The translations under genes were made by a program, and so were the position numbers. A model generated the notes under the pieces. The model did not search any database, was not told where the DNA came from, and was given only the letters and a program-made list of their open reading frames with translations. This document shows, piece after piece, positions 1 to 64,000 of a stretch of 64,000 bases of DNA. This stretch comes from Lingula anatina (Eukaryota > Animalia > Brachiopoda), in assembly GCA_051362555.1 (NCBI GenBank), contig CM120649.1:16568567-16632566 (forward strand), read 5' to 3'. Position 1 is the stretch's first letter, and every line of letters starts with the position of its first letter.

Positions 1-140
1 ATCTTAACTTAAAAAAAAGAAGAGATACGTACGCGTTGCCCCCATAGTAAGTTAATTAATTATCACATTTTCGGCAACTTATAAACATAACAATTAATCT
101 AACTCTATATTTGGAGATGGCACACCAAATCAACACTCAC

Positions 141-1262
141 TCGTATCGGAATGTGCTATGTGAGGGTATGGGACACTGTGTAATCATGGCGACACCATCC
201 ATGTGCGGTGAGTCTTCCTGCAGTATGCCGTGCCAGTGTATGGTGACTCCATCAGACGTGGACATTTTGTTCTTCACGTTGACGATGATAGTGTCGTTCT
301 GGCAGACCTGGGAATTGACGGTGCCGGCTGTTAGTGTTTCAGCTTTAGTAGAAAACATATCCAGAATATCACTTACCCAGCAAACACGTAACGTTCGGAT
401 CACGTGGCTAGCACGTTGCTATGACGTTACAATATATGTGGTAGCAACGAGCTAGCCACGTGATCCAAACGTGACGTGTTTGCTGTGTAGCTTTAGATTT
501 CCCTCCTATTTGAATGTGATGTCGTGTTGTTTTACTGAATTATCAATTCTCTGCCGTGCATCTTGGAAATATTGGTAATTTCCAGTTACACGTGCAATGA
601 ACATTAACTAATTTCTTCTTGCAGCGCCACTAAAATGCAGCACATTGAGCCATTTTCATTGCATAAGTATCATCTAAATTATTTTTATAGATACAAATGT
701 ATAATAAGTAGAGTTATATATATAACTGTGCTTATTAACTTACATGGGGACACAGACATCTTTTGAAAAATAGGTACAATGAAAAAATGTCCCTTATTCA
801 AGGTACCCAATTGTAGGTTACAATTATAGGCCCTATATAGGGCCTATTGATTTATTTAATATAGGCCTATACAAAATAAAGAAAATATATTTTATCCTAA
901 TAATTGACTTATAAATTTAACCGAAAACTTCAAAAAGCACTCCTGATTTCTGGATATTTTAAAAATTTTCCAACAGCCAGTATTCTAGTAAAAAAAAAAA
1001 AAATAATCACTTACAAATATCCCTGGTCCTGGAAGGCGCCTGTTGACCACAGTGATTGCCTTTCTGACGCCATCTGCCGCCACGCAGTGCGGCCTGTCGC
1101 AATCCGTGCCGTTAAACGGGCAGTCGTAACAGGCCTTGCTCAGCACGTAGTACCACTCCACGGCAAAGTCGTACTCGCAGGTCCTCGGGGTCTCGCCGTC
1201 CACGCAGTCTCTAAGGCAGGGGTGGCTTAGGTCGTCTGCGTCGTAGGTGCTCGTTTTGCCTT
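141..1262 (-). CDS. Laccase-like multicopper oxidase, two internal exons (1262-1015, 307-141); continues off the left edge, leader exon unresolved
   Basis: Spliced translation EGKTSTYDADDLSHPCLRDCVDGETPRTCEYDF...VNRRLPGPGIF|VCQNDTIIVNVKN...TIHWHGILQEDSPHMDGVAMITQCPI...FRY. It contains the cupredoxin-1 HWHG and DG..TQCPI motifs and the N-terminal C-x-R-x-C Cys-rich region of invertebrate laccases. GT-AG boundaries are phase-consistent. Confidence 0.9.
376..487. mobile_element. Short palindromic MITE-like element in laccase intron
   Basis: ~46-bp imperfect inverted arms (CCCAGCAAACACGTAACGTTCGGATCACGTGGCTAGCACGTTGCTA / TAGCAACGAGCTAGCCACGTGATCCAAACGTGACGTGTTTGCTGTG), flanked by TA on both sides. 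Confidence 0.65.
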
Positions 1263-1337
1263 CTGCGGAATAAAAACCAACTTCTTGTTATTTAACTGAG
1301 GAGGTTTACCAGCTTGGTAAATTTGTTATACCCAGTA

Positions 1338-1505
1338 AGAGCTAATTCCCAATAAAACTTTCTACGTAGACCGGGAACTTTTGCAATCAAATTAAAAGAT
1401 TTACACGCCTCATTTGGTTTCAAAGTTCTTGTATAATCTCCAGCTTTTCTGTATTCTACTCAACCCCAAGAGGGCTCTTGTTAATCTGATTGCATTCAGC
1501 AAGAT
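1338..1505 (-). mobile_element. Degenerate partial copy of the Harbinger-like MITE family seen at 8204-8451
   Basis: The reverse complement shares GCTGAATGCAATCAGA, CTCTTGG..TTGAGTAGAATAC, GAGGCGTGT and TTTTATTGGGAAT with 8270-8450. Confidence 0.6.
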
Positions 1506-2838
1506 GTAGTGTTCACAAATATAATTCCCAGACATGTAAATTAATTTGATTAGAGTCGATTGCTTGTGCACTCGACTCGTTTTATGGCCTTACCTGTAGT
1601 TATGTAACTTCAGTGGACGTGTGCAATTTGAATAATTAAAATTAGTATGTACCGCCAAATAATGCAGCACAGAATCCACCTTGTGATAAGAAATATGTAT
1701 AAAAGATGTGTAGAATTAAGATCGGGAGTTCAGAAGGAAGAAGACTCGAAGGAGACCGCTCGACGGAGCCATGGGAGACGGCCTAGAGCTTGGAGATTTC
1801 ATGTAGATGATGTAGTTAGACAGAGTCAACCAATAAACCATTAAACTGGTCATAATGTGGACTTGGGTTTTCTTTGCGCGACCTTACGTAAATCTGACAC
1901 GAACTGTGGAATCTTTGGATCGCGTTATCCACTAAGTTAGACGAAAACGTAATGTCCTATTTCGAGCCCACGCTTGAATTAAGCGTTCAAAATTATATAA
2001 GTTTAGGACATTCATCTGATATGTTTATGTAAAGGTACACAACAAAGAGTCCTTGCGGAGTTGGATGGAACTACGTAAAAAGATTGGAAATGAGCCTTTA
2101 GAGGCTCAGAAGCGGATCGGCATCGCGGCGATGGCTGAGTGAGACGGGGTGACAAAACTTTTCATCTTCCCCATTAATGCTTTTCCCAAGCTCACACTGA
2201 GAAAACTCACTCTAAGAATCATCAAGAATAATTTTTCATACAATACAATTAAAATCGGAGGTTTGAAGTGGTGATGAATAGGTTATTGGGGGGGGGGGGG
2301 GGGGGGGGGGCGATGGCAAATCGACCTTTTGCTTTTATGGAACTTTTAATCAATAATCAAACAGAACACTGTATAAAGCCCCTTCTTTGTATTCTGATTA
2401 ATTTTGTCACTTGTCTAGCTACCAATTTCAAATGAGCCATGGTCGTTGAATGGGACAGCATACAATTATTAGATTAGATAGCATACACGTAGCTATAAAT
2501 TGTAGGCCCAGGTCTACAGGAAGGCTAAACCATAGGCAGGTACCATATATACACTTGTACTTCCTTGTTCGTAGCCAACATCAATCAAACTGCTTGGTGA
2601 ACATTTGTCAATGAGCACGTATAACATGCCGTATCACATAAATCACGGATATGAAGCCAAATCCCTAAAATTTTTGGCTTTGGAAAAAATGCATTGAAAA
2701 TCTATTACCCCATTCTGCATGCATATGCCACTCATAATACATGTTTCATGTAGGTGCGGAAATGTGCCCATGGAACTGACAACTATCTTGACCTATCGTG
2801 TTTACTCTCGCTTCCTCATGCCTAGATGTTCTCAGACC

Positions 2839-3097
2839 TTTTAGACTGGGTTCCCATACTTAGATCGATCCATCTGGATTGACCTAACTCCCTGGGGGTT
2901 CACGCTAAATTGCTATCAGCTCAAGAGGCTTAAATGTCTGTCACGCCTACCGAATCAGCTAGGGGTAAATATGATTATCCCCATACAGTTTTCCTAGGCG
3001 TTACAGACGTTTAAGCCGATTAGTTTGACAGCAATTTAGTGAGACTCCGCAGGGAGAGAGATCGATCCAAATATCTGTGGGAACGGTCCCTAAAACT
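2839..3097. mobile_element. Old foldback/MITE with long degenerate inverted repeats
   Basis: 2839-2950 is approximately complementary to 2995-3097 (CTAAATTGCT, GGCTTAAA.GTCTGT.ACGCCTA, GATCGATC and GTTCCCA blocks). Confidence 0.6.

Positions 3098-3099
<2 letters not shown>

Positions 3100-3157
<58 letters not shown>
3100..3157. repeat. (TA)n(GA)n compound microsatellite
   Basis: Direct reading. Confidence 0.95.
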
Positions 3158-3160
<3 letters not shown>

Positions 3161-3247
3161 AAAAAAACTCGTTTGGGGATCCACAAACTATATGTTGTAT
3201 AAGAAACTTGTTAAATGAAATGAAAAAACTGTGTACTAAAACCGTTA

Positions 3248-3415
3248 CAGGCCCGTAGCCAGCAATTTAAAAAGGGGGGTTCTTTTTCTGAAAAAGTGGA
3301 ACTTTTCCCATAAAAACTTCATGTACATAGATCAAATTTTACCCAGAGTGGACCTTTTCCCAACAAAAGGGGCGGTTCTTTCGAACCCCCCGAACCCCCC
3401 CTGGCTACGGGCCTG
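3248..3415 (+). mobile_element. MITE with 15-bp TIR CAGGCCCGTAGCCAG and 5-bp TSD (CGTTA)
   Basis: Perfect TIRs CAGGCCCGTAGCCAG...CTGGCTACGGGCCTG; CGTTA at 3243-3247 and 3416-3420; second copy at 11700. Confidence 0.85.
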
Positions 3416-3465
3416 CGTTATTACAGAGATTCTTACAGAGAAGTTTTCAAGGATGTGCGTTCCGT

Positions 3466-3540
3466 CCCTTCTACCCTGCCCCTTCTACACAGCCCCTTCT
3501 ACCCTGCCCCTTCTACCCTGCCCCTTCTACACAGCCTCTA
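3466..3540. repeat. 13-bp minisatellite (CCCTTCTACCCTG / CCCTTCTACACAG)
   Basis: About 5 tandem units. Confidence 0.85.
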
Positions 3541-6330
3541 CAACCAGACAGAAAAGATAAACGTGTGTGCCCTAAATACCCCAAGTTTTAAGAACGTGCC
3601 GATTTCTACTTTCCAAATTTGCCGAACAACAATTGAACTACTTCCAGCTAAAATCTGCCAAAGGTTTATGGCAAAACAGGAAACAAACGATTTACGGCTG
3701 CTCTTAAATCTAAAGACGCTGGTTATAATCTACATGCACCGGTACGTACCTGCAGTCACGGCTACTGAGATGAGTACAGAAATGGTGGCAATACCCAAGT
3801 TGGGATACATGGTGACCTCGTCGGTTCTCACGATATATGCTCTCTCCCCTTGGTACGGCAGTCGGTAGAACCTTCTGGAAACAGGTACATTCGTTAAACA
3901 CAGCAATGACATTCAAGTATTATTGGACACGTGTATGACCCTGAGTTTCATAACTCTACTGGAAATTTCCCTATCCCCTTGGATAATAAGGGTGCAATTT
4001 TTGTAGCCGAGTCGTCTTGGAAAACCATTAAGGACACACAGCCACGACCACGGCTAGCGTCAATATATGTGGATGCAATGGTGGAATCAGACTTAACCAA
4101 GTTATCTTTCTGAACGCAGAAACTCAGGGTAGACACGCACGGCTTTACTCTGCCGGACACGTTTTTGGACAAAACGTGATGGGTAGCTGATAAGTGTACT
4201 CTACGGGACTGACTGGGCTGCTTCCCAGTTGATATATATATATTATATCATAGTATATATAAAATTTGCACTCGGGATACGTTGTTAATTGTTCATAAAA
4301 AGATTAATTAATTAATGAATAAGCATGTTACCCAGTAAGAAAATAACAATAAAAGCAAACAAAAACAATTATTTGACCCAGACTTATTTAGGGTCGATGC
4401 TCGCCGTTTCTCTCAGAGTAAAACAGTTCCGTGTTAGTTCAAGGAGAGGTCGTAATTAAAAGCATGTGGCACACTGTGAAAGCCATCACGTCCAACCACA
4501 ACGTCAACATCAACATCAACCCGCCGATCCAATATTTCAGCTGCGGTATTTATGTCACGGCCGTCATGTCCGTAGAAAAATAATATGGCCACATATCACA
4601 CACGCGCATGTATTGCACTTATTAGCATTTGTGTCAATTTAACTTCAAAATTGAGTTGCAGTGTCTATTATTATTCAGATATGTGGTAAGTGTTCAGTAA
4701 ACGTTGTAGTATTGATTGAGTGCCCGTAAATGTGATTGGACTTGAATTTATAGCGTAATAAACTTATCTTTTCTATTTAAATATAATAGTTTATGGCCAC
4801 GTGTTGCATTAGTGACAGTCAGTTAGATTTATTTTCTCCTAAATCTACAACAACAGGGTTCAATTCCCTTTCCTTGTTATGTAGGGTAAAATCAAAACAA
4901 AAAATGAACTCTCACAATTGATTAAGTAGGTTCTAGACAACACATAATAAAACATCTGAATGACTGGAATATTTTACATATCTGATTAAAATTACATGCA
5001 TCAACGAATCGAAGACACGTTATGTGCAGACAGAAAGACTACTACACGCTCTAAGAGAGGCCGCATTTTCAAAAAAAAAAGTGTTAAAAGAACAATCTTA
5101 CAACCTAAAGGCAACAAATATGCTTCATAATGATCTGGATGCGATTAGAGTACGTACAGTATTTGAGGAAATGAAGAAGGTGAACTTCAAAGGGAAATTG
5201 AGTCCATTCCATTTCAAGCGCAGAGATTTTCACTCTAAAATTTTCACCCTGAAGCCGAAACCATTGTAGACGTCCATGTTTGAGAAAATTCGGCAATGTT
5301 GTTATAGTGTTAAGAATAATACTGACATGCTTGATGCAATGAAAAGGGCAATTTACAAACTGCGACCTGTTCGTCTCTTTGTTATTGTTCTAAACCAACC
5401 GTGTCATTATATGTTGACATATTTGATATCCGAAGCAAGAATCTGTTTCATAAAACTAGTAAGCATCTCACAGGCGGACAAAGCTATAATGTTCTGATAT
5501 CAGCTACTTTAAAGAAGGAAATAAGTTCCACGTGAGACGCAGGAACCGTGGCGTTTATACCCACCTCTTCGTTGCTCAAGATCAGGAAAAAAGTGCATCG
5601 CACACAGGGAAGAAAGGCAACATTAAAATACCACAGTCAAATCATTTAAAACATTTTGCAGAGATTTGATTTATAGTGTACTTCATGGTCCGGTAGGAAA
5701 TGCTTAATTACATTGACGTATGTATTTCGGTTACGTTACATAGCGGCATACCTTAACGACATCGCAAATGGTTCAACAAACAGCTGACGGCAACTGCAAA
5801 AAAGATCTTTCGGTGCATTTTATTCACGTTTAAGTCCTTAAGAGCAAAGTATGTGTCTTTGTCCTCTGGTGGTCGGGAGGGGGGGCTGTATGTTCCCTCC
5901 GAAAACGTTTGAAAACATGGGGATATTTGGGCCATTTGGAAATAGTGCCGCATTTGCTGGGAACAACAGTTTTTTCTTTCTCTATTTCAGTATTTGATTT
6001 TGAAAAGTTGAGAGGGGGGATGTTCGTCACCAGGGGGAATAGTACGATTAAGATATAAAAACTATTTCCTTTTTTCCGTTTTTTCTGTTATATAAATGCC
6101 TGATCATTGACGTCAGACCGCGCTAATACGGGAATGTGTTAGAGAAGACTTAGTCACAATAGGAACAGCCAGTGAAGTGAAACACTTTTGTCGCTGCTTA
6201 CCACTAGTGGTGTAGCAAACTTTGTCGGAACATGATTCCAAAACATAATGAAGCTCGCATACATGTGTGACGTTATTCTTATGCTTCAAAAAGTATGTTT
6301 CTGTATATTGAAAGTTACAAGAGCACTGTC

Positions 6331-7432
6331 AAAGTGAAAGTGAAACTATAAAGATTTGAAATTTTACCGAAGAACAATGAAACTTCAAGGAATTGTAAAA
6401 AATAATTTGCCCTTACACTAGGTTGATAAAATGCGATCGCAAATATTTAATGACGCTTCTGTGCTTCTTGTAGCAGTCTGAGACAAACGCAATTCACAGA
6501 AAATTTACAACAATTTGCATATCTTTGTAAATATCGATTGCCTGTCACTTATTTATCCGGAGTAATAAATGGTCTCTAAATGTATTAATGAGTCCCACGG
6601 GACATCAATAAAAATAGTTCAATGTGCCAATTGTGCTTACTTTCACTGACATGAGCTATATCTGTTTACTCAGAAATAAACTACAAGAAACGGCAGTTCG
6701 ACAAAATAAATAAATAAATAAAAACAGCATGTTTCGTTTCACCACACATCCGCACCGGCTTTTTTGACGGAATTCATTTCGTAACTACATTGTAGGATTT
6801 GCAGCTGCCATAAGGTCACCCACCCGAACCAGAATCTTGCCTGTACAAAAAAGAGTGTTCCAGCCTAGCGAAAGGACTGTTGAACTTTTAAGAACACGTG
6901 CGTGGAATCTTAAGAACACATCTTGTTATAAGAACTACTACCTCAAAATTAGCACTTTCAAAAAAGTCAAATTAGTTCCAGCGGCAGCACCAAATTCCAG
7001 GTTGACTCCCCACGCGGATGGAAATAAATTGATTCCCGAAATTGAATCCATCAGTTGTCTAACCCCATTGCCAGGTCGAGTGTCGTTATATAAGATAATT
7101 CAAGGAAGATGTCCTGCTGATAGACTATGTGTTGTTTTAAGTGAGGTCAATCTACCTAAACTGGTCCTTTTACATACCTGTAACTTATTCGACTTGTCCA
7201 CGGGCCACGCTCCGGCTTTTTCCTTCTGTACCGTGAACTACACTGAGTGTCGTTCCAGCTCAAGGTTATCTGGATTTCCTAGCTAAAGATATCTCGGTTA
7301 CCGTCAAACGGGAAGTGGATAGAAAAACCACTTTACCTTTTTTCCACGAAATAATTCGCAGAGGTACTTTCACTTTCGGTTCTAGAGAAGAGCGCACAAT
7401 GCCGGTGTAATGACTCATTGACTTTCACTTTT
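6331..7432. promoter_or_regulatory. Candidate laccase promoter/enhancer with clustered IRF/ISRE-type, ETS and AP-1 motifs
   Basis: AAAGTGAAAGTGAAACT 6331-6347, GTTTCGTTTCAC 6731-6742, ACTTTCACTTTCGGTT 7366-7381, TGACTCA 7411-7417 next to ACTTTCACTT, and GGGAAGTG near 7310. A strong minus-strand donor CAG|GTATGT at 7177 suggests a non-coding first exon. Confidence 0.4.
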
Positions 7433-8203
7433 TTTTTAGCGAATAGAAAATCGATTTTAGGAAGAGACACATAAATGACAAAAACGATAGAAGCAACGGC
7501 ATAAACCCGTCTTAAAATGATTCACAACCAATAAAGCGATAAAAGATAAAAGTGCACAAAACGTTGTTGTCAATTTTATAGTAATATTACATAATATTTA
7601 GCGGCATGATCACCACCAGTTTTCACTGTCTGTAGATATTCACAAACTGAAACTAGCGCACCTTAAAATTTTGAGAAAAATGAAAAATTTGCATAAATTA
7701 TCATTACTCCAAGAAAAATAAATCAGTCATTCTGGAGCTGTATATTACTCTTGTAAGTTTGAAAATGACGAGTTACATGTCATTCTTTTTACGCTGTTTA
7801 AAATGAAAGTGACAGGTGACGGCGAAGCTAACAGCGGTAAAGACAGGCGATGACAGGTGATGACCACATGTCCAGACTCCGGCACATAGTGTCTGTCCAT
7901 AAAAAGGGGCAATCTTCACTGGGAGTACAAGCCAGGTCAACTAAAATATCACATGGTGGGGTTTGTCCTGCTGCCGTGGCCATTCCATCCTAACTGATAC
8001 CACGTCTGAGTAGTACTCTCGCCACTTGTCACCCTCTGTCTGTGGATCTTAACAAGTGACAGTAAAGGTGAATTAAGAAATGGGTTTCTAAATAAATCTC
8101 TCACCTACCTGAGTCCCCTAATAGAACGATGTCACATGTAAATGCCGAGTCCAAGGTGAATGTGAATCTGTTAGCACTAACCACTTATATCGATTGAATC
8201 TAC

Positions 8204-8451
8204 GGGCTCATTTCCTATGAGACTAGCGTTCTATGTAGATCGATCCAACTCCGCTGAGACTCTCGCTGAACACAATCAGAATAAGTAATTAACGCGCATC
8301 CTCTTGGCATTGAGTAGAATACTAAAAAAAAAAGCCGATTATTTGGAGTTCGTTGCAGAAATAAGAGGAGGCGTGTTAACCTGTTAATCTGTTTGTATTT
8401 AGCTGAGCTGGGTTAATCTGCGTAGAACGATATTTTATTGGGAATGAGCCC
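8204..8451 (+). mobile_element. PIF/Harbinger-like MITE, TIR GGGCTCATT(T)CC, 3-bp TSD TAC
   Basis: TAC|GGGCTCATTTCC...GGAATGAGCCC|TAC; related fragments at ~1338-1505, ~12140-12232 and ~25460-25605. Confidence 0.75.
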
Positions 8452-10609
8452 TACTTTACCTTAACACGAGAGGTTCCACTCCCCAGGTGTGCGGACGTCA
8501 CAGTAAATTTAACCTGGGCGTTCGTATTGTGGCCGCTTGCGACTGCAAGGTCAATGCCCCTTATGTAAAAAATCAGAGGCGTGTTTACACTCACCACTTT
8601 CCATTCGCTTTTGTAGCGCCCCTCGTGAGCGACTAAAACAAAAACCGTACGGTTTGCGTGCATGTATGATGCATAACAAAACACCAGGAGCTGTTTAAAA
8701 AAACATTGCTCGAAAAGTTTGAGTCCACCTTCACCCAAGGTAAATCCCGAGTAGTCCAAAAAAACAAAATATTGCACCTGTTCTTGTAAAAGGACAAATA
8801 AGGATAATTATATACTAGATCGATAATTAGTTTATTCTATTGTTTTATCTTAAACCCAAAAAGAGCAAATTGTTGGCCGAAAAATTTAGACTCAAATTCG
8901 GGCCGTATCTTATTTTTTCAGACTGTCTCTGATCTACGGCATGTTAAGGGTCCTAGCGCTATGCAATCCAAATGCGTCGATGCGTTACGACCCATTTCTG
9001 GCTCGAACGACGTTCGATCCAAGACCTACGTGTAACTTTGCCTTCCGTGTCCCCTGCATGGAAGAGCGACCACATGGGAAGAGAAATGTTATGTTTTCCG
9101 TTCCATTTCCACCAAAATAAAAGCCGTCAGGCATGATTACCGATATGATAGTATTCAAAATGTGAAGACCCATTCTTTAACGTGTCAAGACTCGACCATA
9201 GCTTACATAATGATAATAGCACCCATGGTCACGAGAACCATATTTCAGCGCGTTTGACGTTACAAAACAATACTGGCCTATATCACCTGACAATGTTAGA
9301 AAAATTCAACAGAGAAAAGACTGAAGGCAATTTATTATAACCTTGACTCTCAGTCTGGATAAAACGTGACCATTGAGCACAAGGAGATGCGTTGTTTACT
9401 TGATATGTGCGGCATCGTAACAAATATGTCAAAAAACAATAAAGACAGGCGTCACGCCAGGTGATGTGAGTTGACAGGGGAGGATGACCCACGCCGACCC
9501 GTCGTTACCTGGGAGTTGACTCATAAAAAGAGCTTTAAACCGATATTTGATGAACTTTTTAGACTAAAAAATTGGCTTGGTTCATTTCAGGATAAACCCG
9601 CAGAATCTGGATGAAATAGGCTAAATATTGGCCTAAAGAAAAAAAAAACAGAAAAATATGTATATTTCTTTTTTTGTTATGAAACAGGCGCACTATTTCT
9701 ATTAATCAGTTTACTACCGATCTACCTGTAGTCAAAGTGGACTAGAATTAAAATGTAGTCTTAAAATTTAGATCGACTTTAGCCGTGTGAAATGAGCAAC
9801 TTGTTTTTTATTTAATTTTTTTTCTATAGATAACGGGAACAACCAGAAGAACCGCTGTGGGTTTTCATGGGCTGAACCGAAAGATGTTACGAATATAGTC
9901 TCAGCACTTCAACTTATTGGATTGTTGTCATCTCTTTCAGCGTGTAGAAAATGCTGAAGGCATAAGCAAAACAATCGCGCAGATGCCTGAACGGTTTCTT
10001 CGCAATAAAATTTGCGAATATTCAAGTTCATCTGGAATATTAACTCTCTGGTATTTTTCTGCAGTTTTTTTTCTATGGCAAACACGCTTTCAAAAAATAT
10101 AAATAAACATATAATCAATAATTAAATAAATAAACACAGACCATGGTTACACACATTTATTTACAAAACTTTCAAACAAGTTCGACTGGACGGAATGTTA
10201 ATTCTGATACCCATTATGTAATAGCTTAGACAACTCCGTATGAATACAATATCTTATTGGGTCGTGAGCTTACTGGCAGTCACTCTACCTCGCTCTTCAG
10301 GTGTCCACAAGATGTTTGTGAATAACATTAACTTAAACTAAATCATTATTCACACAAGCGTCTCCTTCTACACAATCTTTTTCAATGCATTTTTTAGAGT
10401 TTTAACAGTTATTCAGTTTATAGTCAGACAGAAAGAAGCTTGTTATATCTCTTCTCACATCTTCCAATATTTTCCTTCCAACTGGAGAGAAGGCTCCATT
10501 TCGTTGATTAAAAATATCTTCAAATCTTTGGTGTTAATAACAAATTGATCACGGATGGGTTCTGCACATTTTTCTGTGAGAATTGGTGTAAAATGCCTCG
10601 GCAGAAGAC

Positions 10610-13600
10610 TTATCGTTTCCCTCCTCCTCTCTCCTTCTCCTTGGAATATTCCATTTCTATCTTCTGCTCAATCTTTTCCCAGTCTATATCAACCTGAAAA
10701 AATGTTCAAAAATGAAAATTAGTCTACATCATATTTAAAAAATAAAATAAAAATTAATTAATTAATAACACAGTCAAATAATCTTACTACATTTTCAATA
10801 TCACCATTTAAGTAATTAATACAATTGTTCACTGCCTCCTTTTATGTTTTTGTATTCAGAATAGATACAAAAATCTTACAAAGGAACACATTTAGTGACA
10901 ATGATGATATAACTATCTTGTTAATAAAAATCTGCCAGAATACCAAGATTTTTTTACTTATTATATATACTTAAGTTAAACTGTATTTCAGTAACAAATT
11001 ATCATCATCAGAGTGCTACACACAGTTTTAATCTTCACAACAACAGGTAAATATTGGAATGGAAACAAACTAATATAATTCTCGCTATTGCTGTGAGGAA
11101 ACTATCATATAATAGTTGTTATTATTAATATGTATCTTGCTAACTTATAATCTACCTAAATCTAGAATTCACCACACCAAATAATTGTCTATCACAAAAA
11201 TGTCACTTTCATAAAATCCACTATATTATCCGCACATAATGTGTCTCAATCCTCATTTTGAAGACCCTTCTCAAAGCTACTCTTAATATCAGCTCACACT
11301 AATTAAATTCAAGTCAGTCCCTTAACTGTTTAAAATACAATCAAATCAGTCAACCCCAACTATCCCGTGCCTTAACTGGCTCAATGACAATGCATTTCAT
11401 TGAATGAATTTGAAGAACAAAAAGAAAAAATCTTGACTGCTGCTCAGTATAAGTGTAATCACTCTGAGAATAGTACCTGAAACTTCTACATCAAAATAAC
11501 AAGCTAAGTTTATATGTGTGCCCTGTAACTTTCACGAAAGATCTTATGCCTGGATTTGATCTGATTAAGGCCAAATTGTGAGTCTACTTTAACCAAAGAT
11601 AAATAAGTAGAAGTACAATTTAAGCAAATAAAAAAAAAACACTGCACATGTTTAAAAACATGCTATAGGGAGTGGTCAATGTACCCATACAATACTTTCC
11701 AGGCCCGTAGCCAGGGGGGTTCCACTCTGGGTAAAATTTGACCTAGGTACATGGGGATTACATGGTAAAAGGTCCACTTTTTCAGAAAAAGAAAACACCC
11801 CCCCCCCCTTTGATATTGCTGGCTATGGGCCTGCTTTCTTTATTCAAAATCACACTCAGCAAACTAATACTTTCTGAACAAGTGCTCTCAACAAAATTCA
11901 CCACCAATAGATTGGGGTTCAGAATTCCAAGTTGCAGGGATCAGTACCTTCTGTTGACCAGTAGTGAAAGTCAATAAAACTCGAGAGTGTGGACTGGAAG
12001 AGATTGTATGCACAGTCTCAGTGAGATGTTGGGAGCCCCCTTGTCAACATTCCCTCCTCTGCCCACCGTGCACCTTGACAAATATTTCGAATTAAGCAAT
12101 GAAAAATCTTGACCTTGAAGCCCTCAAGATGGAGACACAGGGCGCGTTCCCAGTGAAACTATTATTCTATGTACATCGATCCAACTCCACAAGCTGACTT
12201 GCTGAATGCAATCAGATTAACTGAATTATAAGCCTCCTTTCACAGCTGGGGCCTGGGAAGGGGGGGGTGATTAACCTTCTTGTGCGTTCAGTTGCACTCA
12301 AAACATAGCAAAAAAAGCTTCTAGATGTCTGGTGTACAAGAAAGTTCGAATCGGCCTAATTTCAAAGTTCTGCAGACATGTCCTATACAGGTCACAGAGA
12401 TGATTGAGCCCTATATGTAACAGACATGCCAAAATGCCATGGACCATAAAAGAGGGAGAGTTATTTTGCCTTGTTACTTCATCTGTCCAGCTGTAACCCC
12501 TGAGACTGTACAATGTATTTCTTAGATACTTTCCACAAGTGTGCTCCATGAAGCTAGGTTAAGTTAATCAGTTAGCCATGTCAAGCACAAGGGTTCCATA
12601 ACCATGAAGTTTTTTCCACCTACCAAAGTGCACTTGTACAGCTGTTATCAATTAAGTATCCCACTCTGTGAGAGAACGTCCCCAAGTTTCTGACAATGAA
12701 GGACTAAAAACGAACATGAGTTTTGTGAAGTCTGCTGCTTTTATTTCAACACAATATCCAAGAACTGCAAGCAATGAAAGCTTCTCACTTTTTCTCTTTT
12801 GAAATTGGTGGTTCACTGTGTCAATATTGTTAAAAGCGAGGAAAAAAATGCTACTTCAATGTTCAGCATTGAGAAAATACCTAGCTGTTTGCTCTTTGCA
12901 GAAATTAGTTATCCCAAAATAATAGCAGTGACTTGCAAAAACTTTGACAATCCTATCATTGAACTTTTTTGCTCAATTCATGTCTGTAAGATTTTATTAG
13001 AAATGTAATGCTTAGCAGAAATAAAAGTGAATGTCATATTTCTAAGCATCCCAAAATAATACGAGTGACTTGAGAAACTTGAGAATCCTATTATCGATAA
13101 TCTTTTTGTTCATTTTCAGCTGTAAGACTTTATTGGAAAACTAATGCTTTGCAGAAATAAGAAGTGGCTGTCGTATCTTTAATTATCCCCAAAAAACAGC
13201 AGTGACTTGCAGAAATTTCTCCATCCTAAAATCAACCATCTTTTCATCAATCTTATGCCTGTTATGTTTTATTGGAAATATAATACTTTGTCAACTGCAA
13301 TGAGAATAACTGTTACAGTGACTTGCATATTTCTCAAAGCTACAACTTTTGTCCCGACAATAAACTTGCCGAGGTCAAATGTTGATTCTGTAGCTAAAAT
13401 TTGCTAATTACGTGACAGATATCTTAGCTGCTCAATTTACTAAAAGATTTTCTGGATTAAACATACACAGTTTTAAGTAGCTGTAGGCAGTGGTTCCATG
13501 ACTGTGTAATATTCCATACAAAGCTCCGTTGCCTAACTAAACACTGGCAGACAGTTTCAGTAAAGGACTGAAGTTCTTGAGCCAGGTTAAGACATTATAA

Positions 13601-13776
13601 CTAGTATAGCCAATGTCTTTTCCATATTGGTTTTAGAAAATTGCCAAACAAGTAGAACATTAAGACATGTAGCTAACATGTTGTCAAATCTTAAACCGTG
13701 AGGAGTGGAAACTGATGCTAAGACAGTCAGAGTTTGGTTTGATTTAAGGGCTGGGTTTTAATAAAACCAACAGGAA

Positions 13777-13835
<59 letters not shown>

Positions 13836-14968
13836 AATTTAATTGATGTTCTTTTGTGAGCCAGGTGCCAAAACCACGTTTTCATTATGAGACATGAGTC
13901 TTCTTATACCTTTCCAACAAAAGATTAGTTTACCTGTGGTGAAATAAAGACATGTAAAAAACTTGGTAGTGAAAACAGCCAACACAAAAAGAGAAATTAG
14001 TATCAGTACACAGTTGTGTTGTGAATTTCAATATCATCTCCCCTAGGTGACTAAATTTCAATATCAATACAAAACCAGTCCCTACTAAATAACTAAGTGA
14101 TGTAAAGTTCTACAAACAACATGTACCTTGTCCTCTGACTGTTAGTTTGTTTTGAAATTGAAAATGTGTACATATTATGAAACATTATCACATCATAAAA
14201 AAAAAATTACATTGTTTTTTATTTTTGGTTTAGATTTTTTCTTCAGAGACAAAAACATTTCTTTTTGAAATAAACTGTTTCAGATACTCTGATGAAAGAT
14301 AAAATCCCTTGGACTTCAGAGTTCTTCACTATCATATTCATATATTAGCTAAATCTTTTTTTATCAAAACTGCTTAAATTGTATATTCTTGTGACTCAAA
14401 CAAGGATTCCCAAAGTGGCAGAATAATGCAGATTTATACTGTATATGGGCAAATGATATCACTTTAAACTTAAAATTTCTCCATTCCCAAAGTAATAAAG
14501 TTGTGTGAAGTCTACTGTACAAGGGTAAATAACATGAAAACTTACCCCTTTTGCATACTGCTCAAATCTCTTGTCTGTCTCTGTCCTGTCAAACACCTGG
14601 AGATATTTCTGTCTGTATGCCAGTACTGTGTCTACATGAGTCTTGTGCTTCACTGCCAGCTCCAAGGCTCTGAAATATACCATCATTTTATACCACAATG
14701 TGAAAAATAGTGATCCTGTAAGCAGTTATCAAGCAAAATACGTATACCATGTTGTGAATCTGTTTGTTAGTAGTGCTAAGTTTTCAACTGAAACACTGAC
14801 TCATATTTCCCTAAGTTACAACAGATAAGGAAGCTGTTCATCGTTACTAACAAACAAACTTATTGTGTTAAATTTTGTAACTTAAAGTCAACCATAACAC
14901 CAATTTCCTTTTTCTATCTGCCAACATACTTAATCTGCACCCTCCCACTGAAGGAAAGGTGTCCTCCC

Positions 14969-15058
<90 letters not shown>

Positions 15059-18012
15059 TACACACACACAGACACACTCACACATATTACCTGGACCAGT
15101 TATAAAGCTGTATATTTTGCATGATGGCCCTGAACACCAGCCCAGCCTGCAGCAGGATGCCCTCCGCGTCCTGAGGGTTGCCAGAGAACAGAGCCATCTC
15201 CGCATTCCTGGCCTCCTTCAGTGGGATCTCCTTGATCTGGAGGATGTACTGCACCTTGTCAGCCTGGGGAGGGAAATGGGAAGATGGGGGATAAAAATGT
15301 AAAGGTAGGTGTGGGAAAAAATGTAAAATATGAAAGAATAAGCTGTGAAAATGAAGGCGATGTCTTCCCTTTATCATTCTACAGAAGGGCATGTGACACG
15401 GTTAATATACCCATGTAACTGGTGAAGTAAACTTCAATCAAATGCTGCTCAAGTTCAGTATGTATGAAACTTTGAAAATGAAAAGGCCAACTCATGAAAC
15501 TTCTGACTAATTGAACAAAGTAACACATATGCTCACCTCATTGATGGCAGCATATGCCACTTCAGCTGTATTCAGTTCCTTGGCATAAGCAGCCATAGCA
15601 GCAAGGCAGGACCACATTGTGTCATCCTGAAACCAGAAGAGGGGTTTATGAGATCATGGAAATGCTCTGGTGATAAAATTTATGAGCATGTACTAAGACA
15701 GGCAGACCCATCTGCTGTGGTAACAGGCCTGAGTATGTAATAATTTAGATTGCCCTATATGCCGTGGAAAGAGGCCTGCCTATGTACCAAGATAGGCTGA
15801 CCTATCTACTATAGAAACAGGCCTGAGTATGTACTAAGATGGGCAGACCCATCTCCCATGGAAAAAGACCAGAGTATGTACTAAGATAGGCTAACCTATC
15901 TCCAGTGGAAACAACACTCCTGAGTGTATACTAAGATAGGCTATCCATCCCTAGTGTAAACGGGACTTACCTTGACAAACCTGCACAGTCTGACAGCATC
16001 TTCCCACCGCGACCCCATCACAAAGTTGTGCAGCATGGCCGGGTAGGGGGAGATGCCTGTGCTGACCAGAGAGCCATCTGCGCGGCGCAGACTCACATGA
16101 CTGCCCAGGAAACTTAGCAGTTGTGGGTTCTTGCCAAACTCACTGGAGGAGAGAAGATACCATATTACTGATCTGGACAGAGAGATAATCTTCTTTTTTC
16201 TTTCTTTTTGTGTTATGCAAATTTTTATACATATTCAATTATAAATTTGTAAACAACACTAATCTATGCTGAAAGCCATATCCTTCTGCTACTAGTTTGA
16301 CTATTTTCCACACTTCTACATAAAATTGCTTTTTCAGCAAATTTACAACTCAAAGACAAATGATTATAGTCAAAGGAGATGTCAAGAGATTTACCTGGCA
16401 TCTTTTTCACAGACTGTCTTTGGCAGCAAATCTCTGTCTACGTATGCCACGTTAGGATAATACCAGACTGTGAACTTCCCATCAGCCATTGCAGCTAGCA
16501 TATTACTGTTGTCATTCCAGACTTGAGACAGAATCATTGTGCCTGATGGATTAATACATAAATTAACAGCTAGCATATTACTGTTATCATTCCAGACTTG
16601 AGATAGAATCATTTTACCTGATGGATTAATACATTAATAAACTAATAAACAAAGAAACACTAAGCCAAATATTATTATTAACCACTGCTTTGGTGCAAGC
16701 ATTTTAACATTTTAATTAAAAATTTGAGATGATCCACCATCTTATGGTAATAAAATTAATAAGCTTAAAATGAGTTGATCTGTTTAATAAATTGTTCAAA
16801 GATATTAAAAGATATTTCTTTTGTGTTCACAGGCACTTGACTGTAGGTGTCCAATAGACACAAATATGACACAAGTTTATGCTTGTGAAAAAAGAAAAGA
16901 TAGAAAAAGAAATATATATGATCTTATAATAAACTTGCCTTCAAATGAGACATTTAGATATCTTGCAAAAAGAAAAATCACACTACAGTAAACCAAGAAA
17001 TGCTAACCCAGTTTGACAGTCTTTCTCTCTGTACCAAATGTTCTAACAGAGGTGAGGTACAGGTCTCTGTTCTTGTCTATGATGGCCAGCCGTCTCTCAT
17101 TGGAAGGACCACACTGGTCCAGAGCTATCTCCATTACTTCCAGCTGGAAACAGACACACATGTGTATACAAATTTACATCATTTCTGAAATGTTTATATT
17201 TTCACTTTTCATCTTTAATTCATCTTGCAACATTCTATTTATTTCTATTTATTTATTTGTTTGTTTGTTTGTTTGTTTGTTTTTTTGAGAGGGTATCATA
17301 CTGAATGAAAATATAGCTATCCACGCTGCCTTTGAGCTATTCTATATGATAAGTGAATTTCATCCTACAAAAATTTCTTGAACAAGTGTTAAAAGATTTC
17401 TACACCCCGCTCTCCCACTAAAAAAATACACATAAAATCCTAGCCAGAATACCTTGTGTGTGATGGGTTTGCCATCTCCCAGAGGTTTGCCTGTAGTCGC
17501 CTCAAACAAGTGGATCACTGAAATATAATGTTATACTGTAATAGCTCTCCTGACTCTCTATAATCTTACTTTTGGAATTTGACTTTAACTTGCTGACAAT
17601 TCTAGTCAGTCAGAAAAAAAAATAAATAAATAAAAAGTAAAAGTTAATTTAAATCACTGGCAAGAATTATACTTTTTACTTTCATCTATTACATTCAATG
17701 GTCTCTGACTGACACTGTCTGCCTGAAGTGGCACAGAACCTTGATAAAATTTTGTTTTTTTGACAAATAGGACCCTTCCCAACGAAAAGGGCTCTTCTTT
17801 TGAATTCTTCACTCCTCCCCCTATCCATATATCTACATATCTTACCTTTTTCATCTGTCTTGTCCCTGATGGCCACTGTGTCATTGCTGATGGTGACAGT
17901 CTGTGCATTGAGGACATCTGTTCTCATTCCCTGGAACTTAGGTGAACACACCAGTCTTCCCTCATAAGAATACACATGGACGCCTACATTGTCTGCCAGC
18001 AGGAAGTGTCTG

Positions 18013-18109
<97 letters not shown>

Positions 18110-21100
18110 ATTAATAATAATTTGTTACAGTTATAATGCCCAAAGCTGCTAACATTCTTAAAAAAAAAAAAAAAAAGAAAGAAAGAAAGAAAGCCGTTAT
18201 TAGTTCTTCGAAATACAGCAATCTGAGTACTTTAGCAAACTTGCAGCATTTAATGCATGGTATTGCTACTTTTACTGGCTCTTCCTGAATACCTATCATA
18301 GCACTGAAACTCTAAGGTTTTTCACCTTAGATGTTCATGTACCATGAAATATGAGACACCAAGGCGGACCTGGTTTAAAACTGAAGATGTTTTTACTTAC
18401 TTCTCAGCCTGCAGTATAAGGTTAACGGCACCCTCTTTCAGATCAGATATCATGGGAGTGTTCCAGTTACGAGTGCTGAAATAAGAGCAAAATCTGAGTG
18501 TTCATACAGTTAAATCAACACCACTAAAATAGTCTATTCTATTGTTAATGTTTTATTTTGATTTTGAATGGCCAGAAAAAAAGCACACTGTATGAGAGTC
18601 ATATCAAGTGTTTACAAAATACCATCTATAACACCAAACAAACTACATTTCCCTTGGTTCATGTCTAAAGCTGAGGAAACCACTGTTCTGTGACTCTTAA
18701 AAAAAATTAAAACCCATAGTTATACTACCTGTACACATAACACTGTGAAGATGTAGTAACTACTAGATGGTTGAACCCCAGCGAGGTTTTGATGATCCTG
18801 TCTCTAAAGTCTAGCTTGTCTTTGGTATCGTCCACTACATTCCTGACATCTATAGTCTTAGCTCCTGTCACTGTCACCTCAAAATTCTTCCACTCTAGAC
18901 GTCTGAAACATAGAAAATGACATAGATTTAATTATTTCAGGAGCAGAGATAAGTCTAAACTTTATGAGTACACTTATAAAGAGAGTTTGTCTGGCTTAAC
19001 ACCACATTCTGTTTACTCCACAATCCTTTTAACCTCAATACAACTAAAGAGACATTAATACTGAGATGATGCATGTAACAATGTATCCCCCCCCTCAACA
19101 CAATGTTCAAAAATATTGCCAATGTCAAAACTTTGAGCTGATACACAACCAAAGCAACAATTAATAAAACTGTCCCATTCATTTTATTCAGTTTGACGAA
19201 AAGCTGGGGCCCAAACACTCACTTTTCCACCAGGTGTGCAAAGATCACATGACCATTCCCACAAGCCCCTGCGACCTGCGTGCCGTCACTGGACCACGAT
19301 AATGAAAAGATGCTGCCTGTGTTGGGCTTCTCCAGGGCATATGACCACTAGAATGGTTAAAGATGTATTCATTATCTTCATTTATCAATAGAAAAAATCA
19401 TTTTTGCCACTTCAGACCATAACAAGTTGATCCCACTGATATGTAGCCACTATTGAGTTGTAAGTTTTATTTACCTAATAAGCAGTAAACCCCAAACAAT
19501 AAGGATTACAACTGATGTAAATATCTTATTCCAATCTTCTGTCTTTTTTTCTACCTAACATATCTTTTATCTGTAATTTAACAAAAAATTACACATACGC
19601 AAACAAAAAATCCAAATGAGGCAAATGCGCTCTTTATTATTATTCATTTTTTCAGAATATAAAATAATTCAACAAAGACTTTCTTATCTCTCTCTAATCA
19701 CAAATCAACAAACCACATCCACCTACCCCAGCCTTATCACACAATCTAAGAGTGTTAAAAGATCCGACAGCAAACAGCTCCCCGTCAGGTGTCCATGCCA
19801 CAGAGGTGATGGGGTAATCATGGGTGACACTGCTGTACAGGAGACGACCATAGTGGTCCCACACCTGGAATACAGTCAGAGATTTCTATTACAAAACACC
19901 TGTCTAAATGAGCACACACCACACACTTGGGTGCTCTATAACAAAAAGTCTTAAGTTCATGGACTTAGATTAGACTGCTTAAGTTGGATAGCCGACTATG
20001 CAAAGTGCCTGGATTTTGCAGTGCAGGACTATGTAACATTAGGAGTAACCTACAGCAGCTGCTGCAGTCAGTTGAGTCCACTGTACTTTTCTCATAGGGA
20101 TTCAAGTACCATTCCCTCCTAACTGGACATCATTATTACATGTTCTTCTGAGATGACGATGCACTGTCTTCTGCCGCTGCAGCACTAGATGTAATAACAT
20201 CCTACCCACCTGCAATAAGTCTCTCTAAGCTGAGCATCTGGTATACAACATGAGATAAAAACAATTTACCTTGTACTTGCAGTCCTCTCCTCCAGACAAT
20301 ATCAAGTTGTTGGAGGCATTCCAGTCAGCTTTCAGTATCACACCATCATGGGCCTTCCACTGGGAGACAAATAGTTTATCACAATATAATAAAATTTATT
20401 CATATCTTCTCCTAGAACTTGTGGACGTTAAAATTAAGTCAAGTTTTAAACCCATGAATAAATCTCTTCTTACAAGACAATAAAATTTAAATAAATAATT
20501 TTTTAATGAGACGAAAAACTCCTCTATAAACTTTCATGAGAATAATAAACATGAAGCATTTATTGGTTAAAACAAAAACAAGTGAAAGCACCGCACACAC
20601 AGATATAATAAACCTACACAAATATGGCACAAAAAGACTTATATACAGTATTTCATATTCTAGATAGTTATTATTTGTACCAAAAAAAAAAAAAAATGCT
20701 GAACTGACCATGACAGGTTTGGCATTGGCCTGCATTGGCTTGATCACCAGCTGTTTATCATTGGTCAGCAGTATCTGGTCATTATCTGGACTCCAGCACA
20801 CTGAATACACTGGGCTGCCTGAAGGTATATATATGGGACATATTATATATTCACTTAGCATGTGAAATATGTATTCAAATGTTCTTTTGTATGGACTCCA
20901 GCACACTTGATAACAGTGTATACTGGGCTGCCTTAAAACATCACGTTACATATTTTCTATTGGATAAGTCTATAGATATAATGTAAGTTCAGATGCTCCA
21001 TTAGTTGACTGGTGAGTTAATACTTTCTTCTGAGGTGTACAACAACTGTTATAAATAAGAAGTTGGAAGTCATGCAATAGCATAATGGTTTTATTTTGTA

Positions 21101-23432
21101 ATTCCAGAAAAATGTATTCCACTGGATAACATATCTGAGTATGTTCTATCACATTACATTTTTAAGCACAGGTACATGCTTGAGTTTCAATTAATATATA
21201 TACAATTCAAAATCTCCATAGAACACAGTGTGACTTACTGTTCTGGACTAGAGTTGATCTCAACATTCCACTTCTTGACCAGATTTTTACAAGGCCATCT
21301 TCTCCAGCTATGGGAACAGTAAAGAAATGTTGTGAACAGATCTTGTTATCATCATAGTGGTAGCAATACTACTGCCACTACTAGTTGCTATATCAACAGC
21401 TACTACTACTATTAATAAAAACAAAAAATATCCTAATACAAATAGTGATTTTAAATATGGAAAACTGTAATTATTTCATTAATGAAACTTCTTCTAATAG
21501 TATTTTTATTTTCACACTAACTCATTGCATTATACCCTTTTAAGCAGTATATGTAGCCTTAAAAACAAAAACTACTCTTTCTTTCTTCCACATATATATA
21601 TTATTATTTTATATATTATATAATATATATTATATAATTATTATTATATATTATATAATAATCCCTGAAGTATGCCTAGCCTACCTGTCACCATAGCAGT
21701 GCCATCATAACTCCACCTACAGGCTAACACTGCTCCCCTGTGGGCCTCCACTGACTTCTCCACACGCCCTGTCTTAGACACCAAATGATATTTGCCTGGA
21801 AAGAAGAAATTTGGTTTCAAATATAGCTGCTCCTGTTCCAAAAATACAAAATAATCATAAGCAAATTCCATTAAAAAATATTAAAGGTCAGTAAAACCTC
21901 AGGATACAACTCAACCAAACTATGATGGGGTGAGCAAAATTATATCAATCAACATAAATGGAAAAGAACTACAGTACTATATGTCTGACACAATTAAATT
22001 AGGCAGCTAAAGAGGGATAAAATAGACCTGTATATCTGAGATAAATTCAAGAACCAAAAACACACTGTAATATCAATATAACATAAATGAGGATTCAATA
22101 GTGAATCAATCAATAAATAAATTAAACCCAGTACCCATATCTCTGTACAAAACAAAACAATAAACAGATATATCCCACGGCATCCTTACCATCTGAAGAC
22201 CCTAGGACAAAGACGTCAGCTCCTCCAGCACCCCCTTTCTTGCCCCCTGCCCCACTCTTAGGAAACCAGTGCAGATCTGTGGGGTAGACATCATTACCCA
22301 GCTTAACAAGACATGTGCATTCATTGTTCAGCAAATTCCACCTGAAATATAGTCATGGTGTGTAATGAAACTAAATATTAACATAAACTGTCCAAATATC
22401 ATCAAATCTTTATAGCAAATTTATGTGTTTTAAACTTATTATAATGTTCAGCAAATTCCACCTGAAACATACATGTAACAAGGAAGCTCAAAGCTGACAA
22501 TTAATACAATAAACTACCAACAAAGTTATCAAGTGTTATTTGCCTCCCCCCCCCCCCCCCAAATCCTTCTGTTATTTACCTTTTCTACTCGGAATGGTAA
22601 GTGACATCAGTGATATTCATCTATCATGTTGTAGAGTAATAATAATATTACACATTGTTTTTATCTCCTCACATCCACAGTTCATCACTAAAATATAATT
22701 TACATCTTTACCTCTAACTGCTTTAAAAATATCTCTTCATGTCATATACACCATAAGCAAAGACCTACATTAATACTTCTCAAAACTTTACCTGAGTATC
22801 TGGTGGTCATCACTGCCAGAGTAGACCTCATCAGGAGTCGTCCACCCAGTACAGGTCACTATCTCTGTATGTGGGAAAGAGTTAAGGAGGAGAAAATAGA
22901 GTAAAAATGTGGCAAGTCAATTTTAAACACAGTCTCCACTTTATCTATTGTATAGGAATTTCCATAAGAAGACAAGTAATACAAAAGTATTAATTTAGAA
23001 AATGATAATAACACATAGACAAACATTAACAATTAAATCCAAGATATATACAAATATTTGTGGTGGTCAGACCATTTGTTTTCCACTAGGCAACCCTTGA
23101 AAGAGCACCTGCCAATATAAACACATCCAAAATAAATTCATGCCCCAGCTCTTATGATAGAGTTGTTTGCAATGTTTGATAGTTTCCCCGAAACAGATAC
23201 AACCCTTTTAAATGAGTAAAATGCTGGACCCACTTACACATGTAAAACAGAGTTTTAGAATGCTTCATATTTCGCATTGCCATCAACAAAATCATCAAAT
23301 CGCATTATTACATTTAGCTAACCTACAGGATTTTCAAAGATTCTAAATGAATTTTCAAAAACAGCTCACAACAATCATCGTAATTAAAAGGATATGTTTA
23401 GGTTCCTTCTGCAGTGAGGTTTTAAACCTCAT
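10610..23432 (-). CDS. IFT80: Intraflagellar transport protein 80 (WD40 + C-terminal alpha-solenoid), 20 coding exons, 771 aa
   Basis: Exons 23432-23396, 22870-22792, 22341-22190, 21795-21685, 21307-21239, 20818-20709, 20359-20270, 19864-19727, 19347-19223, 18902-18729, 18475-18401, 18009-17846, 17517-17453, 17143-17008, 16542-16395, 16142-15971, 15626-15537, 15263-15091, 14669-14546, 10693-10610. They sum to 2316 nt in frame: [13 protein letters not shown]...[14 protein letters not shown]...WKAHDG...[12 protein letters not shown]...[17 protein letters not shown]...IDWEKI...EKERGGGKR*, recognisably IFT80. Confidence 0.97.
11700..11833 (-). mobile_element. Second, shorter, inverted copy of the CAGGCCCGTAGCCAG MITE, 5-bp TSD CTTTC
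   Basis: CTTTC|CAGGCCCGTAGCCAG...CTGGCTATGGGCCTG|CTTTC; the internal sequence is the reverse complement of 3248-3415. Confidence 0.85.
12895..13330. repeat. Degenerate ~137-bp tandem repeat (about 3 units) in the last IFT80 intron
   Basis: AGTGACTTG anchor recurs at ~12927, 13063, 13201 and 13317; ATCCCAAAA, GTAAGA.TTTATT.GAAA and TGC(T)TTGCAGAAATAA recur with the same period. Confidence 0.7.
13775..13836. repeat. (AAAT)n microsatellite
   Basis: Direct reading. Confidence 0.95.
14979..15082. repeat. (CT)n(CA)n microsatellite
   Basis: Direct reading; source of the spurious ERERER/CVCV ORF. Confidence 0.95.
15685..15965. repeat. ~46-bp minisatellite (about 6 units) filling an IFT80 intron up to the donor site
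   Basis: Unit approximately GAGTATGTACTAAGATAGGCTGACCTATCTCCAGTGGAAACAGGCCT. Confidence 0.8.
18014..18109. repeat. (AAT)n(GAT)n microsatellite directly abutting an IFT80 acceptor
   Basis: Direct reading; on the minus strand (TCA)n(TTA)n-TTCCAG is the acceptor tract of exon 18009-17846. Confidence 0.95.
22871..23395 (-). other. U12-type (minor spliceosome) AT-AC intron of IFT80
   Basis: 5' end ATATCCTTTT; branch site TCCTTAAC about 10 nt before the terminal CAC; splicing restores the His codon (C|AT) in KEPKH-TEIV. Confidence 0.93.
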
Positions 23433-24019
23433 TTTAACCTCTTCTAACACTTGTTTGTCAACTCTCTGATGTCAATGTTTGTCGTTGAAGTTCTTAGTCG
23501 CAGTGCTTCAGATACAGTTTGCAAGTCCCCTCGACTTGCGTTTAGAAGCTAGCTGTATTTTCTTTTAAACTTAACTCTTCAACCTACTTCACGATATCAA
23601 CAGCATCACACCGATTGCGCCTTTGTGAGTATGAATAAATGTAAAATCAAAATGAATCGCCTGAAAATGAAATATCTGTCACTGTTTCTGCTATGAAATC
23701 TTCAACCCGGTGGAATGTTGCGTCTGCGCATAACCGGAAGTGTGGTTCACAGAAAGCTAAGCTTTAAATGTGTAGAAGTGAAAATTATTTAAAACCAAAA
23801 TTACCATAATTGTACAAAAATAATAGAGAATTTATAATTAAAAATAAATAAAATCTTTATATAAAATATTAGTGAAATAATTTAACTTTTATTAATGTCT
23901 ATTAAAAAACATATTGATCAAAATAAAATCCCAATGAGTCTCAATTCTAGTAAAGTCCAAGAAACAAAACAGTCGCCATGATTGTTTTCAGTGGAAACGA
24001 GATTGGTTAGATTAACGAG
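23433..24019. promoter_or_regulatory. Bidirectional promoter region between IFT80 and the non-coding first exon of CXorf58
   Basis: Head-to-head genes under 600 bp apart (IFT80 ATG 23432; plus-strand donor GAG|GTAAGA at 24020). Motifs: ETS CCGGAAGT ~23734, NRF1-like TGCGTCTGCGCA, YY1-like CGCCAT ~23974, X-box-like GTTTTCAGTGGAAAC 23984-23998. Confidence 0.55.
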
Positions 24020-24409
24020 GTAAGATGTGTCTTCTTATTTTTGGGTCACGTTTGTGAGGAAATTCACATCCAGAGACAATTATTTTGTTACATATGTATA
24101 TGGCAAGGTTTGAAATTTATGATTAGTTGAATAAATGATCGAGTTTCTGCTAAATCCCAGGAGAAAACATCTTCAGATTTTGAAAACCTCTCAGTTTGAA
24201 CTCAACTTCGAAGTTCAAGACGAGAGGAAACTGGGGTAAAATTATTATTAAGAAAACTACTGCTATCAAAGTTGTGTGGGAACTGATACGAAAGGACATT
24301 TATTGTGAAAAACATGCTGCAAGCTGCGATGGAGGACAAACGATTTTCTTGTGATTTAGATATAGAAAGCCTTGAGGTTTGAAGCATAGACTAGAGGCAA
24401 GCACGAAAG

Positions 24410-24888
24410 GGGTGTGACTGAAATGCGCAATACACTGCAATACAGCGCAACACAGCGCAATACACTTGATAACACAAGTCCAGTTGCAAGTAAACACAGG
24501 AAAGGGTAATCTCAAATAAAATAGGGTGATATAAAAGCAAAATATAGTACATAGTAATTAATATTGCTGATACAACTTGACAATTTTTCATTGTTTGGTC
24601 AGCCGCCATGTTGGCGAGTAGCTCTTCTTGGCCAGTAATATATCCAAGAAGAGCCACTCGCCAACATGGCTGCCAACCGGACAATATAAAAGTCTTGCTG
24701 ATTTGTTAAGTTATATCAACGATATTACTTACCTAGTAATATATAGGTTGTTTTTATATCACCCCACTTTGCTGGGAATGGTCATTTCTTTTGTGTAATT
24801 GCAACTGGATTTGATTTTTGAAGTGTATTGCACTGTATTGCACTGTGTTGCACTGTATTGCGGTGTATTGCGCATTTCAGTCACACCG
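24410..24888. mobile_element. Non-autonomous Mutator/MULE-like element, ~140-bp TIRs, 9-bp TSD GCACGAAAG
   Basis: GCACGAAAG at 24401-24409 and 24889-24897; TIR GGTGTGACTGAAATGCGCAATACAC.../...GTGTATTGCGCATTTCAGTCACACC with internal 10-bp subrepeats. Confidence 0.85.
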
Positions 24889-25054
24889 GCACGAAAGTGC
24901 AAGGCGATGTCCATTTAGTCTGAGTGAGTGCTATGCTTATAAAAAATTGCAATGTTTAAAATAGTAAATAATGCATGAAATAATTTTACAGTAGTTTATT
25001 TAGATAAATAAAGCACTGAGTACCTATTCCAGTGCCAGTAGTAATCACAGCAGA

Positions 25055-28000
25055 ATGGCAGAGACCCAGCCTTCTGTGCGAGAAAACAGGGGGTCTCCAG
25101 TGAAGAGCGCCGCCAGTGGTGGAAGCCGTACCTCTATCAACATAACACTGCCAAAGACAAACCGTCCAGAGTCCCAGAGCCCAGGACAGACCCCTGTTGC
25201 CACCCCACGGCAGCCCGTCATCCACAGAGACACCAGTCAAGTCAATAATAACAACAGGAATATCAGTGAAAGAAGGCCGAAATCCAAGTCTTCTGGTCAT
25301 CACAGTGGTGTGTCTAACTCTGAGTAAGTTGATGCTTATTAAGATGGATAGTTAGTGAGGTTGTGTTATGCAAGTAAATTAAGAATAAAGCAGAGATTTT
25401 TCTTCAGTAAATATATGTCTAAGGGATACAATCAGTTTTAAATTAAAAGACTTATACACCTCCTTCTGGCATTGAGTAGAATACATAAAAACTGGTGATT
25501 ATACAAGAACTTTGGAAATGAGAGAAGTTGCGTTTATCTGTTATACAAATTGTATTGTATGAGAGTGTCCTGCCACAGTACTGTAGCTTCAGTGGAAATG
25601 AGCCCTTAAACTCATTCTTATTATTCTGTTAATCTTACATTTTATAGGGTGCATAATAATGTCACATATTTTGTTTCAGATTGAAGCGCATGACAGCAGC
25701 TAGAATTATAGAAAGGACGTGGTTATCCTACAGAGACAGACAAATGTTCAGGTTACTCAAACATGCTATCTGTGCAGCAGTGAGTATTTTAGTATCATTT
25801 AATATACTTTATATCTTTCATACATAGGATTTTTGGCTAACCAAGAGAAACAAACTGCACATCAAATAAAATAATATTTTTTGATATTGCTGAAATACAT
25901 TAATGTCTTGCAAAATCATGTTCAGTAAAATTAGATTAAAAGTAATGAATACATTAAAACATTACGTTTATTTCAATTGCCATTTCAGGAAAATTCTTTG
26001 ACATATGAAATATTAAGGAAAATAAGTCCACAAGAGGCAGAACTAATAAGGGACCCAAGTTTAGGAGTGAAAGTCAGATTTAGGTAAATTGATGCATGTG
26101 TTACATTATCAGTTTTGCTAGACTGAGTTCATTAATGTTGAAGTATTCTATCTTTTGCAGCTCTTGCTCAATGTTGAATGTGATGCTACATCAGTATCTG
26201 TACTATTGTGTTTTAGAAAATGTTTTTAAATATTTTATTTATTAACAATTATAATTGTAATTATAATTATTATTTGTAGCAGTAGTAGTGATTCTTTTTT
26301 TCTATCACTGGCTGAGAAACAGATAACTTTTTGTGAGAAATATAGTGTATTCTCCTGTGCTCACTCCTGGTTATATAATAAAACAGTGTTTTCTTCAGAA
26401 AAGGTACACTCGTCATTTTCTTTTCAGGTTTGGTGGAGAAGAATTTCCCCCAATGATATATTTCAAGAATTATACAACTTCCAAAGGAGTGCAATACCTT
26501 AGTGGCAAGAGAGTGATAAAGGCAGGGACTGAGGTCAGTGAGACTGAGTAGAACTTGATAATGGTTCTATTTCGTTTCTATACAAATGAGGTCATACGAG
26601 ATTCCCGTTTTATGCGAGAGCATATGCGCACTTGCGCACATCTCCACTTCCGGTTTTTTGTCGAGCGAGCACGGCACGTGGAAAAATTGTGGCACAAAAA
26701 TTTTCAAGAATATTCTAATATTATGGCTGAAAAGGTCGAAAGTAGACCAAAAGTTAAGAAAAATACGCATGGCCACAAGAAATCTTCCGACGGGAAGTCG
26801 AAAGAAAGTGGTGACTCACCACAATTTCTAACAGAAATTCAAACTCTGACACAGAGTAGCGTTCATGTGGAAAATGAAAATGGCGCGTCCACTAGTGCCG
26901 ATAATACCACGACTGTGGATCATAAAATTAGTGCAGCACTTGACTTCATAGCTGGCACAATGAAGAATATGCAAGATAATCTTCAAAAGCAAATGGAGGA
27001 TTTTAAAAACGAAATAAGGTATGAATATCCTCATGAGTATTATGAAGAGCCAATTTATGACGACACGTCAGTTCTTAGTGAGGCTCGGGATTCAGACCAA
27101 GTTGTCGAGATGGCAGACACTGCCCATAATGAAAATCCCAGTACCAGTAAAAGACACATAGAGGAAGAACTTCTTCCAGAAAAGAAAATGAAAGTCTTGA
27201 AGAAAATGACTGAAACAGCTAAAAAATCTGAGCCCAAAGGGCCTGAAATTAACACAACCTTAGCTGACAACATTACAGCATTCATGAGGTCTAAACCAAT
27301 GGAAGAGGAGACCAAAGCTCTTTTTGAGAAAATTTTAGCTCCTTCCAACTGTGAAGGTTTGCAGCCAATTATTATTAACGAGGAAATATGGCCTAGCATT
27401 AGTCATGATGCTAAAACACAAGATTTAAAGCTTCAGAGAGTGCAAAATTATTTGATAAAGGGCGTTTCCTCAATGGCAGTTGCAATGAACAAACTCATTA
27501 GTAAATGGGATTCAGATACTAAAAATTTGGAAGAAGAAGATTTTGAAGAAATAATCAATGATGCTACGAATGCACTTCGAGCATTTGGTTGCACAAACTT
27601 TGAACTTTGCACAAAAAGGAAAGAGGCTTTAAGACCTCACATTGATAAGCAATATTCACATTTGTGTGCAAGTTCCATCCCATATACAAATAGGCTTTTT
27701 GGGGATGAAATAGTAAAAAGAATCCGTGACATGTCTGATGTCAACAAAATGAATCACCAAGTGTTTAAAAACACTGGTTCATCATATTCTGGGACTCCCA
27801 GAGAAAGAGGAAGCAGAACCAGCATGCGAGCTAGGGGAAGAAGTTTTCCTCCTAAGAGCATAAGAGGTGCAAGAAGTGGCACCAGTAGAGGTCATATTAG
27901 GACCTATCACAGGCAGCAGGATTTAAAAAACTGCCCTGCAACTCTGCATCATTAGATGTGGAAAAGTTGAAGAAAATTTTTGAGGTAAGTCCTCAACATA

Positions 28001-31000
28001 ACATTGCTGGTAGAATATCAAAGTTTATTTCCCAATGGGAATTGCTGACATCTGATGCTTGGGTGTTACAGACTGTTAGAGGTTTAAGATTGGAATTTGT
28101 GGATAATAATTATCCTAAACAGACGACACCATTAAGAGAAATAAGATTCACAGAATCTGAAGGAAAATTGATTGATATTGAAGTTTCAAGATTATTATGT
28201 AAAGGTGTCATTGTTGAAACACAAAATGAAGAAGGACAATTTGTCAATACAATATTTACTAGGCCTAAAAAAGATGGCACAAGAAGAATGATATTAAATC
28301 TTAAACCTTTCAACAAATTTATGAAGTACCATAAGTTTAAAATGGATACTTTAAAGACAGTCTTGAATTTATTGTGTCATAAAGCATACATGGCACGCAT
28401 AGATTTACGAGATGCATATTATATGGTTAGAATTTACAAAGAGCATCAGAAGTTTCTCAAATTTCAATGGAGAAATAAATTATATATGTATACTGCCCTT
28501 CCAAATGGCTATTCAGATGCTCCAAGAGCATTCACAAAATTATTAAAGCCATTATGTGCATCCTTAAGAAGGAAAGGGATTATTATGATATCTTATATAG
28601 ATGACATTTATATACAAGCTAGTTCAGAAAATGAATGTCTATGGGCAGTACAAGAAACTGTTAAGTTATTCAAAACTTGTGGATTTTTGATCCATGAAGA
28701 AAAGTCAGCATTAATCCCAACTCAAGAAATTGTATTTTTGGGATTTAAAATAAACTCTAAAAATATGACTGTGCAACTGACCAATGAAAAGAAACAAGTT
28801 TATAAAGAAATGATTGATGATTCAATCAGAAGAGATGATGCATCTATTAGAGAAATTGCAAAAATATTAGGAATATTAATATCATGTTTGCCTGGAGTCC
28901 AATACGGGCCATTGCATTATAGGAAACTAGAGAGAGCAAAAATTAATGCATTGAAACAAAATAAAGATGATTATGAAGCTGTAATGGATATTACAGATGA
29001 CATGAAAGTAGATCTAGACTGGTGGTCTAGAAATATATTGTTTGCAACAAATAAAATTTATCATGGCAATGCACAGATTGAAATTCAATCAGATGCTACT
29101 CCTTTAGCATGGGGAGCTAAATGTAGAGATACAAGAATTGGTGGATTCTTTACTGAAGAAGAAATTTTATTCTGTCATGATAATATCAATGCATTTGAAT
29201 TGCTTGCTATAAAAATGGCTTTACATGCCTTTATTCAAGAAATCAAAGGAAAGGTAGTTTTATTGAGATCTGATAATACTACAGCAGTTGCATACATTAC
29301 ACATATGGGAGGTTTGAAATCCCCAGTTTGTGATGAAATAGTATCAGACATATGGAATAAATGCATTGAAAATGACATATGGCTTACTGCTGAATATTTG
29401 CCTGGAATATTAAATGTAGAGGCAGATTGGGAATCAAGAAATGTGAATATTAGAACTGAATGGTCACTAAATATTGATATATTTAAAAAAGTGACAGATA
29501 TATTTGGTATGCCATGTATAGATCTATTTGCATCAAGATTGAATAGCAAATTAGAAGTATTTGCTTCTTGGAAACCAGAACCTGGTGCTAAATACATAAA
29601 TGCTTTTTCAATATCTTGGGAGAATATGTATTCATACATTTTTCCTCTTTTCAGCCTGATTCCCAGGATAATCAAGAAGATTCGGGAAGATCAGGCAGAT
29701 GCTTTAGTTGTGATACCTTTTTGGTTGACACAAGCATGGTTCACTCCATTAATGGAAATGTTAGTAGACATCCCTATTCTGTTACCGCCAACAACAACAG
29801 TATTATCACTTCCACACCAGAAAGGGGTGACACACCCAATGGGAAATCACTTGAAACTGTTGGCATGCAAAGTATCCGGAAAACTCTCAAATCAGATAGA
29901 ATTTCAGAGAGAGCTATCGGAATCATATTTCAATCATGGAGAAAATCCACTCAGAACCAATATTCAGTCTATATTAAAAAGTGGAGAATGTTTTCAAATC
30001 AAAGGAAGGTCAATTTTTATAGACCAACTGTAGCGAATGTGCTAGATTTTTTAGTACATCTCTATGAAGATGGCTCAAGTTACAGTGCTATAAACACTGC
30101 AAGATGTGCATTATCAACATTTATTACCATTGGTGCTTCAACAGTGGGGAGTCATCCTTTGATTGTAAGGTTTTTGAAAGGAGTGTTTAACACTCGACCT
30201 ACTGCATCCAGATATCAACAAGTGTGGGATGTATCAATTGTTTTAAATTACATGAGAAAACTGTCACCAGCAAGGCAGTTATCACTGAAAGATCTAACAA
30301 TGAAGTTGATCATGCTTATGTCTCTAACATCTGCACAGAGAGCACAAACGTTGCATTTACTGAAGTTCCAAGAGTTAGAACTTCACAAAAACTATGTTTT
30401 ATTTAACATAAAAGAAACTTTGAAACAAACAAGACCAGGAATTGGTACAATATCTATACAATTTAAATCGTACCCTCCAGATAGGAGATTGTGTACATTG
30501 ACATATGTTAAGGAATATTTAAAAAGGACAAAGCCATTGAGAAATGGACAAGAAAAATTTTTTATTAGTTATAGAAAACCTTTCTCATCCGTTTCAAAAG
30601 ATACAATATCCAGATGGATTCGGATATTGATGCACCAAGCAGGTGTAGAGGAATCATTTAAGGCTCATTCAACCCGAGCTGCAGCAGTGTCGGCAGCAGA
30701 AAGAGCAAAAGTTCCCGTAGATGATATTTTGAAAGCAGCTGGATGGTCTTCAAGCAAGACTTTTGCAAAGTACTATAATAAACCCATTAAAGGGAAAGAG
30801 TTTGCTGACGCAGTTTTAAATAATTAGAAAAGGTATGTAGTACTATGTTCAGAGCCAAGTTGCTCTCGTGACCAGCAAGCTTCGAACTGTGGAGATGTGC
30901 GCAAGTGCGCATATGCTCTCGCATAAAACGGGAATCTCGTATGACCTCATTTGTATAGAAACGAAATAGAATTCAAAAATTAAATGAGATTTATTGAAAT

Positions 31001-33962
31001 TTAATTGAAATTCTATGAAGTTTCTAATACAAATGAGAGGTCATACGCCCACCCACCTCCCCTATTCCACAGCAAAAAGGGGGGGGGGGCAGTGCCTGGT
31101 TTACATAGTAACATGTAAAACCATATTTATGGGTTGATATTTGTAATGCACCTAAGATAACTTAAGTTATCATATCAATTCATTACCATATTTTGGGTTG
31201 GTATTTATAATGCACCTAAGATAATTATTTATATTATCTTCCTTTAGTTAACGGGATGAGAAGGATATACTTTGTCTGAAAAGGATTTCATATTCCTTTT
31301 ATTGTATAGTGGTATTACAATTGCATCAATTTTCTGGTATGCAGTGCTGGTCACTCGAGATAGTGACTATCGTGCGCAAGTGCTCTCGCAAAAACGGAAA
31401 TCTCGTATGACCTCTCATTTGTATTAGAAACTTCATAGAATTTCAATTAAATTTCAATAAATCTCATTTAATTTTTGAATTATGATTTATTGTGGAGAAA
31501 ATGACAATTTAGATTACTGATATGAAAGAAATGTTTTACATTTTATTGTTACTGTTTATGTTTGTTTCAGTAAAGTTTTTAGATTTATAACTGGAATTGT
31601 AGTTTAGCCTAGTTGATGACATTGCTTCTCCCTGACAAACACTTCAGCCTGTCTACTAAGAATACAGGTGAAATATTCTCAGTTTTGTTATGCAATATGT
31701 GCAGAAACTGTTTGATCTCCATGTTCCATTGCCTGGACAAATGCGACCCCCCTCCCCCCCCTCACCACCACCACCACCACCACCACCATCTCCATCCCCA
31801 TTACAATACAATGTGTTTTAATGCAGGCTGCCCAGGATGCCTGTGACCTGATGGGGAACAGAAAATTCCTGGACCAGATCATAGTGGATGCAGTTCACCA
31901 TGAACAGTTTAAAATAACAGATGAGATTGATGTCACAACATTAAAGGACTACATGCAGGTAAGAGCTTACCTTTAGGAGGCTTTAGGTATTGGAAGTGGG
32001 TTTCACTCTCAGTATGTGGTAGGAAATAGTAAATTGTTTTAGACTTCAGAATTCAGAAATTATCTCTGACATGTAAGAAATTAAAAACAAAAAGGTTAAA
32101 GCTACCTATGAATGGCTATAATGTGTCTTTTTTTTTTTCAACCTCCAATTCCAAATTATGTCAGATATATATTTTTTTAGTGTGGAGTTTCATAGAATTT
32201 TTTGAATTCATTTTGCCTTAATGTTGTATTACAAATGTCATTTGAACTGTAGTCTTCTGTATGTCCATAAATGTTGTATATAGTATTCATTATTTTCTTA
32301 AGAACATTCTTTTCTCTTGATAAGGAAATGTTTCCACAATGTCAGTGTCTTTATTATAATTATTATTATAAGAAATTGCTTATTTATCTGTTTCAGTATC
32401 TGAGTAAATTAGATGAAACTCCACATTATTTAGGAGGAAGAGAAAACCTATGGAGGAAACTCACATTGAATTGTAAGTTTGACACACAGCTTGATATTTG
32501 AATTTTACAGTGAAAGGGTTATTCTTATTCAGGACTTTTGTCTTGCTGGGGTGAATTACGTGTGTGTGTGTGTGTGTGCGTGCAGTATGTGTGCGTGCAC
32601 CTGTGTCATGTTAATAGTAAGTAGTTTAGTAACATTTCTTAAACATGGCATAGGTTTAAGAAAATCACACACTTCTGTTTTTGTTCCATAGCTTTGATGT
32701 GCTTCTCATTAAATAACCATACAACAAGAGTGTTATAACCATGTTTACATGTGGAAGTATTCACAAAGACTCCATTAGAAGTCTGCAATCTGTTCTTCCA
32801 GCTTTACCCAGAACCACCATATTCTTTGATGTGGTGGACTATCTGTATCATCACAGGATGTCCCCCAGGCTGAAGAAAGAGCTCCCTCAACTCCTCTCCA
32901 GGCCTATAACCCAGGAAACACAGCTCCAGCACATTAAGATCATATCTAGACTAAGGTATTGGGAGCTGATATATATTATTTCATATGAATCAATGATGTG
33001 TATTTGATTCAGTGTTAAAAATGGTTGCCTTGAGAAAAGATCAAGGATAGCATTTCAGTACACTTACTGAGGTGTGTTACCTGTTAAATCAGGCAAGGCA
33101 TACATGATTGTAAAGTCAGATGTTATATTAAAGTTGTCACATGGTCTTGTCACTTGGTTACAGATCTGAAAAATTATATAAATTTTATATAAATGTGTTT
33201 CTAAGTTTGCATTAGTTTTGTTCAAAGTAATTTTAAACTCTCCTCACCCCACAGTCAACAGGCTTATGACAACGTTTTTTCATTGTAGAACAACAGAAAG
33301 TGGGATTAATAATTAAAACAGTATTATATGTTAAATATAATGAGATGTCAGCTACATAGAAAATGTTGTAATCTCCCCAGGACCCCCGCTGTGACAGAAG
33401 CCCCAGGTCCCACTCCTAGGTCTACTAGGTACAGCCGCGAGTCGTCCAAGTTGACAGGGAGGAGGTCCAAACAGGCACAGATGAAGGCGGCTAAGATGAG
33501 GAGGATGTATGGGATGGAGAGCAGATCTGAGATGGTAGGTGGACTCTGTGTGTGCGTGACTGTGTGTATGTGCATGTGTGTGTGAGTGTGTTTGTATGAG
33601 TTACTGAGAGAGTGAGAAAAAAATGAGAAAGAAGGAGAGTGAAAGGATGAGATTAAAAACTGATAACTGACACGTTAAATTTTCTGTAAGTAAAAATACT
33701 AGTTTCTTTATTATGTCAATTGAATTTCAGTCTTCTGTATGTGCATAAATAAGTTGTTTATAGTATGCATTGTTATTTTGTTCAGACGTCCAGTGTTGGT
33801 CACTCTCCGTCCAGGCTGGGTCAGGCCCAGGGGTTAGGGGACAGTTACTACAGTGGAGACGAAGAGGAGGAAGAGGAATGGGAGAGAGAAGCCAATAAAC
33901 TTTATGAATGGACACAGGAACTGAAATTTGAAGAAGTGGATTCACCAGTCAAGGTGTTATAG
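25055..33962 (+). CDS. CXorf58: CXorf58-like protein, 9 coding exons, 420 aa
   Basis: Exons 25055-25323, 25680-25779, 25989-26083, 26428-26533, 31827-31958, 32397-32472, 32802-32955, 33381-33534, 33786-33962 (1263 nt, in frame). Motifs AARIIERTWLSY...FRLLKHAICAAE...KVRFRFGGEEFPP...DACDLMGNRKF...GGRENLWRKL...PRT...GRRSKQAQMKAAKMRRMY match my recollection of human CXorf58. Confidence 0.9.
26565..26647 (+). repeat. DIRS left ITR
   Basis: 83 bp exactly complementary to 30889-30971 and imperfectly inverted relative to 31372-31440. Confidence 0.9.
26723..27955 (+). CDS. DIRS gag-like ORF1
   Basis: Long ORF (likely ATG at 26723, MAEK) with a coiled-coil stretch, a P.NC..L.P...N.EIW core and a basic RG-rich C-terminus; position typical of DIRS ORF1. 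Confidence 0.85.
   Translation: MAEKVESRPKVKKNTHGHKKSSDGKSKESGDSPQFLTEIQTLTQSSVHVENENGASTSADNTTTVDHKISAALDFIAGTMKNMQDNLQKQMEDFKNEIRYEYPHEYYEEPIYDDTSVLSEARDSDQVVEMADTAHNENPSTSKRHIEEELLPEKKMKVLKKMTETAKKSEPKGPEINTTLADNITAFMRSKPMEEETKALFEKILAPSNCEGLQPIIINEEIWPSISHDAKTQDLKLQRVQNYLIKGVSSMAVAMNKLISKWDSDTKNLEEEDFEEIINDATNALRAFGCTNFELCTKRKEALRPHIDKQYSHLCASSIPYTNRLFGDEIVKRIRDMSDVNKMNHQVFKNTGSSYSGTPRERGSRTSMRARGRSFPPKSIRGARSGTSRGHIRTYHRQQDLKNCPATLHH
27901..30033 (+). CDS. DIRS pol: reverse transcriptase + RNase H + DNA N6-adenine methyltransferase-like domain (no ATG before the RT core; probably -1 frameshift from gag)
   Basis: RT motifs KKDG..RMILNL, IDLRDAY, LPNG...APRAFTK and YIDD; RNase H SDA...W, INAFEL, SDN, PG..N..ADWESR; MT-like IDLFAS...YIFPLF. 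The frame is open from 27901. Confidence 0.93.
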   Translation, partial: DLSQAAGFKKLPCNSASLDVEKLKKIFEVSPQHNIAGRISKFISQWELLTSDAWVLQTVRGLRLEFVDNNYPKQTTPLREIRFTESEGKLIDIEVSRLLCKGVIVETQNEEGQFVNTIFTRPKKDGTRRMILNLKPFNKFMKYHKFKMDTLKTVLNLLCHKAYMARIDLRDAYYMVRIYKEHQKFLKFQWRNKLYMYTALPNGYSDAPRAFTKLLKPLCASLRRKGIIMISYIDDIYIQASSENECLWAVQETVKLFKTCGFLIHEEKSALIPTQEIVFLGFKINSKNMTVQLTNEKKQVYKEMIDDSIRRDDASIREIAKILGILISCLPGVQYGPLHYRKLERAKINALKQNKDDYEAVMDITDDMKVDLDWWSRNILFATNKIYHGNAQIEIQSDATPLAWGAKCRDTRIGGFFTEEEILFCHDNINAFELLAIKMALHAFIQEIKGKVVLLRSDNTTAVAYITHMGGLKSPVCDEIVSDIWNKCIENDIWLTAEYLPGILNVEADWESRNVNIRTEWSLNIDIFKKVTDIFGMPCIDLFASRLNSKLEVFASWKPEPGAKYINAFSISWENMYSYIFPLFSLIPRIIKKIREDQADALVVIPFWLTQAWFTPLMEMLVDIPILLPPTTTVLSLPHQKGVTHPMGNHLKLLACKVSGKLSNQIEFQRELSESYFNHGENPLRTNIQSILKSGECFQIKGRSIFIDQL
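29655..30827 (+). CDS. DIRS tyrosine recombinase (overlaps the 3' end of pol)
   Basis: SAM-like core-binding region (STQNQYSVYIKKW, SYSAINTARCALS) and catalytic residues R (AQRAQ), K (LKQTR), H-x-x-R (HSTR), W (AGWSS) and Y (FAKYY). The start is uncertain. Confidence 0.93.
   Translation, partial: PDSQDNQEDSGRSGRCFSCDTFLVDTSMVHSINGNVSRHPYSVTANNNSIITSTPERGDTPNGKSLETVGMQSIRKTLKSDRISERAIGIIFQSWRKSTQNQYSVYIKKWRMFSNQRKVNFYRPTVANVLDFLVHLYEDGSSYSAINTARCALSTFITIGASTVGSHPLIVRFLKGVFNTRPTASRYQQVWDVSIVLNYMRKLSPARQLSLKDLTMKLIMLMSLTSAQRAQTLHLLKFQELELHKNYVLFNIKETLKQTRPGIGTISIQFKSYPPDRRLCTLTYVKEYLKRTKPLRNGQEKFFISYRKPFSSVSKDTISRWIRILMHQAGVEESFKAHSTRAAAVSAAERAKVPVDDILKAAGWSSSKTFAKYYNKPIKGKEFADAVLNN
30889..31047. 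repeat. DIRS internal complementary region (ICR)
   Basis: 30889-30971 is the reverse complement of the left end 26565-26647; 30972-31047 is the reverse complement of the right end 31404-31479. The two halves join at GAATTC, the predicted circle junction. Confidence 0.93.
31372..31479 (+). repeat. DIRS right ITR plus right extension
   Basis: GTGCGCAAGTGCTCTCGCAAAAACGGAAATCTCGTATGACCTCTCATTTGTATTAGAAAC... is an imperfect inverse of the left end, followed by a ~40-bp AT-rich extension matched by the ICR. Confidence 0.9.
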
Positions 33963-34949
33963 CAGAGGAGCTGTGCTGTGAGATTGGAGATTTAGATGGA
34001 TTTCATGGCATGTGACATTTGCATGTCATAAAAATTGGCAATCTTTGGAATCATTGCAATACTGCCATTGAGCAGAGTGATATTAAATGCATTGACCAGC
34101 ATTGCACTCTCTTAAACACCATGGAAATAAGATGGAGTTTTTGGTTTTTTCTCTCATTATTAATATCAGTAGAGGAGGACACAAATTGAAACTGTGCATT
34201 CTGTAGGGGAATACTTGCACTGAGACAATTGAAAAAAAGTCTGTTTGATGTTACTTCTTCTTCACTGTGAACAGTACTCATGCTGCCATAAAGCTTTTTC
34301 TTGTCGTAGCACATTACATCAGCAGCTCAAAAATCAAGGTCTTTGAGAAATGACGAGTTTTGAAAGTGGAAATTATGAAAGATAGTGGCTGGGTGGTATT
34401 TAGATGAACATCTTCTTTGTACCAGCTAGCATACAGTTTTGCAAGGTGCTTCGCGTAGTTTTAGTTTCAATGCATTTTTTCATGCAGGACTACATGTGAA
34501 GAAGGAAGAGGATAGGGTTAATAGACATATAATTATGATAGTTAACATGTCACTGGCTGGCCCAGCGGAATTTGTATCAAATCTGAATCATATAGTTGCA
34601 TATAATACCATGTGATTGATGATGTTTTGATGTGCCCAGTGGATGAATTTTCATGGTGATGTTGGTTACTTGAATTTATGGTGTTTTATTCACCTGAAAT
34701 GGGAATATTAAAAAAAAAAAAATGAAAGTGATGTAACACCTACTTGAGCTCAAAATAATAATAATAAACAAATTATTTTTGTATTAAAAGTTATTATTTT
34801 GGTTCATTTATTTGTTTTTGAATAAATAATAGAGATAATTTCTATCTTTGTAAATGATGCAACACATTGCACAGTAATTCAGTTGTTACCTCTTCAGTTC
34901 GTTCTTAACCGTTTTCCTGATCCTGTTGCCAGATCTGTTTTCCTCCAAC

Positions 34950-35043
34950 TGTAACAAACCATGCCAGTCAAAGACCTCTGCTTCATCAGCATTAAAACCA
35001 TTTACTGACAAAAGCTTCATAAAAACATGCATGGTTTGTTACA
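34950..35043 (-). promoter_or_regulatory. Eukaryotic SECIS element in the 3' UTR of the DsbA/FrnE-like gene
   Basis: mRNA: UGUAACAAACCAUGC-AUGUUUUU-AUGAA-GCUUUUGUCAGU-AAAUGGUUUUAAU-GCUGAUGAAGC-AGAG-GUCUUUGACUG-GCAUGGUUUGUUACA. This gives a perfect 15-bp helix I, an AUGA/GA sheared core, an 11-bp helix II and apical AAA 12 nt above the core. Confidence 0.88.
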
Positions 35044-35247
35044 TCTGGAATGTAGGCATTCAATGGTCACATTGGTGCTACTGTTCCTTGCTATAAGCAG
35101 GGAATTCTACGATATACGATTTAATTCCTTCCTATAAGTGTCACATTCCATCAGTTAAATGTTCATATCAAGATTATATTATAACATTCATACAATTTGA
35201 ACAGCCAACATCTAGCAGTTTTTCATTTGTTCACTTTTAAGCCTAAT

Positions 35248-37217
35248 TTACATATTGGCAGAATTCTTTGCCACAATATCGAACATCTGTAGAAAAGCGG
35301 GAGGATCTTGTGCTCCTGAAAACGTTCTCTGTCCATTCATGTAGAAGCATGGGACCCCTGCAATATAGATCAAATTTAATGGTTCAATATGCAGTGCATA
35401 CATTCCTTATTCCTCAAAACAGTCAATTGTTCTATCAGAGATGAAAGTGGACCTTTTAAAAATCTTGAAAATGAAATTACTGAAGACAAAGCTCTACATG
35501 GTAGTTCTGGAAGTTGTACCCACCCCACCCCACCCCTCCACTGAAAAACTTTTTTCTCTGATCAATCAACCTGTTCAATAAATACATTCATAAAAATTCT
35601 TAATAAAATAACATAATTAGAGTTACGTTTTATATAACTGCTCACTTTTATTACTGTTTTACTAAATCTTTGAAGGAGAACGGGACAATCATTTAATGCT
35701 CACTGGAGTCAACTGGACACGTATTCATTTAAAAACTGATACACTGGACTTTTAGAGGGAAAACCAGACATACATACCTGTAACCCCTTTTCTTGACCAG
35801 CTTAAGGCCTTCTCTCTGGTGGCATCTATATTGTGCTGGTCTGTCACATAATTCCTCACCTCAGTCTCATCAAAACCCACCTCCCTGGCTATCCTCAGGA
35901 TTGCGTCCAAATTTGGCTGGATGCCATCTGTGAAGTAACTCTGGACAGATAAATATTTAAAAAAGACTTAAATAGAGCCCCACTTATTTCACTGGGTTTC
36001 TGAAAAGGTTAAATTGCTATCAGCAAGGCTCTCCTGCCTGAAGGTTTATTGCTTCAGGTGCACTTCAGCTTGGGCAGAAACTTGGGTAGACAATGCAGCC
36101 ATGCATGATAATATTTTTAAAACTTACAAATTTATATTGAGTTTTGACAAATTTTTCAAAGTAAAAGAGGTATGTCCCTGGAAAATTGTCTTCTGACAAG
36201 ATTTTTAAAGTCAACAATTCAACAGAGTTTTTGCTGTATAAATCATTTACGTAAACAGCTCAGTACTCAGTAAAATAGGAAGATACTATGCCATAAAATG
36301 GGTTAAAAATTTTAAATAACGTAACGAAACTCTACAAATTACATCTTTAAAACAAAATCAAAAGATGAACTTACACATAAGTCTAAAAAAGTGTAAACTG
36401 TTTGTTCATTAGCAAAATAATTCTAATCACCAAAATTATTCTCACCTTGAACAGGCGTTCAGCCACATCATTTTGTTCATTCCCTCCATTCACATTTTTG
36501 GCATACTCCTGAAGCACATGGGCAGGCAGTGTGTAGGGAAACCTGTCACTCTTGTAAGTGAAGTCAATGCCTACTGCTGCCCCTGCCTGGGTAAGATGAC
36601 CACTAGAAAATGTAAAACATTAAGATGAAGTGATACATGTACATGAAATACTACAGTACTGGGATATATACCAAAAAGGGGGGATTGGTAGTACGCAAAG
36701 AGAAGTTGTCTGGTGTAAATGTGAAGCCCATTTGTGAGTTTTTCTGCATGGATTAGGTACCCAAAACGACAGAAACTCTATGACAGTACAAAACACACAC
36801 TGAAAATTGCACCCCCCCCACACACACACACACATACACAAATCCACACCCCGCCAACTTCAATTCCAGGCGTGACAAAAATGGAAGTCCCCTAGGAACC
36901 GTAGTACGTTCTCCATCACTAACCCCAATACTTGAACTATAAACTGTACTTCTCATATACCGTACGGGACCCCGGACTTCCATTACTGTCCCACCAACAC
37001 TTCAAGCTTACCCAGTGGACTGTCTCATATGGGCCGGTTTCTCAATCCCTTCTGGTGGCATGTTGGGTCGGAGAAGGAAAGGTTCCCAGCGGACGCAGAA
37101 CTCGTAGCGGTCAGCCACGGCCTGCATCGCCGTCTCCAACTTTCTCTTCCCGACCCAGCACCACGGTCACATCACGTCGCTGACAACGTCGATCTTGATC
37201 AGCGGCTTCCCGCTCAT
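35248..37217 (-). CDS. DsbA/FrnE-like thioredoxin-fold selenoprotein (UxxC), 4 exons, 211 aa
   Basis: Exons 37217-37012, 36602-36446, 35940-35778, 35357-35248 (636 nt, phase-consistent): MSGKPLIKIDVVSDVM-U(TGA 37169-37167)-PWCWVGKRKLE...WEPFLLRPNMP...AGAAVGIDF...AERLFKSYFTDG...GVTGVPCFYMNG...FSGAQ...M*. The FrnE signatures SD..CPWC.VGKR, cis-Pro GVP and SGAQ are present, with a SECIS downstream. Confidence 0.92.
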
Positions 37218-38438
37218 TTCGTGGCCTTATCGAACTGGTTTGAACGCCAAAATACGCTTATTTGTCCGTATTGTCTCACCTTCCAGTCAGATATGGTTGT
37301 CACTGATGAAAAGTGCGAATAAATACTTAAAAAATGCTTTGTCATCCGCCAAGGGAATGTTGTTGTTTTGATCTAGGTCAAGGTCTCAAGATAAGCCCCG
37401 TTCGTGAGTTTTAACGTCACCTGGGTGAGCTGCCTGGATGATTTTCAAGCTTTTAAGATTGACAATATATTATAATATACACAACGAAAAATATATGGAA
37501 CTTAAACTAAGTCTTGTTTCAACTTGCTGATAAGCTTTAGAGAGCTATCATACAAGAAATAAGTAGATACTGGATTTGCTTCAGAGAAAAGCGGCTGACA
37601 CGAAACGAAACCATTAGATTTTTATAAAGGGCCTGCAGCTGTTTCGCGTCAGTGCATATACTGATCAATGTCGATGTCAGCCAAAACCACTGCCAAACGA
37701 TAGATTTGTTTTATTTTAAATTCGCTTTTTACGCAAATAAGACTTACAGTTTCATTTCAAAATTCATCGCGATGGGCTATTTTGTTTTTCTTTGTTTATA
37801 GGGCCTACTTGTTTGCTAAATTAAAAAAAAAGCGTATTATAATATTGATAACCATTCATAATCATGTCAGTTAACTTAAGAAAAAAGGGAAAACTTGATT
37901 CAAATATAACAAACTGATTAAAAAACGCAGACTTTAAAGTTTTAGTTTAAGTCTATCAAAAAGTCTGTAAATCTAGTGTAGCCTTTTATTAAAAAGGTGT
38001 GATTTGATTCCCCTTTAAAAGTGTCCGGACAGGTTATCTTCCGCAGTAATGTGGAGGCAAATTCCATTCCCCATGGTACATCTTTAAAAGAATCGTCACT
38101 GTACTGAGGTGCAGCAGAATTATAAAAAGCAGCGTGAAGCTTTTAAAAAAGGTTTTTAAAAAAGAAAGTCGTGCTCTTGTAAGTAATTTTTAAAAGTTTT
38201 TTTAGAAGGTATTGTTCAGTTCACAAAAATAACCCTCAGATAATGTTAATGGAGGCGCTTTCTTGTACATTCGACTCGTTTAATATTAATTTACATTTCT
38301 GGGTGTTATTTTTGTGAACTGAACAGAGGGCGAAACGCGTTAAAATCGGCTTGCGGGAGGCCGCCAATACAATGTCACCTGGGATATTGTCCGTGTCTAA
38401 AATATCTATTCAGAGTCCATGGTTATCTTAGCAACTTC

Positions 38439-40343
38439 TCATAATTCATATAATTTAATATGGCCTCCACTTTCCCCGACGACCAGTTTTCCAAGATGGT
38501 TAATAGCAACGTCTTTCGGCTTGAGCAGTCCATTATCTTTGTTTAAGAGAAAACACTTGAATTTCCCATCCGGTGACACCAGGTGTAAACGATGGTTGTT
38601 GAGGTCTGCTAGAATTATGTCTCCATTATCCAAGCAGCACGTGCCGCGTGGACCGTTAACCTGTCCGTCCCCATCACCCTGGGTACCATATTTGTATTTA
38701 AGCTTGAGAGTGGAATTGTACACACGAATGTGATCATCTCCGGGATTTGAGACTATGACGTCGCCATTCACGTTACAGTGAACGTATTTGAAATATTTAC
38801 CACGTGGGTCTGGTGTTGTCTGCAGGACCTTGCCATCCTTGTGGTGTACAGTCAGATTATAACAACCTGCCACTACATAGTGACCCTTGCTGTTGACCGC
38901 TACTGCTTCTGGTGATTTACTGTAGAATGTTCTCACCTGGTCCCCTGTCTTGGTGTAGACAATAATTTCATTTGACCCCTGACATCTAGTGACAATGTTA
39001 CCAGCATCATCAATGGCAATCCCACCAAACGCGTCATTTTCTGCTGTTTTTGGGTTTGGAATTGTGCCCTGTAGGACAAAGGTGTTATCGTAGATGTGGA
39101 TTCTATTCCGTAAATTGTCCTTATCACACCAAATACCAATAAGGGTGTCACCATTTGCATCGATGGTCACGTGACTGATCACCTCCTCATGAAATTTGTC
39201 CAGTTCTATTTTGAATGATCTCACTAGTCTTCCACTCCCAGCGGGAACCACCTCACCAAGGCAATTGTGGACACTGGTAACGCACTCCTCCATGTCGTTG
39301 GTGTTAAGCTGTAGCTGGGTCAAAGCTGCAGGCAGTTTCGGGATGTCGAGAGTTTGGAGGCTGTTGCTGCTTTGCTCACAGGCGGAGGCCATTTGCAGGA
39401 TATCCATATCGTTCCCATGGTTAATAAGCTTTCTGAAGAAGTCTAGAACGTCGTTAACTTGCTTTTGGTCGGCGGCAGCAGTTGCAATTAAAGCATTAAA
39501 AACTTTTAGTTTAGCGTCCGACTTGGCATCTATTTCTTCCAGAAGATCCTCGGCACGTTGACGGACCATCTTAACTACTAGCTCCAATTGCTTGTTAACT
39601 TGGCTCTTTGCCTTTTTTCTTTCCTGTTCTACTGATGTTTTTTGGTCTTCAGCAGCGGTTTTGATCTGATCATAGAGTGCACTTTTCTTCTCGATCGGCC
39701 TCACGTGGAGTTCTAGTTTTTCCTTGCGTTTGGCGACAGCAGTTTTGATTCTTAGGCAATCATGATCTTTGTGTTCTAAAACCATACAACCAACGCAGAT
39801 GAACTTTTTACACACTGGGCAGAATATTTCTACGGGGTCCTTGTTGTTGTGGTCACAAAGGATGTTTTGTTGGGCCCGAAGCTCTTTTGCGTATTCGTCG
39901 CTGTCAAACTGGTCGACAGGAAACAGTTTGTGGTCACGATTTAACTTATGAAGTACATGTTCCGAAGAACAATCACCACACATACTTTCCTCACAGTCCA
40001 AACAACGTTTTGTTGCCGTTGGTGGATTGCCGACCTTTCTCAGACAACATACCTCGCATTTTTTGGCATTTTTTGCCTTTTCTACCTGGCCAAGTGTGTG
40101 TGATATGCTGACCAGAAGGTGGTTTGTTTGTAAACTGCTAACACCGCCCCCAGGGAGGTCCCACTGACGTCTACAGATAGGACAAGGGAAGCGAGGCTGA
40201 CCTCGGAAATTTCTGTCCAAATGGTCTTGTAGACAATGCTGGCAAAAGGTATGTGTACAGCCGAGGACCTTGGGCTCTTTAAACTTTTCAAGGCATATGC
40301 TGCACGTTAGGAAATCTTCCGTTAGGATTTTAGACATAGACAT
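38439..40343 (-). CDS. TRIM-NHL E3 ligase (RING, B-box1, B-box2, coiled coil, NHL propeller), single coding exon, copy A
   Basis: C3HC4 RING CSIC...CTHTFCQHC...CPIC, B-boxes CEVC..CLDC..MCGDC and FCPVC..ICVGC..H..H, coiled coil, NHL-type repeats (PEAVAVN, PRGTC, PKDVAIN). TRIM2/3/71-like but without an obvious filamin domain. Confidence 0.92.
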   Translation of the reverse strand: MSMSKILTEDFLTCSICLEKFKEPKVLGCTHTFCQHCLQDHLDRNFRGQPRFPCPICRRQWDLPGGGVSSLQTNHLLVSISHTLGQVEKAKNAKKCEVCCLRKVGNPPTATKRCLDCEESMCGDCSSEHVLHKLNRDHKLFPVDQFDSDEYAKELRAQQNILCDHNNKDPVEIFCPVCKKFICVGCMVLEHKDHDCLRIKTAVAKRKEKLELHVRPIEKKSALYDQIKTAAEDQKTSVEQERKKAKSQVNKQLELVVKMVRQRAEDLLEEIDAKSDAKLKVFNALIATAAADQKQVNDVLDFFRKLINHGNDMDILQMASACEQSSNSLQTLDIPKLPAALTQLQLNTNDMEECVTSVHNCLGEVVPAGSGRLVRSFKIELDKFHEEVISHVTIDANGDTLIGIWCDKDNLRNRIHIYDNTFVLQGTIPNPKTAENDAFGGIAIDDAGNIVTRCQGSNEIIVYTKTGDQVRTFYSKSPEAVAVNSKGHYVVAGCYNLTVHHKDGKVLQTTPDPRGKYFKYVHCNVNGDVIVSNPGDDHIRVYNSTLKLKYKYGTQGDGDGQVNGPRGTCCLDNGDIILADLNNHRLHLVSPDGKFKCFLLNKDNGLLKPKDVAINHLGKLVVGESGGHIKLYEL

Positions 40344-41270
40344 GGTTCCTTAGACCAATATCTTGAAATGTAAGAATGGAAGATATGGATTAAATGATAA
40401 AGATTTGGTAATTGAGGTAAATACACAGCATTAATATTTTTATTTAGAAATGCATTTAGTGTAATGTATGAGATTTAATGTTTAGATGAAATAAGGAAAT
40501 TACCGACTACGACAGACGTGTGGAGGTCGCCGTTAGCCCCTCATTATGGGGTGTATATTACAATACTTTTTTAAGCCACTAAGATAAGAGGAATACGGCA
40601 CGAACACCACACCGATGTATGTTTTTACCGCCCTACTTATAGACACAGACTGTTTTCACCGCCAACCCAGTATGGTTTCAAATTTCGAATTACCTCTGAG
40701 CTTCCTTACTCCAAAAATATTTCTCTTGGTGGCAGGTACTCGCCCCTAGTCGCCGTTTAGATGTGTTGTCTCTCTTGACATGTACACCTGGTCAGGTGAG
40801 ACGTTCAGTGTTAAGGAGACTTCAAAGTTATCTTAATCAGCAATATGGCGCTATCTCTATGCACAACAGAGACGTGGTGACATATATTTCATCGCTGTTA
40901 TCTGACCGAATTCACTTGAGTACACTGATAAAACTGACCTAGTGCAAGTGTTGTATAAAATATATTTAGTACAGCGGTTGGATACAGGGACATGTACAGT
41001 ATAACAGTGACAAGCATGAGCCCTTTAGCTAAATGCTGTATTGCGGATTAAGAAATTATATTTTGATATTTGAGATGACTATGAGATTTAACATCAGTAC
41101 ATTTTCGGTGATAGTATTGAGGTAGACAGAGGAGTCGTCATATGAATATATTGTCGGCTACACGTTTGTGTTTTATGTTGAACATTTTGGTTTAGATTGG
41201 GAACTCGGAATGTCTCAACAACCGCAATCTACCCAGCATACACCCTTACGCATTATATCTTAGCCTACAG

Positions 41271-41520
41271 TGCCTGGTTGCCCCAACGGTTCGTAACTCG
41301 GGCGTAGCAGTTGCGCCCGAGTAACTTCAGCGCAAAACGATGCGCCCGAGAAAAGACAGTGGCACCAAACTGGAGTAGTGTTTACGCCAGTCTTAACCTA
41401 GTCGTAAATTTACGCCTGCCATGTCGGTCGTAGCTCGTAGGGAGAGTAAAACTGGCGCAGGACGCCAGGCGTTGCGGTATACGATAGTCGTATCCGAGCA
41501 AATTTATGTGCAACAGGGCC
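41271..41520. mobile_element. Harbinger-like MITE, 3-bp TSD CAG, present only in duplication unit A
   Basis: CAG|TGCCTGGTTGC...GCAACAGGGCC|CAG; the paralogous site near 57980 lacks the insert. Confidence 0.6.
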
Positions 41521-41901
41521 CAGATGATCGTGTTATACACGGTTGCCCGTTCCTGATTGAGATAAAAAGGCTTTTATTAAAACATGGAACTTTACGGGTA
41601 CTTTACGGGTAACTCCAAATAAAAGACTTTCAACATACTCAGTAATCTTGAAATATTCTGACTGGCTTTCAGAAGTCGCCAGATAAAGGCGTGTAGAAAA
41701 GTATAGCTGCGGAGGAATAACTTAGATGCGTTCTCAGTGAAGCTATGTTTCTGAGGTGAGACATGCATGACTTAGAATTTTGGTGCCAATCCGTATTATT
41801 GGCGCGGTATATTTGCTTTAATTCAAATTTGTTGGTGGGTTAAGGTCCTATTTGTTAATAAGGTGCTTTTTTTTTTTTTTTTTTAAATATTTGCACGGTT
41901 G

Positions 41902-41939
<38 letters not shown>

Positions 41940-42264
41940 GTAAATATTTTTGGATTTTTTCTTTTTGCTGTCTGGTGACTGTACATTTGCCAACTTTGCT
42001 GTCTAGTTTAATGGCTCACATAAATTGAATAAATTTTTCAATTCAAAGCTAGATTATTTATTGATTCAGCAATTACTCAATGGTAATCAATTTTTTTGAA
42101 CAGTTATTTAAAAATGATAGTTTATCAAATTTAACTTAAATTGTCTTTATTCAGTCAAAAGTGTTTTTCAATATTTAATTGCTATAAAGCAAAGGAATAA
42201 AATTGAACGAAAATAAATAAAATCAAAATAATGTCAGCATGGCACGGTATGTATCGCGTGGACA

Positions 42265-42311
<47 letters not shown>

Positions 42312-42498
42312 ATGAAAGATATGCGTTGTGCGTTTCATTCCAATTAAGCAAGTAAATTTTTCTTCTCAGACAAATAATATATTGTTGCGTACCTGAGATA
42401 ATTTTGTAGATTTCATATAATAAAGCAAATGTGATAATCACAGTAAATGATATTAAAAACGAAATTATATCGGAGCACCGTAAGTTCTTTTCATACGT

Positions 42499-42614
42499 TT
42501 ATTCTTCGTCGGAAGGACATCTTTCGTACGCTTCACCAGCAGATTTTACTTCCTAGAATACAGAACAGAACAATATAAGGTTTCTTTAGCCAATCTAAAA
42601 TTATTCCTGCAAGA

Positions 42615-42648
<34 letters not shown>

Positions 42649-45600
42649 ATGTAAACAAAAAAGGATTAATATAAAGGTGACAAACGGCATGCTACACTGT
42701 ACAAACGGTAGACTATTCCAACTGCAGAAGAATTTGTTGTTTACGGGAAAGTGAATATGGAAAAAGCAATAACTTTTCTACACTTACCGTACAATTCGCT
42801 GGTACTGGATGAAAAACCATTATCAGACACAAACATGCGAATATGATACACACGAAGGCAACCATGTAACACCCCCTACAATGTGTACAGATAGGCCAAA
42901 GTGAATAGAAACGTGTAAATGAATAAACATATAAATATATACTCCGTATATGAAAAAAGGGGCGGACTTCACTAAAAATCCAACCTTTTCAGAAGCAATG
43001 GGCATTTAGGGTTGCAATTGTCCCTTCTCATGGGTAATAAGCCCATAGATTAAAATATGTGAGTATTTAGGCCCATGTTCAAAGTTTATACCGTCACAAA
43101 GCCAACAAAGAAAATCGAAACTGACAAGGGATCAGAATAACAGATTTAACGTCAGAATAACAAATTAGTAGGCCCATCTCTGAACAATCTTACCATTCAA
43201 ACGTCGTAGCGGCCATAAGTGCACCAGTACCTGACGTACCTTAAAGATAACATTATGGATTAACACTTTGTTCTACTCAAACAGAGAAAGAGAGAGAGAT
43301 TCTCTTTCAACTAATTGGATAAGGTAGGCCCTACTGTTATTCTAACGATTTAAATGTAATCTTCTGTTTTAAGAGAAAGGTTGACTTCTGTAGAGGTACC
43401 TTGAGTAAAATACGAAAGGAAACCTTAGTTTAAGAAACACTCCGACTCATAAATTGACAGAACTTTTGACACCTGTTGTACAAGTTAAGCTATACCCACC
43501 CACAGCGAACCCCAGAGACAACATGGCGCTGGAAAGTCCGAGCACCTGAGCTATCTCGGAGTTGTGACGTAGTTCCACGAGGTTGGTTACTATGGGCGAC
43601 ACGACTGTCATCACAAAGGCAAATCCAGCACACAAGATACAGTTCGGTGCCAGAGCTTCCCAAACACTCCTCGTCCATGGGTACTATTAAAGCGAAAATA
43701 CACTCAATAAGCAGGTGCAGTTTCGGTTTCTTGTTTTTTCATGAAGGTGTGTGTGTGAGAGAGTTAAACTTTTAAATTCAACGTGAGCCAATCTTGTCTT
43801 CTGGACACATTAAATGAAGCAGCAAAACACTTTTAATAAATAAATAAATAAATAAATAAATTTTACAGAAGAACTTGAGAACAAAGTTGCACGTCCAAAA
43901 AAATTAGTCTATAGGCTAACACCTGATTTTGGGCTAAAGTTCTTTTCAGATATAAGCCCCTAAGCTTTTCCGGGAGGTAAACTTACCGAAATATACGCAG
44001 TTACGGATAACAGCAGTCCTGATACAGCTAAAATCCAACTGAAAACATATAACGAAAGATGGTTTAAGACCTCATAAAGAGGCAATTGTGAAACTATACC
44101 ACAGCATACGATGTAATACGCATATTAACTGTATACTTCAACAGTTTAAGTTGAGAGAATTAAAGCTGTCATTTCTGGAAGTCATATATAACACTATTAA
44201 TGCTGCTAATCTGAACGGTGAATGAGGTCATTCAAGCGAGCTTTCAAAGACCGCATTCGCAACCAAAATTGGTCAGAAACAGATCCGCGGATCAAATATG
44301 GCCGACCCCCCCTGAAAGTTAAGTGCGTAATCCCCGCGGGGAATCTATTCAGTGTCTATGCGAGGATTGTGCAGCAGGCTTTCAAGCGGGTCGGCCATAT
44401 TTGATCCGCGGATCTGTTAGTCCACTGATCAGCTTGTTCTGAATGATCCCAAAGACTTCTGCGTGTACAAAAATCAAAGATCTGTTTCAATCACCCGCAA
44501 AGAAAAAAAAAGAAAGTAACTTCGTGTACATATCAGTTATGTTAAAAAGAGAAAACCGCCTACTTATCCACTATGCTTGATAGTCGCTTTACAACTTCTT
44601 GCATTATAAGCTGGGCCACTCCTGAGACCAAAAATAATACACCTGAAAATACAGAAATGGGTCCATTTGACTGGTCATGGTACATGGTAAAAAGAAAGCT
44701 CGCTCTTAAATTAAAAAAAAAAAAACTTTTAAGGCTCTAAGTTTTGAAGAATGTGATGTACGGGTAATATATCCCCTGTATTTTGATATTTCATCGTATC
44801 ATATAAGTAAGTATTCCCTACTTGTTAATGTCTGTAGTTTGATCAAATAATAAATATTCTCAATTTTCTTTTTAGAAAATTACGTTCTTTAACAAAATCG
44901 TGGGGAAAAAATAAAAGTTCAAATCCAAGGTTGCATTAAGATTGTGAATATAAGACTTCCCATCCAAGTCCAATAAACACTGTGAAGGCTTGGAAATTTG
45001 TGAAGTGTGTAGAAATATAAATACGAGCCACATGCAATGAAATGGCATCTCTCAATACCGCCTCTGTGACGACTCAATGCGTTGGAATTAATTGAATGTT
45101 CTAGTATCCTTATAACTATTCGTGTCTAAATTTCGTTTAGATTTTAAATAAACTCCACTTTCAAAATGACATCTCTTAATTCCGGGTCTTTGGCCACTTT
45201 CCATATGAACCCAGTAATTACATCAGTAATAAACCAGGGCAAGTCAAGTTGTAATTCAAATGCGGTGCACCTACCTATTTGCCACTCCTGTGCTCCTCTC
45301 TGTAAGAGCCACGGTGGCGCCATTGCTAGTATTGGGGAGTAGGCAAATTCAGTGACGAAGGCCAAACCTACAAAGAAGGATTTTTTTCAAGGTCCCTTCT
45401 GCCCGTATATCAAGAGTATGCAATATATAATCTGCAATAGCACTGTTACAAAAGGAATAAATGTACATCATAAAATGTTCCAAGGGAGTGGCGCGAAAAC
45501 ACTAACTGACAGAAACATTAATAGCAGTGTCTGAATAATTAAAAGGATCGGTAAGAAATTATTAATATTGATAAGTTGGCTAAGGAGCAGCGACACGGTT

Positions 45601-48198
45601 GGTAGACGAAATTGTTGTTTTTCGTTGCTTAAAACAAAAGGAGTTCGGTTGATATGTTGGTGGGCATAACGGCTATAATAAAATGTACTGGATCCGCACA
45701 TAGCCCTTAAGACGCCGTGTTGTGTTGTGTTGTGTTGTGTTGTGTTGTGTTGTGTTGGATAACAGTTCGTTGAAAACTAAACGGAACATATAACCCAGAA
45801 AACCCAACTTTGATGTAACCTCGACCTCGTCACTGTTGCATGTGCATGCTTGTATATGTTTTAAGTTCCAAAACGAGGCAGTTTGTGGAGAACTTACCTA
45901 AGGCATGGATAATATACGGGTCTCGTATGATATTGAGAAACCTCGAGAGTGTAAATGATTTATTGTCGTCATCAGTACCCTATAAAAAATAAGACATTTG
46001 TAAAGGGACTATATAGACATTCTTATATTGGCGGAAAGGGTGATGATTATTCAAAAGTCAATATCTGTGTCTATTACAAGATCATTAAATATTTCCTAAA
46101 TTCATTCTTACCTACGCCAAGGAGGTTATGTTTTCACCCCCGTTTGTTTGTTTGTTTGTCTGTCTGTCTTTCTGTCTGTCTGTCATCAACATAACTCAAA
46201 AAGTTATGGACCAATTTTGATGAAATTTTCAGGAACTGTCAGAAGTGGGTCAAGGAACAGATTATTAGTTTTTGGTGGTGATCCGGATCAATTATCAATC
46301 AATAATCAATTAATAATCAATAATCAAAATAAAAAAAAAAAATCATTACTAGTATAGAATGAAAATCTAGGGGTGAAACGGCATTGGATGGAGACTTTGC
46401 TGCCTTGGCGGAGGTCTGCGCTCTCGGAGTGCTTTTCTAGTTTCAACATGTTTTGACAGTTTTAAGCATTCAATTTTGTTAAAGCTCTATAGCTTTACAC
46501 CCAAACCCAATACAGAGGTGCAAATAAGGTTCATAAAATTCAGTCAGCAACAGAAAACCTTGTTTCCTATTGCACCAAGTACTTGAGCAAGATGAAACTT
46601 TCTTTCCAGTTTTCTGGGGAACATACGTTACATAGTATTGGCCATGACGCAAAGCCCCTTGAGTTACAGTTTAAATATTCATAAAAACATCCTTACGTCA
46701 TATATTATTTACCATGCCTGAATCACTACAAAATATGTCGGAACACGATATAAAAATTAAAATTTTATGACCTGGAACATGCGTTATCGGAACATACGCT
46801 ACAATTTAGACACCTTACGTAATGTATAGACATGGTAAAAATTTAATGTGGAGGTAAAATTGAGACAGCTTTGGATATTTGTTCTATACCCATTTATGTT
46901 TAAAAAACTGAATACTATTTCGAATACATTCAATTTCATTTGTTGATACTTCGCGAATGTGAAATGCACCTCTTTATTGATTTTGGAAGTTAAGGGAATA
47001 ACTGAATGAACTAATGCCCTTGAAAAGGGCCTTTTTTCCTAGATAACAGTGATTCATACGACAACAAGTCTTACCTCCGCTGTGGGGCAAACAACCAGCA
47101 AACGTAGCCCTAAGTTAGACGAGAGAAAACAAAAGAATTCTTAAAGTTCCAAGAACGCATTTTGCAGTCCGATTAAGATGTTACGACTGCAAAATTAAAG
47201 AAATGAATAACAATGTTATTGTGAGATGATATTTTATTTTTTGAGATATCTATTGCATTATATTATATTATATTATATTATATTATATTATATTATATTA
47301 TATTATATTATATTATATTATATTATTATCCCTACCTGCGTCAAAACATTTGAGACCTCCCTGTAGAAGAAAAGGCGCCAGTCTGCCCAATAGCTGATAT
47401 AACACACTGCCCATGGAGTACCCACCTAAAATAGGTGATTTTATGGAAAACTGAATAATTATCTAATAAATTTAAGTAATTAACGATAAATAATACTTAA
47501 ATTGTTTTATTATTAACTGTCAAAAAAAAAAAAAAAAAAAAAAAAACACCTCAATATAGCTTGCGTTTTATTGTCTTTTTTAATATATCGACTGGAAATA
47601 AAATTCTTTATTTGCTTTATCCTTGTGATCGACTTCTCCCCCCTAACAACCCACAAAAAAAACAAGAGTTCATCTACATTCATTTTTTTACTATATGCAA
47701 TCACAGATATGTCTCTGGCTAATTCTATGGAAATTTTCTCTACTTTATCTAGCGAGAATTTATGTATGGAATTATCTTCACTCCTTATCATGGCTCTAAT
47801 AAAGAGTAGGATTTACCAGTGAAGTTAGCCATGCGATACAAACTACGTACCTAGCATCCCAACTGCATACCCTCCAAATGCCACTGCAAACGCTTTTGTC
47901 CTTTCCTTTTTATCTTTGAATCTTTCAGCAAGTAACGTCACGGCTACAATGGAATGTTGCAGAAAAACAGTTGCGTTACAAAGTGAACGTCATTTTTTGT
48001 TTGGAATGTTAATTGCGGGAGCTCCCATTAAATATGAACGCGTACATCAGCTGGCGTGCGTGCGTAGTGTGTGTGTGTGTGTGTGTGTGCGTGCGTAGTG
48101 TGTGTGTGTGTGCGTGCGTAGTGTGTGTGTGTGTGTGCGTAGTGTGTGCGTAGTGTTTGTGTGTGTGTGTGTGTATGTGTGTGTGTGTGTGTGTAAGA

Positions 48199-48244
<46 letters not shown>

Positions 48245-51200
48245 AGAGAGAGTCTAGGGAGAGAGGAAGAGAGAGAGATTTGGTCATTAAAAGTAGACAA
48301 AATGAATCGTTGAACAACTTAAGACTACTAGCGTATCGTAGGGCTCAGATTGAAATAAATATCAAAGAAGTAAACATGATAAGGGGATGTTGGTTCACGT
48401 ACCAGCAACATATGTGATACTGGACCCCAGACCCTGTACCATGCGTATCAGAATCAGCAGAGGGAATGGTTTTACAAATGCAAAAGCTGAAAATGAAACC
48501 ACCATTAAATTATTCCGAAATTACCATTCACTTTGAATACAAAAATAGGTTTCTAGCTATAATGCTATTCACACAGTGGGCAAAAACCAACGAAATCAGA
48601 GGGAATTCTATAAATATTAAGGAAAACCTCACAATCAAACCGATAAAATGTGTAAATATTATAAACAGCACTCGCAACTGCTTCAAGCATACAAAAAAAA
48701 TGTTTAAATTTGAATAAAAAAAATTACCTATCGTTGCTGCGGCATCTAGAACACACCCAACCAGCAGAGGAGACTTGTGGCCAAACCTTAAAGATGATTT
48801 AAATATCTGAATGAGAAACAGTATTGGAGTATATGCACGATTTCATCATGTCGTGACTCCACTCTTCCTTCCACCGTTTCATCCATCCATCTATTTATTC
48901 TGTAGGTTAGTGTTTCCATTAGTCACTAGACAGATGTAAGTCAGTCAGTCACTTAGATAGTCAGTCAGTAAGTCAGACAGATGTCAGTCAGTCACTTAGT
49001 CGGTCAGTCACTTAGTCAGTAAGTCAGACAGTTGTCAGTCTTTACAGTCAGTCACTTATCGCGTTCGGCGTCGACGAGTTCAAATTTGATAGTTTATATT
49101 ATACTCGAAAAGGGGCCTAAATGTAGAAGCGAGGACAGTGTTTAAGGGAGAAATATATATTTATATTTTCGAAACTGTGTGCTAGGACATCCCCAGAATA
49201 ACCCCTTCCCCCTCCTTCGATCAATCAGTTGCTATAGGTCGCATTCACATAGTGGACTAACTGGTCCGCAGATCAAATATGGCTGACCCACTTTTATGCT
49301 TATTGCGTAATGGCCACGGGGGACCTATTAAGTATTAGAGGAGGAAAAGACGGAAAGCTTTTAAGTGGGTCGCCATTTCTGATCCGCGGACTGGTTAGTC
49401 CACTGTCCTAAATTTGGAAAAATAGATTCATAAACTTGCCTGCCAACCACGATCCCGACCAGCGGCCTCACCGCTATCTCCACTGCAAACTTGACTGCCA
49501 GCAACACTCCGCCTTTGCCAGAGAGGCCTTCTATCTTAGGGACCTCCCTGCCACCCCCAGGGACGGCCGCACCACCCCCAGAGACCGCCACGACACTGGA
49601 GGTACTTGGAGCGGTTTGACAGCTGGTCGTTGGATCTTCGTCGTCTTCCATTAGAAGGCAGGGGAGGATGGCTTCTGCAATAAGTAAATAAATAAATAAA
49701 TAAAGGATAATAATGAAAATCTTGCAAATATACAGACGCCGTGTCCTTGACACACTGGAAGAACTTATTTTAACATTAATGCAATAGAATAATATAAATA
49801 TGCAAATATTTAAAGATATCGTAATAATATAATTAGTACTAGATCAAGACATATTTAAACTAAGCATTTTATTTACTTGTCCGCTGAGTAAAATTTGACG
49901 CTTGACAAACTTAATAAATCATCTGTTACTCCGCGCTCGCGACCCCTTGGAGAACGCATTTTTGCCCACGCGCAATATGTGACAAAAATCATCTGCAATA
50001 TAAAATTCATGGACAAGGATGTATGATTTTGTGTTCATTATCAAATAATAAATTTAAAAGGGTTGAGCGTGGGCCAAAATTTGTTCGCAAGCGGTTACAA
50101 GGCCGATAATACAGGGCTTAGATAAGAAGTGTATGTACATGTATTTTGATATTGCAAGATTCTCTTCATCAGTTTATCTGATAAATAAACTACTGTTTAT
50201 CATTTTATAGCCTGGCATTACTTTTTTATGTATCAATTGTAGGTAATGGACAACGTGTTCTAACAAAACGCTTATTTAACTTGTATAAACAAACTTTCAT
50301 ATAAGACATTTCTTTTATATCTCATCTAACGTATCTATAAAGTGCAATACCAAATGTCTCTATATTGGATAAAGACGTTTTCCCCAAAAAAGAACAGTTA
50401 AAGGTAAAAATTGAAAAACGATTTCGTGTCTCAACGAAATGCCAATTAACTATTAATACTTTTTATTAATTAAAACTTCGTCTAATTTGATATTTTTGAC
50501 TAAATACAATTTTTTTCAGGGATCAATTCCCATGCCAACATTGAGACTTTCAACTGTCTCATATTTTCTAATGTCCTTTCGAAGCTGCAAATTTACATAA
50601 CTCTTACAGTTGACTTATGACAACGGCATTGGTATTCAATTTGCAATATATAAAATCCATGGTATGATGATTCCGTATTCAAAGCCACAGTAATTTAATG
50701 ATCAAAATGTCGCACCTTGAAGTAATTAACGATGTGGCAACTATAACCCCTCGGGTTCTCCCCTGTCCAGTTAAAAGATTAATAGTGTTTCAACAACAGC
50801 AGCAACTAAACGTTTTATTTGTACATGTTAAATCAATTAACATTTTTGCCACAAAAATGCACAAATGTAGTGTGATCGTGGCGCTATACGCTTTGTTCGG
50901 TCTTAAGAATGGCTTTCGGTGAAATGCGAGCACTTAGACTCCGTTCACATGAAAAATCTATTTTCTAAAAATCTATTTTCTATTCGCGGTATCTTGTGAT
51001 CACTCCGAGCGCAGCCGAGAATTAATTACAGCTTTGGAAGTAACTGGCTCGCGCTGCCAGTAATTACGCCGCAGGTTATTCAGGGCACAGACCGTGATCA
51101 CAAGATACCGCGAATAGAAAATAGATTTTTAGAAAATAGACTTTCTATGTGAACGAAGCCTTAATCTCGGTACAGGTGTTCATACATAAAATGTAACACA

Positions 51201-51794
51201 ACCACCCTCTCGCGATAAATGTTTCGAACACCTCTCACGGATGCTCGAGGTTATCTGGCACATAGCACGCTGGTGACAACTAGGATAGAAAATATTTTGG
51301 GTCCTTGGTAATACGCTACTCAACGGAGGGTAATACATTGTATTAACAAGTACCGCCATCCCCACCATCCATACATTCGTTCATCACAAATGGCAATTAT
51401 TCAGGTTCTTTTTAGCTGTCGTTTTTCACTTATTCTAATCGCTTCTTAGCCTTCTAATCTTCTATTATCACTTAACTTCATGATCACTTAGCCTTATGGT
51501 CATTTAGCCTTATGATCACTTAACTTCATGGTCACTTAGCCTTATTTAATATGATCACTTACCCAAGGTTGCCGACAGGCTGGTTTGGAGCGCCAGGGAC
51601 ACGAACACCACGGCTATGACCAACCCCTGGGAACGCCGGAAAGCCTGCCATTTGTCTCTTGCTGACACCGGTCTGGTCTCGTCCTCTGGCGGCCATTCCA
51701 GTAACCAAATATCATTCACAGGACCCGCGCCGTGCCCCCCTTGGATATTTTGTTCTGGTATTTCACTGTATCTATCAGTCTCATTGTCCGACAT
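42499..51794 (-). CDS. SLC18/VMAT-like MFS transporter, copy A, 15 coding exons, ~501 aa
   Basis: Exons 51794-51563, 49674-49440 (GC donor), 48786-48728, 48486-48403, 47943-47851, 47425-47336, 47109-47075, 45979-45898, 45367-45275, 44642-44564, 44038-43987, 43683-43500, 43239-43194, 42875-42788, 42552-42499 (1506 nt in frame). VMAT-like motifs RRSQGLVIAVVF, IRMVQGLGSS, ER.KA...A.GG.A.G.L.G...GSVLY...GR.APFL, DPYII and an acidic tail PSDEE*. Confidence 0.88.
44278..44427. mobile_element. Palindromic MITE (TIR ...AACAGATCCGCGGATCAAATATGGCCGACCC), copy 1
   Basis: Perfect ~30-bp inverted arms; homologous copy at 49250-49405; not seen in the paralogous intron of unit B. Confidence 0.75.
46108..46442 (+). 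mobile_element. Non-autonomous Helentron/Helitron2 (HINE/DINE-1-like) element
   Basis: 5' TTACCTACGCCAAGG with subterminal inverse CCTTGGCGGAGGT, (GTTT)n(GTCT)n microsatellite, 3' hairpin GCGCTCTCGGAGTGC then TTTTCTAGTT, inserted in a T-rich site; absent from unit B. Confidence 0.8.
47257..47325. repeat. (TATTA)n microsatellite (paralogue at 62841-62893)
   Basis: Direct reading. Confidence 0.95.
48055..48240. repeat. (GT)n/(GA)n compound microsatellite
   Basis: Direct reading; source of the THTH/SLSL ORFs; shorter paralogue at 63628-63697. Confidence 0.95.
48925..49058. repeat. (CAGT)n-based satellite
   Basis: AGTCAGTCAGTCACTTAG-type units. Confidence 0.85.
49250..49405. mobile_element. 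Palindromic MITE, copy 2 of the 44278 family
   Basis: AGTGGACTAACTGGTCCGCAGATCAAATATGGCTGACCCAC.../...GTGGGTCGCCATTTCTGATCCGCGGACTGGTTAGTCCACTG. Confidence 0.75.
50937..51160. mobile_element. Tourist/Harbinger-type MITE with ~65-bp TIRs and TTA TSD
   Basis: TTA|GACTCCGTTCACAT...CTATTCGCGGTATCTTGTGATCAC // GTGATCACAAGATACCGCGAATAG...ATGTGAACGAAGCC|TTA. Confidence 0.85.
51468..51562. repeat. 16-bp minisatellite ending in a splice donor
   Basis: ATGATCACTTAGCCTT-type units; the last unit is the real donor ATGATCACTTAC. Confidence 0.75.
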
Positions 51795-53143
51795 AACGGT
51801 CAATACCGAGCTACTGTCTGTACCAGCTGTGTTGTTTCTGCATATATGATAAAATATGGTATTATATATTAACTGCAACTTAATTGTAAACGTAAACACA
51901 AACCGGCACAGTTGTCAAACATGGGTACTAGCAGTGCACCGGAAAATGAGGTCTTTCTAAACCCCAGCGACACGAGTGATTCTTCACAGTGATTAAGCAG
52001 ATGAGAATCAGACTTGCTAGACTAGCGATCTGCGTTTATCATCATTTAACAAGATGGCTTCACGCTCATTTCATATATATATAGATTATCATCTATGACA
52101 GTCTGTCAAGGATTCCTATGTGTTGGTATGCAATGGGGTTGCTTTCACGTAAAAAGGATAGGTTTGTCTTCTTATAACAAACAACTGTGTGTTTCCAAAC
52201 ATGCCTGTGTATTTTTTAACTTTTTAATTCCTAGCTGAAAACAATACTAAAACAGAGCTTAAATCTGGGACACGGACATGCCAGGCTGTTTAACAGCTGT
52301 GCATTGTGGAAAAGAATAGTATTGTCATGTTTTTTGGTCATCTCATTAATCATCTACGGCACACACACACACACTAGAGAAAAACAAAAAATGCTCTTCG
52401 TCGCAAATTTTGACGCGTGAAGAAAACGATTTGTTGTGCATAACTATCGTTTCCGGTTTCAACCTCAGTGCAAAGTATGATCTCCCATACACGCTGTAAA
52501 GGCCCGGTCACACTGACGAGAGGATGAATTAAGGATACAAATTTTCTTGGGATTCGGGCCTTCGTTGGTCATCAGCAACAGAATTGACCAAAAATGATAA
52601 ATTTTCCGCAATAGTGCGCTGATAAGAACAGTATGAATTACAAACATATCAATAATGTATTGTATTTGTATCACAAATAAAAGTGGATGCCATTGCATAT
52701 GTTCTCAAATCAGACGCAAATCAGACTCAACAGAAACTCTTCAATCCTGATAAATCCGTAATATTAGAAATATATTATTTTAGTTCCTGACATGGACTTG
52801 ATATGAGCGCTCTACATACGGTTAACATATGTGTAGTGAAACATTAATAACACTGATAAGTTTAAATTTGCATGTATGTGATTTGCATATTTGTTTAATT
52901 GTTTAATTTATACAGATGTATTTATTTGACATCTTGCATGTAGTGAACCAGTAATAGAACTGATAGTTAGATTTCCATGTATATAATTTGCATATTTATG
53001 CAATTTAAATGTATCTAAAATTAAGTTTTAATTAATTCAGATGTATTTAAGCATGACAAGTTGATACCGCCAGTTATAGAAGATAGTTTGGAATGCAAAT
53101 TAGGATCAGGTATAAAAGAGGCGCCAGAGCCACAGAGAGGGAG

Positions 53144-53203
<60 letters not shown>

Positions 53204-53238
53204 ACATATAATAGAGACATATATATATATGTCTCTAT

Positions 53239-53285
<47 letters not shown>

Positions 53286-54069
53286 AGTTTACTGTCAATT
53301 AAATAAACCATGTAGAAGAGAACTACACCTGCCTGCCCCAGTTGTCTTATTGGTGATGGAGAAATCTATGAACCTGAATATAACCAACCGGCTGGTTATT
53401 ACAATACTCGATTATGAGTACACTGAGTGTATTATAGTTAGAACCCCAGATCGGACTGGTCTGAGCCGCGGACACTGGGAGGGGAAGACCGGTGTCACGA
53501 AACTGAGGGTCCGTGTGACAGAAAGTTCGCCCTCCATATAGTTATAATGGTTCGGGTCAGCCTGACCTAAATGGGTCAAAATCTAGTGCGCGTCTCAACT
53601 GTACAAAGTAATGAGCAGCGGACTCTCTGTCACGGGGGACTTTCTGGTACATGACACCGGGCTAGGTCACCTATTTGCCAAGGATTTATTTCTGTGCCGT
53701 CCTCTCATTACCGTCATGGTTGGTAGGTGGTCAGGGCTCATTTATCAGATAAATGATTTTCTAAAAAGCACGCACTTGTTTCAAAGGCTGATAAATGAAA
53801 ATCATCAAAAATTATTATATGGCCAAAAAAAAAGAAATGATTTTTCTTAATGATTTTGTCAACGGACACTGGAATGACTAATGAGTCTGGTTTTCTTGAT
53901 TACCGAAAATGCTGCATAACATTCTAGATGAAGGATGCACATACTTTACAACGTGAACAATAGGGTTGGCGCTCGTCATAACTGGGAACCGAAGCGCCAA
54001 CTTGCGGTGATTACGAAAAACCAAAGCATAATGGCAGCGTCAAAATCTGTTTCCACAAGGTGAGAACTT

Positions 54070-54113
<44 letters not shown>

Positions 54114-54848
54114 TAGTTTGAAGATATTTTAGAGCTTCAGAAAGGTTGTGACCACAAAGCAATAGTTCGGAAGACTAAATGACTGCATAGTTGTTTTTTT
54201 TTACTTCAAAATATGTAGTTTTTTGCAGCAAATTGATTCGCAGTCTAGTTAATTAATCAATGTAATGTATCATTGAATTTTCATAATAAGTATTCAAAAT
54301 GATATTTCCTGAATTATTTAGTGCCACCTACTTGCTGCAGTCCTAGACTGAGGCAAAATAAAACCAGAATATACATTAGAACACGATATTATTAAATTTA
54401 TTAACTACACATAATCGACTTAACATTTTGAGCGTAATAACATTTAAATTAGCCACAAAAATAAAAGATCAATTGTGATTTAATGTATACTTTATTTTAA
54501 ATTAGCAAATATAAGGATGTCACACATAGTAAAATTTACGTACTAGGTCTTTAAAATTTTTTTACAAATAAAAAGTATATCATTTAACATATATCGACTT
54601 CATGTGTTAAACAACCATATTTTATACTCTTTTTTTTTTTTTTTTGGTTTAACAATTTTTATATCGAAATGCTCCAAATTTACACTAGCTGTTATTTAGT
54701 GAAAAAAAGGCGTAAATATCATCCAGTTTTTCACTGGGAGGTTCACCAAGGGTCCACCGAGGGGAAAACGCGTGAAAACTGGCCGGCGGGGACCACGGAC
54801 ACAGTGTTAAAATATGTGTTCAAAGTCTATTGTTAACTTAACAACCAC

Positions 54849-56747
54849 TCATAATTCAAATGATTTAATCACGCCTTCTTTTTCCGCAACCACCAATTTT
54901 CCAAGATGGTTTATAGCAACATCTTTCGGTTGGTGTAGTCCATTTTCTTTGCTTAAAAGAAAACATTTCAATTTCCCATCCGGTGACACCAGGTGTAGAC
55001 GATTGTTCCCGAAGTCGGTTAGAATTATGTCTCCATTATCCAAGCAGCATGTGCCGAGTGGAATGTTCACCTGTTCGTCCCCATCACCCTGGGTACCATA
55101 TCTGTATTTAAGCTGGAGAGTGGAATCGTATACACGCATGCGATCTCCTGTGACGATGACGTCATCATTCACGTTACAGTGGATGTATTTCTGATATTTA
55201 CCCCCTGGGTCTGATGTCGTCTGAAGGATTTTGCCATCCTTGTGGTGCACAGTCAGAGTATAACGACCTGCCACTACATAGTGACCCTTGCTGTTAACCG
55301 CTACTGCTTCTGGTGACTTACTGCGGAAGTTCCTTACCTTGTTCCCTCTCTTGGTGTAGACGATGATTTCATTTGACGTTTGACAGCTAGTGACGATGTT
55401 ACCATCATCATCAATGGCAATCCCACCAAATGCGTTATTTTTTACTGCTCTTGGGTTTGGAATTGTGCCCTGTAGGGCGAAGGTGGTATCGTAGATGTGG
55501 ATTCTATTCCGTGATTTGTCCTCATTACACCAAATTCCAATGAGGGTGTCACCATTTGCACCAGTGGTGACGTGATTGATAAATTCCTTAGGAGACATAG
55601 TAAGTTCTACTTTGAATGATCTCACTAGTCTTCCACTCGCAGCAGGAACCACGTCTCCAAAGCAACTGTTGATATTGGTAACGCACTCCTCCATGTCCTG
55701 GGTGATAAGCTGTAGCTGGGTCAAAGCTGCTGGCAGTTTCGGGATGTCGAGGGACTGCAGGGCGCCCTCATTGCTTTGCTCACAGGCGGCCACCATTTGC
55801 AGGACATCCTTATCGTTCCCATGGTTTATAAGCTTTCTCGAGAAGTCGACAACGTCGTTCAGTTGGTTTTGTTCGGTTGTAGCAGTTGCAAATAAAGTAT
55901 TTAAAACCTCTAGTTTGGCATTCGACATGGTATCTATTTCTTCCAGAAGATCCCCGGCACGTTGACGGGCCATCTTAATAACTAGCTCCAACTGCTTGTT
56001 AACTTGACTCTTTGACTTCATTCTTTCCTGCTCTACTGCTGTTTTCTGGTCTACAGCAGCGGTTTTGATCTGATCGTAGAGTAGACTTCTCTTTTCGATG
56101 GACCTCACGTGGAGTTCTAGTTTTTCCTTGCGTTTGACGGCAGCAGATTTTAATCTTAGGCAATCATGCTCTTTGTGTTCCAAAAACATGCAAGTGGCGC
56201 AGATGTACTTTTTACACACTGAGCAGAATATTTCTACGGGGTCCTTGTTGTTGTGGTCACAAAGGACGTTTTGTCGGGCATGCAGCTCTTTCGCGTATTC
56301 GTCGCTGTCAAACTGGTCGACAGGAAACAGTTTGTGGTCACGATTTAACTTATGAAGTACATGCTCCGAAGAGCAATCGCCACACATACTTTCCTCACAG
56401 TCCAAACAACGTTTTGTTGCCGATGGTGGATTCTGGGCTTTTTTCAGACAACATACCTCGCATTTCTTGGCGTTTTTTGCCTTTTCTACTTGACCAAGTG
56501 TGTGTGATATGCTGACCAGAAGGTGGTTTGTTTGTAAACTGCTAACACCGCCCCTAGGGAGGTCCCATTGACGTCTACAGATAGGACAAGGGAAGCGAGG
56601 CTGACCTCGGAAATTTCTGTCCAAATGGTCTTGGAGGCAATGCTGGCAAAAGGTATGTGTACAGCCGAGGACCTTGGGGTCCTTGAACTTTTCAAGGCAT
56701 ATGCTGCACGTTAGGTAATCTTCCGTTAAGATTTTGGACAAAGACAT
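54849..56747 (-). CDS. TRIM-NHL E3 ligase, single coding exon, copy B
   Basis: Same architecture as 38439-40343; ATG at 56747 (MSLSKILTEDYLTCSIC); intact ORF. Confidence 0.92.
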   Translation of the reverse strand: MSLSKILTEDYLTCSICLEKFKDPKVLGCTHTFCQHCLQDHLDRNFRGQPRFPCPICRRQWDLPRGGVSSLQTNHLLVSISHTLGQVEKAKNAKKCEVCCLKKAQNPPSATKRCLDCEESMCGDCSSEHVLHKLNRDHKLFPVDQFDSDEYAKELHARQNVLCDHNNKDPVEIFCSVCKKYICATCMFLEHKEHDCLRLKSAAVKRKEKLELHVRSIEKRSLLYDQIKTAAVDQKTAVEQERMKSKSQVNKQLELVIKMARQRAGDLLEEIDTMSNAKLEVLNTLFATATTEQNQLNDVVDFSRKLINHGNDKDVLQMVAACEQSNEGALQSLDIPKLPAALTQLQLITQDMEECVTNINSCFGDVVPAASGRLVRSFKVELTMSPKEFINHVTTGANGDTLIGIWCNEDKSRNRIHIYDTTFALQGTIPNPRAVKNNAFGGIAIDDDGNIVTSCQTSNEIIVYTKRGNKVRNFRSKSPEAVAVNSKGHYVVAGRYTLTVHHKDGKILQTTSDPGGKYQKYIHCNVNDDVIVTGDRMRVYDSTLQLKYRYGTQGDGDEQVNIPLGTCCLDNGDIILTDFGNNRLHLVSPDGKLKCFLLSKENGLHQPKDVAINHLGKLVVAEKEGVIKSFEL

Positions 56748-58560
56748 GGCTCCTGGGACCAATATCTTGAAACAGAAGAATGGAAGACATGGACTAAATG
56801 ATTAAGATTCGGTAATTGAGGTTAACACACACCATGAAGCTAAGTTTAAGTACATATAGTGTAATGTATGAGACTTAATGCTTGGATGAAATAAGGCAAT
56901 TCCCGACACGAAAGACGTGCGGAGGACCCTCAGAATGTGTAAGCCCCTCATTATAAATGTATTATGTATTATATATTACAATACTTTGCACCACTAAGAT
57001 GAGAGTAATAAAGCACGAACACAAAGCTAGATAATTTGAAATAAATAAGTAAATGAAAATAAAAATAAAAATATACATACCATACAGATATGTAATTAAC
57101 ATATTTAATCTATCAACGGAATTATGAAATTAAAAATATTAAAAATATGGGGTTAAAAAATAGAGGTAACCGGAAGATCACTGGTAATTTAAGGACGAAT
57201 AAATACTACACAGATATTGAGAATACCAAACATTCAGAGATAAAAAATAACAGTAAAACCCCACCCAAAATATCAAGGAACAAAAATCATAAATTTCGAA
57301 CTGGGTAACAACGAGTTATGTTTTACCGCCCTACGTATAGACAAAGACTGTATTAATCACCAACAGTGTTGTTTCGAAATTAGAATTACCTCTAAGTCTC
57401 CTTACTCCAGCTATATTTCTCTTGGTGGCAGGTACTCACCCCCAGTCGCCGTTTAGATGTGCTGTCTCTCGTGACATGTAAACCTGGTCAGGTGAGGTGT
57501 TCAATGTTCAAGGAGACTTCAAAGTTATCTTATTCAGCAATTATGGCCCTATCTCTATGTGCACAATAGACATGGTGACACATTTCCTTGTTGTTATCGG
57601 ACTGAATTCACTGATAAAACTGACCTAGCAGCAGGGTTGTATAAAATATATTTAATAAAGCGGTTGTATACCTGTAGATATGTGTACAGTATAACAGTGA
57701 CAAGCGCGAGCCTTTCTACTTAATGTATGGTGGATTAAGCAATAATATTCTGATATTTGAGATTACTTTGACATTTAACAATAATACGCTGTCTTACCGG
57801 TGATTGTATTTAGGTAGACATACAAACGTTCAAATGATTGTATATGTGTTTGTTATTTTTTAACATTTTGGTTTACAATGGGAACAGTACATGAACTCGG
57901 GGTGCTTCAACAGTCGCAATCACGTCTCAACAACCACAATCTGCCCCATATTCGTGCAGTGTCTCCCCTACCGCATTATACCAAGGGCGTTGATTGTACT
58001 ACACACGTCGACGCGTCCTGATTGAGGTTAAATTACATTAAATTAGGCGAAATGAAACGTTTCGTGTTTGATAACTCAAAGTAACACTGTCTACATACCC
58101 CAGTTCTCTTGAAATATTTTGACTGGCTTCCAGAAATCGGTCGAAGATAAAGGGCGTTTAGAATAGTCACTACAAAGGAGTCACTAAGATACTTTCTTAA
58201 TGAGGCTACGTTAGAATTTTGGTGCCCGTCCTTATTTTTGCTTTACTTATTATTATTATCATTATTTGCTGTTTGGTGATTGTATATTTGGCAGCTTTGC
58301 TGTGTATTTCAATGGCTCATTACCTTTTAAGTTTGTTCAAAGTTAGGTTATTTATTGTTTCAGCGATTAGTCAACTGTAATTTATCAATTAATTTTTTGA
58401 ACAGTTCTTCAAAAATAATAGTATCTCCATTTTCACTGTACTTGTCTTTATTCAGTCAAATAAGTTTTTCAATAATTAATTGATATAAAGCAAATGAATG
58501 AAATTGAATGAAAATAAATATATCTATAATAAAGTCAGCATGGCACAGTAGGTATAGCGT

Positions 58561-58604
<44 letters not shown>

Positions 58605-58777
58605 CCACACACGAAGGAAATGTGTTTCATTCCAATTAACTCTATGCAGACAACTTGACTCCTATATTATTGTGTACCTGAGATAATGTTCTAGATTTCA
58701 AATAAAAATGGTGGTAAAGGTAAATGATGTTTAAGAAACGAAATCATATCGGAGCACCGTAAGTTTTTTTAACCCGT

Positions 58778-60098
58778 TTATTCTTCATCGGAAGGACATC
58801 TTTCGTAGGCTTTTCCATCAGATTTTTCTTCCTAGAATACAGAACAGAGTATAATACAGGGTTTCTTAAACCAATCTAAAATTATTCCTGCAAGACAAAA
58901 ATAAACATGTTAACAAAAAAAAAAAAAAAAAAGGAATAATAAAAAGGTGACGCACGGCATGCTACACTGTAAAAAAGGTAGACTATTCCAACTGTAAAAA
59001 AAAAAAAAAAAAAAAAAAAAAATACCGGTATCTGGTGAATAGTGAATATGTGAATATGGAAAAAAACAATAACTTTTCTACACTTACCGAACACTCTTCT
59101 GGCACTGGATGACAGATCATTATCAGACATAAACATGCGTATAAGATACACACGAATGCAACCAGGTAACATGCCCTGCAATGTGTACAGATAGGCCAGT
59201 GTGAATAGATATCAGAATTAATAAGACGATCAAACATGCAAATGAATAAACACACACACATATATAATTGTTCCTTCTTATGTGTAATGAGCTTATAGAG
59301 TAAACTATGTGATTATGTATGCCCATGTTTAATGTTTAATTTTGTGATTCTGTCTTTATGTCGTCACAAAGCCAACAAAGAGAATGGCGATTGACAAGGG
59401 GTGTTATAAATAAAAAAGGAAGAAAGAAAAATATCAAGTTTAACATCAGAATAACAAATTATAAGGCCTTTCTCTGAATAATCTTACCATTCGAACGTTG
59501 TAGCGGCCATAAGTGCCCCAGTACCTGACGTTCCTTAAAAAAAAACAAAGTGGATTATGGATTAGGACTTTGTTCTACTCAAAGCGAGAAAGAGAGAAAG
59601 AGAGATTCCCTTTCAACTGACTGCGTGACAAACTGTTACTCTAATGGTTTCAAATTAATGTTATTTTTTTGTTTTAAGAGAAATATTGACTTGAATGAGA
59701 TACGAAAAGAAGCCTTATAGTTTAAGAAAAACCCCAACCCATAAATTGACTTGACTATTGACACCTGTTATGCAAGGTAAGCTATACCCACCAACAGCGA
59801 ACCCCAGAGACAACATGGCGCTGGAAAGTCCGAGCACCTGCGCTATCTCGGAGTTGTGACGTAGCTCCACGAGGTTGGTTACTATGGGCGACACGACTGT
59901 AATCACAAAGGCAAATCCAGCACACAAGATACAGTTCGGTGCCAGAGCTTCCCAAACACTCCTCGTCCATGGGTACTATTAAAGCGAAAATACTCTCAAT
60001 AAGCAGGTGCAGTTTTGGTTTCTTGGTTTATCATAAAGGTGTGAGAGAGTTAAACTTTTAAATTCAACGTGAACCAATCTTGTCTTCAGCAAAACACT

Positions 60099-60138
<40 letters not shown>

Positions 60139-63100
60139 GGAAAGCCTTTTTTACAAAGGAATTTGAGAACAAAGCTGCATCTGATTTGTAAAGGGTCAAA
60201 TCTGCTAAAACTTTTAGTTTGTAGGCTTACACCAGATTTTGGCCTAAAGTTCTTTTGAAAAATAGGCCCTCAGCTTTTCAGGGAGATAAACTTACCGAAA
60301 TATACGCAGTTACAAATAAGAGCAGTCCTGATGCAGCTAAAATCCAACTGAAACATGTATATAGTTTGGGTTAAGTTTACCTAATGAACTTAACTGAGTT
60401 TACTTAACTAATATATATGACTAGACTACAGCACACATGTACGATGTGATACGTATATTAACTGTATATGCCAATAGTTTGGTTTCAGTAAAGTTTTGAG
60501 AGTTAAACCTGTTGTTGCTGTATGTCATAGTTAAACAGTACAGTCTTCCATGGCAGGAGATATTATAGGCACAGGGTAGTTCATGGTGCCAATCTTTACG
60601 GAGAATGTGGTAATTCATGAGCGCCATCAAAGTCTTCTGTGCGTTCAAAAATCAATGGACTACTTTTATCACAGCAAAGAAAAAAAAGCAAAGTAGTGTT
60701 GTATACGCATCAGTTGTGTTTAGAAGAGAAAAGCGCGTACTTATTGACTATTTTTGATGTATAGAAGAGACAGGCACCTACTTATCAAGTATTTTGGATA
60801 GTCGCTTTACAACTTCTTGCATCATAAGCTGGACAACTCCTGAGACCACAAATAATACACCTGAAAATAAACATGTACAAATAGGTCAAATTGACTGGCA
60901 ACAGCACATGGTAAAAAGAAGCTCGCGCTTAAATTAAAAACTTTTAATGCTCTTAGTATTGAAGATTTTTATAAGCCGGGCAATAAATCCCTCGTGTTTT
61001 GTTATTTCATCGTATCATATAGATAAGTATTCCCTTCCTGTACATGTTAATGTCTGTTGTATGATCAAATAATAAAATAAAACGGAAAGGCATTTAAACA
61101 GCAATAAGAATAATACTTTGCCTAGCAATTTCCCCTCAACAGTAAGGTACATCTAAAACCGTTCACAAAATTACGATCTATACACCCCTGTTATAGTTTT
61201 TATTTTCTGAATACAAATGCTTATTTTGATGCTTATATCCTTAAAGGGTTAATCATCTAATTATTCATGTGTGAAATTCATTTTGGTGCAACTTCATCGC
61301 CCTCTAAATGGTCTGAATACGGAAGTAATTCGAGTCAAATGATACCTATTCTCGGGAATCGAAACTTTAACAAATATACACGATCATTGATTATTTCCTA
61401 GTTTTGCTCATTCCATATGTTTTACCAGTTTCACTAATGGGGTCTTATTAGCTAATGGAAATATTCCAATGATCTAATGCCCTTAAAATGGCCATGTCTA
61501 AATTCCGTTTTAGAATTATAAACACAGGCCACATGCAATATAAATGGCATCTCTCAATACTGCCTCTGTGACGACTCAATTGGAAATAATTGAATGTTCT
61601 AATATCCTTAAAACTATCGTGTCCAAATTTCGTTATAGATGATAAATACGCAAGGTGCATGACATCTCTCAATTCCGTGTCTTTGGCGACTTTCCATATG
61701 AACCCAGTAATGACGTCATTAATGTCCCGGGCATTAATTATAATGGACCAGGGCGGGTCATGTTGTAATTTAAATGCGGCGCACCTACCTATTTGCCACT
61801 CCTGTGCTCCTCGCTGTAGGAGCCACGGTGGCGCCATTGCTAATATTGGGGAGTAGGAAAAGTTTACGACGAAGGCAAAACCTACAAAGAAGAAGTTTTT
61901 CAACATTCATTGTTACAAAGGTGAAAAATAACGAATTTTTAAATGTGAAACTCGGGGTACTTATCAAGGGAGTGGCGTGCAAACACTGGTTAACATACAA
62001 GCATCATCAAAAGAATCTGAATAATTAAAAGTATCGGTCAGAAATGAAAATATCGTTTGGCCACACATAATTGATAAATTTGTTACGAGCAGAGACACGG
62101 TCGGTTGTTGTTCGTTGTTTAAAACCTACGGTGTTCAATGGGCATAGCAGCTATAATAAAATGCACTGGATCCGTGTTGTGCTGTACCGAATAACAGTTC
62201 GATGAAAACCAAACGGAACATTCAACCTTGATCTCGTCCCTGTTGGATGTGCATGCCTTTATATGTTTTAAGTTCCAAAACAAGGCAGTTTGTGGAGAAC
62301 TTACCTAAGGCATGGATAATATACGGGTCTTTTAATATATTGAGAAACCTTGAGATCCTAAACGATTTATTGTCGTCATCAGTACCCTATAATAAAATAA
62401 GAAGTTAATAAATTGACTATATAGACAAATCATTCTCATACTGGTACTGATGAAAAAGTTAATGTTACGAGATTATCAAATATTTTCCAGGGTCTTTTTT
62501 TTTCGTTCGTTCTAATGTTTTAACAGTTTTAAGCGTTCAATTTCACTATACCCAGTAGCTGTATGGCTTAATGGAATAACTAAATGATCTAATTCCCTTA
62601 AAATGGACGTATCTGCGCCCTTTTATCCTAGAAAACTGAATTTATTCGATAACAAATCTTACCTCCGCTGTGGGGCAAACAACCAGCAAACGTAGCCCTA
62701 AGATGAACGAGAGAAAACAAAAAAAATTATTTAATTTCCAAGAACGCATTTGGCTGTTCGAATAAATGGTACGACTACAACATTAAAGCAATAAATCACA
62801 ATGTCATTTGAGATGATGATAATTGGATACATTTATTGCATTATATTATATTATATTATATTATATTATATTATATTATATTATATTATATTATCCCTAC
62901 CTGCGTCAAAACATTTGAGACCTCCCTGTAGAAGAAAAGGCGCCAGTCTGCCCAATAGCTGGTATAACACACTGCCCATGGAGTAACCTCCTAAAATAGG
63001 TCATTTTTTTTATTTTATTTTATTTACTAAAAACCACCTTTAAAAGATGAGTAACAGAATAAATACAAGTCAATTTTATGGAACACTGAATAATTATCTA

Positions 63101-63635
63101 ATAAATTGAAATAATAAGCAATATATAATATTTTGACTGTTATCATCTGAATTGGTCCAAAAACCTGAATATATCTTGCGTTTTGTCTTTTTTTTAATAT
63201 ACCGACTGGAAATAAAATTGACTTGAATGGACATATCCTTGTGACCCCCAAGAAAACCCATAGGTTTGCCTACTCTCTTCAAGAACCACAGATGGATTTT
63301 CCACTAGATATTCGCAGATATGTCTCTGTCTAATTCTACTGTGTCTAGAGGGAATTTATGTATGGAATTATCTTCACGCCTTATCCTGACTCTATTATAG
63401 AGAAGTTAAGTTAGCCATGCAACACAAACTACCTACCTACCTAGCATTCCAACTGCATACCCTCCAAATGCCACTGCAAACGCTTTTGTCCTTTCCTTTT
63501 TATCTTTGAATCTTTCAGCAAGTAATGTCACAGCTACAACAGAACAGTGCAGAAAAACAGTTGCTTTACAAAATGAACGTCAGATTTTTAAAAATTAATT
63601 AAATATGAACGCGTGCATCAGCTGGCGTGCGTGCG

Positions 63636-63697
<62 letters not shown>

Positions 63698-63937
63698 TTC
63701 GGTCCTTAAAAGTAGACAAAATGTATCGTTGAACAACTTAATGACTGCTATGGTGTTGTAGGGCTCAGATAAAATAATAAAAGAAATAAACACTATTATG
63801 TTCAGAAGAAGACTTCTCAGGTGATCATTTTAAGGGGAAGTCTGTAAACTTACCAGCAACATATGTGACACTTGACCCCAGACCCTGAACCATGCGTATC
63901 AGAATCAGCAGAGGGAATTGTTTTACAAATGCAAAAG
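58778..63937 (-). CDS. SLC18/VMAT-like MFS transporter, copy B (last 12 exons; 5' part beyond the window)
   Basis: Exons 63937-63854, 63533-63441, 62990-62901, 62697-62663, 62386-62305, 61881-61789, 60860-60782, 60347-60296, 59975-59792, 59533-59488, 59175-59088, 58831-58778. Sizes and phases match copy A and no stops were seen. Confidence 0.88.
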
Positions 63938-64000
63938 CTGAAATTATACCATCATTAAATTATTCTGAAATTATCATTCACTTAAAATATAAAGATATGT

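Follow-up and report, generated by a model that had tools for sequence, protein, structure and literature searches.

The locus studied here raises the question of how a retrotransposon expresses a tyrosine recombinase (YR) gene that often lacks a start codon. In a window of 64,000 nucleotides of Lingula anatina DNA, an intact DIRS1-like retrotransposon was found at positions 26564-31481, sitting inside a host intron; all features given below lie on the forward strand. PMC3266345 and PMC7192593 describe DIRS1-like elements as carrying ORF1, RT-RNase H-methyltransferase (RT-RH-MT) and YR; their termini are inverted, and a 3-bp circle junction lies in an internal complementary region (ICR). The left terminus, i.e., the left inverted repeat, was assigned to 26564-26647 by its terminal letters, with GTT at the element start. 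The right inverted repeat and right extension were assigned to 31391-31481 by inverted-repeat pairing, with ATT at the element end. The ICR at 30889-31047 is complementary to both ends. The complements are perfect, i.e., 83 nt between 26565-26647 and 30889-30971, and 78 nt between 31404-31481 and the ICR. They meet at AAT (30970-30972), which gives a 3-bp junction and not split direct repeats. RNA reads from other copies diverge from the element at 31482-31483. By its YR, its RT-RH-MT pol, its inverted termini and its ICR the element is DIRS1-like, and it also agrees with this class in the short pol/YR overlap and carries a long ORF1, a putative gag. The tree used below comprised retrieved relatives only. 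No relative was found in the viral contigs scanned.

The gag-like ORF1 (410 aa, 26723-27955) likely starts at an ATG in good context (ATTATGG) and stops at TAG 27953-27955. It was alignable with the ORF1 of 34 relatives at 13-26% identity. For ORF1, Pfam gave no family and Foldseek against the PDB and viral libraries gave no hit with an E of 0.001 or lower; its predicted model was helical (pLDDT 69.9). Because no capsid-like fold was obtained for ORF1 in these Pfam and Foldseek searches, packaging of both enzymes via ORF1 is unsupported. The pol frame (27901-30033, 710 codons stop to stop) contains RT, RNase H and a methyltransferase-like region, and RVT_1 was matched with E 1.6e-19. Of the 48 aligned pol members, which were 40-54% identical over most of their length, 35 matched Dam and 20 matched RT_RNaseH; neither was detected in this element's own pol protein. 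No protease family match was found in the element; PMC3783388 states that DIRS elements lack a protease. The YR exon (29655-30827, 390 aa) consists of a linker of approximately 93 codons overlapping pol, followed by SAM-like and catalytic tyrosine-recombinase domains. It matched Phage_integrase (E 3e-09) and Phage_int_SAM_4 (E 6e-04); thus, a tyrosine recombinase ORF is present instead of a DDE integrase. The recombinase motifs R, HSTR, AAGW and YY were located in it. The YR frame is -1 relative to pol and overlaps the pol end.

A preliminary description of this DNA had proposed that a -1 frameshift at the gag/pol border, combined with an intron inside pol, would switch the product from Gag-Pol to Gag-YR. 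The frames on which it was built were verified. The pol frame is -1 relative to gag and opens only after TAG 27898-27900; the first ATG in it, codon 130 (28288), falls within RVT_1 (residues 128-284). The two overlapping slippery heptamers, T TTA AAA (27922) and A AAA AAC (27925), are both in the gag frame and in RNA read U UUA AAA and A AAA AAC (27922-27931). In 44 of 55 families, an upstream ORF1 stops 0-130 nt ahead of the RT start and pol is at -1 to it; slip and donor signals were counted on these 44, and the other 11 were set aside. Of the 44, 32 carried UUUUUUA or AAAAAAC in the gag frame within the overlap, against 0.3 expected from gag windows; in the other two frames the counts were 1 and 0. 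Any canonical heptamer in the gag frame was counted in 36 families (3.3 expected), and four families had no slippery heptamer. When families were grouped at 60% protein identity, the slip site was kept in 17 of 26 groups. A stem-loop including the gag stop was predicted 3' of the slip site (27937-27971, -12.1 kcal/mol) and is a candidate frameshift stimulator. Its z score was modest, i.e., -1.7 to -2.2 in four windows and -3.2 in a 50-nt window, by pseudoknot-free folding. A downstream hairpin with z below -2 was present in 13/40 relatives versus 2/40 controls, which is again modest (p 0.048). From these signals in the sequence, we infer that ribosomes would make a -1 shift at 27922-27931. The transframe segment in the pol frame (27901-27984), which has no ATG, would be common to both predicted fusions.

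The donor, i.e., GAG followed by GTAAGT (27982-27990), stands 29 nt past the gag stop. Its intron start at 27985 and its phase 0 in pol were confirmed, and it is the sole GTAAGT in the element. By a simple consensus count devised for this analysis, it ties for the best of 209 GT sites within the element. With a score of at least 5 of 7 required, a donor was called between gag stop and RT start in 40/44 families, against 3.9 expected. The phase was 0 in the pol frame in 38 of these 40, compared with 32/87 in null windows, and a donor was kept in 22 of the 26 groups formed at 60% protein identity. The donors lie 15-89 nt from the first RT motif and comprise 34 different 9-mers among the families; therefore, they are not a protein motif. 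A pol-frame Met upstream of the donor was absent in 33/44 families. In 26 of 27 long windows, the donor stood no more than 45 nt from the gag stop, against 14.8 under uniform placement. It is possibly kept within about 45 nt of the stop to escape nonsense-mediated decay; this closeness is a lead only, because constraint on the RT N-terminus also shifts donors upstream.

The acceptor TTTTCCTCTTTTCAG ends at 29654, and 29655 begins a codon of the YR frame (PDSQD...), as had been described. This 3' splice site (29631-29654) was the most pyrimidine-rich of 138 YAG sites within the element by a simple score, and it lies in the methyltransferase codons Y-I-F-P-L-F-S, with Ser as AGC. The pyrimidine tract encodes the conserved methyltransferase motif Y-x-F-P-P-F-S, a point missed in the preliminary description; therefore, the tract alone is expected from protein constraint. 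The evidence for the acceptor is its AG and the place at which the YR frame becomes open. Where the acceptor AG was present, the YR frame had no stop over the next 60 codons in 30/31 families, and the same families had a mean of 5.4 YR-frame stops in the 60 codons before the acceptor. Where it was absent, the frame was open in only 3/14 families, and all 14 had an in-phase YAG further downstream, at or after the last YR-frame stop. This last stop was TAG in 20 of 44 families, versus 228 of 1451 earlier stops. The Ser after FPPF was coded AGY in 35 of 40 Ser cases versus 22% elsewhere in pol. Mapped on the tree, the link between AG and open frame involved only eight changes, and the three independent pairs on well-supported branches were too few and not significant.

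Splicing was observed in RNA. Eight reads with seven starts in run X9 joined 27984 to 29655, i.e., the predicted junction, skipping 1670 nt with GT..AG ends; their short side reached 63 nt. The intron so defined by joint and depth drop (27985-29654) takes in the RT and RNase H regions together with the larger part of the methyltransferase, and it is retained in genomic/pol RNA. Mean X9 depth was 15.7 before the intron, 3.05 inside and 17.2 after, so that approximately 80% of the coverage was without the intron; yet reads also span the whole intron. The junction reads come from another family copy, in which the 3' flank differs and 3 nt of gag are deleted. The splice is thus seen in RNA of a family copy at exactly the predicted bases with consensus GT-AG ends, and for the insertion described here it is predicted. 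At a threshold of three reads and at low depth, the joint was listed in one of the eight RNA runs used, out of nine chosen by species label. The ratio of intron to flank depth was 0.93 in X5 (no drop) and 0.61 in X6 (weak drop). No transframe-YR join was found in the N-terminally extended matches among YR database proteins (best 120 of 726), and these extensions were overlap-frame or pol-frame gene models. A second intron removing the ICR, with a donor at 30833 just past the YR stop, was rejected: donors at that place were counted in 6/31 families versus 2.8 expected, and no read joint was found.

The splice-plus-frameshift scheme is therefore supported by the junction seen in reads of another copy of the family and by signals and phases conserved far above matched nulls in approximately 44-45 families. 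These families are divergent (median RT identity 48%), and a one-off deletion cannot account for signals kept across them. It is likely that one -1 frameshift and two RNAs lead to either Gag-RT-RH-MT or Gag-YR. Most ribosomes would halt at the gag stop and yield the 410-aa ORF1 protein, whichever RNA they read. A minority, slipping -1 at A AAA AAC, would enter the pol frame and read approximately 19 transframe codons. On unspliced RNA, they would go on into RT-RNase H-methyltransferase (approximately 1,100 aa), and on spliced RNA the phase-0 donor would link them to the YR frame (approximately 810 aa). The frameshift rate would then set enzyme versus ORF1 protein, and the splicing rate RT versus YR; both the Gag-RT and Gag-YR fusion proteins and this dosage logic are what the arranged signals suggest. 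A large DIRS1-like group probably shares such a two-switch code, in which a common -1 frameshift of the HIV or MMTV type is followed by a pol-gene intron that picks the RT or YR fusion, with the acceptor embedded in the methyltransferase motif and, where lost, replaced by one further downstream.

Alternatively, a real splice may serve to produce YR unfused to Gag: ribosomes would start at a YR AUG in the spliced transcript, through reinitiation past the gag stop or leaky scanning. Splicing puts the YR frame only tens of bases from the gag stop, this copy has a Met at YR codon 28, and many relatives have a Met 5-27 codons from the acceptor. An ATG follows directly after the alternative acceptor in L005, L017, L024, L025 and L062, and many database YR proteins are annotated from a Met five codons beyond the acceptor position. 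However, in 9 of the 30 AG families with an open frame no Met precedes YR codon 90, close to the start of the SAM-like domain (approximately codon 93), and a Met within five codons of the acceptor occurs in just 2 of the 30. An own start would also need no phase-0 donor, yet 38/40 donors are in this phase. Ribosomes that have translated an ORF of 400 codons usually reinitiate poorly, which counts against a free YR as well, and we consider it unlikely. A further reading takes the junction reads as an intronless genomic derivative, i.e., spliced RNA that was reverse-transcribed and reinserted, while full-length copies splice rarely or never today. The joint was seen in a single RNA run and from one other copy, and a spliced transcript, in which both termini and the ICR are still present, could serve as a template for copying back. 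This is very unlikely, because the exact GT..AG ends imply splicing at some time, the splice signals are kept across the divergent families, and X9 reads cover the entire intron.

A second -1 frameshift in the pol/YR overlap, giving Gag-pol-YR, would suit a YR frame that overlaps pol at -1; this copy has a pol-frame G GGA AAU at 29841, and such a shift has been proposed for Ngaro (review quoted in PMC13003380). It was rejected, as canonical pol-frame heptamers were rarer in the overlap than expected (7/44 families versus 13.3). UUUUUUA and AAAAAAC were absent from it (0/44), and the YR frame becomes open where the acceptor stands and shifts along with it, which makes this route highly improbable. 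It is hardly credible that the signals arise as a side effect of base composition and protein motifs, with a cryptic, functionless splice. The pyrimidine tract is indeed the FPPF motif, common descent can preserve AGY Ser codons, and significance was not reached with the independent pairs. Against this, the sequence that holds the donor and slip sites cannot be aligned and their positions vary, signals exceed matched nulls tenfold to hundredfold, and most X9 coverage is without the intron. The reading with a common frameshift and two RNAs is therefore preferred.

In the parts covered of PMC7192593, PMC3266345, PMC13003380, PMC4495291, PMC9210276, PMC3783388, PMC6681497, PMC4157794, PMC8547959, PMC9341512, PMC9940879 and PMC5580714, neither this splice nor a slip site between gag and pol of DIRS elements was found to be reported. 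The parts of PMC3266345 and PMC7192593 covered describe the ORF overlap and no expression route. Terms for splicing, intron or translation were absent from the searched text of PMC3266345, and in the text of PMC7192593 covered 'spliced' refers to a reporter intron. No explanation of how YR, often without a start codon, is expressed was found in these sources, and the sole proposal met was the second frameshift of Ngaro. The finding of exact, mutable signals and of an RNA junction makes the question of YR expression directly testable. Under the scheme, the Gag-RT and Gag-YR fusions should stay uncut, and genomes should contain intronless gag-YR derivatives. These elements would be described wrongly by YR gene models that begin at an internal Met and by RNA-seq counts restricted to RT.

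For Ngaro-like elements, YR expression by programmed frameshift was suggested by Poulter and Butler 2015, as quoted in the part of PMC13003380 covered. Their YR overlaps the pol end in the -1 frame, as in this DIRS element; however, the slip signal of the DIRS element is at gag/pol, and its pol/YR overlap has a splice acceptor and no heptamer enrichment. In plant Ty1/Copia, a conserved alternative splice gives a short GAG RNA and sets the protein ratio (PMC5580714, part covered). That spliced RNA makes GAG alone, whereas the DIRS spliced RNA would keep gag and exchange the downstream enzyme. Retroviral -1 slip heptamers are UUUUUUA in HIV-1 and AAAAAAC in MMTV/HTLV gag-pro. In retroviral and Ty3/gypsy gag-pol, -1 frameshifting often has a hairpin downstream, and the integrase is part of Pol, released by protease. 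The DIRS families have the same two heptamers and frame relation, but there the integration enzyme, unlike the integrase in Pol, would replace RT via splicing. Retrovirus and gypsy env RNA and foamy virus pol RNA are spliced, drop gag and need no frameshift. As in these RNAs, the 3' ORF of the DIRS element would be reached by removing internal coding sequence, but its donor lies after the gag stop, behind the slip site.

The element at ~26564-31481 (+ strand) is an intact DIRS1-like element. It carries, all on the + strand, ORF1 (26723-27955), a pol frame (27901-30033) with an RVT_1 match, a tyrosine recombinase (YR) frame (29592-30827) with a Phage_integrase match, and an internal complementary region (ICR, 30889-31047). 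The ICR is the perfect complement of both element ends, and the two complements meet at AAT. On features other than ORF1 identity, the element is DIRS1-like as defined in PMC3266345. The ORF1 protein was modeled as helical and gave no match at E ≤ 0.001 in Pfam or, by fold, in PDB and viral libraries, and packaging of the enzymes via ORF1 is putative.

The element lies in a host gene intron on the same strand, and the flanking exons were joined in 4/4 RNA runs. Host exons at 25680-26533 and 31827-31958 (+ strand) flank the element, and the host joints 25779/25989, 26083/26428, and 26533/31827 were present in RNA. The peptides of these exons appear to resemble C11orf65/MFI. Despite the shared strand, none of the RNA joints listed linked a host donor to an element acceptor. 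A small MITE-like inverted-repeat element with 10-nt tandem units was also found at 24411-24887.

Relatives were collected by pol alignment, which gave 80 loci from metagenomes and 15 from genome contigs. The 84 sequences that include the RT start, the window among them, were used in the 5' tests, and clustering at 80% DNA identity placed them in 55 families. In 44/55, pol is at -1 to a long ORF1 whose end lies 0-130 nt upstream, and median RT identity among these 44 is 48%. The other 11 were excluded as truncated, decayed or of other layout. The pol frame is open upstream for 414-505 codons in three excluded loci (L030, L061, and L083), and the YR frame for 630 codons in a fourth (L028). The donor and slip pattern is mostly absent in these four, which may be organized differently, for example with gag and pol in frame or with an extended pol/YR overlap. 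The DIRS elements of loci L081-L095 came from bacterial genome bins, e.g., several contigs labelled Sedimenticola, and are most likely host-animal contamination of the bins.

The preliminary description had proposed a -1 frameshift from gag to pol and an internal intron switching Gag-Pol to Gag-YR, and all of its coordinates were correct on re-check. The slip site (T TTA AAA / A AAA AAC, 27922-27931) precedes the gag stop at 27953-27955. Within the overlap, 32/44 families have UUUUUUA or AAAAAAC in the gag frame, far above the 0.3 expected from equal gag windows; the other frames gave 1 and 0. Any canonical heptamer was found in 36/44 families against 3.3 expected. A hairpin 3' of the slip site (z < -2) was a modest signal, i.e., 13/40 versus 2/40 controls. 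Four of the 44 families show no slippery heptamer, and 33/44 have no pol-frame Met upstream of the donor.

The donor GAG|GTAAGT (intron start 27985) is joint top of 209 GT sites in the element by a simple score. When sites with at least 5/7 consensus positions were counted from the gag stop to the first RT motif, 40/44 families had a donor, against 3.9 expected for pol windows of the same size. Of these 40 donors, 38 are in pol phase 0 (32/87 in null windows). No protein motif explains the donor, because it has no fixed spacing to the RT motif (15-89 nt) and 34 different 9-mers occur. Among 26 groups at 60% protein identity, the donor was kept in 22 and the slip site in 17. The distance from gag stop to donor is 2-42 nt in 43/44 families. 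A splice junction 2-42 nt after a stop would fall within the distance that usually escapes junction-dependent nonsense-mediated decay.

The acceptor, ending at 29654, ranks first of 138 YAG sites in the element by a simple score. The pyrimidine tract by itself is not evidence because it encodes the conserved methyltransferase motif Y-x-F-P-P-F-S (in 120 homologues: F 119, P 119, P 117, F 120, S 101). A second intron excising the ICR, with a strong donor at 30833 just past the YR stop and acceptor-like sites at 31072 and 31247, was rejected; its donor is unconserved and no joint was seen in reads.

The motif was present in 52 families, and 45 were analyzed after removal of 2 for insufficient length and 5 for a disrupted pol frame. 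In the 31 families with AG at the motif, YR-frame stops averaged 5.4 in the preceding 60 codons and 0.06 in the next 60. In 30/31, the frame is fully open over the 60 codons after the motif, and in none is it open over the 60 before. Without AG, the frame was open in only 3/14, and all 14 have an in-phase YAG further downstream. This YAG never precedes the final YR-frame stop, and in six families it is the TAG of that stop. TAG is the last YR-frame stop in 20/44, versus 228/1451 among earlier stops. On the tree, the link between AG and open frame comes down to only 8 changes, with 3 independent pairs that are well supported, and is not significant, so the Fisher value overstates independence. 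In one clade (L008, L059, L060, and L069), the acceptor has likely shifted ~70 codons downstream, to a TGCAG immediately ahead of the recombinase domains, and many stops interrupt the YR frame as far as this site. A Mytilus gene model, the database YR protein P0144, joins pol sequence to the YR frame at the position corresponding to the 29654 acceptor, as a prediction rather than RNA evidence.

The RNA survey covered 8 of the 9 runs listed, with 6-30% of each read. In run X9, the predicted junction 27984/29655 was found, skipping exactly 1670 nt with GT..AG ends (8 reads, 7 starts, short side up to 63 nt). These reads derive from another copy of the same family, because they differ from this element by substitutions, lack 3 nt of gag and run into another 3' flank. 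With bins placed at the intron ends, X9 depth falls from 15.7 upstream to 3.05 within the intron and rises to 17.2 downstream (ratio 0.18), and the inside/flank ratio was 0.30 in X8, 0.61 in X6 and 0.93 in X5. Pol coverage was also below gag and YR coverage in X4 and X7, and coverage over the element was too sparse to judge in X1 and X2. None of the remaining 7 runs listed the joint, but their depth is mostly <10 and listing needs 3 reads. The reads at hand are RNA, and an intronless genomic copy is a possible source of the X9 joint; however, such a copy would itself be a product of the same splice.

What is established is that the three signals exist and are conserved and that RNA of one copy of the family carries the junction, and expression of YR as a fusion by frameshifting plus splicing is quite probable. 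Most ribosomes would terminate at the gag stop, and a minority would slip at A AAA AAC and read ~19 transframe codons. Slipped ribosomes would then enter RT-RNase H-methyltransferase on unspliced RNA, for a fusion of ~1,100 aa, or YR on spliced RNA, for a fusion of ~810 aa. A linker role is proposed for the ~93 codons ahead of the YR domains, in which S, T, N, D, and G are abundant. The main rival is free YR initiated at an internal AUG. Of the 30 open AG families, 9 have no Met ahead of codon 90, the start of the recombinase domains, but others have one within 5-27 codons. Frameshifting a second time, out of pol into YR, is not supported, as canonical heptamers occur in 7/44 families versus 13.3 expected and the two strong heptamers in 0/44.

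The element is of a known kind, and its expression scheme, not found in print, has an RNA junction and strong comparative support. No report of the splice or slip site was found in the accessible literature. The one route to YR found proposed there is a pol-to-YR frameshift for Ngaro, which PMC13003380 quotes from a review. In plant Ty1/Copia elements, splicing is known to set protein ratios (PMC5580714).
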